NCBI RefSeq assembly: GCF_017348835.2
Contig: NZ_CP071375.1
Strand: one strand, 5' to 3'
DNA: 64,000 nucleotides
Source: Escherichia coli
Lineage (GTDB): Bacteria > Pseudomonadota > Gammaproteobacteria > Enterobacterales > Enterobacteriaceae
In this document: in pieces, positions 1 to 64,000 of the stretch
Position numbering within the stretch: position 1 is the stretch's first letter
Layout: the number at the start of each line of letters is the position of its first letter
The notes under the pieces: generated by a model
What the model saw: only the letters and a program-made list of their open reading frames with translations
Databases searched by the model: none
Told to the model about the DNA's origin: nothing
Position numbers and translations under genes: made by a program

Positions 1-505
1 CTCTTCTTCGAAGAAAGATCGCGGTAAAGGCGCGCTGATTGGCGCAGCAGCAGGCGCAGCTCTGGGCGGCGGCGTGGGTTATTACATGGATGTGCAGGAA
101 GCGAAGCTGCGTGACAAAATGCGCGGCACTGGTGTTAGCGTAACCCGCAGCGGGGATAACATTATCCTCAATATGCCGAACAATGTGACCTTCGACAGCA
201 GCAGCGCGACCCTGAAACCGGCGGGCGCTAACACCCTGACCGGCGTGGCAATGGTACTGAAAGAGTATCCGAAAACGGCGGTTAACGTGATTGGTTATAC
301 CGACAGCACGGGGGGTCACGACCTGAACATGCGTCTCTCCCAGCAACGTGCGGATTCCGTTGCCAGCGCGTTGATCACCCAGGGCGTGGACGCCAGCCGC
401 ATCCGTACTCAGGGCCTTGGCCCGGCTAACCCAATCGCCAGCAACAGCACCGCAGAAGGTAAGGCGCAAAACCGCCGCGTAGAAATTACCTTAAGCCCGC
501 TGTAA
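1..505 (+). CDS. yiaD: OmpA-like C-terminal domain lipoprotein YiaD, 5'-truncated by window edge
   Basis: Reading frame is open from position 2 and continues into the ORF ending at 505; OmpA-C-like motifs (NIILNMPNNVTFDSSSATL, RRVEITL) recalled from YiaD. Confidence 0.85.
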   Translation, partial: SSSKKDRGKGALIGAAAGAALGGGVGYYMDVQEAKLRDKMRGTGVSVTRSGDNIILNMPNNVTFDSSSATLKPAGANTLTGVAMVLKEYPKTAVNVIGYTDSTGGHDLNMRLSQQRADSVASALITQGVDASRIRTQGLGPANPIASNSTAEGKAQNRRVEITLSPL

Positions 506-608
506 TCCCTTTCATGCCAGGTGATGCAGAAATCACCTGGCATTCTTCAGTTTTCCTTCATCATATTTCAGGCTAAGGTGATCGCCTTATCAGTGAATGG
601 AGAGAAGC

Positions 609-1583
609 ATGAAGCCGTCCGTTATCCTCTACAAAGCCTTACCTGATGATTTACTGCAACGCCTGCAAGAGCATTTCACCGTTCACCAGGTGGCAAACCT
701 CAGCCCACAAACCGTCGATCAAAATGCAGCAATTTTTGCAGAAGCTGAAGGTTTACTGGGTTCAAACGAGAATGTAGATGCCGCATTGCTGGAAAAAATG
801 CCGAAACTGCGTGCCACATCAACGATCTCCGTCGGCTATGACAATTTTGATGTCGATGCGCTTACCGCCTGAAAAATTCTGCTGATGCACACGCCAACCG
901 TATTAACAGAAACCGTCGCCGATACGCTGATGGCGCTGGTGTTGTCTACCGCTCGTCGGGTTGTGGAGGTAGCAGAACGGGTAAAAGCAGGCGAATGGAC
1001 CGCGAGCATAGGCCCGGACTGGTACGGCACTGACGTTCACCATAAAACACTGGGCATTGTCGGGATGGGACGGATCGGCATGGCGCTGGCACAACGTGCG
1101 CACTTTGGCTTCAACATGCCCATCCTCTATAACGCGCGCCGCCACCATAAAGAAGCAGAAGAACGCTTCAACGCCCGCTACTGCGATTTGGATACTCTGT
1201 TACAAGAGTCAGATTTCGTTTGCCTGATCCTGCCGTTAACTGATGAGACGCATCATCTGTTTGGCGCAGAACAATTCGCCAAAATGAAATCCTCCGCCAT
1301 TTTCATTAATGCCGGACGTGGCCCGGTGGTTGACGAAAATGCACTGATCGCAGCATTGCAGAAAGGGGAAATTCACGCCGCCGGGCTGGATGTCTTCGAA
1401 CAAGAGCCACTGTCCGTAGATTCGCCGTTGCTCTCAATGGCCAACGTCGTCGCAGTACCGCATATTGGATCTGCCACCCATGAGACGCGTTATGGCATGG
1501 CCGCCTGTGCCGTGGATAATTTGATTGATGCGTTACAAGGAAAGGTTGAGAAGAACTGTGTGAATCCGCACGTCGCGGACTAA
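609..1583 (+). pseudogene. ghrB: Glyoxylate/hydroxypyruvate reductase B, interrupted by an in-frame TGA at 870..872
   Basis: ORFs 597..872 and 885..1583 are in the same frame and together match the ~324-aa 2-hydroxyacid dehydrogenase; the stop sits where I recall an Arg (…[14 protein letters not shown]…). Confidence 0.7.
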
Positions 1584-1632
1584 GCCGCGACTGCGTGGAG
1601 TAAAGCCCGATAATCGCTCGGGCTTTTACTCT

Positions 1633-2343
1633 TTATTGGGTTGCAGTAACTGCTGTAGTCCAGGCCTGATTAAACGCCTGATGTTGTGCCGGTAATGGCG
1701 CAATCAGTTTGTTATATTCACTTGCCTGCTGTGAAGTCGGGAACTGGATGCCATTTGCTACAAAGCTCACCTGAGTACCTTGTTGGGCAATGTAGTCTCC
1801 AACCATCACCAGTTGTTGCGTGAAAGTTTGTGCCGCCGGAATCAACGGTTGCAATGCATCAGCTGGCGTCGTTACCACTTTGGTGAATGCCTGATCAAAG
1901 ACCGGTTTCAGGTCATCACTCTGTTTTAGCGCAGAGTGCGCAGCATCGGCCTGCAACTTCGCATTTTGCAGTTGTTGCGCCAGCACACCCAGCGAACCAT
2001 TCATTTCACGCAGCGGACCGCTTTGCGTAACGTAATCCTGCGGTACGCGAATTGCGTTAACGCTGTCTACAACCGGGCGCAGACCGGAATCCATCGCCTG
2101 ATTCACCTGCTGAGAATAACCATACAGAATCGCGTAATCAGAGACAAAAGGACCAAACTGTTTTTTCTGATCGGCAGTCAGGGTTGGTAGACGTTCACCG
2201 CTACGCATCACTGTATTCTGCAGGAAGTCGATAAACGCTTTACGCTGATCGCCTTCTTTATCAAAACACCCACTCAGGCTAACTACCATTAATAACGCCG
2301 CAAGAGGCGCAAACCAGCGAGAGCAGGACTTTCCTGTCGCCAT
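1633..2343 (-). CDS. yiaF: Putative lipoprotein YiaF (DUF3053)
   Basis: ORF 1633..2463 trimmed to the internal Met (MATGKS…) preceding a signal peptide with lipobox LSGC; 236 aa as recalled. Confidence 0.8.
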   Translation of the reverse strand: MATGKSCSRWFAPLAALLMVVSLSGCFDKEGDQRKAFIDFLQNTVMRSGERLPTLTADQKKQFGPFVSDYAILYGYSQQVNQAMDSGLRPVVDSVNAIRVPQDYVTQSGPLREMNGSLGVLAQQLQNAKLQADAAHSALKQSDDLKPVFDQAFTKVVTTPADALQPLIPAAQTFTQQLVMVGDYIAQQGTQVSFVANGIQFPTSQQASEYNKLIAPLPAQHQAFNQAWTTAVTATQ

Positions 2344-2776
2344 TTTCTTACTCCTTTCACCCAAAAAAAGCGCACAACGACACACGCGTGTCTGACGTGA
2401 CAAGGATAGTCCAGGACAGGCTTGCAGGATACCCTTTCTACGTAATCTTCCTGGTAAAATCATGGAGAAAATGAAACAAGGTTAATTTGTTGTTTCATTG
2501 TTAAAAAATGATATTGCCGTTGCTTTTTTTGTAGCCAGAGATTTACGCCTTCGCAGAAGGTTAGATTTTCGAAATCTTTACAAACCAGGAGTGGTAAGAG
2601 ATATATCGGCATTTATCAGATCGTTAGGTGGCTATAAGTCACGCTAAATGACTGGCTGAATCGAATCATAGCCAGAGCATGCCCTGACTTCACCCCGCTG
2701 TGTCTGCTTTTCCCGACTATTCTTAATGAGCTTCGATGCAATTCACGATCCCGCAGTGTGATTTGAGGAGTTTTCA

Positions 2777-3067
2777 ATGGAATATAAAGATCCAATGCAT
2801 GAGCTGTTGAGCAGCCTGGAACAGATTGTTTTTAAAGATGAAACGCAGAAAATTACCCTGACGCACAGAACAACGTCCTGTACCGAAATTGAGCAGTTAC
2901 GAAAAGGGACAGGATTAAAAATCGATGATTTCGCCCGGGTTTTGGGCGTATCAGTCGCCATGGTAAAGGAATGGGAATCCAGACGCGTGAAGCCTTCAAG
3001 TGCCGAACTAAAATTGATGCGTTTGATTCAAGCCAACCCGGCATTAAGTAAGCAGTTGATGGAATAG
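2777..3067 (+). CDS. yiaG: XRE-type HTH transcriptional regulator YiaG
   Basis: 96-aa ORF with HTH segment (DDFARVLGVSVAMVKEWE); position between yiaF and cspA. Confidence 0.8.
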   Translation: MEYKDPMHELLSSLEQIVFKDETQKITLTHRTTSCTEIEQLRKGTGLKIDDFARVLGVSVAMVKEWESRRVKPSSAELKLMRLIQANPALSKQLME

Positions 3068-3119
3068 ACTTTTATCCACTTTATTGCTGTTTACGGTCCT
3101 GATGACAGGACCGTTTTCC

Positions 3120-3347
3120 AACCGATTAATCATAAATATGAAAAATAATTGTTGCATCACCCGCCAATGCGTGGCTTAATGCACATCAACGGTTTGACGT
3201 ACAGACCATTAAAGCAGTGTAGTAAGGCAAGTCCCTTCAAGAGTTATCGTTGATACCCCTCGTAGTGCACATTCCTTTAACGCTTCAAAATCTGTAAAGC
3301 ACGCCATATCGCCGAAAGGCACACTTAATTATTAAAGGTAATACACT
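3120..3347 (+). promoter_or_regulatory. cspA promoter (-35 TTGCAT 3152..3157, -10 CTTAAT 3175..3180) and ~159-nt 5'UTR
   Basis: Hexamers with 17-bp spacing read directly; a long leader starting near ACGGTTTGACG (3189) is the known cspA cold-shock UTR. Confidence 0.7.
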
Positions 3348-3560
3348 ATGTCCGGTAAAATGACTGGTATCGTAAAATGGTTCAACGCTGACAAAGGCTT
3401 CGGCTTCATCACTCCTGACGATGGCTCTAAAGACGTGTTCGTACACTTCTCTGCTATCCAGAACGATGGTTACAAATCTCTGGACGAAGGTCAGAAAGTG
3501 TCCTTCACCATCGAAAGCGGCGCTAAAGGCCCGGCAGCTGGTAACGTAACCAGCCTGTAA
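3348..3560 (+). CDS. cspA: Cold shock protein CspA
   Basis: 70-aa [24 protein letters not shown]… matching CspA. Confidence 0.97.
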
Positions 3561-3587
3561 TCTCTGCTTAAAAGCACAGAATCTAAG

Positions 3588-3617
3588 ATCCCTGCCATTT
3601 GGCGGGGATTTTTTTAT
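3588..3617 (+). terminator. Rho-independent terminator of cspA
   Basis: GC hairpin ATCCCTGCC/GGCGGGGAT followed by a T7 run. Confidence 0.7.
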
Positions 3618-3747
3618 TTGTTTTTCAGAAAATAAATAATCGATCGCGTAATAAAATCTAGTATTATTTTTGTGAAAAATAAATTTGGGTGCAATGAGAA
3701 TGCGCAACGCCGTAAGAAAGGCGGGAATAACTTCCCGCCGAAGACTC

Positions 3748-3900
3748 TTACTCTTTCAAATTGCAGGCTAAAAATGCCGCCAGCTCATAACTCCCCTGTT
3801 TAATATGCAATTCACACAGTGAATCTCTTATCATCCAGGTGAAAAATAAAAGCGTGAAACAAATCACTATTAAAGAAAGCAATCTATATTTCTGCGGCAT
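3748..3900 (-). CDS. hokA: Hok-family membrane toxin (type I toxin-antitoxin), intact 50-aa ORF
   Basis: Minus-strand translation from 3900 gives MPQKYRLLSLIVICFTLLFFTWMIRDSLCELHIKQGSYELAAFLACNLKE*; below the ORF-track cutoff, found manually. Confidence 0.85.
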   Translation of the reverse strand: MPQKYRLLSLIVICFTLLFFTWMIRDSLCELHIKQGSYELAAFLACNLKE

Positions 3901-3949
3901 TCCCAGCCCCCTGTGTGTGTAAGTTCACAGAGATATTGCAATTGCCTCC

Positions 3950-5100
3950 GGATAAGTAAGGGGAGATTGCACTATGCAAATGCAGCATCTGATGGTTGGC
4001 TATCCTAAGTACTACCAAACGGCCGATTATGCGTTGAGGCTTTCAGTGATGGCTGATATAGCAACAATGAGAATGAAGGCTCTGCACTTCTGGGATAAAC
4101 ACGGTATTTCTGCAGCTTCTGAAGCCTTTGGCGTGTCCTGCCGCACGCTTTACTGGTGGCGTCAGTTACTGAACAAGGAAGGACCTGAGGGGCTAATCCC
4201 GCACAGTAAGGCACCTCTGGTGCGACGAAAAAAACACTGGCATCCCGATGTGCTGAAAGAGATTCGACGCCTCAGGACAGAGCTGCCGAACCTCGGTAAA
4301 GAGCAGATTTTTGTTCGCCTGAAGCCCTGGTGCGAACAGCGCTATCTGGCCTGTCCGAGTGTTTCCACCATCGGCAGAATGATCGCTGCCGCACATGATA
4401 AAATGCGGATGATACCTGTGCGTCTGGGATCGCGGGGGAAGGCACTGCTTGTCAAAAAGCGGTCTGCCAAACCCCGCAGGCCAAAGCACTACCGCCCGGT
4501 AAAGACAGGTGAGCTCATTGGGATGGACGCCATTGAGCTCAGAATGGGCGAACTGCGTCGCTATGTCATCACCATGATCGACGAATGCAGCAATTACGCG
4601 CTGGCGCTGGCTGTGCCGTCACTCAACAGTGATATCGTCAATCACTTCTTCAGCCGCGCAGCCCGGTTGTTCCCGGTCGGTATCAGCCAGATAATCACAG
4701 ATAACGGAAAAGAGTTCCTGGGAAACTTCGACAAAACGCTGCAGGAAGCCGCTATCAAACACCTCTGGACCTATCCCTACACGCCAAAAATGAACGCTAT
4801 CTGTGAACGTTTTAACCGGACGTTAAGAGAGCAGTTTATTGAATTTAATGAGATTTTACTCTTTGAAGATCTGGCGCTATTTAACCAGAAGCTGGCGGAA
4901 TATCTGGTGCTGTATAACAGCAAAAGACCCCACAAGGCGCTCGCACTAATGACGCCCGTGGAATATATTTTAAAAGAGAATAAAAATTGCAATATGTGGT
5001 GGACCCATACAGTGTGTTGATTTCCAACGAGTAAGAGGCTAACCTTATGGTGTCTATGCATAGAGGGGCCTCACTTTGATTTATAGTCAGGTGGGGCTTT
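3950..5100 (+). mobile_element. Putative IS481-family-like insertion sequence; boundaries not resolved
   Basis: Single-ORF DDE transposase in the place K-12 carries IS150; I could not identify terminal inverted repeats by eye, so the ends are approximate. Confidence 0.3.
3974..5020 (+). CDS. DDE-type transposase/integrase (rve core; IS481-family-like)
   Basis: 348-aa ORF with N-terminal HTH-like segment and integrase core motifs (GMDAIE…ITDNGKEF…YPYTPKMNAICERFNRTLRE); true start may be a downstream Met. Confidence 0.7.
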   Translation: MQMQHLMVGYPKYYQTADYALRLSVMADIATMRMKALHFWDKHGISAASEAFGVSCRTLYWWRQLLNKEGPEGLIPHSKAPLVRRKKHWHPDVLKEIRRLRTELPNLGKEQIFVRLKPWCEQRYLACPSVSTIGRMIAAAHDKMRMIPVRLGSRGKALLVKKRSAKPRRPKHYRPVKTGELIGMDAIELRMGELRRYVITMIDECSNYALALAVPSLNSDIVNHFFSRAARLFPVGISQIITDNGKEFLGNFDKTLQEAAIKHLWTYPYTPKMNAICERFNRTLREQFIEFNEILLFEDLALFNQKLAEYLVLYNSKRPHKALALMTPVEYILKENKNCNMWWTHTVC

Positions 5101-5281
5101 TCTCTGTCTGCCTTTCGGTGAATACCTGAGACAAACAGTCTCAAGCACCTGTGGCTATTCTAGCTTAATAAGTTTGTTTCTTCTCCTTGATATTATCCTA
5201 AAAAAATCTCATAAAATTAATATATGAGATAATCTTTATTCAGCAGAAGATTATTAAAGGTTGCTGTATTATTTAGCGATA

Positions 5282-5312
5282 AAAAAAGCCTGCCAGATGG
5301 CAGGCTTTTTAA
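5282..5312 (-). terminator. Hairpin terminator downstream of glyS
   Basis: AAGCCTGCC-AGAT-GGCAGGCTT palindrome flanked by A/T runs. Confidence 0.7.
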
Positions 5313-5323
5313 TAACGGCGTTA

Positions 5324-7393
5324 TTACTGCAACAGCGAAATATCCGCAACGCGCAGGAACAGTTCGCGCAGTTTCTCCAGCATGGTCAGACGGTTGATAC
5401 GCAATTCTTTGTCATCAACCATGACCATCACTTTATCGAAGAAGGCATCGACCGGTTCACGCAGCTCTGCCAGTTCGACCAGCGCATCCTGGTAACGACC
5501 TTCCGCAAAGTACGGCTCCAGCTTGTCACGTAGCACCACAACCTGCATCGCCAGTTTAATTTCTTCCGGCTCTTTCAGAGTAGAGGCATTCACGCGATCG
5601 CTCAGCACTTCGTCAGATTTCGCCAGGATGTTAGATACACGTTTGTTCGCCGCCGCCAGTGCTGCAGCTGCTTCCAGGGTACGGAAGTGCGATACCGCTT
5701 TCATGCGGGCATCGAAATCAGCCGGACGAGTCGGACGACGCGCCAGTACCGCCTGGATGGTGTCAACGGTATAACCTTCGTCCTGATACCAGGCGCGGAA
5801 GCGACCGAGCATAAAGTCGATAACATCATCAACTACGTTGGCATTAGTCAGCTTATCGCCATACAGACGCACCGCTTCTTCGGTCAGCGTTTGCAGATCA
5901 AGGTTGAGGTTCTTCTCAACGATAATTCGCAGCACGCCAAGTGCGGCACGACGCAGCGCAAACGGGTCTTTGTCGCCTTTCGGATGCTGACCGATACCGA
6001 AGATACCCGCCAGAGTATCCATCTTATCAGCAATCGCCAGCGCACAAGCTACCGGGTTGGACGGCAGGTCATCACCGGCAAAGCGCGGCTGATACTGCTC
6101 ATTCAGCGCGACGGCTACGTCTTCCGCTTCGCCATCGTGACGCGCGTAGTGCATCCCCATAACGCCTTGGGTGTCGGTGAACTCGAAGACCATGTTGGTC
6201 ATCAGGTCACACTTAGACAGCAGGCCCGCACGGGTTGCGTGGTTAACGTCAGCGCCAATCTGTTCGGCGATCCAGCCAGCCAGCGCCTGGATGCGGTCAG
6301 TCTTGTCACGCAGCGTACCCAGCTGTTGCTGGAACAGCACGGTTTGCAGGCGCGGCAGGTTATCTTCCAGACGTTTTTTACGGTCGGTGTTGAAGAAGAA
6401 CTCGGCATCAGCCAGACGTGGACGAACGACTTTCTCGTTACCAGAGATAATTTGCTGCGGATCTTTCGATTCGATGTTGGCAACGAAGATAAAGTTCGGC
6501 AGCAGTTTGCCGTCGTTCGCATACACCGGGAAGTACTTCTGGTCACCTTTCATGGTGTAAACCAGCGCTTCAGACGGCACAGCGAGGAATTTCTCTTCAA
6601 ATTTCGCGGTCAGAACGACCGGCCACTCCACCAGCGAAGCCACTTCTTCCAGCAGGCTTTCGCTTAAGTCAGCGTTACCGCCAATCTTACGCGCTGCTTC
6701 TTCGGCATCGGCTTTAATCTTCGCCTTACGTTCTTCGTAATCGGCGATGACTTTCCCGCGCTCACGCAGAATTTCCGGATACTGATCGGCGTTATCGATG
6801 GTGAATTCCGGCTCGCCCATAAAGCGGTGGCCGCGAATCACGCGATCGGACTGAATGCCCAGAATGGTTGCCGGAATGACTTTGTCGCCCAGCAGCAGGG
6901 TCACGGTGTGCACCGGACGCACGAAGTGCACGTCGCTTGCACCCCAGCGCATCAGTTTCGGAATCGGCAGTTTCGCCAGCGAAGTCGCAACCATATTCGG
7001 CAGCAGTGCTTCAGTGCTTTCGCCCTTCACATGGGCGCGATACAGCAGCCATTCGCCTTTATCGGTAGTCAGACGCTCAGCCTGGTCAACGGTAATACCG
7101 CAACCACGCGCCCAACCTTCTGCCGCTTTGCTCGGTTTGCCTTCAGCGTCGAACGCCTGGGCAATCGCCGGGCCGCGTTTTTCGATTTCACGATCCGGTT
7201 GCGCTTCCGCCAGGTTAGCTACTTTCAGCGCCAGACGACGCGGAGCAGCAAACCATTGAACGGTGCCGTGTGCGAGGCCTGCGTTATCCAGCTCCGCAGT
7301 AAAGTTCGCAGCAAAGGACTCTGCCAGGCTGCGCAGTGCTTTTGGTGGCAGCTCTTCAGTGCCGATTTCCACCAGAAAAGTTTTCTCAGACAT
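5324..7393 (-). CDS. glyS: Glycine--tRNA ligase beta subunit
   Basis: 689-aa [23 protein letters not shown]…; adjacent to glyQ. Confidence 0.97.
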
Positions 7394-7402
7394 AGCCGCC
7401 TC

Positions 7403-8314
7403 TTACTTATCTTTGTTGCACATCGGGAAGCCGAGGGCTTCACGGGAAGCGTAATATGCTTCTGCCACTGCTTTGGTCAGGGTGCGAATGCGCAGAATGT
7501 AGCGCTGACGCTCGGTGACGGAGATGGCTTTACGCGCATCCAGCAGGTTGAAGCTGTGGGCGGCTTTCAGAATACGCTCGTAAGCTGGCAGCGGCAGCGG
7601 ATTTTCCAGCGCCAGCAGCTGCTGAGCTTCTTTCTCGTACTGCTCAAAGCAGGTGAACAGGAAGTCCACGTCCGCGTATTCGAAGTTGTAAGTGGACTGC
7701 TCCACTTCGTTCTGATGGAACACGTCGCCGTAGGTGGTTTTACCCAGCGGGCCGTCGCTCCAGACCAGGTCGTAAACGCTGTCTACGCCCTGAATGTACA
7801 TGGCCAGACGTTCCAGACCGTAGGTGATCTCGCCGGTAACCGGTTTACACTCCAGACCACCAACCTGCTGGAAGTAAGTGAACTGCGTCACTTCCATGCC
7901 GTTTAGCCACACTTCCCAGCCCAGTCCCCAGGCACCCAGCGTCGGGTTTTCCCAGTTATCTTCCACGAAACGGATATCGTGGATAGTCGGGTCCATGCCC
8001 AGCTCTTTCAGAGAACCAAGGTACAGCTCCTGAATATTGTCCGGCGATGGCTTAATGACCACCTGGAACTGATAGTAGTGCTGTAAACGGTTGGGGTTTT
8101 CGCCGTAGCGACCATCGGTCGGGCGACGAGAAGGCTGAACATAAGCAGCCGCCATCGGTTCTGGCCCCAGCGCGCGCAGACAGGTCATTGGGTGAGAGGT
8201 TCCCGCGCCGACTTCCATGTCCAATGGTTGAACAATGGTGCAGCCCTGGCGAGCCCAGTAATCCTGTAAGGTCAGGATCAAGCCCTGGAAGGTCCTGGTA
8301 TCAAACTTTTGCAT
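7403..8314 (-). CDS. glyQ: Glycine--tRNA ligase alpha subunit
   Basis: 303-aa [28 protein letters not shown]…. Confidence 0.97.
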
Positions 8315-8408
8315 ATTATTTCGTGCTGGATACGTGTGGATTTAAAGGAAGGGATCAGTATACCCGCTGGATGGAAGATATACAGTATGAAACGGGAAAA
8401 AGCAGGGC

Positions 8409-8708
8409 TTAACGCATGGAAAGATGCAAAAAATGGCCATCTGCGTCAAAAGAACAGACAAACTGCTCTTTACGGAAGGTATAACCGCGCATTTCATAGC
8501 TTCCCTGGAACTGTTCGAAGGCGGTGACGTCGATTTTTTGCTCGCCGGTGTTATAACGTTTTGCCGCCTGATCCTTGCATAACGCTTCCATATTCAACGA
8601 ACGCAGAGGATCAACCTTTACCCGTTGTGCTTTCTGCACGGGTGACGGTGTAGAACAACCCACTAGCACCATAAGCGCCATTGCCGGAAAGAAAGCGTTC
8701 ATCATCAT
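8409..8708 (-). CDS. ysaB: Lipoprotein YsaB
   Basis: 99-aa ORF with signal peptide and lipobox (LVGCS); position downstream of glyQ. Confidence 0.8.
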   Translation of the reverse strand: MMMNAFFPAMALMVLVGCSTPSPVQKAQRVKVDPLRSLNMEALCKDQAAKRYNTGEQKIDVTAFEQFQGSYEMRGYTFRKEQFVCSFDADGHFLHLSMR

Positions 8709-8882
8709 TAAATTACCGTCTGGTTTGCAGGTGAGTCTTATTATTTATATCGGTATAGTGGCTGATATCTTACGAATTTCCTTAAGCCTCTATAAGCTGT
8801 AGTGTTAAAACTCAGATTATTCCAGTGCGCCAACTGAATGATTTATCGGTCAGACTTTTTTTAACCAGATACAGAGACACAG

Positions 8883-9878
8883 ATGCAGCCCAAAATTTAC
8901 TGGATTGATAACCTGCGAGGGATAGCGTGTTTAATGGTGGTGATGATTCACACCACTACCTGGTATGTGACCAATGCTCATAGTGTTAGCCCCGTCACCT
9001 GGGATATCGCCAATGTTCTGAACTCTGCCTCTCGTGTCAGCGTGCCGCTATTTTTCATGATTTCCGGCTATCTCTTTTTTGGCGAACGCAGCGCCCAGCC
9101 GCGCCATTTCTTGCGTATCGGCTTATGTCTGTTTTTTTATAGCGCAATCGCGCTGCTCTACATTGCACTGTTTACCTCCATTAATGTGGAGTTAGCGCTG
9201 AAAAACCTGCTGCAAAAGCCAGTGTTTTACCACTTATGGTTTTTCTTCGCGATTGCGGTGATTTATCTGGTTTCACCGCTGATTCAGGTAAAGAACGCCG
9301 GCGGAAAAATGTTGCTGGTGCTAATGGTGGTGATTGGTATCATCGCTAACCCAAACACCGTGCCGCAGAAAATCGACGGTTTTGAATGGCTGCCAATTAA
9401 CTTATATATCAATGGCGATACTTTTTACTACATTCTGTATGGCATGTTGGGCCGCGCTATAGGGATGATGGACACACAGCATAAAGCACTGTCGTGGGTG
9501 AGCGCCGCACTGTTTGCGACGGGAGTTTTTATTATCTCTCGCGGGACATTATATGAATTGCAGTGGCGCGGAAATTTTGCCGATACCTGGTATCTTTACT
9601 GTGGGCCGATGGTTTTTATCTGCGCAATCGCGCTATTGACTCTGGTTAAAAACACGCTGGATACGCGTACCATTCGCGGACTTGGCTTAATCTCCCGCCA
9701 TTCGTTGGGTATATACGGATTCCACGCCTTGATTATCCATGCGCTGCGCACCCGGGGAATTGAGCTTAAAAATTGGCCAATACTGGATATTATTTGGATC
9801 TTTTGCGCAACGTTGGCAGCGAGTTTGTTACTTTCTATGCTGGTACAACGAATCGACAGAAACAGATTAGTGAGTTAA
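8883..9878 (+). CDS. wecH: O-acetyltransferase WecH (acyltransferase-3 family membrane protein)
   Basis: 331-aa polytopic membrane ORF; position and length match wecH (yiaH). Confidence 0.85.
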
Positions 9879-9919
9879 GTAAAAGCCCGGTCACATTGGA
9901 CTGACCGGGCTTACGTGAG

Positions 9920-10357
9920 TTATTCACTGTATTCTTCCTGGGTAACCTGTGTTTCTTTTGGTGGGTTTATTCCGGCATCACGAATATTTTTCTGCACCGC
10001 TACTGCACCAAACAAGCTCAAGAAGAAAGCCAGTCCATAAAAACCCTTTTCGCTGAGTAATAATGTCGCATTCCACAGACCTACCATCAGTAATGCAACA
10101 GAGATAATAAAGACAGTCAGGCAGGTCATATAATAAATGGAAGTGGTCGGTATGCCTTCATACTTGTCCCGAACGGTCTTTTGATAAGACGCCGCAGAAA
10201 ACAGTCCTAATACCAGTACGGCAAAATAATATCCTTTTTCATTTAACTGCATCTCTGCATTCCATAGCCCTAACAGATAGGTAACGATACCACCAACGAG
10301 AGCTATCCATGACACAATACTAAAGGCCGGTGAATAGGTTGATATTTTGTTGTCCAT
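9920..10357 (-). CDS. yiaA: Inner membrane protein YiaA
   Basis: ORF trimmed to [12 protein letters not shown]… (145 aa); internally duplicated membrane protein, paralogous to yiaB. Confidence 0.85.
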
Positions 10358-10402
10358 CACAGTATTCCTTTCATTCCTGAATGTGTAAGAGCTTTATGTT
10401 GC

Positions 10403-10744
10403 TCATACCGAGCGAAACAAACGCATTTGACCAAACAAGCAGACAAAAAAGGCGATGGGGTAGATCACCATTTCATAAGCATTGATAGGTGCATTTAAAA
10501 CACCGATAAACAAGAGACCGATAGTGATTAACGCAACTAACTGGCAAATATGGGTAAAAAAATTATCCAGTTGCCCGAGTTTTTCTGCGCGAAGATATGC
10601 ATAGTTGCCAAAAGTTGCTGTCATTAACACGCCAAGAAAATAGCCTTTTCCACTCAACAATGGGCATGAGATCCATAGCCCAACCAGATAAACCAGCGCC
10701 CCGACAACAAATAATAGTTTTGCCACAGTTTTTGAGGTTTTCAT
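10403..10744 (-). CDS. yiaB: Inner membrane protein YiaB
   Basis: ORF trimmed to MKTSKTVAKLLFVVG… (113 aa). Confidence 0.85.
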   Translation of the reverse strand: MKTSKTVAKLLFVVGALVYLVGLWISCPLLSGKGYFLGVLMTATFGNYAYLRAEKLGQLDNFFTHICQLVALITIGLLFIGVLNAPINAYEMVIYPIAFFVCLFGQMRLFRSV

Positions 10745-10913
10745 AACGATCTCCATATCTACCAGCGATACATTACGAGTAACCAACGAAAGACAAAACT
10801 GAAAAATGCCATTAACAAATGATTTTCAGAATAAATTCATACTAAATATTAATTAATTGCTGAGATATATAGATGTGAATTATCCCCCACCTGGTCAGGC
10901 AGGGGATAACGTT

Positions 10914-12368
10914 TTACGCCATTAATGGCAGAAGTTGCTGATAGAGGCGACGGAATGTTTCACGTCGTGGCTGATAAGCGGCATAACGCTGCGCATCTGG
11001 TAGATGCGACTGTTCTAACGGTAGTTGCGGCAATAACTCAATGAGCGATTTCTCTGGATTCGCCGCAATCTGCGCCAGCCTTGCTGCGCCCAGTGCTGGC
11101 CCCACATCCCCCCCCGTACGGTAATCGAGCTGCTGACCGCTGATATCCGCCAGCATCTGACGCCAGTACTCACTACGCGCCCCGCCACCAATCAACGTAA
11201 CACTTTGCGGTTTAATGCCGCAGGCATGCACGACATCCATGCCATCTGCCAGCGCATAACCCACGCCTTCCAGCACTGCTCGCGCCAGTTCATAGGGGCC
11301 ATGTTGATGAGTCAAACCAAAGAAAACCCCTTTCGCCTGGGGATTATTGTGTGGTGTACGCTCGCCGGAAAGATAAGGCAGAAACCAAACTGGCTCGGCA
11401 CTTTCATCAGCCTGTTGAGCTGCAGCGATTAAAGCTGGGACATTGCTCAGGCCGGTTAATTTCGCGGCCCAATCCAGACACGACGCTGCACTCAGCATTA
11501 CAGACATTAAATGCCAACGCTGCGGTAGCGCATGGCAAAAGCTGTGTACGGCGCTTTCTGGCTTGCTTAAAAACCCTTCGCTGACAGCAAAATAGACCCC
11601 CGACGTCCCCAGCGATAACATTGCCTGATTAGCATCAACCATTCCCACACCAACTGCACCAGCTGCATTGTCGCCACCGCCTGCGACAACTGGCACCGTC
11701 GCCATACCCCACGCTTTCGCAACTTCAGGTAACAAAGCACCAGTAATTTCGCTGCCTTCGTATAATGCGGGCATCTGGTCACGAGATAAGTCGCAAGCCT
11801 GCAGCATGACGTCACTCCAGTCACGCTTTGCGACATCCAGCCACATGGTGCCAGCTGCGTCAGACATATCGCTGGCAAACTCCCCCGTCATACGCAGACG
11901 CAAGTAATCTTTCGGTAATAATACTTTGTCGATTTGACGGAATATCTCCGGCTCATGCCGCTGAACCCATAGCAATTTAGGCGCAGTAAATCCGGGCATC
12001 ATCAGGTTGCCGGTAATCACTCGTGATTGCGGAACTCTCGCTTCCAGCAAAGTGCACTCTTGCGCACAGCGCCCGTCGTTCCACAAAATGGCAGGGCGCA
12101 ATACCCGTTGTTGAGCATCCAGTAAGGTTGCTCCATGCATCTGGCCGGCAATACCTAATGCTTTAACGTCCTGCAGAGAATGCTGATCGCCCAGAGCTTT
12201 CATTGCGCGATCAGTTGCCTGCCACCACTGTTCCGGGTCTTGTTCCGACCAGAGTGGATGCGGGCGCGAAACGGTCAGCTTTTCCGTTTGCGAAGCAACC
12301 ACCTCACCCTGCTCGTTAAGCAAAATAACTTTTACGCCCGAGGTGCCAAGATCTATCCCGATATACAT
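10914..12368 (-). CDS. xylB: Xylulokinase
   Basis: 484-aa FGGY kinase ORF MYIGIDLGTSGVKVILL…; downstream of xylA. Confidence 0.97.
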   Translation of the reverse strand: MYIGIDLGTSGVKVILLNEQGEVVASQTEKLTVSRPHPLWSEQDPEQWWQATDRAMKALGDQHSLQDVKALGIAGQMHGATLLDAQQRVLRPAILWNDGRCAQECTLLEARVPQSRVITGNLMMPGFTAPKLLWVQRHEPEIFRQIDKVLLPKDYLRLRMTGEFASDMSDAAGTMWLDVAKRDWSDVMLQACDLSRDQMPALYEGSEITGALLPEVAKAWGMATVPVVAGGGDNAAGAVGVGMVDANQAMLSLGTSGVYFAVSEGFLSKPESAVHSFCHALPQRWHLMSVMLSAASCLDWAAKLTGLSNVPALIAAAQQADESAEPVWFLPYLSGERTPHNNPQAKGVFFGLTHQHGPYELARAVLEGVGYALADGMDVVHACGIKPQSVTLIGGGARSEYWRQMLADISGQQLDYRTGGDVGPALGAARLAQIAANPEKSLIELLPQLPLEQSHLPDAQRYAAYQPRRETFRRLYQQLLPLMA

Positions 12369-12439
12369 ATCGATCGTTCCTTAAAAAAATGCCCGGTATC
12401 GCTACCGATAACCGGGCCAACGGACTGCACAGTTAGCCG

Positions 12440-13762
12440 TTATTTGTCGAACAGATAATGATTTACCAGATTTTCCAGTTGCTCCTGGCGACCACTCTGA
12501 TGCACCGGAGACAAATTATGTTCCTGAGCATATTTGGCTAAATCTGCCAGTGACATTTGGCCTTTCAGGATTTGCTGGCCTAATTCGCTATTCCAGCCGG
12601 AATAACGCTGCGCGATGCGTTTATCCAGCTCGCCATCTTCAATCATGCGCGCTGCAATTTTCAGCGCCAGTGCCATCGTATCCATCGCGCCGATATGACC
12701 GTAAAACAGATCATATTTATCAGTACTTTGACGACGTACTTTGGCATCGAAGTTCAGACCGCCGGTGGTGAAACCGCCTGCTTTGAGAATTTCATACATT
12801 ACCAGCGCATTCTCTTCCACACTGTTCGGGAACTGGTCGGTGTCCCAGCCCAGTTGCGCATCGCCACGGTTGGCGTCGACAGAACCGAACAGGCCAAGCG
12901 CAATGGCGGTGGCAATTTCATGATGGAAAGAGTGACCTGCCAGCGTCGCGTGGTTAGCTTCAATGTTCAGTTTAATCTCTTTTTCCAGACCAAACTGTTT
13001 CAGGAAGCCATAGACCGTCGCGGCATCGTAATCATATTGATGTTTGGTCGGTTCTTGCGGTTTCGGTTCGATAAGCAACGTGCCCTGGAAACCGATTTTA
13101 TGTTTATGCTCAACCACCATCTGCATAAAGCGGCCCAGTTGTTCACGCTCCTGACGCAAGTCGGTATTTAACAGCGTTTCGTAACCTTCACGACCGCCCC
13201 ACAGGACATAGTTTTCACCGCCCAATTTATGGGTTGCTTCCATCGCTGTAACAACTTGCGTTGCCGCCCAGCTGAAGACTTCTGGATCTGGGTTCGTCGC
13301 CGCACCCGCGCCGTAGCGAGGGTTTGTAAAGCAGTTGGCGGTTCCCCACAGCAGCTTCACGCCGCTCTCTTCTTGCTTGCCTGCCAGGACATCAACCATT
13401 TGCGCAAAATTATTGATGTACTCTTTTAACGACGCGCCCTCAGGGGAAACATCCACATCGTGGAAGCAATAAAATGGCACATGTAATTTGTGGAAAAACT
13501 CAAATGCGACATCTGCTTTACGCTTCGCCAACGCCAGTGCCTCACCAGGCTGCTGCCACGGACGATTAAACGCCCCCACACCAAACATATCCGCCCCGTT
13601 CCAGCAGAAGGTGTGCCAGTAGCAGGCGGCAAATCGCAAGTGCTCTTCCATACGCTTGCCCAACACCAGTTCGTCGGGATTGTAGTGACGGAATGCTAAC
13701 GGGTTTGAGGATTTTGAGCCTTCATAACGAACGCGATCGAGCTGGTCAAAATAGGCTTGCAT
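12440..13762 (-). CDS. xylA: Xylose isomerase
   Basis: ORF trimmed to [15 protein letters not shown]… (440 aa). Confidence 0.97.
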
Positions 13763-14127
13763 ATTGAACTCCATAATCAGGTAATGCCGCGGGTGATGGA
13801 TGATGTCGTAATATTGGGCACTCCCTTTCAGTTGCTCAATTATGTTATTTCACACTGCTATTGAGATAATTCACAAGTGTGCGCTCGCTCGCAAAATAAA
13901 ATGGAATGATGAAACTGGGTAATTCCTCGAAGAGAAAAATGCAATAAGTACAATTGCGCAACAAAAGTAAGATCTCGGTCATAAATCAAGAAATAAACCA
14001 AAAATCGTAATCGAAAGATAAAAATCTGTAATTGTTTTCCCCTGTTTAGTTGCTAAAAATTGGTTACGTTTATCGCGGTGATTGTTACTTATTAAAGCTG
14101 TCCTCTAACTACAGAAGGCCCTACACC
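13763..14127. promoter_or_regulatory. Divergent xylA / xylF promoter-operator region
   Basis: AT-rich intergenic region between divergent xylAB and xylFGH operons; contains TGTGA-type half-sites (e.g. TTTCACACTGC…AATTCACAAGTGTG); individual XylR/CRP sites not mapped. Confidence 0.6.
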
Positions 14128-15120
14128 ATGAAAATAAAGAACATTCTACTCACCCTTTGCACCTCACTCCTGCTTACCAACGTTGCTGCACACGCCAAAG
14201 AAGTCAAAATAGGTATGGCGATTGATGATCTCCGTCTTGAACGCTGGCAAAAAGATCGAGATATCTTTGTGAAAAAGGCAGAATCTCTCGGCGCGAAAGT
14301 ATTTGTACAGTCTGCAAATGGCAATGAAGAAACACAAATGTCGCAGATTGAAAACATGATAAACCGGGGTGTCGATGTTCTTGTCATTATTCCGTATAAC
14401 GGTCAGGTATTAAGTAACGTTGTAAAAGAAGCCAAACAAGAAGGCATTAAAGTATTAGCTTACGACCGTATGATTAACGATGCGGATATCGATTTTTATA
14501 TTTCTTTCGATAACGAAAAAGTCGGTGAACTGCAGGCAAAAGCCCTGGTCGATATTGTTCCGCAAGGTAATTACTTCCTGATGGGCGGCTCGCCGGTAGA
14601 TAACAACGCTAAGCTGTTCCGCGCCGGACAAATGAAAGTGTTAAAACCTTACGTTGATTCCGGAAAAATTAAAGTCGTTGGTGACCAATGGGTTGATGGC
14701 TGGTTACCGGAAAACGCATTGAAAATTATGGAAAACGCGCTAACCGCCAATAATAACAAAATTGATGCTGTAGTTGCCTCAAACGATGCCACCGCAGGTG
14801 GGGCAATTCAGGCATTAAGCGCGCAAGGTTTATCAGGGAAAGTAGCAATTTCCGGCCAGGATGCGGATCTCGCAGGTATTAAACGTATTGCTGCCGGTAC
14901 GCAAACTATGACGGTATATAAACCTATTACATTGCTGGCAAATACTGCCGCAGAAATTGCCGTTGAATTGGGCAATGGTCAGGAGCCAAAAGCAGATACC
15001 TCACTGAATAATGGCCTGAAAGATGTCCCCTCCCGCCTCCTGACACCGATCGATGTGAATAAAAACAACATCAAAGATACGGTAATTAAAGACGGATTCC
15101 ACAAAGAGAGCGAGCTGTAA
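14128..15120 (+). CDS. xylF: D-xylose ABC transporter periplasmic binding protein
   Basis: ORF trimmed to MKIKNILLTLCTSLLLTNVAAHA… (330 aa). Confidence 0.95.
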   Translation: MKIKNILLTLCTSLLLTNVAAHAKEVKIGMAIDDLRLERWQKDRDIFVKKAESLGAKVFVQSANGNEETQMSQIENMINRGVDVLVIIPYNGQVLSNVVKEAKQEGIKVLAYDRMINDADIDFYISFDNEKVGELQAKALVDIVPQGNYFLMGGSPVDNNAKLFRAGQMKVLKPYVDSGKIKVVGDQWVDGWLPENALKIMENALTANNNKIDAVVASNDATAGGAIQALSAQGLSGKVAISGQDADLAGIKRIAAGTQTMTVYKPITLLANTAAEIAVELGNGQEPKADTSLNNGLKDVPSRLLTPIDVNKNNIKDTVIKDGFHKESEL

Positions 15121-15197
15121 GCGTTACGCCCCAGCGCGGAGCGGGGGCGTGATTTCTCTCCATGCCGCGTGAATGAATTGGCTTAGGTGGAGTCGTT

Positions 15198-16739
15198 ATG
15201 CCTTATCTACTTGAAATGAAGAACATTACCAAAACCTTCGGCAGTGTGAAGGCGATTGATAACGTCAGCTTGCGGTTGAATGCTGGCGAAATCGTCTCAC
15301 TCTGTGGGGAAAATGGGTCTGGTAAATCAACGCTGATGAAAGTGCTGTGTGGTATTTATCCCCATGGCTCCTACGAAGGCGAAATTATTTTTGCGGGAGA
15401 AGAGATTCAGGCGAGTCACATCCGCGATACCGAACGCAAAGGTATCGCCATCATTCACCAGGAATTGGCCCTGGTGAAAGAATTGACCGTGCTGGAAAAT
15501 ATCTTCCTGGGTAACGAAATAACCCACAATGGCATTATGGATTATGACCTGATGACGCTACGCTGTCAGAAGCTGCTCGCACAGGTCAGTTTATCCATTT
15601 CACCTGATACCCGCGTTGGCGATTTAGGGCTTGGGCAACAACAACTGGTTGAAATTGCCAAGGCACTTAATAAACAGGTGCGCTTGTTAATTCTCGATGA
15701 ACCGACAGCCTCATTAACTGAGCAGGAAACGTCGGTTTTACTGGATATTATTCGCGATCTACAACAGCACGGTATCGCCTGTATTTATATTTCGCACAAA
15801 CTCAACGAAGTTAAAGCGATTTCCGATACGATTTGCGTTATTCGCGACGGACAGCACATTGGTACGCGTGATGCTGCCGGAATGAGTGAAGACGATATTA
15901 TCACCATGATGGTCGGGCGAGAGTTAACCGCGCTTTACCCTAATGAACCACATACCACCGGAGATGAAATATTACGTATTGAACATCTGACGGCATGGCA
16001 TCCGGTTAATCGTCATATTAAACGAGTTAATGATGTCTCGTTTTCCCTGAAACGTGGCGAAATACTGGGTATTGCCGGACTCGTTGGTGCCGGACGTACC
16101 GAGACCATTCAGTGCCTGTTTGGTGTGTGGCCCGGACAATGGGAAGGAAAAATTTATATTGATGGCAAACAGGTAGATATTCGTAACTGTCAGCAAGCCA
16201 TCGCCCAGGGGATTGCGATGGTACCCGAAGACAGAAAGCGCGACGGCATCGTTCCGGTAATGGCGGTTGGTAAAAATATTACCCTCGCCGCACTCAATAA
16301 ATTTACCGGTGGCATTAGCCAGCTTGATGACGCGGCAGAGCAAAAATGTATTCTGGAATCAATCCAGCAACTCAAAGTTAAAACGTCGTCCCCCGACCTT
16401 GCTATTGGACGTTTGAGCGGCGGCAATCAGCAAAAAGCGATCCTCGCCCGCTGTCTGTTACTCAACCCGCGCATTCTCATTCTTGATGAACCTACCAGGG
16501 GTATTGATATTGGCGCGAAATACGAGATCTACAAATTAATTAACCAACTCGTCCAGCAGGGTATTGCCGTTATTGTCATCTCTTCCGAATTACCTGAAGT
16601 GCTCGGCCTTAGCGATCGTGTACTGGTGATGCATGAAGGGAAACTAAAAGCCAACCTGATAAATCATAACCTGACTCAGGAGCAGGTGATGGAAGCCGCA
16701 TTGAGGAGCGAACATCATGTCGAAAAGCAATCCGTCTGA
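15198..16739 (+). CDS. xylG: D-xylose ABC transporter ATP-binding protein
   Basis: 513-aa ORF with two ABC ATPase domains (Walker [10 protein letters not shown]). Confidence 0.95.
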
Positions 16740-17898
16740 AGTGAAATTGGCCGTACCGACATCCGGTGGCTTCTCCGGGCTGAAATCACTGAATTTGCAG
16801 GTCTTCGTGATGATTGCAGCTATCATCGCAATCATGCTGTTCTTTACCTGGACCACCGATGGTGCCTACTTAAGCGCCCGTAACGTCTCCAACCTGTTAC
16901 GCCAGACCGCGATTACCGGCATCCTCGCGGTAGGAATGGTGTTCGTCATAATTTCTGCTGAAATCGACCTTTCCGTCGGCTCAATGATGGGGCTGTTAGG
17001 TGGCGTCGCGGCGATTTGTGACGTCTGGCTAGGCTGGCCTTTACCACTTACCATCATTGTGACGCTGGTTCTGGGACTGCTTCTCGGTGCCTGGAACGGA
17101 TGGTGGGTCGCGTATCGTAAAGTTCCTTCATTTATTGTCACCCTCGCGGGCATGTTGGCATTTCGCGGCATACTCATTGGCATAACCAACGGCACGACTG
17201 TATCCCCCACCAGCGCCGCGATGTCACAAATTGGGCAAAGCTATCTCCCCGCCAGCACCGGCTTCATCATTGGCGCGCTTGGCTTAATGGCTTTTGTTGG
17301 TTGGCAATGGCGCGGAAGAATGCGCCGTCAGGCTTTGGGTTTGCAGTCTCCGGCCTCTACCGCAGTAGTCGGTCGCCAGGCTTTAACCGCTATCATCGTA
17401 TTAGGCGCAATCTGGCTGTTGAATGATTATCGTGGCGTTCCCACTCCTGTTCTGCTGCTGACGTTGCTGTTACTCGGCGGAATGTTTATGGCAACGCGGA
17501 CGGCATTTGGACGACGCATTTATGCCATCGGCGGCAATCTGGAAGCAGCACGTCTCTCCGGGATTAACGTTGAACGCACCAAACTTGCCGTGTTCGCTAT
17601 TAACGGATTAATGGTAGCCATCGCCGGATTAATCCTCAGTTCTCGACTTGGCGCTGGTTCACCTTCTGCGGGGAATATCGCCGAGCTGGACGCAATTGCA
17701 GCATGCGTGATTGGCGGCACCAGCCTGGCTGGCGGTGTCGGGAGCGTGGCTGGAGCGGTAATGGGGGCATTTATCATGGCTTCACTGGATAACGGCATGA
17801 GTATGATGGATGTACCGACCTTCTGGCAGTATATCGTTAAAGGTGCGATTCTGTTGCTGGCAGTATGGATGGACTCCGCAACCAAACGCCGTTCTTGA
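16717..17898 (+). CDS. xylH: D-xylose ABC transporter permease
   Basis: 393-aa polytopic membrane ORF overlapping the xylG stop. Confidence 0.95.
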
Positions 17899-17975
17899 TT
17901 TTGATAAAAATTTTCTCAAAGCCGGTAACGTATTACCGGTTTTGAGTTTTTGCATGATTCAGCAGGAAAAGAACC

Positions 17976-19154
17976 ATGTTTACTAAACGTCACCGCATCA
18001 CATTACTGTTCAATGCCAATAAAGCCTATGACCGGCAGGTAGTAGAAGGCGTAGGGGAATATTTACAGGCGTCACAATCGGAATGGGATATTTTCATTGA
18101 AGAAGATTTCCGCGCCCGCATTGATAAAATCAAGGACTGGTTAGGAGATGGCGTCATTGCCGACTTCGACGACAAACAGATCGAGCAAGCGCTGGCTGAT
18201 GTCGACGTCCCCATTGTTGGGGTTGGCGGCTCGTATCACCTTGCAGAAAGTTACCCACCCGTTCATTACATTGCCACCGATAACTATGCGCTGGTTGAAA
18301 GCGCATTTTTGCATTTAAAAGAGAAAGGCGTTAACCGCTTTGCTTTTTATGGTCTTCCGGAATCAAGCGGCAAACGTTGGGCCACTGAACGCGAATATGC
18401 ATTTCGTCAGCTTGTCGCCGAAGAAAAGTATCGCGGAGTGGTTTATCAGGGGTTAGAAACCGCGCCAGAGAACTGGCAACACGCGCAAAATCGGCTGGCA
18501 GACTGGCTACAAACGCTGCCACCGCAAACCGGGATTATTGCCGTTACTGACGCCCGGGCGCGGCATATTCTGCAAGTATGTGAACATCTACACATTCCCG
18601 TACCGGAAAAATTATGCGTGATTGGCATCGATAACGAAGAACTGACCCGCTATCTGTCGCGTGTCGCCCTTTCTTCGGTCGCTCAGGGCGCGCGGCAAAT
18701 GGGCTATCAGGCGGCAAAACTGTTGCATCGATTATTAGATAAAGAAGAAATGCCGCTACAGCGAATTTTGGTCCCACCAGTTCGCGTCATTGAACGGCGC
18801 TCAACAGATTACCGCTCGCTGACCGATCCCGCCGTTATTCAGGCCATGCATTACATTCGTAATCACGCCTGTAAAGGGATTAAAGTGGATCAGGTACTCG
18901 ATGCGGTCGGGATCTCGCGCTCCAATCTTGAGAAGCGTTTTAAAGAAGAGGTGGGTGAAACCATCCATGCCATGATTCATGCCGAGAAGCTGGAGAAAGC
19001 GCGCAGTCTGCTGATTTCAACCACCTTGTCGATCAATGAGATATCGCAAATGTGCGGTTATCCATCGCTGCAATATTTCTACTCTGTTTTTAAAAAAGCA
19101 TATGACACGACGCCAAAAGAGTATCGCGATGTAAATAGCGAGGTCATGTTGTAG
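17976..19154 (+). CDS. xylR: Xylose operon transcriptional activator XylR (AraC family)
   Basis: 392-aa ORF with periplasmic-binding-like N-domain and AraC HTH C-terminus. Confidence 0.95.
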   Translation: MFTKRHRITLLFNANKAYDRQVVEGVGEYLQASQSEWDIFIEEDFRARIDKIKDWLGDGVIADFDDKQIEQALADVDVPIVGVGGSYHLAESYPPVHYIATDNYALVESAFLHLKEKGVNRFAFYGLPESSGKRWATEREYAFRQLVAEEKYRGVVYQGLETAPENWQHAQNRLADWLQTLPPQTGIIAVTDARARHILQVCEHLHIPVPEKLCVIGIDNEELTRYLSRVALSSVAQGARQMGYQAAKLLHRLLDKEEMPLQRILVPPVRVIERRSTDYRSLTDPAVIQAMHYIRNHACKGIKVDQVLDAVGISRSNLEKRFKEEVGETIHAMIHAEKLEKARSLLISTTLSINEISQMCGYPSLQYFYSVFKKAYDTTPKEYRDVNSEVML

Positions 19155-19159
19155 CGATG

Positions 19160-19255
19160 ATGAGAATTGTCGGCGTCGCATCAGGTAACTCAGCACAACC
19201 ACCTGATGCGATCAAAAGCCTTATCCGACCGACAAGTCGGATAAGGCTCGAGGAA
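19160..19255. repeat. REP/BIME-like palindromic unit
   Basis: Imperfect palindromes GCCTTATCCGACC…GTCGGATAAGGC and CGCATCAGGT…CCTGATGCG. Confidence 0.6.
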
Positions 19256-19261
19256 ATACAA

Positions 19262-20086
19262 TTACATATGCGCCGCGATTAACCGTTGGTTATCCTGGTA
19301 CATTGCGAACAGGTAGTTGTTATAACTCTTCCCTTTGGTCGAGTAGCCCTTCAGCTTGTGAATCATCGCTGTGGCAGTCACTTCCTGATCCGCTTTACGC
19401 AGCTGTGCACGCGATTTACGGAACGAAGAGTAAGCCGGGTGCGTATTCAGGTTAGTGACATAGGCGCTCACCGATTCTTTGACAGAACTAAACTGTGAGT
19501 ACCCTTTCACTTTACCCGGCGCATTGGTACAATGTCCTTTCATGCATTTCATGCCGAACAGGTTGTTGTTGTTGCGCGCCAGCTTTGACGTTCCCCAACC
19601 GCTTTCTGCTGCAGCCATCGTCGCCACCATACTGGTAGGGATAATGTCTACGCGTTCAAGCAAGGTATTCCACGGGATTTTTCGCGTATTACCAGACCAC
19701 TTCACCTTGTAGCGTTTGGCGATGTCTTTCAGACGCGCACGCTCAGCAGGTGACCATTGGCCCTGATACTGTTTTGAAATGAGCCAGTTACGTTCCGCAG
19801 TAATGGCCGCATTTTGGCTGGTAATGTAAGGCATTACAGTCCGGAGAAACGCCTTTTTCCTTGGTGTTCCGGAAGGGTATTTTCGCAAATCAGGAAGTGA
19901 ACTACTCTTTGCACTATTGCGAGAATACTCTTGTTTACTGCTTACCTGTTTATTACTAGCTTTAGTTAAGTGGGACTTTTGACTCGCTGTTGTTGTGTGC
20001 GTCTTCGCTAACACCTCACTCGAAAACACCAGAGTGAGTAACATAAGAATCATCGCCCCATATCGTCGTATGGGAGTCAAAATCAT
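19262..20086 (-). CDS. bax: Bax protein (glucosaminidase-domain protein)
   Basis: 274-aa ORF; position between xylR and malS. Confidence 0.85.
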   Translation of the reverse strand: MILTPIRRYGAMILMLLTLVFSSEVLAKTHTTTASQKSHLTKASNKQVSSKQEYSRNSAKSSSLPDLRKYPSGTPRKKAFLRTVMPYITSQNAAITAERNWLISKQYQGQWSPAERARLKDIAKRYKVKWSGNTRKIPWNTLLERVDIIPTSMVATMAAAESGWGTSKLARNNNNLFGMKCMKGHCTNAPGKVKGYSQFSSVKESVSAYVTNLNTHPAYSSFRKSRAQLRKADQEVTATAMIHKLKGYSTKGKSYNNYLFAMYQDNQRLIAAHM

Positions 20087-20405
20087 CAGGTCTCCTGGTC
20101 GGATTTAATCATTCCAACACCTTATATTTTTCACAAATTTGAGAGTTGAATCTCAAATCATATCAAAAATAGCTGTCAAGAGCACCCCAAGGAATAGTCC
20201 AAATCTGAAACTATGTCACGTGTTAACGATTCAGATTGGCGCTAAATCGCAGAAAATGTGGGGTTTATCGCAAAATCCAGCCGTTTTTTGCGCGAGATCG
20301 CTCAACCTTGCTTCTCATCCTGTGGACTTACCGCTCAGGGATGAGTTTTGTTTGGCTTATCGCTGGCAAACTGTCTGAAATCGCAGCAATAAGGACTCAT
20401 CCGCC

Positions 20406-22436
20406 ATGAAACTCGCCGCCTGTTTTCTGACACTCCTTCCTGGCTTCGCCGTTGCCGCCAGCTGGACTTCTCCGGGGTTCCCTGCCTTTAGTGAACAGGG
20501 AACGGGAACATTTGTCAGCCACGCGCAGTTGCCCAAAGGTACGCGTCCACTAACGCTAAATTTTGACCAACAGTGCTGGCAGCCTGCGGATGCGATAAAA
20601 CTCAATCAGATGCTTTCCCTGCAACCTTGTAGCAACACGCCGCCTCAATGGCGATTGTTCAGGGACGGCGAATATACGCTGCAAATAGACACCCGCTCCG
20701 GCACGCCAACATTGATGATTTCCATCCAGAACGCCGCCGAACCGGTAGCAAACCAGGTCCGTGTATGCCCGAAATGGGATGGATTACCGCTCACGCTGGA
20801 TGTCAGCGCCACTTTTCCGGAAGGAGCCGCCGTACGGGATTATTACAGCCAGCAAATTGCGATAGTGAAGAACGGTCAAATAACGTTACAACCCGCTGCC
20901 ACCAGCAACGGTTTACTCCTGCTGGAACGGGCAGAAACTGACGTCCCTGCCCCTTTCGACTGGCATAACGCCACGGTTTACTTTGTGCTGACAGATCGTT
21001 TCGAAAACGGCGATCCCAGTAATGACCAGAGTTACGGACGTCATAAAGACGGTATGGCAGAAATAGGTACTTTTCACGGCGGCGATTTACGCGGCCTGAC
21101 CAACAAACTGGATTATCTCCAGCAGCTGGGCGTCAATGCTTTGTGGATAAGCGCCCCATTTGAGCAAATTCACGGCTGGGTCGGCGGCGGTACAAAAGGT
21201 GATTTCCCGCATTATGCCTACCACGGTTATTACACACAGGACTGGACGAATCTTGATGCCAATATGGGCAGCGAAGCCGATCTACGGACGCTGGTTGATA
21301 GCGCGCATCAGCGCGGTATTCGTATTCTCTTTGATGTCGTGATGAACCACACTGGCTATGCCACGCTGGCGGATATGCAGGAGTATCAGTTTGGCGCGTT
21401 ATATCTTTCTGGTGACGAGCTGAAAAAAACGCTGGGTGAACGCTGGAGTGACTGGAAACCTGCCGCCGGGCAAACCTGGCATAGCTTTAACGATTACATT
21501 AATTTCAGCGACAAAACAGGCTGGGATAAATGGTGGGGAAAAAACTGGATCAGAACGGATATCGGCGATTACGACAATCCTGGATTTGACGATCTCACTA
21601 TGTCGCTGGCCTTTTTGCCGGATATCAAAACCGAATCAACGACCGCTTCTGGTCTGCCGGTGTTCTATAAAAACAAAACGGATACCCACGCTAAAGTCAT
21701 CGACGGCTTTACCCCTCGCGATTACTTAACCCACTGGTTAAGTCAGTGGGTCCGCGACTATGGGATTGATGGTTTTCGGGTCGATACCGCCAAACATGTT
21801 GAGTTGCCCGCCTGGCAGCAACTGAAAACCGAAGCCAGCGCCGCGCTTCGCGAATGGAAAAAAGCTAACCCCGACAAAGCATTAGATGACAAACCTTTCT
21901 GGATGACCGGTGAAGCCTGGGGCCACGGCGTGATGCAAAGTGACTACTATCGCCACGGCTTCGATGCGATGATCAATTTCGATTATCAGGAGCAGGCGGC
22001 GAAAGCAGTCGATTGTCTGGCGCAGATGGATACGACCTGGCAGCAAATGGCGGAGAAATTGCAGGGTTTCAACGTGTTGAGCTACCTCTCGTCGCATGAT
22101 ACCCGCCTGTTCCGTGAAGGGGGCGACAAAGCAGCAGAGTTATTACTATTAGCGCCAGGCGCGGTACAAATCTTTTATGGTGATGAATCCTCGCGTCCGT
22201 TCGGTCCTACAGGTTCTGATCCGCTGCAAGGTACACGTTCGGATATGAACTGGCAGGATGTTAGCGGTAAATCTGCCGCCAGCGTCGCGCACTGGCAGAA
22301 AATCAGCCAGTTCCGCGCCCGCCATCCCGCAATTGGCGCGGGCAAACAAACGACACTTTCGCTGAAGCAGGGCTACGGCTTTGTTCGTGAGCATGGCGAC
22401 GATAAAGTGCTGGTCATCTGGGCTGGGCAACAGTGA
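20406..22436 (+). CDS. malS: Periplasmic alpha-amylase
   Basis: 676-aa GH13 ORF with signal peptide MKLAACFLTLLPGFAVAAS. Confidence 0.95.
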   Translation: MKLAACFLTLLPGFAVAASWTSPGFPAFSEQGTGTFVSHAQLPKGTRPLTLNFDQQCWQPADAIKLNQMLSLQPCSNTPPQWRLFRDGEYTLQIDTRSGTPTLMISIQNAAEPVANQVRVCPKWDGLPLTLDVSATFPEGAAVRDYYSQQIAIVKNGQITLQPAATSNGLLLLERAETDVPAPFDWHNATVYFVLTDRFENGDPSNDQSYGRHKDGMAEIGTFHGGDLRGLTNKLDYLQQLGVNALWISAPFEQIHGWVGGGTKGDFPHYAYHGYYTQDWTNLDANMGSEADLRTLVDSAHQRGIRILFDVVMNHTGYATLADMQEYQFGALYLSGDELKKTLGERWSDWKPAAGQTWHSFNDYINFSDKTGWDKWWGKNWIRTDIGDYDNPGFDDLTMSLAFLPDIKTESTTASGLPVFYKNKTDTHAKVIDGFTPRDYLTHWLSQWVRDYGIDGFRVDTAKHVELPAWQQLKTEASAALREWKKANPDKALDDKPFWMTGEAWGHGVMQSDYYRHGFDAMINFDYQEQAAKAVDCLAQMDTTWQQMAEKLQGFNVLSYLSSHDTRLFREGGDKAAELLLLAPGAVQIFYGDESSRPFGPTGSDPLQGTRSDMNWQDVSGKSAASVAHWQKISQFRARHPAIGAGKQTTLSLKQGYGFVREHGDDKVLVIWAGQQ

Positions 22437-22613
22437 CTTTTCCGGCTTCCCGTTCGTCAGTACCTCGGGAAGCCGCCAACCAGGATAAAATGTCAGCCCT
22501 AATCAGCGTTGCAGGATAAAGCACCACTCACTCTTCAACAGACTGATTTGCACCCCAGCAAATGTAGCGTTATTGTTACCTTCCTTGCTACAGAGTTCGA
22601 CAGATATCCCGCT

Positions 22614-23867
22614 ATGACATTCTCCCTTTTTGGTGACAAATTTACCCGCCACTCCGGCATTACGCTGCTGATGGAAGATCTGAACGACGGTTTACGCACG
22701 CCTGGCGCGATTATGCTCGGCGGCGGTAATCCGGCGCAGCTCCCGGAAATGCAGGACTACTTCCAGACGCTACTGACCGACATGCTGGAAAGTGGCAAAG
22801 CGACTGATGCACTGTGCAATTACGACGGTCCACAGGGGAAAACGGAGCTACTCACACTGCTTGCCGGAATGCTGCACGAGAAGTTGGGTTGGGATATCGA
22901 ACCACAGAATATTGCACTAACAAACGGCAGCCAGAGCGCGTTTTTCTACTTATTTAATCTATTTGCCGGACGCCGTGCCGATGGTCGGGTCAAAAAAGTG
23001 CTGTTCCCGCTGGCACCGGAATACATTGGCTACGCTGACGCCGGACTGGAAGAAGATCTGTTTGTCTCTGCGCGTCCGAATATTGAACTGCTGCCTGAAG
23101 GCCAGTTTAAATACCACGTCGATTTTGAGCATCTGCATATTGGCGAAGAAACCGGGATGATTTGCGTCTCCCGGCCGACGAATCCAACAGGCAATGTGAT
23201 TACTGACGAAGAGTTGCTGAAGCTTGACGCGCTGGCGAATCAACACGGCATTCCGCTGGTGATTGATAACGCTTATGGCGTCCCGTTCCCGGGTATCATC
23301 TTCAGTGAAGCGCGCCCGCTATGGAATCCGAATATCGTGCTGTGCATGAGTCTTTCCAAGCTGGGTCTACCTGGCTCCCGCTGCGGCATTATCATCGCCA
23401 ATGAAAAAATCATCACCGCCATCACCAATATGAACGGCATTATCAGCCTGGCACCTGGCGGTATTGGTCCGGCGATGATGTGTGAAATGATTAAGCGTAA
23501 CGATCTGCTGCGCCTGTCTGAAACAGTCATCAAACCGTTTTACTACCAGCGTGTTCAGGAAACTATCGCCATCATTCGCCGCTATTTACCGGAAAATCGC
23601 TGCCTGATTCATAAACCGGAAGGAGCCATTTTCCTCTGGCTATGGTTTAAGGATTTGCCCATTACGACCGAGCAGCTCTATCAGCGCCTGAAAGCACGCG
23701 GCGTGCTGATGGTGCCGGGGCACAACTTCTTCCCAGGGCTGGATAAACCGTGGCCGCATACGCATCAATGTATGCGCATGAACTACGTACCAGAGCCGGA
23801 GAAAATTGAGGCGGGGGTGAAGATTCTGGCGGAAGAGATAGAAAGAGCCTGGGCTGAAAGTCACTAA
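22614..23867 (+). CDS. avtA: Valine--pyruvate aminotransferase
   Basis: ORF trimmed to MTFSLFGDKFTRHSGITLLMEDL… (417 aa). Confidence 0.95.
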   Translation: MTFSLFGDKFTRHSGITLLMEDLNDGLRTPGAIMLGGGNPAQLPEMQDYFQTLLTDMLESGKATDALCNYDGPQGKTELLTLLAGMLHEKLGWDIEPQNIALTNGSQSAFFYLFNLFAGRRADGRVKKVLFPLAPEYIGYADAGLEEDLFVSARPNIELLPEGQFKYHVDFEHLHIGEETGMICVSRPTNPTGNVITDEELLKLDALANQHGIPLVIDNAYGVPFPGIIFSEARPLWNPNIVLCMSLSKLGLPGSRCGIIIANEKIITAITNMNGIISLAPGGIGPAMMCEMIKRNDLLRLSETVIKPFYYQRVQETIAIIRRYLPENRCLIHKPEGAIFLWLWFKDLPITTEQLYQRLKARGVLMVPGHNFFPGLDKPWPHTHQCMRMNYVPEPEKIEAGVKILAEEIERAWAESH

Positions 23868-23874
23868 AAATTGC

Positions 23875-23990
23875 CTGATGCGCTACGCTTATCAGGCCTA
23901 CATGATTTCTGCAATATATTGAATTTGTAAGAATTTGTAGGCCGGATAAGGCGTTTACGCCGCATCTGGCATAAACAAAGCGCACTATTC
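23875..23990. repeat. REP/BIME cluster
   Basis: GCCTGATGCGCTACGCTTATCAGGCCTACA… and GTAGGCCGGATAAGGCGTTTACGCCGCATC… REP consensus units. Confidence 0.8.
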
Positions 23991-24017
23991 CGGCGTTGAG
24001 AAACGCCGGAAAACGTT

Positions 24018-24491
24018 TCAAACAGGCTGCTGCCGTAGCCGATGCCGCTGCACTTTCTCGACATCCATGCACTGCAACGCCTTTGTCGGGCAGGCTTCAA
24101 CACAGGCCGGTCCCGTCGCCCGATGCCAGCACAGATCGCACTTAATCGCCCTCGCCTTTTTGCGCGAAGAAACGACCTCCATCGCACCAAACGGGCAAGC
24201 CAGCATACAGCTTTTACAGCCAATGCAACGTGATTGTTCAACGAAAATATGCCCATGTTCGCGGCTTATCGCGTCAACAGGGCAGACATTCGCGCACGGT
24301 GCATCTTCACACTGATGACAGGCTACTGCCGTGGTCCAGCTGTGGTCTTTAATAACACGAATACGGGAAATAAACTCGTCTGGTGACAACGCAGCGCAAT
24401 CCTGATTTTCCTGATGCGACACTGCGCAAGCCACTTCACAGGTACGGCAACCGATACATTTCGTCGCATCCGCAATAATAAACCGGTTCAT
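24018..24491 (-). CDS. ysaA: 4Fe-4S ferredoxin-type protein YsaA
   Basis: Multiple CxxCxxC…CP cysteine clusters; ~157 aa; start could be the Met two codons upstream (24497). Confidence 0.9.
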   Translation of the reverse strand: MNRFIIADATKCIGCRTCEVACAVSHQENQDCAALSPDEFISRIRVIKDHSWTTAVACHQCEDAPCANVCPVDAISREHGHIFVEQSRCIGCKSCMLACPFGAMEVVSSRKKARAIKCDLCWHRATGPACVEACPTKALQCMDVEKVQRHRLRQQPV

Positions 24492-24734
24492 GATCACCCC
24501 TTTGCACTAAAACAGCAGAGTGCCAGAGAGCGCGTCCCTACTGCTTTGATCCAACGAAGGAAATGTTAAAGTTTTGGCACTTGTCCAAAGCGTTATGTGA
24601 TCGCGCCCAGGTCATCCCTGACAGTAAATCCCAGTTCATTAGAAATAGCCTGCGCGGTTTCACGCAGAGGTTTCAGGAGATTTTTCTCTCCCACCTGTTT
24701 CAGACGTGATGTCGAAAGCGAAATCGACACGGCA

Positions 24735-25550
24735 CTACGAATTGATATGTTCCTTGCTGTAACGCCGCTTCCACGCTGCTGGCGTTAAACCGGTGTGTTT
24801 GCGAAAAATCTGCCGGAAATAGCCAACGTCATTAAACCCGCACAACGCCGCCACTTCCGTGAGCGATCGCGCTTCGCTAATTAACAGCTTTTCGGCTTCG
24901 CGCACCCGCTGGCGATGGATTGCTTCTGTTAACGTCAGATGAAACACCCGCCGGTAGACGCGCCCAAGATAATCGGCATTGCAGTACAGCTCGCGGGCCA
25001 GAAGCGCCGTAGAAAGCGGGCGATGATATTGCGTGCGGATCAGTTTCTGCGCTTTCCAGGCAAGGGTGGTGCCTGCGCCATCGGCCTGTTCATCAAGACG
25101 CGCGTCACGGGTGAGCTGCTGCAAAATGAGCAGCACAATAAACTCCAGCGCCGGAGTGCGTTGATGCTTTTCCTGTTCGCTTAAGAACTGGCGAAACAGG
25201 GCCACCAGCGCCTGCGGATCGACAACCTTCGTTTGTTGCGGCACGCTAAGATGAGTAAGCCAGCGAGGGTCGTTGTCCGGCGCTTTAACCTCAAAATGCA
25301 GCCAGTAAAATTTGAGATCGGCGGGAAAATCCTCCACCCCAACATGTTGTCGGTTCGGCCAGAGTAATAAACTCTCTCCCGCATCGACCAGAAATATCCG
25401 TTCTTCTTCCTGAATCGTTAATCGACCTTTTTCGACAAAGATAATTTCCCATGACTCCAGCCGCCTTGCAGGATGCCTCCCTACGCCACGGGAAATAAAT
25501 AATCCACCATTTTGCACTTTAATCGGTAACGTCATGGATAATTCGAGCAT
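24735..25550 (-). CDS. AraC-family transcriptional regulator (cupin N-domain + HTH)
   Basis: 271-aa ORF with C-terminal AraC HTH (…EVAALCGFNDVGYFRQIFRKHTGLTPAAWKRR); divergent from the transporter gene. Confidence 0.8.
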   Translation of the reverse strand: MLELSMTLPIKVQNGGLFISRGVGRHPARRLESWEIIFVEKGRLTIQEEERIFLVDAGESLLLWPNRQHVGVEDFPADLKFYWLHFEVKAPDNDPRWLTHLSVPQQTKVVDPQALVALFRQFLSEQEKHQRTPALEFIVLLILQQLTRDARLDEQADGAGTTLAWKAQKLIRTQYHRPLSTALLARELYCNADYLGRVYRRVFHLTLTEAIHRQRVREAEKLLISEARSLTEVAALCGFNDVGYFRQIFRKHTGLTPAAWKRRYSKEHINS

Positions 25551-25775
25551 TGATATGTAATTTCCCGCTTACTCATTAATGATTAAACACATTACCTTTT
25601 GATTATTAATCAAAAACATTAATTTCACCTGATCCATTTCACACTTTTAAATTCAGGTCGGAATCGTCACCTTTTTTTACTCTTTTCTCGCCTTGTTGAT
25701 ATTCCCGTTCACGGCAGAATTAATCAGGTCATTTCAATAAAACTAAAAATTGCTCCCTATTCACGAGGAATATCT

Positions 25776-27176
25776 ATGACCTCTACACCGATTACTACCG
25801 CTGATATCGCTAAAGGTAAAATTGACGATGCGTTATCTGTACGGGAAAAAATAGGCTACGGCCTGGGTGACGCAGGCGGCACCGTAATAACTTGCCTGAT
25901 CATGAATTTTCTCACCTTTTTCTACACCGACGTTTTTGGATTAACTCCGGCGCTGGTTGGCACGCTGTTTATTGCACTGCGCGTGTTTGATGCCATCTCC
26001 GACCCGGTGATGGGCGTCATTGCCGACCGGACGCAAAGTCGCTGGGGGCGCTTTCGTCCGTGGCAGCTATGGATTGCCATTCCCATCGGCATTATCGGCA
26101 TCCTGACGTTCACCGTGCCAGATGCCAGCATGGGAGTAAAAATCGCCTGGGCGTTCGGTACTTACCTGCTCCTTTCAGTCGGTTATACCGCCATCAACGT
26201 ACCGTACTGTGCGCTGATCAACACCATGACCACCCGCCACAATGAAGTGATCTCCTGCCAGTCCTGGCGATTCGTTCTCTGTGGCGTAGCGGGATTTCTG
26301 GTTTCGGTAGGCTTACCGTGGATGGTAGATCTCTTCGGTCAGGGTAATGCCGCGCGCGGCTATCAATTGGGCGTCGGCGTGCTGTGCGCCATTGCCGTGG
26401 TGATGTTCCTGTGCTGTTTTTTCTGGGTTCGTGAACGGGTGCCACTCTCCACAATGGGGAAATTTACCCTGCGCGAACATCTTGCCGGGCTGCGGAACAA
26501 CGACCAACTGCTGCTGATGCTGGTCATGTCTTTCCTGCTGATTAACGTCTTTAACATTCGCGGCGGTGGGTATATGTACTTCATTACCTACGTCTTACAA
26601 GGCAGTACGGGCTACACGTCGCTGTTCTTCACCATGGTCACCTTCGCCTCCATTATCGGCTCGGTGATTGTCAGCCCGTTAACGCGGCGTTTCGATACCG
26701 TCAAAATTTACTACTACACCAACCTGCTCCTCGCTGCGCTGGCGGTGTTGATGTGGTTCCTGCCCTCCGGCCCGGCTTATCAAACGCTGTGGCTGGCGGT
26801 GATCCTCGGTAATGGCGTAATTCTTGGCTTCACATTGCCACTGCACTTCTCATTGATGGCCTTTGCCGATGACTACGGCGAGTGGAAAACCCGCGTACGT
26901 TCTTCCGGCATGAACTTCGCCTTCAATCTGTTTTTCATCAAGCTGGCCTGGGCCTCCAGCGCCGGGATCATCAGCCTGCTGTTTATTTTTGTCGCCTACC
27001 AGCCTGGCGTGGAAAACCAGACCGCCAGTTCGCTTGGCGGGATCGCGGCGATGGAAACATTACTGCCTGCGCTATTCCACCTGCTGCTGGCAGGGGCGAT
27101 CCGCTTTTGCAAACTCAATAATCCTATGATGTCACGCATAGCTACCGACCTGCGTCAGCGTCATGTACAGCCTTAA
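25776..27176 (+). CDS. GPH-family glycoside-pentoside-hexuronide:cation symporter (MelB/YicJ/XylP-like)
   Basis: 466-aa 12-TM-like ORF with GPH signature region (…[25 protein letters not shown]…). Confidence 0.8.
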
Positions 27177-27186
27177 GGAGCACAAG

Positions 27187-29157
27187 ATGAACATTTCGGA
27201 AGTCGATCTGCATAAACTGACGGTCAGCGATCCGTTCCTCGGTCAGTACCAACAACTGGTCCGCGACGTGGTGATTCCTTATCAGTGGGATGCCTTGAAC
27301 GATCGTATACCAGAAGCGGAACCCAGCCATGCGATTGAAAACTTTCGCATTGCCGCCGGACTTCAGGAGGGTGAATTTTACGGGATGGTGTTTCAGGACA
27401 GCGACGTCGCCAAATGGCTGGAAGCGGTAGCCTGGTCGCTGTGCCAGAAGCCAGACGCCGAACTGGAAAAAACCGCCGACGAGGTGATTGAACTGGTCGC
27501 CTCCGCCCAGTGCGAAGACGGCTATCTCAATACTTACTTTACGGTAAAAGCGCCCGAAGAACGCTGGAGCAATCTGGCGGAGTGTCATGAACTTTACTGC
27601 GCAGGTCATCTGATTGAAGCCGGAGTCGCCTTCTTCCAGGCCACGGGAAAACGGCGCTTGCTGGGGGTCGTTTGCCGCCTGGCCGATCATATCGACAGCG
27701 TATTTGGTCCAGATGAAAGTAAGTTACACGGTTATCCTGGTCACCCGGAAATTGAACTGGCACTAATGCGCCTGTATGAAGTGACTGAAGAGCCGCGCTA
27801 CCTGGCGCTGACGAACTATTTTGTCGAACAGCGTGGTGCGCAACCGCACTATTACGACCAGGAATATGAAAAGCGCGGGCAGACATCGCACTGGCACACC
27901 TACGGCCCGGCGTGGATGGTGAAAGACAAAGCCTACAGCCAGGCACATTTGCCCCTTGCGCAACAGCAAACCGCCATCGGTCACGCGGTACGTTTTGTCT
28001 ATCTGATGACCGGCGTCGCGCATCTCGCGCGTTTAAGTCACGATGACAGCAAGCGTCAGGACTGCCTGCGGCTGTGGAACAATATGGCCCAGCGTCAGTT
28101 ATATATTACCGGCGGCATTGGCTCGCAAAGCAGCGGCGAAGCGTTCACTAGCGATTACGATCTGCCGAATGACACGGTATACGCTGAAAGTTGCGCCTCC
28201 ATCGGCCTGATGATGTTTGCCCGACGAATGCTGGAAATGGAAGGCGACAGTCAATATGCCGATGTGATGGAGCGCGCACTGTACAACACCGTGCTCGGCG
28301 GCATGGCGCTGGATGGCAAACATTTCTTCTATGTGAATCCGCTGGAAGTACATCCAAAATCGCTGAAATTCAACCATATCTACGATCACGTTAAACCGAT
28401 CCGCCAGCGTTGGTTTGGCTGCGCTTGTTGTCCGCCAAATATCGCCCGCGTGCTGACCTCGATTGGTCATTATCTCTACACGCCGCGTGAAGATGCGTTG
28501 TATATCAACATATACGCAGGAAACAGCATGGAAGTGCCGGTAGAAAATGGCACGCTGCGCCTGCGGGTTAGCGGGAACTATCCGTGGCAGGAGCAGGTGA
28601 CGATTGCGGTTGAATCGCCCCAGCCGGTACGTCATACGCTGGCTTTACGTCTGCCGGACTGGTGCACACAGCCGCAGATCATATTGAATGGGGAAGAGGT
28701 CGAGCAGGATATTCGTAAAGGGTATTTGCACATTACCCGCGAATGGCAGGAGGGCGATACGCTGAATCTGACTTTGCCGATGCCGGTACGCCGCGTTTAC
28801 GGTAACCCGCTGGTGCGTCACGTCGCCGGAAAAGTGGCGATTCAGCGCGGCCCGCTGGTGTATTGCCTGGAACAGGCCGACAACGGCGAGTCACTGCATA
28901 ATCTGTGGCTGCCCACCGATGCGCCATTTACGACATTTGAAGGCAAGGGATTGTTTAGCCATAAGATCTTAATCCAGGCACCGGGTTACCGGTATGAACA
29001 GAGCAATCCAGAGCAGCAACCGCTGTGGCATTACGACAGCGCGCCAGCCAAACGCCAGACGCAAACTCTGACCTTTATCCCGTGGTTTAGCTGGGCCAAC
29101 CGGGGTGAAGGCGAAATGCGGATCTGGGTGAATGAGGAAAAGCATTGCCATCCGTAG
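27187..29157 (+). CDS. Glycoside hydrolase family 127 (DUF1680; beta-L-arabinofuranosidase-like)
   Basis: ORF trimmed to MNISEVDLHKL… (GGAG RBS 8 nt upstream); conserved GCACCPPN cysteine motif typical of GH127. Confidence 0.7.
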   Translation: MNISEVDLHKLTVSDPFLGQYQQLVRDVVIPYQWDALNDRIPEAEPSHAIENFRIAAGLQEGEFYGMVFQDSDVAKWLEAVAWSLCQKPDAELEKTADEVIELVASAQCEDGYLNTYFTVKAPEERWSNLAECHELYCAGHLIEAGVAFFQATGKRRLLGVVCRLADHIDSVFGPDESKLHGYPGHPEIELALMRLYEVTEEPRYLALTNYFVEQRGAQPHYYDQEYEKRGQTSHWHTYGPAWMVKDKAYSQAHLPLAQQQTAIGHAVRFVYLMTGVAHLARLSHDDSKRQDCLRLWNNMAQRQLYITGGIGSQSSGEAFTSDYDLPNDTVYAESCASIGLMMFARRMLEMEGDSQYADVMERALYNTVLGGMALDGKHFFYVNPLEVHPKSLKFNHIYDHVKPIRQRWFGCACCPPNIARVLTSIGHYLYTPREDALYINIYAGNSMEVPVENGTLRLRVSGNYPWQEQVTIAVESPQPVRHTLALRLPDWCTQPQIILNGEEVEQDIRKGYLHITREWQEGDTLNLTLPMPVRRVYGNPLVRHVAGKVAIQRGPLVYCLEQADNGESLHNLWLPTDAPFTTFEGKGLFSHKILIQAPGYRYEQSNPEQQPLWHYDSAPAKRQTQTLTFIPWFSWANRGEGEMRIWVNEEKHCHP

Positions 29158-29159
29158 GT

Positions 29160-29285
29160 TGGATAAGGCACTCGCGCCGCATCCAACGTAAGGAGCACAT
29201 TGCCTGATGCGACGCTTAACACGTCTTATCAGGCATACAAGTCGGTGCGAGAGCGTAGGCCAGCCGCACCGACATCCACCGGTGA
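29160..29285. repeat. REP/BIME-like palindromic units
   Basis: GGATAAGGCACTCGCGCCGCATCC… and TGCCTGATGCGACGCTTAACACGTCTTATCAGGCA palindromes. Confidence 0.7.
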
Positions 29286-29286
29286 A

Positions 29287-30027
29287 TTAAAAACGCCAGC
29301 TCACGCCGGTGACAAAGGTAAAACTCTCATTACGATCAATCATCGGGCTGTCGGTAATCTCTTCCGGCAGCTCGCTGTATCCTGCGCTCGCCATCAATAC
29401 GACGTGCTCTCCTATCGGGTATTTTGCCGTCAGGCTGACATAGGGCACCCAGGCATCCTGCGCGGAATAACTTGCCAGACCGCTACGACGGGACTCACTC
29501 TCTGAAATGCCATAGTAATAGTCACTGAAATTCTCGTCATAATAGAGAACGCCCAGCGCAGGTGTCAGCGACAGACGACCTATCTGCATTTTGTGGAATA
29601 CCGATAGCTCCCCCACCCAGCCGTTGCTGTTATCCAGAACGTCCGCAGCTGCAGAGGCTTTCACGGTTCCCCAACGCTCGTGGTGATACCAGGCAACCCC
29701 CGCCATAGCCGTACTATCACGCTTATCAAGCTGTTGCATGGCATAATCGTCATTATCGGCAGGGTCAAATTCCAGCGGCATCCAGGATGCGGTCAGGCTA
29801 AGTTCATTTTTTTCACTTTGCGACAGAATAAAACCTAACGTGGTCTGACGAACATAAAAAGAATCACCTTCATAACTAATCAGGGGAATTGCCTTTGTAT
29901 TTTCATTATAACCGCGATAAGGTGATTCATTATAAGCCGCACCGGCACCAATGGATAATTCAGAAGCAGTTGCGCTTGCCATAAAAGGCAACGCAAATAA
30001 CGCCACAATATTGCGGTTAATTAACAT
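29287..30027 (-). CDS. yiaT: MipA/OmpV-family outer membrane protein
   Basis: 246-aa ORF with signal peptide and terminal aromatic residue (…GVSWRF); synteny with yiaUVW. Confidence 0.85.
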   Translation of the reverse strand: MLINRNIVALFALPFMASATASELSIGAGAAYNESPYRGYNENTKAIPLISYEGDSFYVRQTTLGFILSQSEKNELSLTASWMPLEFDPADNDDYAMQQLDKRDSTAMAGVAWYHHERWGTVKASAAADVLDNSNGWVGELSVFHKMQIGRLSLTPALGVLYYDENFSDYYYGISESESRRSGLASYSAQDAWVPYVSLTAKYPIGEHVVLMASAGYSELPEEITDSPMIDRNESFTFVTGVSWRF

Positions 30028-30150
30028 GTCCGGTATTCCATTTTAAAATAAGATAAAAAAGAGTCGGCATAGTAATGCTTACAATTTCTCCGGTGCAAGA
30101 TTCATATTTATATAGTAATATATAAAATTATATATAATTGGGCTGTTGCG

Positions 30151-31125
30151 ATGACAAAATTACAACTTAAGTACCGGGAGTTAAAAATTATCTCGGTAAT
30201 CGCTGCCAGTGAAAATATCAGCCATGCCGCGACTGTACTTGGCATCGCACAGGCCAACGTCAGCAAATACCTTGCTGATTTTGAATCAAAAGTGGGTTTA
30301 AAAGTCTTTGACCGAACCACCCGGCAGCTGATGCTCACACCTTTTGGTACCGCGCTGTTACCGTACATCAACGACATGCTGGACAGAAACGAGCAGCTTA
30401 ATAATTTTATTGCAGATTATAAGCATGAGAAACGTGGTCGGGTCACCATCTACGCCCCAACCGGCATAATTACCTATTTATCCAAACATGTAATCGATAA
30501 AATTAAAGATATCGGTGATATCACCTTATCGCTAAAAACCTGCAATCTTGAGCGTAATGCCTTTTATGAAGGCGTCGAATTTCCTGATGATTGTGATGTT
30601 TTAATCAGCTATGCCCCACCAAAAGATGAATCGCTGGTTGCCAGTTTTATTACCCAATATGCCGTAACCGCTTATGCCAGCCAGCGCTATCTTGAGAAAC
30701 ATCCCATTAGCCGTCCTGACGAACTCGAACATCACTCCTGTATTTTGATCGACTCGATGATGATCGACGACGCGAATATCTGGCGCTTCAACGTCGCCGG
30801 GAGTAAAGAGGTGCGGGATTATCGCGTGAAGGGAAATTACGTTTGCGACAACACGCAATCGGCGCTGGAGCTGGCACGAAATCACCTGGGGATTGTGTTT
30901 GCGCCAGACAAAAGTGTGCAGAGCGATCTGCAAGACGGCACGCTGGTGCCCTGCTTTCAGCACCCGTATGAATGGTGGCTGGATCTGGTGGCTATCTTCC
31001 GTAAACGGGAATACCAGCCCTGGCGGGTCCAGTATGTGCTGGATGAAATGCTGCGTGAAATTCGCCACCAGCTTGCTCAGTCGCAGCAACTGCGGCCTGA
31101 ACAAGCGGCGGAAAGCGAAGATTAA
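30151..31125 (+). CDS. yiaU: LysR-family transcriptional regulator
   Basis: 324-aa ORF with N-terminal LysR HTH; divergent from yiaT. Confidence 0.85.
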
Positions 31126-32258
31126 TGATCGAGATAAAGGTAATGCACCCAACTGGTCATGCGTAACAGCACTTTGCGCATCACCGAGACATGGCTGAAA
31201 TGATCAGAGTAAACCGCCACCTGGGCGTAAATACCGTCTGGTAAAGCGCTCAAATCAGTGTGCTCATCCAGTTCAATGGTCGCGATAATGCCATCTGAAC
31301 CCGGCGCTGTGTTTAACGTCTGTAAGGTGCCGGTCGACTGATAAGCTCCGCCGGGAACGGCTGGACTAATGGCTGCCAGCTTACCGCTGAATACCTTACC
31401 TGGCAGAGCATTAAACACCACTTCCGCATCGTCGCCAGGAGCCAGTCGCAGCAAGGAGTTCTGACGGAACTGCGCCACGATTTGTCGTTTCTGATCGGGT
31501 ATAAACACCATCACCGGACGTAGCGGCAGCGACGCGGCATAGGTACCCGGACGAATCAGTACCTGGGTCACATAACCATCGCTCGGCGCACGCACTATCG
31601 TCTGCTCAAGGTTATATTTTGCTTCCGCGAGCTGTGCTTTCAGGCTGGCGATTTGAGAATGTTCACCCAACACCAGGCTATCCAGCTGGCTCTGGATCTG
31701 TTTTTGTTCCGCTGCCGATGACTTTACGGAGGCTTCCTGCGCCAGATAATTTTGCCGCGCCACATCGATATCGCGTTCTGAAAACGGGTTTACTTTCGCC
31801 TGGCTGCCGCGTGCGTAACGCTGATACTCTTTAGCGAATTTATCCCGCGTGGCCTTTGCCTGCTGAGTATTCGCCACCATCTCATCTAACTCTGCGCCCA
31901 ACGCCCGCTGTTTATGTTCTGCGGTAACGATATCCGCCATCAGCCGATCCACCCGCGCCTGATAACGCGTCGGGTCCAGTCGAAATAGCACTTCACCTTT
32001 TTTAATCAGCGTATTTTTCTTATCCGTCACTTCAATCACCACACCAGTCACCTGTGGGACAACAGGAATAGAAATAACCGCTTTTTGCGCTTTAAAGGTA
32101 TACGGATGGTTATAGTTCATTAACAGAATTAGACCGCTGACAATAAATATTCCACCCAGGGCCGCTGTGGGAATGGTCCATTTATTTACGGGAATTTTGA
32201 AGATCTTAAACATTGCCCATGCAAAAGCCACATAGGTCAAAATAATCAGTAAATCCAT
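31122..32258 (-). CDS. yiaV: HlyD-family membrane fusion / secretion protein
   Basis: 378-aa ORF with N-terminal TM helix, coiled coil and C-terminal beta domain; paralog of yibH in this window. Confidence 0.85.
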
Positions 32259-32263
32259 AAGTA

Positions 32264-32587
32264 TTACTCGGCAGAAGAGGATTTGATGTCGGCGAGCTGT
32301 TTCTCCAGCCCGGCAATGCGCTGTTGCAGTTGCATAACGGAGGAATCATGGCTTTGCATTCCCCATCCCCGCTCCGGGCGGTAAAGCGTGGCCCAAATCC
32401 ACAAAAACGGCCAGATAACATGTAACGTAAAAAGACTCACCCAACCAGCAACATGAATGGCGTCGGCATGAGGATGATTACGTTTTTTAGCAATCAGGTA
32501 GGGAATATCATGTAAAATAATAATCCCATAAAATATCACCAGAAATACAAAAATAAGCACTCCCAGTGCAAAATAGTCCAGGAACAT
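32264..32587 (-). CDS. yiaW: DUF3302 inner membrane protein
   Basis: ORF trimmed to [21 protein letters not shown]… (107 aa); paralog of yibI. Confidence 0.8.
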
Positions 32588-32989
32588 ATTTCCCTCAGAG
32601 AATATAAAAAAGAACAATTAACGCATATTATGAAATGCCATGATGCAGTGCAATTCCCTTATTTATATAACGACATATTGTTTTTTATATACTTCCTGAA
32701 GTGTGCTGACTGGCTTTTTAACAGGTCGAGGCTTATCATATTGAAATAATGGAACTATTGGCCAAATTTATGATTAAAAACCGTAAAACATCCACAATGC
32801 AGATTAAGCGTATTAAACCTTCAATAATCTACCGTTTATTGCTGATTGTCCTCGGAATACCAATGGTGATTTACGGTCTGGTTTGCCCGCTCACCATCGA
32901 AACGCGAGATTAAACTCCTGGCAAAACACGCCCCAGAAACGCACTTTTGTTGGCGTAGTCTGGGTTATTGCACACGTAGGTTTAAAACG

Positions 32990-33110
32990 TAAATTGTAAC
33001 AACGTGCGCTTTGTTTATGCCGGATGCGGCGTGTACGCCTTATCCGACCTACGGTCAGGTTCCCGTAGGCATGATAAGACGAGTAAGCGTCGCATCAGGC
33101 AATGAATACC
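32990..33110. repeat. REP/BIME cluster
   Basis: GCCGGATGCGGCGTGTACGCCTTATCCGACCTAC… and AGCGTCGCATCAGGCAAT units. Confidence 0.75.
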
Positions 33111-33131
33111 CAATGCGACCAGCTTCTTATA

Positions 33132-34670
33132 TCAGAACAGCCCCAACGGTTTATCTGAGTAGCTCACTAGCAGGCACTTGGTTTGCTGGTAATGCTCCAG
33201 CATCATCTTGTGGGTTTCGCGACCGATGCCTGATTGTTTGTAGCCGCCAAACGCCGCATGTGCCGGGTAAGCGTGATAACAGTTGGTCCACACGCGCCCA
33301 GCCTGTATGCCGCGCCCCATCTTATAGGCCAGATTACCGTTGCGGCTCCAGACGCCCGCGCCCAGGCCATATTGCGTATCGTTCGCCAGCTCCAGCGCTT
33401 CTTCCATCGTTTTGAAGGTGGTCACCGCCAGCACCGGGCCAAAAATCTCCTCCTGGAACACGCGCATATTGTTCTGACCAAACAGAATCGTCGGTTCGAG
33501 GTAGTAGCCGTCTTTCAGTTCACCTTCCAGCAGCTTGCGCCGCCCGCCAGTGAGCACGTCTGCGCCCTCTTTTTTACCGATATCAATGTAGTTGAGGATG
33601 GTTTCCAGTTGCCCGTGAGAAACCTGCGCCCCCATTTGCGTCACGCTGTCGAGTGGGTTACCGCTGCGAATGCTTTCGACACGGCGGATGGCGCGTTCCA
33701 TAAAGCGTTCGTAGATTGACTCCTGCACTAAGGCACGACTCGGACAGGTGCAAACTTCGCCCTGGTTAAAGGCAAACAGTGCAAAGCCTTCCAGCGCTTT
33801 ATCGAAAAAGGCATCTTCTTCATCCATCACATCAGCAAAGAAGATATTTGGCGACTTACCGCCCAGCTCCAGCGTCACCGGAATAATGTTTTGCGTTGCG
33901 TATTGCATAATTTGTTGGCCCACTTCCGTTGAGCCGGTAAACGCCACTTTGGCGATGCGTTTCGAGGTCGCCAGATATTCGCCAATTTCCCCACCAGCGC
34001 CATTGACCACGTTCACCACGCCCGGCGGCAGTAAATCACCGACGATTTCCATTAGCAGCAGTACAGAAAGCGGGGTAAGACGTGCGGGTTTCAGCACCAC
34101 ACAGTTGCCCGCCGCCAGCGCGGGAGCCATTTTCCAGCTCGCCATCAGCAGCGGGAAGTTCCACGGGATAATCTGCCCCACCACGCCTAACGGTTCATGG
34201 AAATGATAGGCCACGGTTTCGCTATCAACTTCACTGATCCCACCTTCCTGCGCCCGAATACACGAGGCGAAATAGCGGAAATGGTCAATCGCCAGCGGTA
34301 CATCCGCAGCACTGGTTTCGCGAATGGGTTTGCCGTTATCCCAGGTTTCAGCTGTCGCTAACAGCTCGAGGTTTTGTTCCATTCGATCGGCAATCTTAAA
34401 CAGAATCGCCGCGCGATCCTGCACCGAGGTGTGCGCCCATTTATCTTTCACTTTGTGCGCAGCATCCAGCGCCAGATCGATGTCTCGTTTGCCCGAAGAC
34501 GCCACTTCGCACAGCAGCTGCCCGGTCACCGGCGTCAGGTTCTGGTAATACTCACCATCGGCAGGGGCTACCCATTCGCCGCCAATAAAGTTGTCGTAGC
34601 GGGCTTTTAACTTGATGGGGAAACCATACTCACCGGGCTTAATCTGTGCTGAAGGGGGATTGTTGGTCAT
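33132..34670 (-). CDS. aldB: Aldehyde dehydrogenase B
   Basis: ORF trimmed to [17 protein letters not shown]… (512 aa); catalytic region present. Confidence 0.95.
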
Positions 34671-34777
34671 GATCGTCTCCTTGCGGTGTGAGGTATAACA
34701 AGGGTAGACGTGGCTGGCGAAATCTTCGCCAGTCAGTGACAGCTTTTCGACGGCAATCACGAATTTACGGGCAAGGG

Positions 34778-36073
34778 TTACAACGGATAATGCGCGACGT
34801 ACACTGCTTGCTGGTCATTAATTTTCTTCTCTTGCGCAAATCCTTCTTTAACAATCGTCCGTAAATCAGTTCGCGCTGTATTATCAGAGACGCCCAGACT
34901 CGCGCTGGTTTCAGAAACTGTGTACTCTTTCCCCGGATTGGCGAGCATCACATTCAGGAGCGTTACCTGGCGAGGATTCAGGCGTTTAAGCACACCAGAG
35001 CTAAACAGCACACTATCGAGTTTTGCGCTTCGTTGTGTAATTTCATCAATATGCTGCTGCAAGTTATGCAGAGCGCGTTTAATGACATCGGCCTGATATT
35101 CAAGGAAATAAGTCAGATCCATACCGTCTGATTCAGTGTACTGGTAGCTGGCAGCATATTTGACTGGCGCAGCATGAAGCAAACGGCTGATGGAAATATA
35201 TTTAAAGACATCGTAGCCCGATTTCAGCATATACCAGTAAAACAGCGCCCGACTGGTGCGCCCGTTGCCATCGCGAAATGGATGTTCATGGGCCAGCATA
35301 AAATGCAGAATGCAGGCACGGATTAACGGGTGAATATACCCTTCATGGCTGTTTAACCACTGGCAAACTTTTTCCAGTCGTTCCGGTAACAATGCCGCAG
35401 CGGGCGGTTGGTGCACAATATTGCCGTCATAATCGGCGATCACGACATCATCTGTTTCACGAAATTCACCTGGACGATATTTCGCGTCATTTATTCCCCC
35501 CATGCCAATGGCATGTAACTGGCGAATAAGCGCAGGTGTCAGCGGTTCTGCGAGTAAGTGCGGAATTTCCGCCATCAGCCGGGCATTTCCCGCAATCATA
35601 TGCTCGTCTTCAGTGCGTGGCGACCGTCCTGTTTCCAGCATTTTTCTCGCCACCAGCGTTGTAGTATTCGCACCTTCCAGCTGGGAGCTGGTGATCGGCT
35701 CTTCCAGGCGTAACTGGCTTAACTCGGCTCCGGCCCCGCGTAACCGTTCAGTCTGATCTTTCAGCGCCAGCGCGGTAGCACGTTTGTCGACAAGCTCGCA
35801 CGCTTCTGCAATCACCGGGGTAATGTTGAATCCGGCCTGTTCACCCGCTTCATTGCAATAATTAATTCGTTGGATCGCCGCGTTGCGCGCCAGACGGGTA
35901 AGCGTCCACGCCACATCGACGTTTTCTCCTTTTTTGATGCGGTACTGCAACTCATCAAAAGGCAGATAACGTCCTTTTTCATCGGTAACCCGGTTAAAGC
36001 GCAGGTGGGCCAGGAGTTCCTCACCCGATAAGTGTGATAAAGGAATAAGTCCGGGAGGTGATTTGATAGCCAT
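34778..36073 (-). CDS. Fic-family protein (putative AMPylator) with C-terminal winged-HTH-like domain
   Basis: 431-aa ORF carrying canonical Fic motif [12 protein letters not shown] and a candidate N-terminal inhibitory motif SSQLEG ([ST]xxxE[GN]). Confidence 0.8.
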
Positions 36074-36078
36074 GTGCT

Positions 36079-36157
36079 TATCTCAAAAAAGCGCAATATT
36101 GAGATAGTGTATAGCAGGAAAGAGAAACTATCTCAAAAAAAGCAAGTTTTGAGATAG
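36079..36157. promoter_or_regulatory. Two copies of a palindromic operator-like motif (C)TATCTCAA-N12-TTGAGATA(G) just upstream of the Fic gene start
   Basis: Read directly: arms 36080..36087/36100..36107 and 36128..36136/36149..36157, 49 bp apart. Confidence 0.6.
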
Positions 36158-36202
36158 TTGAAAAAGCGGCTGACAATTTGCCAGCCGTTGTTGGAATGAT
36201 GA

Positions 36203-37354
36203 TTACATTGCGGCGCGATAAATCGCCACAATTTCTTCGTGAGTTGCCTGGATCGGGTTAGTAAAGCCACAGGCATCTTTCAGGGCATTAGCCGCCAGAA
36301 CCGCGAAATCTTCTTCTTTCACGTTCAGATCGCGTAGGCCTGCCGGGATATCCACTTTCTTCGCCAGTTCACGGATGGCGTTAATGCAGGCTTCAGCACC
36401 TTCCGCGTCGTTTTTACCAGTCACATTCACGCCCATTGCAGCGGCACAGTCACGCAGACGTGCAGCGGCGACTTTGCTGTTGAATACCTGAACATGCGGC
36501 AGCAGAACGGCGTTACATACACCGTGTGGCAGGTTATAGAAACCGCCCAGCTGGTGCGCCATCGCATGAACATAACCCAGAGAAGCATTATTGAACGCCA
36601 TACCGGCGAGGAACTGGGCATAAGCCATTGCTTCACGCGCTTTCGCATTACTGCCATCTTCAACGGCTAATGGCAGGTTTTCGGCAATCATGGTCACGGC
36701 TTTCAGTGCGCAAGCGTCAGTGATCGGCGTAGCGGCAATAGAAACATACGCTTCGATAGCGTGCGTTAAGGCATCCATACCCGTTGCGGCGGTCAGTGAC
36801 TTCGGCATACCAATCATCAGAGAGGAGTCATTGACAGAAAGCAGCGGAGTGACATGTTTATCAACAATCGCCATTTTGATATGACGCGCTTCGTCAGTGA
36901 TGATGCAGAAACGGGTCATTTCAGAGGCCGTACCCGCCGTGGTATTGATGGCGATCATCGGCAGCTGCGGTTTTGCAGAGCGGTCAACGCCTTCGTAATC
37001 GCGAATATCGCCGCCATTGGCTGCCACCAGCGCAATACCTTTTGCGCAGTCGTGCGGAGAACCACCGCCTAAGGAGATCACGCTATCGCAATTATTTTCT
37101 TTAAGTAATTTCAAACCTGCGGCGACGTTTTCCGTGGTGGGGTTAGGTTGGGTGCCATCATAAATAATGCTAAAAATATTGCGTTCTTCCAGTGCTTTTT
37201 GCACATCGCCCGCCATACCTAATTTCGTTAACATACTGTCAGTGACAATCAATGTACGGCGAAACCCATATTCTGCCATCATATTCATTGCATCAGCCAA
37301 TGAATCAGCGCCGATGACATTCACAGAAGGAATAAAAAAGGTTGAAGCTGCCAT
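36203..37354 (-). CDS. yiaY: Iron-containing alcohol dehydrogenase
   Basis: 383-aa Fe-ADH ORF ([19 protein letters not shown]…). Confidence 0.9.
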
Positions 37355-37542
37355 AACACACTCCTGAAAGTGTAAAAAAGGGCGGGCAGCTTACTGAGGA
37401 TTTTCATTCGAAAATATGATCAGTATTATTGTTTAGCAAAATTAATCTAATAAAAAGCACATTGCATTCATTAAACAATGTGCTTTTTTTAAATCATAAG
37501 AATTTTGTATTAATTTATTTTAAAACTTAATTAATCATTTCA

Positions 37543-39387
37543 TTATTTTTCCGGAAATAATAATGCGTCGCGCAATAAATGATCATTTCCACGACGACGC
37601 GTAAAGCCAATGCGGTCAAAATATTCCAGGATTTGAATCGCCAGTTTTCGCCCAACCCCTAAGCGATCGCGGAAATCCGCCGCGCAGGTTGAACCACATT
37701 CCTGATCGAGATCGCGGATCATATTGGCAAATTCGACAATCCGATCGTTACGGTAATAACGATCTTTGACGATCGCGGTAATTATTCCCTGTTGGGCCGC
37801 CTGACGTAGCGTCAGGCGCATTGCCTGCTCGTCGGTGCCCGTCTCTTTTGCCAGATCACGCACCCACCACGGCTCGTCACCAAACAGCGGCTCTGCTTTC
37901 TGCCAGATGGCCTGCTGCTCTTCGCTGAAGCCCGCTTTGTGATCCGGCAGATGCAGCCAACCGTGATGACTGAGGATGTCGCCGCTTTCGCGCATCTTTT
38001 CAATCAGCAACAGTACCAGCGCTTCATCTTCCATTGGCAACGCCATACGTCGCAGACGTTCGCGCCCAGGACCAGGTTCATCACGATGTTGCTCATGATA
38101 AGTCGCTAATGTGTCGAGAATTTTCCGCTGCCAGCGGGCGGCAACTGGCGCATTCAACAAGCTATAACCAGCCTGAATATAGCCCGGCTGTTGCAGTAGT
38201 TCGCGCATCCCTTCGCCGTTGAGCTGGCGTGCCCAGGCGAAATCCGCAAGGTTAACCGCGCCGCGTTCCAGATGAACAGATAACGCATCGGCATCGCTCT
38301 GCGCCCGTGCAAGAGACGCCAGCCATTGCAGATATTCCGGCTTACGCTTACCGCGACGCGGTGGGTTAAGCATCACCACACGCGCCCCCGCCAGCGTGTT
38401 GCGGGCCGAGATATCGCGCAACACTAAGCGATCGTTATCCGCCAGCCACAGCGGCGTGTCGAACACCAGCTCGGCAAGGTTATCTTCCAGCAGCGAAACG
38501 CGTCCCGTAACGTGGCTGGCGGCGTGGTGAATATGCAGCGGCTGCCACTGGGTCAGCGGCGTATGGGTTTGAAGCTCGACAATCACCCGCGTGAACGGCT
38601 CTGGCGGCACATCGGCAAGCAGCCAGTCGCCACGGTTAATCTGCTCTTTTTCCGCATCCCCCGCGATGTTAAGCGCGATACGCTGGCCGGCATGAGCGGT
38701 TTCTGTTGGCTGGTTTTGTGCATGCAGTGCACGTACACGCATCGGTTTATTTACACCAGTCAGCCATAGTGAATCGCCTACCTTCACTTCCCCGCTTAAC
38801 GCCGTACCGGTGACGACCAGCCCGGCACCTTTTACGGTAAATGCGCGGTCGATCGCGAGGCGGAAACTATGTTGGCTGGCGTGTTCACGTTCTGGTAACT
38901 GAAGCAGATGCTCGCGCAGGGCATCAATTCCCCGACCTTCGGTTGCTGCGGTGATAAACAGTTTTGCCTCAGCAAAACCGTATTCCCGCAGCACCTCCTT
39001 TACCTGGCGTTCCACCTCATTAACACGCGCTTCGTCCACGCGATCGGCTTTGGTCAGCGCCACTGTCAGCATCGGGTTACCGGTCAGCTGCAAAATCGCC
39101 AGATGCTCACGGGTCTGTGCCATCACGCCGTCATCGCACGCCACCACCAACAGCGCGTGATCGATACCACCAACGCCCGCCAGCATGTTGGAAAGAAACT
39201 TTTCATGACCGGGAACGTCGATAAAACCAGGCACGCGACCATCCGGCTGCGGCCAGTAGGCATAGCCGAGATCGATAGTCATGCCGCGCTTTTTTTCTTC
39301 CGGCAGACGATCGGCATTTACGCCAGTAATCGCCTGCAATAAGGTTGTTTTGCCGTGGTCAACGTGTCCGGCAGTCGCAATAATCAT
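37543..39387 (-). CDS. selB: Selenocysteine-specific elongation factor
   Basis: 614-aa ORF with GTPase G1 motif [10 protein letters not shown] and C-terminal winged-helix region. Confidence 0.95.
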
Positions 39388-40775
39388 TTCAACAACATCT
39401 CCAAAAACCGTTGCTCATCTTCAAGGCAGCGTAAATCCAGCCACAATCGTCCGTCATAAATACGACCAATCACCGGCACTGGCAATTCACGCCAGCGGGC
39501 GGCTAATGACTCAAGGTGGCTACCGCGTCCATCATGGGGTGTAAACGTTAATGCCGCGCTCGGCAGGCGATCAACCGGCAGCGAACCACTGCCAATCTGC
39601 GAAAGACATGGCATAACCTGTACCGCAAACTCCGCGCCGTAATGTGCGGCAAGGGGAGCCTGTAAACGTTGTGCCTGGATTTGAATGACCTCTGCGCTGC
39701 GGGTAAGCAGGCGCAGGGTCGGTAATTTTTCACTCAGAGCTTCAGGGTGTAAATAAAGACGCAACGTGGCTTCCAACGCCGCGAGGGTCATTTTATCCGC
39801 GCGTAATGCACGCTTCAGCGGGTGGCTTTGCAGGCGGGCGATCATCTCTTTTTTACCAACGATAATCCCTGCCTGCGGCCCGCCTAACAACTTGTCGCCG
39901 GAGAAGCTCACCAGACTGACGCCCGCCGCAATCAACTCCTGCGGCATTGGCTCTTTCGGCAAACCGTACTGGCTAAGATCGACCAGCGAGCCACTGCCTA
40001 AATCAGTCACTACGGGAACATCCAGCTCTTTGCCGAGCGCCACCAGTTCAGCTTCGTCTATCGCTTTGGTGAACCCCTGAATGCTGTAGTTACTGGTATG
40101 TACTTTCATCAACAGTGCGGTATTTTCATTCACCGCCTGACGATAATCATTCGCGTGCGTGCGGTTGGTGGTCCCTACTTCGTGTAGGGTGCAGCCTGCC
40201 TGACGCATAACATCGGGAATACGAAACGCGCCGCCAATCTCCACCAGTTCGCCGCGAGAAACCACCACCTCTTTCCCGCTGGCAGTGGCCGCCAACATCA
40301 ATAACACCGCCGCCGCATTGTTATTGACGATACAGGCATCTTCCGCCCCCGTAATACGGCACAGCAACTGCGCCAGCGCCCGATCGCGATGTCCGCGTCC
40401 GGCGTCGTCCAGATCGTACTCGAGGGTCACTGGCGAACGCATAGCCTGCGCAACGGCTTCCACCGCGGCTTCCGCCTGTAAAGCTCGCCCAAGGTTGGTA
40501 TGCAGCACGGTTCCCGTCAGGTTGATCACCGGACGCAGCGCGCTCTGCGCCTCTTTCGTCAACCGGGCATCGACTTCTTGCGCCCAGTTTTCACACCACG
40601 CAGGCAGCGTCTGGCAGTCACGAATCACTTCTCGCGCTTCGTCAAGCATCTGACGCAGCAATTCCACCACGCGAGTGTGACCATAAGTATCACGCAAAGA
40701 AAGGAAGGAGCTATCGCGCAATAAGCGATCAATAGCCGGAAGTTGACTATAGAGGGAACGCGTTTCGGTTGTCAT
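39384..40775 (-). CDS. selA: L-seryl-tRNA(Sec) selenium transferase
   Basis: 463-aa [22 protein letters not shown]…; overlaps selB start. Confidence 0.95.
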
Positions 40776-40872
40776 AGGAAACCTGGCTGATCAAGGCCCT
40801 CTCACACGGAGAAGGGCGTTTAACATAACCACGGATTGTAACGTGAGATGGGTCAGGAGGACATATCGCGCA

Positions 40873-41481
40873 TCAAGCCTTTGGCGGTTCGGTGCGAGCA
40901 AAACTTTCGCGGCTAAACAGGTTTTCGACCAGTTTGACTAAGTGTGGGCGGTCGACACACCAGCCTGGCGCAACGCGGCGGAAATTGAGATATCCGACGG
41001 CACAGGCAATGGCGATAGTCGCCAGATTGACAGTATCGGTTTTAAGTGTGCCATCGACCAGATATCCTTCCAACACATCCAGACTACGGTTGATTTTCTC
41101 CCGCTGGCGTAACAGTTCATCTTCAGACTGCTGCGCCGCTGGACGCGCCTGTTCACGCACCGATACCAGCCCGGCATCCATAATGCCATCCGCCAGTGCC
41201 TCAATTTTGCGCACCCGCAACGACTCCAGCGGAGCGCGCGGCAACATCGCCGGAGCGACATTCATTAATTCAATATATTCAGCGATGATCGGCGAATCAA
41301 ACCAGCAGTCGCCCTCTTCGGTCACCAGCACCGGCACTTTTCCTAACGGGTTAAATTGCGCCACGCCGTTGTCCGCGTTATAGGGCAGTTCATTAATAAA
41401 TTCGAAAGTTATGCCCTTTTCTAACAACAGAATAGAAAGTTTGCGTACAAACGGGCTGGTGTAGCTACCGACGAGTTTCAT
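40873..41481 (-). CDS. yibF: Glutathione S-transferase homolog
   Basis: 202-aa GST-fold [17 protein letters not shown]…. Confidence 0.9.
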
Positions 41482-41709
41482 GCCGAGTCCTTTGTGCGAG
41501 GAAAAATATCAGTATGGCCTGGTGATGGGAAAAAGGGCAGAAAATGTTGATGGTTTGTCACCTCCCAATAAATCACATATTTATCATGGTGATATAAATA
41601 TTTTCCTAATTGTTCTTATCTGACAGATATCTCACTTAAGGCTTTCTTATAAATCTGTAGGGTTTTGCCTGTCAGCGGACAAATAACCCGATAATACAAG
41701 GATGAGCAG

Positions 41710-44700
41710 ATGAGCGGAAAACCGGCGGCGCGTCAGGGCGACATGACGCAGTATGGCGGTAGCATTGTCCAGGGTTCAGCCGGGGTGCGCATCGGTGCCC
41801 CCACCGGCGTGGCCTGTTCGGTGTGCCCCGGCGGGGTGACGTCCGGCCATCCGGTCAATCCGCTGCTCGGTGCAAAGGTCCTTCCCGGTGAAACCGACAT
41901 CGCCCTGCCCGCCCCGCTGCCGTTCATTCTCTCCCGCACCTACAGCAGTTACCGGACAAAAACGCCCGCGCCGGTGGGGAGCCTCGGCCCCGGCTGGAAA
42001 ATGCCTGCGGATATCCGCTTACAGCTGCGCGATAACACACTGATACTCAGTGATAACGGCGGCAGAAGCCTGTATTTTGAGCACCTGTTTCCCGGTGAGG
42101 ACGGTTACAGCCGCAGCGAATCACTGTGGCTGGTGCGCGGCGGCGTGGCGAAACTGGATGAAGGTCACCGGCTGGCCGCACTCTGGCAGGCGCTGCCGGA
42201 AGAACTCCGCTTAAGTCCGCATCGTTATCTGGCGACAAACAGTCCGCAGGGGCCGTGGTGGGTACTCGGCTGGTGTGAGCGGGTGCCGGAAGCGGATGAG
42301 GTGCTGCCTGCGCCGCTGCCGCCGTACCGGGTACTGACCGGGCTGGTGGACCGCTTCGGGCGCACACAGACGTTCCACCGCGAAGCCGCCGGTGAATTCA
42401 GCGGCGAAATCACCTGCGTGACGGATGGTGCCGGGCGTCACTTCCGGCTGGTACTGACCACGCAGGCGCAGCGGGCAGAAGAAGCCCGGCAGCAGGCCAT
42501 TTCCGGCGGGACGGAACCGTCCGCTTTTCCTGATACCCTTCCGGGTTACACCGAATATGGCCGGGACAACGGCATCCGTCTGTCTGCCGTGTGGCTGACG
42601 CACGACCCGGAATACCCGGACAACCTGCCAGCCGCGCCGCTGGTGCGCTATGGCTGGACGCCGCGCGGCGAACTGGCGGCAGTGTATGACCGCAGCAATA
42701 CACAGGTGCGCAGCTTTACTTACGATGATAAATACCGGGGCCGGATGGTGGCGCACCGTCACACGGGCCGACCGGAAATCCGTTACCGTTACGACCGCGA
42801 CGGGCGGGTGACAGAACAGCTAAACCCGGCAGGCTTAAGCTACACGTATCAGTATGAGAAAGACCGCATCACCATCACCGACAGCCTGGACCGCCGTGAA
42901 GTGCTGCACACGCAGGGCGAAGGCGGGCTGAAGCGGGTGGTGAAAAAGGAACACGCGGACGGCAGCGTCACGCAGAGTCAGTTTGACGCCGTGGGCAGGC
43001 TTAAGGCACAGACAGATACGGCAGGCCGGACGACTGAGTACAGCCCGGATGTGGTGACGGGACTCATCACGCGCATCACCACACCGGATGGCAGGGCATC
43101 GGCATTTTACTATAACCACCACAGCCAGTTAACGTCAGCCACCGGGCCTGACGGGCTGGAATTGCGCCGGGAATATGATGAATCCGGCCGTCTGATTCAG
43201 GAAACTGCACACAACGGCGATATCACCCGCTACCGTTATGATAATCCACACAGTGACTTACCCTGCGCAACGGAAGATGCCACCGGCAGCCGGAAAACCA
43301 TGACGTGGAGCCGTTACGGCCAGTTGCTGAGCTTCACCGACTGTTCCGGTTATGTAACCCGTTATGACCATGACCGCTTCGGGCAGATGACGGCGGTGCA
43401 CCGCGAGGAAGGGCTGAGTCAGTACCGCGCATACGACAGCCGTGGACAGTGAATTGCCGTGAAAGACACGCAGGGCCATGAAACGCGGTATGAATACAAC
43501 ATCGCCGGTGACCTGACCGCCGTCATTGCCCCGGACGGCAGCAGAAACAGGACACAGTACGATGCGTGGGGAAAGGCCGTCCGTACCACGCAGGGCGGGC
43601 TGACGCGCAGTATGGAATACGATGCTGCCGGACGGGTCATCCGCCTGACCAGTGAAAACGGCAGCCACACCACCTTCCGTTACGATGTACTCGACCGGCT
43701 GATACAGGAAACCGGCTTTGACGGCCGCACACAGCGTTATCACCACGACCTGACCGGCAAACTTATCCGCAGCGAGGATGAGGGGCTGGTCACCCACTGG
43801 CACTATGACGAAGCAGACCGCCTCACGCACCGCACCGTGAATGGCGAAACCGCAGAGCGGTGGCAGTATGATGAACGCGGCTGGCTGACAGACATCAGCC
43901 ATATCAGCGAAGGGCACCGGGTGACGGTGCATTACGGGTATGATGAGAAAGGCCGGCTGACCGGTGAGCGTCAGACGGTGCATCACCCGCAGACGGAAGC
44001 ACTGCTCTGGCAGCATGAGACCAGACACGCTTACAACGCGCAGGGGCTGGCGAACCGCTGTATACCGGACAGCCTGCCCGCCGTGGAATGGCTGACCTAC
44101 GGCAGCGGCTGGCTGGCAGGCATGAAACTCGGCGACACACCGCTGGTGGAGTACACCCGCGACCGCCTGTACCGGGAAACGCTGCGCAGATTCGGCCGTT
44201 ATGAACTCACCACCGCTTACACCCCTGCCGGGCAGTTACAGAGCCAGCACCTGAACAGCCTGCAGTATGACCGCGATTACACCTGGAACGACAACGGCGA
44301 ACTCATCCGCATCAGCAGCCCGCGCCATACCCGGAGTTACAGCTACAGCGACTCCGGCAGGCTGACCGGCGTTCACACCACGGCAGCGAACCTTGATATC
44401 CGCATCCCGTATGCCACGGACCCGGCAGGTAACCGCCTGCCCGACCCGGAGCTGCACCCGGACAGCACCCTCAGCATGTGGCCGGATAACCGTATCGCCC
44501 GTGACGCGCACTATCTTTACCGGTATGACCGTCACGGCAGACTGACAGAGAAAACCGACCTCATCCCGGAAGGGGTTATCCGCACGGATGATGAGCGCAC
44601 CCACCGGTACCATTACGACAGTCAGCACCGGCTGGTGTACTACACGCGGACACAATATGCAGAGCCGCTGGTCGAAAGCCGCTATCTTTACGACCCGCTG

Positions 44701-45888
44701 GGCCGCAGGGTGGCAAAACGGGTATGGCGACGTGAACGGGACCTGACGGGCTGGATGTCGCTGTCACGGAAACCGGAAGTGACCTGGTACGGCTGGGACG
44801 GCGACCGCCTGACCACAATACAGAACGACAGAACCCGCATCCAGACGATTTATCAGCCGGGGAGCTTCACGCCACTCATCAGGGTTGAAACCGCCACCGG
44901 TGAGCTGGCGAAAACGCAGCGCCGCAGCCTGGCGGATGCGCTTCAGCAGTCCGGCGGCGAAGACGGTGGCAGTGTGGTGTTCCCGCCGGTGCTGGTGCAG
45001 ATGCTCGACCGGCTGGAAAGTGAAATCCTGGCTGACCGGGTGAGTGAGGAAAGCCGCCGCTGGCTGGCATCGTGCGGCCTGACTGTGGAGCAGATGCAAA
45101 ACCAGATGGACCCGGTGTACACGCCGGCGCGAAAAATCCACCTGTACCACTGCGACCATCGCGGCCTGCCGCTGGCGCTTATCAGTGCGGAAGGGGCTAC
45201 AGAATGGTGCGCAGAATACGATGAATGGGGCAACCTGCTGAATGAAGAGAACCCGCATCAGCTGCAGCAGCTTATCCGCCTGCCGGGGCAGCAGTATGAT
45301 GAGGAGTCCGGCCTGTATTACAACCGCCACCGCTATTATGACCCGCTGCAGGGGAGGTATATCACTCAGGATCCGATTGGGCTGAAGGGGGGATGGAATT
45401 TTTATCAGTATCCGTTGAATCCGATAACTGATATTGACCCGTTGGGATTAGCGACCTGTTTATACAGCATAACTTTAAGTATGCTTTCATGCGTTTCAGA
45501 TACGCAAAATGATGATAACTCTTATGATGTGCTTACTATTCCTGTCGCCTCTGGTAATAATGGTAATAATATGCAATGTAAAAATAATCCTGGTTGTACA
45601 CACTTACAAAATAGAGGTCCAATACCTCAAGGGGTATGGAGCTGGAATGTTAATGGTCCTGGAGCAACCAATAGAAAACCTAATGGTATACGTTTAGTAC
45701 CGTCAGCAAATACAGAAACATATAATCGTGATGGATTTTTAACACATAGTTGTTTAAACGCTTTCGGTCCGTCTTTAGGACCTCGATTCTGTTCCGAGGG
45801 TTGTATAACTGGTTCATCTAATGACATGCAAAAATTAAATGAGTTAATATTTTCAGAGCCAGATAGCACATTAACAGTTACGGACTAA
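41710..45888 (+). pseudogene. rhsA: Rhs polymorphic toxin RhsA with YD repeats, divergent C-terminal tip, and an in-frame TGA at 43450..43452
   Basis: ORFs 41710..43452 and 43459..45888 are in the same frame; N-terminus MSGKPAARQGDMTQYGG…, YD-repeat core and PxxxxDPxGL boundary ([11 protein letters not shown]) read directly; the stop replaces a Leu as I recall K-12 RhsA. Confidence 0.75.
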
Positions 45889-45976
45889 AAAATATGGCAA
45901 AGTTATTAACAATTGTATTTTTTTCTCTATTTCTGCGAGTGCAGTTACTGCAAGACAATTTCAGAGAGAGTTAGAT

Positions 45977-57900: not shown

Positions 57901-59778
57901 GTCGGTGACGCCCTGAATGCGCTTGATGATAACGCCCTGCTGTGGGATGAGACTGCCAATGGCGGTGCAGGAGCCTACAATGCCAGCCATGACGGTAAAG
58001 CCAGCATCATCACTAATGTCGCTAATGGCAGTATTAGTGAGGACAGTACCGATGCAGTGAACGGTTCTCAGTTGAATGCGACGAATATGATGATTGAGCA
58101 GAACAGCCAAATCATCAATCAGCTTGCTGGTAATACCGACGCAACCTATATCGAAGAAAATGGCGCTGGTATCAACTACGTTCGTACTAACGACAACGGT
58201 TTAGCCTTTAACGATGCAAGCGCCTCTGGTGTCGGCGCTACAGCTGTAGGTTATAACGCTGTCGCGTCTGGTGCCAGCAGCGTAGCCATTGGTCAGAACA
58301 GCAGCAGCACCGTTGATACCGGTATTGCGCTGGGTAGCAGCTCCGTTTCCAGCCGTGTGATTGCCAAAGGTTCTCGTGATACCAGCGTGTCAGAAGAAGG
58401 TGTTGTGATTGGTTATGACACCACGGATGGCGAACTGCTCGGTGCATTGTCGATTGGTGATGATGGCAAGTACCGCCAAATCATCAACGTAGCCGATGGT
58501 TCCGAAGCCCATGACGCCGTTACGGTTCGTCAGTTGCAGAACGCTATTGGAGCGGTCGCCACTACGCCAACCAAGTACTATCACGCCAACTCAACGGCAG
58601 AAGACTCACTGGCCGTTGGTGAAGACTCGCTGGCAATGGGGGCGAAAACTGTCGTTAATGGTAATGCAGGTATTGGTATCGGTTTGAACACTCTGGTTCT
58701 GGCTGATGCGATCAACGGTATTGCTATCGGCAGTAACGCACGCGCAAACCATGCAAACAGTATTGCAATGGGTAACGGTTCTCAGACCACCCGTGGTGCA
58801 CAGACTGGCTACACCGCCTACAACATGGACGCACCGCAGAACTCTGTAGGTGAGTTTTCTGTTGGTAGTGAAGACGGTCAACGTCAGATCACCAACGTCG
58901 CAGCTGGTTCAGCGGATACCGATGCGGTTAACGTGGGTCAGTTGAAAGTCACTGATGAGCGCGTAACGCAAAATACCCAGAGCATTACTAACCTGAACAA
59001 TCAGGTCACTAATCTGGATACTCGCGTTACTAATATCGAAAACGGTATTGGCGACATCGTAACCACCGGTAGCACCAAGTACTTCAAGACTAACACCGAT
59101 GGCGTAGATGCCAATGCCCAGGGTAAAGATAGCGTTGCTATTGGTTCTGGTTCCATTGCTGCCGCTGACAACAGCGTCGCTCTGGGTACAGGCTCCGTGG
59201 CCAACGAAGAAAACACGATCTCTGTGGGTTCTTCTACCAACCAACGCCGTATCACCAACGTAGCTGCCGGTGTTAATGCCACCGATGCGGTTAACGTGTC
59301 GCAGCTGAAATCTTCTGAAGCAGGCGGCGTGCGCTACGACACCAAAGCTGATGGTTCTATCGACTATAGCAATATCACCCTCGGTGGTGGCAACGGCAGT
59401 ACGACTCGTATCAGCAACGTCTCCGCTGGCGTCAACAACAACGACGCGGTGAACTACGCGCAGTTGAAGCAAAGCGTGCAGGAAACGAAGCAATACACCG
59501 ATCAGCGGATGGTTGAGATGGATAACAAACTGTCTAAAACTGAAAGCAAGTTGAGCGGTGGTATCGCTTCTGCAATGGCAATGACCGGTCTGCCGCAGGC
59601 TTACACTCCAGGTGCCAGCATGGCCTCTATTGGTGGCGGTACTTACAACGGTGAATCGGCTGTTGCTTTAGGTGTATCGATGGTGAGCGCCAATGGTCGT
59701 TGGGTCTACAAATTACAAGGTAGTACCAATAGCCAGGGTGAATACTCCGCCGCACTCGGTGCCGGTATTCAGTGGTAA
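54931..59778 (+). CDS. upaG: Trimeric autotransporter adhesin, UpaG/EhaG/SadA family
   Basis: 1615-aa ORF with extended signal peptide [21 protein letters not shown]…, repetitive head/stalk modules and a C-terminal YadA-like anchor ending …AALGAGIQW. Confidence 0.85.
56379..57150 (+). repeat. In-frame tandem repeats (~255 bp / 85 aa, ~3 copies) inside the adhesin stalk
   Basis: Near-identical DNA blocks, e.g. ACCAACGTTAAAGATGGCGACCTGACGGCTGGCAGCACCGATGCCGTTAA… at 56641 and again at 56896. Confidence 0.8.
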
Positions 59779-59799
59779 TGATCCATTAAGTTAGTGTGA

Positions 59800-59900
59800 C
59801 TAAGGGCAAACGCCAAATTGCCTGATGCGCTACGCTTATCAGGCCTACAGGGTGATTCTGCACATTCCTATAGGCCGGGTAAGGTGTTCACGCCGCATCT
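59800..59900. repeat. REP/BIME units
   Basis: GCCTGATGCGCTACGCTTATCAGGCCTACA and TAGGCCGGGTAAGGTGTTCACGCCGCATCTGGC. Confidence 0.8.
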
Positions 59901-60204
59901 GGCAAGATAAGGCGCTCCGGGTCAACAATCTAAGGGCAATTCTCTGATGAGGATTGCCCTTTTCTTTACCAGACATCTCCCCCCACAAGAATTGGCCCTA
60001 CCAATTCTTCGCTTATCTGACCTCTGGTTCACAATTCCCCAATTAAAACTCACATCAATGTTGCCAATACATAACATTTAGTTAACCATTCATTGTCATT
60101 ATCCCTACACAACACAATTGGCAGTGCCACTTTTACACAACGTGTGACAAGGAGATGAGCAACAGACTCATTACACGATGTGCGTGGACTCCAGGAGACC
60201 TGCA

Positions 60205-61860
60205 ATGAATCTCTGGCAACAAAACTACGATCCCGCCGGGAATATCTGGCTTTCCAGCCTGATAGCATCGCTTCCCATCCTGTTTTTCTTCTTTGCGCTG
60301 ATTAAGCTCAAACTGAAAGGATACGTCGCCGCCTCATGGACGGTGGCAATCGCCCTTGCCGTGGCTTTGCTGTTCTATAAAATGCCGGTCGCTAACGCGC
60401 TGGCCTCGGTGGTTTATGGCTTCTTCTATGGTTTGTGGCCCATCGCGTGGATCATTATTGCAGCAGTGTTCGTCTATAAGATCTCGGTGAAAACCGGGCA
60501 GTTTGACATCATTCGCTCGTCTATTCTTTCGATAACCCCAGACCAGCGCCTGCAAATGCTGATCGTCGGTTTCTGTTTCGGCGCGTTCCTCGAAGGAGCT
60601 GCAGGCTTTGGCGCACCGGTAGCAATTACCGCCGCATTGCTGGTCGGTCTGGGCTTTAAACCACTGTACGCCGCCGGGCTGTGCCTGATTGTTAACACCG
60701 CGCCAGTGGCATTTGGCGCGATGGGCATTCCAATCCTGGTTGCCGGACAGGTAACAGGTATCGACAGCTTTGAGATTGGTCAGATGGTGGGGCGGCAGCT
60801 ACCGTTTATGACCATTATCGTGCTGTTCTGGATCATGGCGATTATGGACGGCTGGCGCGGTATCAAAGAGACGTGGCCTGCGGTCGTGGTTGCGGGCGGC
60901 TCGTTTGCCATCGCTCAGTACCTTAGCTCTAACTTCATTGGGCCGGAGCTGCCGGACATTATCTCTTCGCTGGTATCACTGCTCTGCCTGACGCTGTTCC
61001 TCAAACGCTGGCAGCCAGTGCGCGTATTCCGTTTTGGTGATTTGGGGGCGTCACAGGTTGATATGACGCTGGCCCACACCGGTTACACTGCGGGTCAGGT
61101 GTTACGTGCCTGGACACCGTTCCTGTTCCTGACCGCTACCGTAACACTGTGGAGTATCCCGCCGTTTAAAGCCCTGTTCGCTTCGGGCGGCGCGCTTTAT
61201 GAATGGGTGATCAACATTCCGGTGCCGTATCTCGACAAACTGGTTGCTCGTATGCCGCCGGTCGTCAGCGAAGCTACCGCTTACGCCGCCGTATTTAAGT
61301 TTGACTGGTTCTCTGCCACTGGCACCGCCATTCTGTTTGCTGCGCTGCTCTCGGTTGTCTGGCTGAAGATGAAACCGTCTGACGCTATCAGCACCTTCGG
61401 CAGCACGCTGAAAGAACTGGCTCTGCCCATCTACTCCATCGGTATGGTGCTGGCATTCGCCTTTATTTCGAACTATTCCGGACTGTCATCAACACTGGCG
61501 CTGGCACTGGCGCACACCGGTCATGCATTCACCTTCTTCTCGCCGTTCCTCGGCTGGCTGGGGGTATTCCTGACCGGGTCGGATACCTCATCTAACGCCC
61601 TGTTCGCCGCGCTGCAAGCCACCGCAGCACAACAAATTGGCGTCTCTGATCTGTTGCTGGTTGCCGCCAATACCACCGGTGGCGTCACCGGTAAGATGAT
61701 CTCCCCGCAATCTATCGCTATCGCCTGTGCGGCGGTAGGCCTGGTGGGCAAAGAGTCTGATTTGTTCCGCTTTACTGTCAAACACAGCCTGATCTTCACC
61801 TGTATGGTGGGCGTGATCACCACGCTTCAGGCTTATGTCTTAACGTGGATGATTCCTTAA
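60205..61860 (+). CDS. lldP: L-lactate permease
   Basis: ORF trimmed to [29 protein letters not shown]… (551 aa). Confidence 0.95.
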
Positions 61861-62636
61861 TGATTGTTTTACCCAGACGCCTGTCAGACGAGGTTGCCGA
61901 TCGTGTGCGGGCGCTGATTGATGAAAAAAACCTGGAAGCGGGCATGAAGTTGCCCGCTGAGCGCCAACTGGCGATGCAACTCGGCGTATCACGTAATTCA
62001 CTGCGCGAGGCGCTGGCAAAACTGGTGAGCGAAGGCGTGCTGCTCAGTCGACGCGGCGGCGGGACGTTTATTCGCTGGCGTCATGACACATGGTCGGAGC
62101 AAAACATCGTCCAGCCGCTAAAAACGCTGATGGCCGATGATCCGGATTACAGTTTCGATATTCTGGAAGCACGCTACGCCATTGAAGCCAGCACCGCATG
62201 GCATGCGGCAATGCGCGCCACACCTGGCGACAAAGAAAAGATTCAGCTTTGCTTTGAAGCAACGCTAAGTGAAGACCCGGATATCGCCTCACAAGCGGAC
62301 GTTCGTTTTCATCTGGCGATTGCCGAAGCCTCACATAACATCGTGCTGCTGCAAACCATGCGCGGTTTCTTCGATGTCCTGCAATCCTCAGTGAAGCATA
62401 GCCGTCAGCGGATGTATCTGGTGCCACCGGTTTTTTCACAACTGACCGAACAACATCAGGCTGTCATTGACGCCATTTTTGCTGGTGATGCCGACGGGGC
62501 GCGTAAAGCAATGATGGCGCACCTTAGTTTTGTTCACACCACCATGAAACGATTCGATGAAGATCAGGCTCGCCACGCACGGATTACCCGCCTGCCCGGT
62601 GAGCATAATGAGCATTCGAGGGAGAAAAACGCATGA
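61860..62636 (+). CDS. lldR: L-lactate utilisation regulator (GntR family)
   Basis: ORF trimmed to [22 protein letters not shown]… (258 aa); start overlaps the lldP stop (TAATG). Confidence 0.95.
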
Positions 62637-63823
62637 TTATTTCCGCAGCCAGCGATTATCGCGCCGCAGCGCAACGCATTCTGCCGCCGTTCCTGTTCCA
62701 CTATATGGATGGGGGTGCATATTCTGAATACACGCTGCGCCGCAACGTGGAAGATTTGTCAGAAGTGGCGCTGCGCCAGCGTATTCTGAAAAACATGTCC
62801 GACTTAAGCCTGGAAACGACGCTGTTTAATGAGAAATTGTCGATGCCGGTGGCGCTAGGTCCGGTAGGTTTGTGTGGCATGTATGCGCGACGCGGCGAAG
62901 TTCAGGCAGCCAAAGCGGCGGACGCGCATGGCATTCCGTTTACTCTCTCGACGGTTTCCGTTTGCCCGATTGAAGAAGTCGCGCCAGCCATCAAGCGCCC
63001 AATGTGGTTCCAGCTTTATGTACTGCGCGATCGCGGCTTTATGCGTAACGCACTGGAGCGAGCAAAAGCAGCGGGTTGTTCGACACTGGTTTTCACCGTG
63101 GATATGCCGACACCGGGCGCACGCTACCGTGATGCGCATTCAGGTATGAGCGGCCCAAATGCGGCAATGCGCCGCTACTTGCAAGCGGTGACACATCCGC
63201 AATGGGCGTGGGATGTGGGCCTGAACGGTCGTCCACATGATTTAGGTAATATCTCAGCTTATCTCGGCAAACCGACCGGACTGGAAGATTACATCGGCTG
63301 GCTGGGGAATAACTTCGATCCGTCCATCTCATGGAAAGACCTTGAGTGGATCCGCGATTTCTGGGATGGCCCGATGGTGATCAAAGGGATCCTCGATCCG
63401 GAAGATGCGCGCGATGCAGTACGTTTTGGTGCTGATGGGATTGTAGTTTCTAACCACGGTGGCCGCCAGCTGGACGGTGTACTCTCTTCCGCTCGTGCGT
63501 TGCCCGCTATTGCAGATGCGGTGAAAGGTGATATAGCCATTCTGGCGGATAGCGGAATTCGTAACGGGCTTGATGTCGTGCGTATGATTGCGCTCGGTGC
63601 CGACACCGTACTGCTGGGTCGTGCTTTCTTGTATGCGCTGGCAACAGCGGGCCAGGCGGGTGTAGCTAACCTGCTAAATCTGATCGAAAAAGAGATGAAA
63701 GTGGCGATGACGCTGACTGGCGCGAAATCGATCAGCGAAATTACGCAAGATTCGCTGGTGCAGGGGTTGGGTAAAGAGTTTCCTGCGGCACTGGCTCCGA
63801 TGGCGAAAGGGAATGCGGCATAG
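62633..63823 (+). CDS. lldD: L-lactate dehydrogenase (FMN-dependent)
   Basis: 396-aa [41 protein letters not shown]…. Confidence 0.97.
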
Positions 63824-63990
63824 TCGTTTGCGCCCCCTCCCCCTAACCCTCTCCCTCAGGGAGAGGGGACCGTTCGGCGCTGAATGTACTCCCTCACTCT
63901 GAAACGACACCGCACTCTTTTTTTCTCCCTCGCCCCTCCGGGGTGAGGGGAAAAGGCCGCACTGCTCACCAATTTTCTGCTATCCTGCCC
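63824..63990. repeat. Palindromic intergenic repeat units (CCCTCTCC…GGAGAGGGG type)
   Basis: CCCTCTCCCTCAGGGAGAGGGG and CCCCTCCGGGGTGAGGGG stem-loops after lldD. Confidence 0.6.
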
Positions 63991-64000
63991 CCGCACTAAG

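Follow-up and report, generated by a model that had tools for sequence, protein, structure and literature searches.

Tandem palindromes upstream of an accessory Fic gene of Escherichia coli as candidate operators for autoregulation by the Fic protein

The Fic locus and its paired palindromes

The window, by which we mean the whole stretch of 64,000 nucleotides that was analysed, is a segment of the E. coli chromosome whose minus strand carries aldB, a Fic family gene, yiaY, selB and selA, in that order. The Fic gene is accessory. It is present at the aldB-yiaY locus in approximately 1572-1575 of 5426 complete E. coli genomes (about 29%), with O157:H7, O145 and UTI89 among its carriers, and it is absent from K-12. 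A literature search for Fic together with aldB and yiaY found nothing. This distribution in E. coli and the occurrence of relatives on plasmids of Klebsiella, Aeromonas and Vibrio are compatible with a putative role in defence or as a toxin. On the downstream side only 107 nt separate the Fic gene from aldB and, because of this short distance, there is no room in E. coli for a small downstream antitoxin gene; a linked antitoxin in that position was therefore rejected. On the upstream side the stretch from the Fic start codon to the yiaY stop codon measures 129 nt and holds both of the palindromes that are the subject of this report. The features of the locus are as follows.

34778-36073, minus strand: Fic family gene, 431 amino acids, between aldB and yiaY
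34793-34975, minus strand: C-terminal winged helix-turn-helix, residues 367-427 in an AlphaFold2 model, with the predicted recognition helix at residues 397-409
36079-36106, minus strand: proximal palindrome (O1 or P1), a putative operator, TATCTCAA-AAAAGCGCAATA-TTGAGATA; it ends 5 nt from the Fic ATG and spans the predicted transcription start and 5' UTR
36108-36116, minus strand: predicted extended -10 element, TGcTATACA, directly upstream of O1
36129-36156, minus strand: core of the distal palindrome (O2 or P2), a putative operator, TATCTCAA-AAAAAGCAAGTT-TTGAGATA
36126-36159, minus strand: full extent of O2, with perfect 13-nt arms AACTATCTCAAAA and TTTTGAGATAGTT and an 8-nt centre
36131-36136, minus strand: predicted -35 element, TTGAGA, 5 of 6 positions matching TTGACA, formed by the gene-proximal arm of O2
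36167-36187, minus strand: intrinsic terminator of yiaY, a G+C-rich hairpin with a T run after it
36203-37354, minus strand: yiaY

Both palindromes follow the pattern TATCTCAA-N12-TTGAGATA, with a start-to-start distance of 50 bp, and both were found at the coordinates given in the first-pass annotation of this DNA. Their assignment there to the Fic promoter region is fair, since they are bounded on one side by the start codon of Fic (36071-36073, minus strand) and on the other by the yiaY terminator, which forms the distal boundary of the Fic regulatory region. The 30-nt units of O1 and O2 are 80% identical. The spacers had been called identical and this is incorrect, for AAAAGCGCAATA and AAAAAGCAAGTT are unlike at 6 of 12 positions. 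In its full form O2 is the more extended of the two, and its arms, at 36126-36138 and 36147-36159, enclose a loop of 8 nt. The same annotation had also placed the sites on one face of the helix. This description suits the two half-sites within a palindrome better, their centres being 20 bp apart, or about 1.9 turns. For the two palindromes relative to each other it is only approximate, as 50 bp corresponds to 4.8 turns and the equivalent distance in homologous loci ranges from 49 to 52 bp.

It had further been claimed that such a pair would be unlikely to arise by chance, and the counts bear this out. With up to two mismatches allowed, TATCTCAA-N12-TTGAGATA is matched twice in the 64-kb window, compared with 0.02 matches expected from shuffled sequences, and none of 100 shuffles reached two matches. 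When three mismatches were allowed, one more match appeared in the 64 kb, which is at the level of chance. These shuffles, together with the enrichment across species described below, rule out a chance origin of the palindromes.

The Fic protein and its winged helix

The product of the gene matches the Pfam Fic domain (E 1.4e-19) and possesses the catalytic motif HxFx(D/E)GNGRxxR at residues 264-275. Within this motif the H, F, D, G, N, G, first R and last R (R275) are invariant in the homologues, and position 274, a serine here, varies between S and A. The inhibitory motif (S/T)xxxE(G/N) is present N-terminal to the core as SSQLEG, residues 129-134; S129, Q131, L132, E133 and G134 are invariant across the homologues and S130 is nearly so. 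Since the inhibitory motif is N-terminal and invariant or nearly invariant, the protein belongs to class II of the Fic enzymes.

A monomer model was obtained with AlphaFold2 from 61 homologues (mean pLDDT 89.9, pTM 0.84). In this model the C terminus folds as a winged helix-turn-helix, with helices at residues 367-378, 386-393 and 397-409 and strands at 413-417 and 423-427, that is, three helices and a beta-hairpin wing. Pfam matches to HTH_DeoR and HTH_5 near residues 376-413 are weak (E 0.01-0.06). When the model was compared with the PDB by Foldseek, the top matches were CbFic2 (8cil), SoFic (3zcn and 3eqx) and CccR (7xux), over about 355 columns and with 17-21% identity. From sequence alone, the alignment to these three proteins is limited to the Fic core. 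The N-terminal 120 residues form a longer segment than in SoFic and CccR. The PADLOC model for SoFic is matched over residues 96-427 (E 9.5e-44), while the NCBIfam SoFic equivalog model scores 40.3 bits, below its cut-off of 550. Because the first of these models matches and the second fails, the 431-residue protein is, as judged from its sequence, a relative and not an equivalog, and would represent a distinct subfamily with the same architecture.

The motif at homologous Fic loci and elsewhere

One genome per species was scanned, and 80 loci were recovered with homologues that are 33-94% identical to the E. coli protein. Start codons of the homologues were set from the conserved N-terminus, MxIKxPP. 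Two copies of the motif lie upstream of Fic in E. albertii and Pseudescherichia, and one copy was found in other cases (Photorhabdus, strain RIT691). The motif is also present upstream of Fic, mostly in two copies, in Ningiella, Glaciecola, Pseudoalteromonas, Marinomonas, several Pseudomonas and the cyanobacterium Leptolyngbya, and the Fic proteins of this latter set are only about 40% identical to that of E. coli. From Enterobacterales to cyanobacteria, the genomic contexts of the motif-bearing homologues are unrelated. No neighbouring gene family is shared among the loci, except for synteny within the Pseudomonas fluorescens group, and it follows that the Fic gene does not carry a separate regulator along with it. 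A linked second regulator was rejected for this reason.

The association was quantified in 75 loci with the pattern CTCAA-N12-TTGAG, allowing at most one mismatch and taking as upstream the 130 nt before each start codon. The upstream regions, 9.7 kb in all, contain 48 matches, and the remaining 419 kb of these loci contain 10 matches, which are scattered. These values correspond to 4.9 and 0.024 matches per kb, respectively, a difference of about 200-fold. At least one upstream site is present in 29 of the 75 loci, and two or more in 18. The preference for a spacer of 12 nt is marked, with 48 matches at this length and at most 12 at every other. Counted from the ATG, the cores fall into two clusters, one at -22 to -32 and the other at -73 to -82; 26 homologous loci have a proximal site whose core precedes the ATG by 22-32 nt, and in 19 loci a distal copy is located 49-52 bp upstream of the proximal one. 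The TAT of TATCTCAA falls outside the search pattern and its base identity is nevertheless kept, while the spacers are variable. Among E. coli and E. albertii sequences substitutions are few, and they are found in the spacers, flanks and terminator loop, with none in the arms. The first-pass annotation had proposed a dimeric helix-turn-helix regulator acting at two sites in the Fic promoter, and this comparative evidence, drawn from sequence, supports that proposal.

Among more distant homologues, in which the region of the recognition helix is different, the same place is occupied by AACTCAA..TTGAGTT, by AACGCAA..TTGCGTT or by long inverted repeats that are wholly different. A copy on a Klebsiella plasmid carries TTAACTCAA..TTGAGTTAA, 8 nt before the ATG. 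A search for a residue-to-base code that would relate the recognition helix to the half-site revealed only a coarse co-variation at the level of subfamilies. No simple code emerged, because the groups with SDNTARNDLR and SYNTAxxxLNGL have the same half-site.

Some loci depart from the common arrangement. In Alcanivorax quisquiliarum (L033) there are three copies of the putative operator, at about -130, -80 and -30 from the Fic start, at intervals of 50 bp. In the Pseudomonas fluorescens group (L020-L059) the proximal site is ACTCAA-N19-TTGAGAC, placed around an inner CCTCA-N6-TGAGG palindrome, and the distal site is degenerate, TTTCAGAA..ATTGAG. Several Fic copies in this group have truncated reading frames.

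If the motif were a generic repeat, as the first-pass annotation allowed, it should be met at many loci that have nothing to do with Fic. A scan of viral contigs for the exact pattern gave 15 matches, all single and none near a Fic gene, a number that we consider close to chance, judging by the approximate size of the collection rather than by a computed expectation. An exact-match scan of metagenomes returned at least 120 loci. Among the matches listed, the motif stands immediately upstream of a Fic homologue in 17 loci, and all 12 tandem pairs are at Fic genes or a remnant of one, with 18 Fic loci overall. The DNA around the 103 listed single matches away from Fic is richer in AT, and 46 of these matches fall within open frames of 100 amino acids or more, as background would be expected to give. 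The remnant is in a human gut metagenome (L112, 2715-3050), where both putative operators are intact before a truncated Fic N-terminus. There the Fic frame stops after about 36 codons (MPIKRPP...DDKGHRV*), as in a decaying copy that has retained its regulatory region. The generic-repeat explanation was rejected on the basis of these two scans, in which the viral matches are all single and away from Fic and every listed metagenome pair is associated with Fic.

The E. coli alleles that lack Fic carry traces of the same words. In the K-12-like allele the aldB-yiaY spacer (L003:385-455; L002:380-482, also Fic-less) reads GGGTTACA up to the junction and GAGATAGTT beyond it, and the parts of the window matched to the Fic-less junction are 34778-34790 and 36150-36159. 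A rarer and more diverged Fic-less allele has GAGATAAC and, in addition, one whole orphan palindrome (CTCTCTCAAAAATCGCAAATTTTGAGATAG). By their sequences, these alleles look as if an ancestral Fic cassette had been lost in steps, through deletion at GAGATA words or between them.

In both Fic-less alleles the junction coincides exactly with a GAGATA half-site, and the gene is accessory, being confined to about 29% of E. coli genomes. These facts would suit a reading in which the palindromes are recombination sites or the ends of a mobile Fic cassette. We regard that reading as highly improbable. In the window no matching copy accompanies the 3' end of Fic, nor is one consistently found there in the homologous loci, and no recombinase is linked. 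Moreover, the palindromes keep a fixed position with respect to the start codon as well as to the -10 hexamer, as would be appropriate for operators, and deletion at or between the repeated GAGATA words explains the junctions more simply.

It might also be proposed that the palindromes are operators for a host transcription factor that is unlinked to Fic, and the retention of a half-site or of a whole palindrome in the Fic-less alleles could be taken to favor this. However, those sites look like remnants of deletion. The motif follows Fic into unrelated genomes, onto plasmids and into cyanobacteria without any conserved neighbor, and it changes in the distant Fic subfamilies, so that all of these hosts would need to possess the unlinked factor, and it would need to co-vary with Fic in each of them. 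An unlinked regulator is therefore quite unlikely.

Predicted promoter and proposed autoregulation by the Fic protein

When it is read in the direction of the gene, the upstream region has the form CAACTATCTCAAAACTTGCTTTTT-TTGAGA-TAGTTTCTCTTTCC-TG-C-TATACA-CTATCTCAATATTGCGCTTTTTTGAGATAAGCAC-ATG, in which 17 nt separate the -35-like TTGAGA from the -10-like hexamer. In the scan of homologous loci, a hexamer of the type TAnnnT is present 3-6 nt before the proximal CTCAA core in 11 of the 19 two-site loci. A similar hexamer can be discerned by eye in the other aligned upstream regions, often preceded by TG, and the use of an arm in the -35-like position recurs in homologues. In the loci where the sites are 51 bp apart, the variant form of the arm, TTGAGACA, supplies GAGACA at a distance of 17 nt. 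An A-to-C change at one arm position is uncompensated in 8 of 22 distal sites, and this may be because GAGACA at 17 nt serves as the -35 element. A consensus promoter scan did not list the minus-strand Fic promoter, because its rule requires a T at position 6 of the -10 element, where E. coli has an A (TATACA). It follows that comparative alignment is the sole basis of the promoter model, and the promoter elements and the transcription start are given here as predictions. As predicted, the distal palindrome would lie on the -35 element, and the proximal one would cover the start, near 36101 +/- 3 on the minus strand, together with the greater part of a 5' UTR some 28 nt long, a layout that is suggestive of repression.

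Because both palindromes could also form stems in RNA, a different function must be weighed, in which the proximal copy is a stem in the 5' UTR that hides a weak ribosome-binding GAGA and the distal copy is a second terminator for yiaY. The distal palindrome does fold well, at -14.1 kcal/mol (z = -6.2), is flagged as terminator-like and is followed by TCTCTTTCCT. If the predicted promoter is right, the proximal copy is transcribed and holds the sole GAG resembling a Shine-Dalgarno sequence. However, the conserved -10 hexamer is located downstream of the distal copy, which is also met in contexts without any preceding gene in need of a terminator, and the proximal stem is weak (-7.3 kcal/mol, with a 12-nt loop). 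The pattern of substitution also argues against a role in RNA. It is the identity of the arm bases that is kept, compensatory changes are few, and the uncompensated A-C position in the distal sites suits a -35 role (GACA) better than pairing. Between arm and ATG there are anywhere from 0 to 10 nt, a spread that suits a fixed Shine-Dalgarno sequence poorly, and a search of Rfam over positions 35800-36400, with E up to 1, gave no match. Taken together, these points make RNA hairpins an improbable primary function, and the proximal stem might still have a secondary influence on the GAGA.

The palindromes probably serve as operators at which the Fic protein itself negatively regulates its own gene. 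This reading is favored because the motif is co-inherited with Fic, the arms are conserved in base identity, a winged helix is modelled at the C terminus of the protein and there are published precedents. We infer that the Fic protein is the binder, that it acts as a dimer and that the effect is repressive. In outline, a Fic dimer would bind each TATCTCAA-N12-TTGAGATA through its two C-terminal winged-helix domains; the half-site centres are separated by 20 bp, about two helical turns. The distal site would overlap the -35 box, for which its own arm TTGAGA would serve, and the proximal site would extend from just past the -10 element to 5 nt before the ATG, including the predicted transcription start. 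Occupied sites would thus exclude RNA polymerase, and a potentially toxic AMP-transferase would be held at a low and self-limited level.

Such control has a counterpart in Phd/Doc and other type II toxin-antitoxin operons, in which negative autoregulation, through palindromic operators lying across the toxin gene's own promoter, holds the toxin at a low level, and Doc-type toxins possess the Fido fold. In type II systems a separate antitoxin protein both binds the DNA and neutralises the toxin. The E. coli protein differs from this scheme, since the DNA-binding domain and the inhibitory helix are in one polypeptide and the Fic gene stands alone.

A closer precedent is CccR of Yersinia pseudotuberculosis, a Fic protein with a C-terminal helix-turn-helix (PDB 7xux), the dimer of which represses its own promoter, with dimerisation required (PMC9755527). 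Its operator, defined by footprinting and mutation, is an inverted repeat, AGATAATCAT-N26-ATGATAATCT, near the -35 and -10 elements (PMC9755527). The predicted structure of the 431-residue protein matches CccR over the whole length of the latter (Foldseek E 7e-11), but the two are only about 18% identical, and CccR, at 380 residues, lacks the extra N-terminal part. In place of the single repeat with its 26-nt spacer, there are here two 8-N12-8 palindromes 50 bp apart. CccR is also reported to be secreted by the type VI system, whereas nothing here suggests secretion.

The best structural match is CbFic2 of Coxiella burnetii (PDB 8cil; E 1.9e-12), which is likewise a class II Fic protein with a winged helix-turn-helix (PMC10628234). 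This domain is DeoR-like in CbFic2, and the dimer interface is N-terminal (PMC10628234). The binding of CbFic2 to DNA is largely without sequence specificity, and DNA stimulates its AMPylation (PMC10628234). No operator or autoregulation has been described for CbFic2, in contrast to the reading proposed here. The AMPylation of CbFic2 is switched on by DNA-induced dimerisation and, by analogy, it is conceivable, if rather unlikely, that occupancy of the two operators at their fixed distance sets the oligomeric and catalytic state of the E. coli enzyme. The toxin would then be released or activated when the operator DNA is lost or competed for, as might occur in phage infection. Were this so, the promoter and the enzyme would constitute a one-gene module and a self-contained sensor, with an operator almost unchanged from enterobacteria to cyanobacteria.

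Autoregulation by a Fic protein is thus already known in kind, from CccR and from SoFic, which is discussed below. The new elements are the operator word, its tandem geometry, the predicted use of an arm as the -35 box, the breadth of taxa in which the cassette occurs and the link to an uncharacterised E. coli gene. The analysis provides a precise, predicted model of the operators and promoter for a Fic gene found in some 29% of the complete E. coli genomes, and it finds the same putative regulatory cassette with members of this Fic subfamily in distant bacteria and on plasmids.

Proteins of the SoFic type have been reported as toxins in anti-phage defence (10.1101/2022.05.11.491447; PMC12249575). 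The dimer of SoFic itself, from Shewanella oneidensis, binds the 100 bp before its own start codon, and no motif was named (bioRxiv 10.64898/2026.07.09.737422). Like SoFic (PDB 3eqx, 3zcn), the E. coli protein is predicted to combine a dimerisation region, a Fic domain with an inhibitory helix and a winged helix-turn-helix, but phmmer aligns the two in the Fic core only (E 4.5e-7). EcSofic is accompanied by a small downstream antitoxin, AS1, for which the E. coli Fic gene leaves no room. In the promoter of SoFic (mloA), as given in Table S2 of bioRxiv 10.64898/2026.07.09.737422, we find five occurrences of ATGTCGAT/ATCGACAT, all no more than 140 nt from the start codon, where 0.009 are expected. 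We suggest this word, which is not named in the preprint, as a candidate for the SoFic operator. The E. coli Fic promoter uses a different word. More generally, the operators of the characterised winged-helix Fic proteins differ from those of the E. coli Fic gene both in sequence and in geometry, and these proteins are only 17-21% identical to the E. coli one. Because the CccR and SoFic promoters use other operator words, the sequences suggest a rule whereby each subfamily of winged-helix Fic proteins would have its own operator in its own promoter. If this rule is true, the operators of such proteins should be predictable from sequence. As to the SoFic word itself, the arrangement ATGTCGAT-TGA-ATCGACAT sits in the SoFic fragment that the authors found to be best bound (bioRxiv 10.64898/2026.07.09.737422).

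Follow-up and report, generated by a model that had tools for sequence, protein, structure and literature searches.

Pseudogenes are a recorded feature of the rhs loci of Escherichia coli, where their state has been listed per locus and by strain, and across the Enterobacteriaceae Rhs pseudogenes and relics, including old orphan fragments, are found degraded by premature stops or frameshifts (Jackson et al. 2009, PMC2935791). In K-12, the clade I Rhs protein RhsA (b3593) is encoded between yibF and yibH, a position that corresponds to locus 10 in the locus table of the same study, and its gene combines a GC-rich core with an AT-rich tip. A different type of toxin is represented by the Tlde1 L,D-transpeptidase-like T6SS effectors such as Salmonella Tlde1a, which stand alone and belong to a family with the motif HXX14-17-(S/T)HGCh (PMC9638812). 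In addition, two complete genomes that are nearly identical to the DNA considered here, PE164 (NZ_CP114128.1; pig, China) and F2_81 (NZ_CP043542.1; pig, Australia), encode an 'RHS element core protein', WP_096220420.1, as one intact CDS of 4179 nt and 1392 residues.

The window, by which we mean the whole 64,000-nucleotide stretch of E. coli DNA that was analysed, contains an rhs gene of 1392 codons that occupies the same chromosomal locus as K-12 rhsA, as indicated by the annotated neighbours in PE164, F2_81 and K-12; in the annotation of PE164 and F2_81 the gene order is selB-selA-yibF-rhs-Imm57-yibH-yibI-mtlA. The window protein matches WP_096220420.1 save at residue 581, and the flanking genes, together with a frameshifted Imm57 gene, are the same; however, whereas WP_096220420.1 is intact, direct reading of the window reveals an in-frame TGA on the + strand at codon 581. 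The features of the locus are as follows.

41710-43449, + strand: N-terminal 580 codons of rhs (from the ORF list, the translation and Pfam on the intact orthologue)
41725-41754, + strand: N-terminal motif AARQGDMTQY
41845-42078, + strand: DUF6531, residues 46-123 (Pfam on the intact orthologue)
43450-43452, + strand: in-frame TGA replacing Leu581 (TTA), the single mismatch of the gene to PE164; T in F2_81 and TTA in K-12
43459-45888, + strand: downstream ORF of 809 codons in the same frame, which encodes the remaining YD shell as well as the RHS core and the toxin tip
45136-45246, + strand: RHS core domain PF03527, residues 1143-1179 (58.4 bits against a cut-off of 27.9)
45436-45450, + strand: DPLGL motif, residues 1243-1247, at the boundary of core and tip; homology to K-12 rhsA ends at 45451
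45451-45888, + strand: C-terminal toxin tip with its frame intact, including a Tlde1-like domain (45571-45837) and an H-X15-S-E-G-C motif (45745-45804)
45895-46414, + strand: Imm57 immunity gene with a 1-nt deletion; its Imm57-domain ORF spans 45977-46414 (Pfam, 163 bits)

An earlier note on this DNA had described a TGA at 43450-43452 that splits rhsA into ORFs of 580 and 809 amino acids, and this description is exact with respect to the sequence, the ORF list and the translation. The upstream ORF (41710-43452) begins with ATG, and the downstream one begins with a GTG at 43459, 6 nt past the TGA. The two were also said to share a frame, which is borne out by the ORF list and by a protein alignment to K-12 RhsA that runs unbroken across the stop; they align continuously with one protein and are therefore not a chance pair of ORFs. 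The derived base is the G at 43451, and the base following the stop is an A, which gives a UGA-A context.

Most features that define the Rhs family are present in the window gene. The protein contains ten YD..G motifs, the first of which lie in the N-terminal 580 codons, and Pfam recognizes 11 stretches of RHS_repeat (PF05593) in the intact orthologue, scoring 220 bits against a cut-off of 22. The core is followed by a DPxGL motif and a variable tip, the GC content drops from 61.7% in the core to 36.8% in the tip and 32.7% in the adjoining immunity gene, and the gene sits at the yibF-yibH position. The core and tip thus share the GC-rich/AT-rich architecture of K-12 rhsA. T6SS and vgrG genes are absent from the 64-kb window. 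A further criterion of the family is a single uninterrupted reading frame, and in the window gene this frame is broken by the TGA at codon 581; for this reason, it is a pseudogene allele of the Rhs family and not a working member.

The placement of the stop in a YD-repeat context by the earlier note is also correct, as Leu581 is the hydrophobic position of a YD..G.L motif; among the ten motifs of the protein this position is L in six, V in two, and A and R in one each. Residue 581 falls inside the shell that aligns to solved Rhs cocoons, namely residues 286-917 for Tse5 (8cp6) and 302-1060 for 7q97. The same note placed a Leu here in K-12, and codon 581 of rhsA is indeed TTA there, in the identical context CGTGGACAGTTAATTGCCGTG, with an identical local protein context of 18 residues. 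An alignment to orthologous rhsA genes, which had been proposed as a check, yields TTA (Leu) in PE164, F2_81 and K-12 alike. At the DNA level, the K-12 rhsA core is 97% identical to the window across the stop and up to the DPLGL motif.

As to what the stop removes, the 580-residue product retains the N-terminal region and roughly 40% of the YD-repeat shell. Approximately 58% of the protein lies past the stop and is lost: the remainder of the shell, the RHS core, the DPLGL cleavage site and the Tlde1-like tip. The parts predicted to be necessary for enclosing, cleaving and carrying the toxin are all missing from this product. The domain anatomy strongly suggests a loss of toxin function in this one strain. 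Translation would end after 580 residues, leaving no deliverable toxin from the rhsA locus, and the stop may also have a polar effect on the immunity gene that follows. Among the stop codons of E. coli UGA is the leakiest, and read-through could yield traces of the full-length protein.

The gene had been named rhsA and its product a large toxin. The locus and the Leu ancestor stand; however, the tip is not that of K-12 RhsA, but a Tlde1-like one with an Imm57 gene next to it. In the intact orthologue, the Tlde1_dom profile (PF10908) matches residues 1288-1376 with 27.4 bits (E = 5e-6), which is below the curated cut-off of 30.1, and the match is graded 'weak' on public copies of the 1392-residue protein. 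The tip motif H1346-X15-S-E-G-C1365-I keeps the His, Ser, Gly, Cys and hydrophobic positions of the family, whereas Glu replaces the second His. By its sub-threshold domain match and this near-family motif the tip may resemble the Tlde1 effectors, although in contrast to the stand-alone Tlde1a type, the putative Tlde1-like domain of the window is fused to an Rhs core. The window tip is 96% identical to a tip that adjoins an intact Imm57 gene, and the signal peptide found on the intact partner immunity proteins fits a periplasmic target.

The immunity gene of the window has lost 1 nt from its signal-peptide region, immediately ahead of a T run at about 45919-45925, where the window and K-12 (yibV) read ATTGTA-TTTTTTT as opposed to ATTGTGCTTTTTTT in an intact allele. 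Intact Imm57 homologues are 173 residues long and start with MARLLTIVLFFSISANAVT. RefSeq calls the gene 'frameshifted' in both PE164 and F2_81, and some public annotations call it from an ATT start (169 aa, MNNCIFF...). The deleted allele is found alongside the intact 1392-residue toxin gene in many assemblies, and also in the orphan module of K-12. The deletion is older than the rhs stop, with the toxin-immunity module probably already compromised when the stop arose.

The history of the locus can be traced further by comparison with K-12, where the only remnant of the Tlde1-like tip of the window is the last orphan module (yibS/yibW/yibV). Positions 45240-47000 of the window are 92.8% identical in DNA to 3768620-3770369 of NC_000913.3 (yibS-yibW-yibV-yibU), and the K-12 RhsA tip, yibA, yibJ and yibG are all missing from the window. 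This loss together with the homology to the orphan module implies that recombination probably joined the main core to a former orphan tip in this lineage, which fits the C-terminal displacement model (PMC2935791). In contrast to the old orphan fragments among the described relics, the window rhs is a main gene that is intact save for one very recent point mutation.

How recent the change may be is illustrated by the nearest genomes. The comparison with PE164 was made base by base over the 64 kb, with the final 800 bases (63202-64000) compared with F2_81 only. The window is separated from PE164 by three SNPs, a 6-bp indel and an IS element; the substitutions are at 870 (C->T), 34632 (G->A) and 43451 (T->G), and single-base indels to PE164 are absent across the 64 kb. 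Within the 12.5 kb around the rhs gene, the sole difference is the T->G at 43451, which converts TTA (Leu581) to TGA. F2_81, aligned over 31201-64000, shares the T of PE164 at 43451 and its G at 34632. The substitution at 34632, in aldB, is synonymous and private relative to PE164 and F2_81, and a further substitution at 63767 in lldD, compared with F2_81 only, is likewise synonymous. Elsewhere in the window, a YadA-like trimeric-autotransporter adhesin gene (approximately 56369-61400) is uninterrupted, as it is in F2_81, whereas in PE164 it is split by an IS3-family element that the window lacks; the 6-bp indel lies in the internal repeats of this gene, which show 87.5% tandem self-similarity around 56629-57134.

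Beyond these two genomes, the TGA allele is without a match in the public data that were searched. By megablast, with every match required to span the site, a 41-mer centred on the TGA has 0 matches in 5,426 complete E. coli genomes, while the corresponding TTA 41-mer occurs in 8,075 places in 3,073 of them. Similarly, the TGA 30-mer was found in 0 metagenome contigs and the TTA 30-mer in at least 120. In a 153-billion-gene index of called genes neither the 580-residue nor the 809-residue product is on record, while the intact 1392-residue product is common (at least 50 blocks). Since the TGA k-mers and split products are unmatched and the TTA forms abundant, the stop is derived and, judging by public data, private to the source of the window.

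The earlier note left two options for the stop, a genuine nonsense mutation and a sequencing or assembly error, and these are still the sole two live explanations. The former is the likely one: a recent nonsense mutation at the rhsA locus, private to the strain or isolate, in which a T->G transversion turned the TTA of Leu581 into TGA, and the decay of rhs that follows may be neutral or weakly selected. The alternative is that the record is wrong at 43451, with the G introduced by sequencing, polishing, consensus building or later handling, and that the organism itself has TTA and an intact Rhs of 1392 residues. We consider this unlikely, although it would account for the fact that the TGA allele is unique to the window among complete genomes, metagenome contigs and the gene index, and that exactly one base separates the window gene from one whose protein is widespread in public assemblies. 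It is nevertheless opposed by the quality of the surrounding record, as finished assemblies seldom contain substitution errors and elsewhere in the 64 kb error-like differences from PE164 are absent. A base-calling error triggered by local context was rejected, as site 43451 has no homopolymer and no Dam, Dcm or EcoKI motif. Contamination of the consensus by a paralogue is unlikely as well, because the rhs segment is single-copy in the closest genomes and a second copy is absent from the window. Moreover, every Leu codon has T at its second position, so neither cross-mapping nor gene conversion from a paralogous Leu codon could have supplied the G.

A second nonsense SNP in the window bears on the same question. 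In ghrB (609-1583, + strand), which encodes glyoxylate/hydroxypyruvate reductase B, Arg88 is changed from CGA to TGA at 870-872. Two TGA nonsense changes among the three SNPs to PE164 have a probability of about 0.002 under uniform random substitution, and this excess, for which there is no explanation beyond coincidence, raised the suspicion of a systematic artefact or planted stops. The ghrB allele is absent from the 5,426 complete RefSeq E. coli genomes, but its 87-residue product can be found, with a 232-residue remainder ORF behind it, in at least eight independent samples, comprising two NCBI assemblies (GCA_032490375.1 and GCA_032490275.1) and six assemblies of SRA runs (SRR31611469, SRR33453116, SRR33453117, SRR27418881, SRR27418558 and ERR14374684), the contigs of which are 100% identical to the window from position 1 to about 3990. 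Because it occurs in these public samples with identical flanks, the ghrB stop is a real lineage marker and the window a natural member of that lineage. The suspicion of a systematic artefact is weakened accordingly, as one private-looking SNP of the window has been confirmed independently. On the other hand, samples with the ghrB allele of the window exist, yet the 580-residue product of rhs is found in no recorded gene call, which is a point in favour of an error at 43451. The draft assemblies of the ghrB-stop lineage break at about 3970-5020, the position of an 'integrase core domain' transposase gene adjoining hokA; F2_81 has an extra IS150 nearby.

A genuine mutation could also be a functional one, in which the full-length protein is produced by UGA read-through or selenocysteine insertion, or a two-piece working cocoon is made by reinitiation at GTG 43459. 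This is highly improbable. Attention was drawn to selenocysteine and programmed recoding by selA and selB, which lie 0.3-3.5 kb upstream, but the adjacency of selA/selB, yibF and rhsA is the normal gene order of K-12. A SECIS stem-loop 3' of the UGA is absent: the SECIS family of Rfam is unmatched in the region at E <= 10, with just a chance-level hammerhead match at E = 9, and the 71 nt from the stop (43450-43520) fold no better than shuffled sequences (z = +0.37). The orthologues have Leu (TTA) at this codon and neither UGA nor Cys, and recoding was rejected on these grounds. Evolution can have produced no adaptation to the stop, given that it is private and that thousands of genomes carry the ancestral codon, an ordinary Leu.

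Reinitiation draws on the GTG at 43459, which is in the same frame and 6 nt after the TGA, and on the parallel with Tc toxins, in which cocoons made of two polypeptides, TcB and TcC, exist. However, the GTG is preceded by a weak Shine-Dalgarno-like sequence only (gccgtggacagtgaattgcc), and a separate C-terminal half would be missing the N-terminal region, which presumably loads Rhs onto the secretion apparatus. That the 580- and 809-residue halves might co-assemble into a two-piece cocoon delivering the Tlde1-like tip is an analogy to which we assign next to no probability; if true, the pair would be a natural split Rhs effector analogous to TcB/TcC. Finally, selection of the toxin stop in response to the broken immunity gene is unsupported, because the same Imm57 deletion coexists with an intact toxin in many assemblies.

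To conclude, read as a genuine recent mutation, the rhs stop is an ordinary private pseudogenising point mutation in a family in which pseudogenes are already well documented, and its weight beyond annotation is small. The locus should be annotated as one rhs pseudogene with an internal stop, instead of as a pair of genes, and counts of strains with a working Rhs-Tlde1 effector should leave this one out. It is another instance of how quickly polymorphic-toxin loci decay and turn over in E. coli, and the rhs TGA, if confirmed, could serve as a very fine-scale lineage marker.
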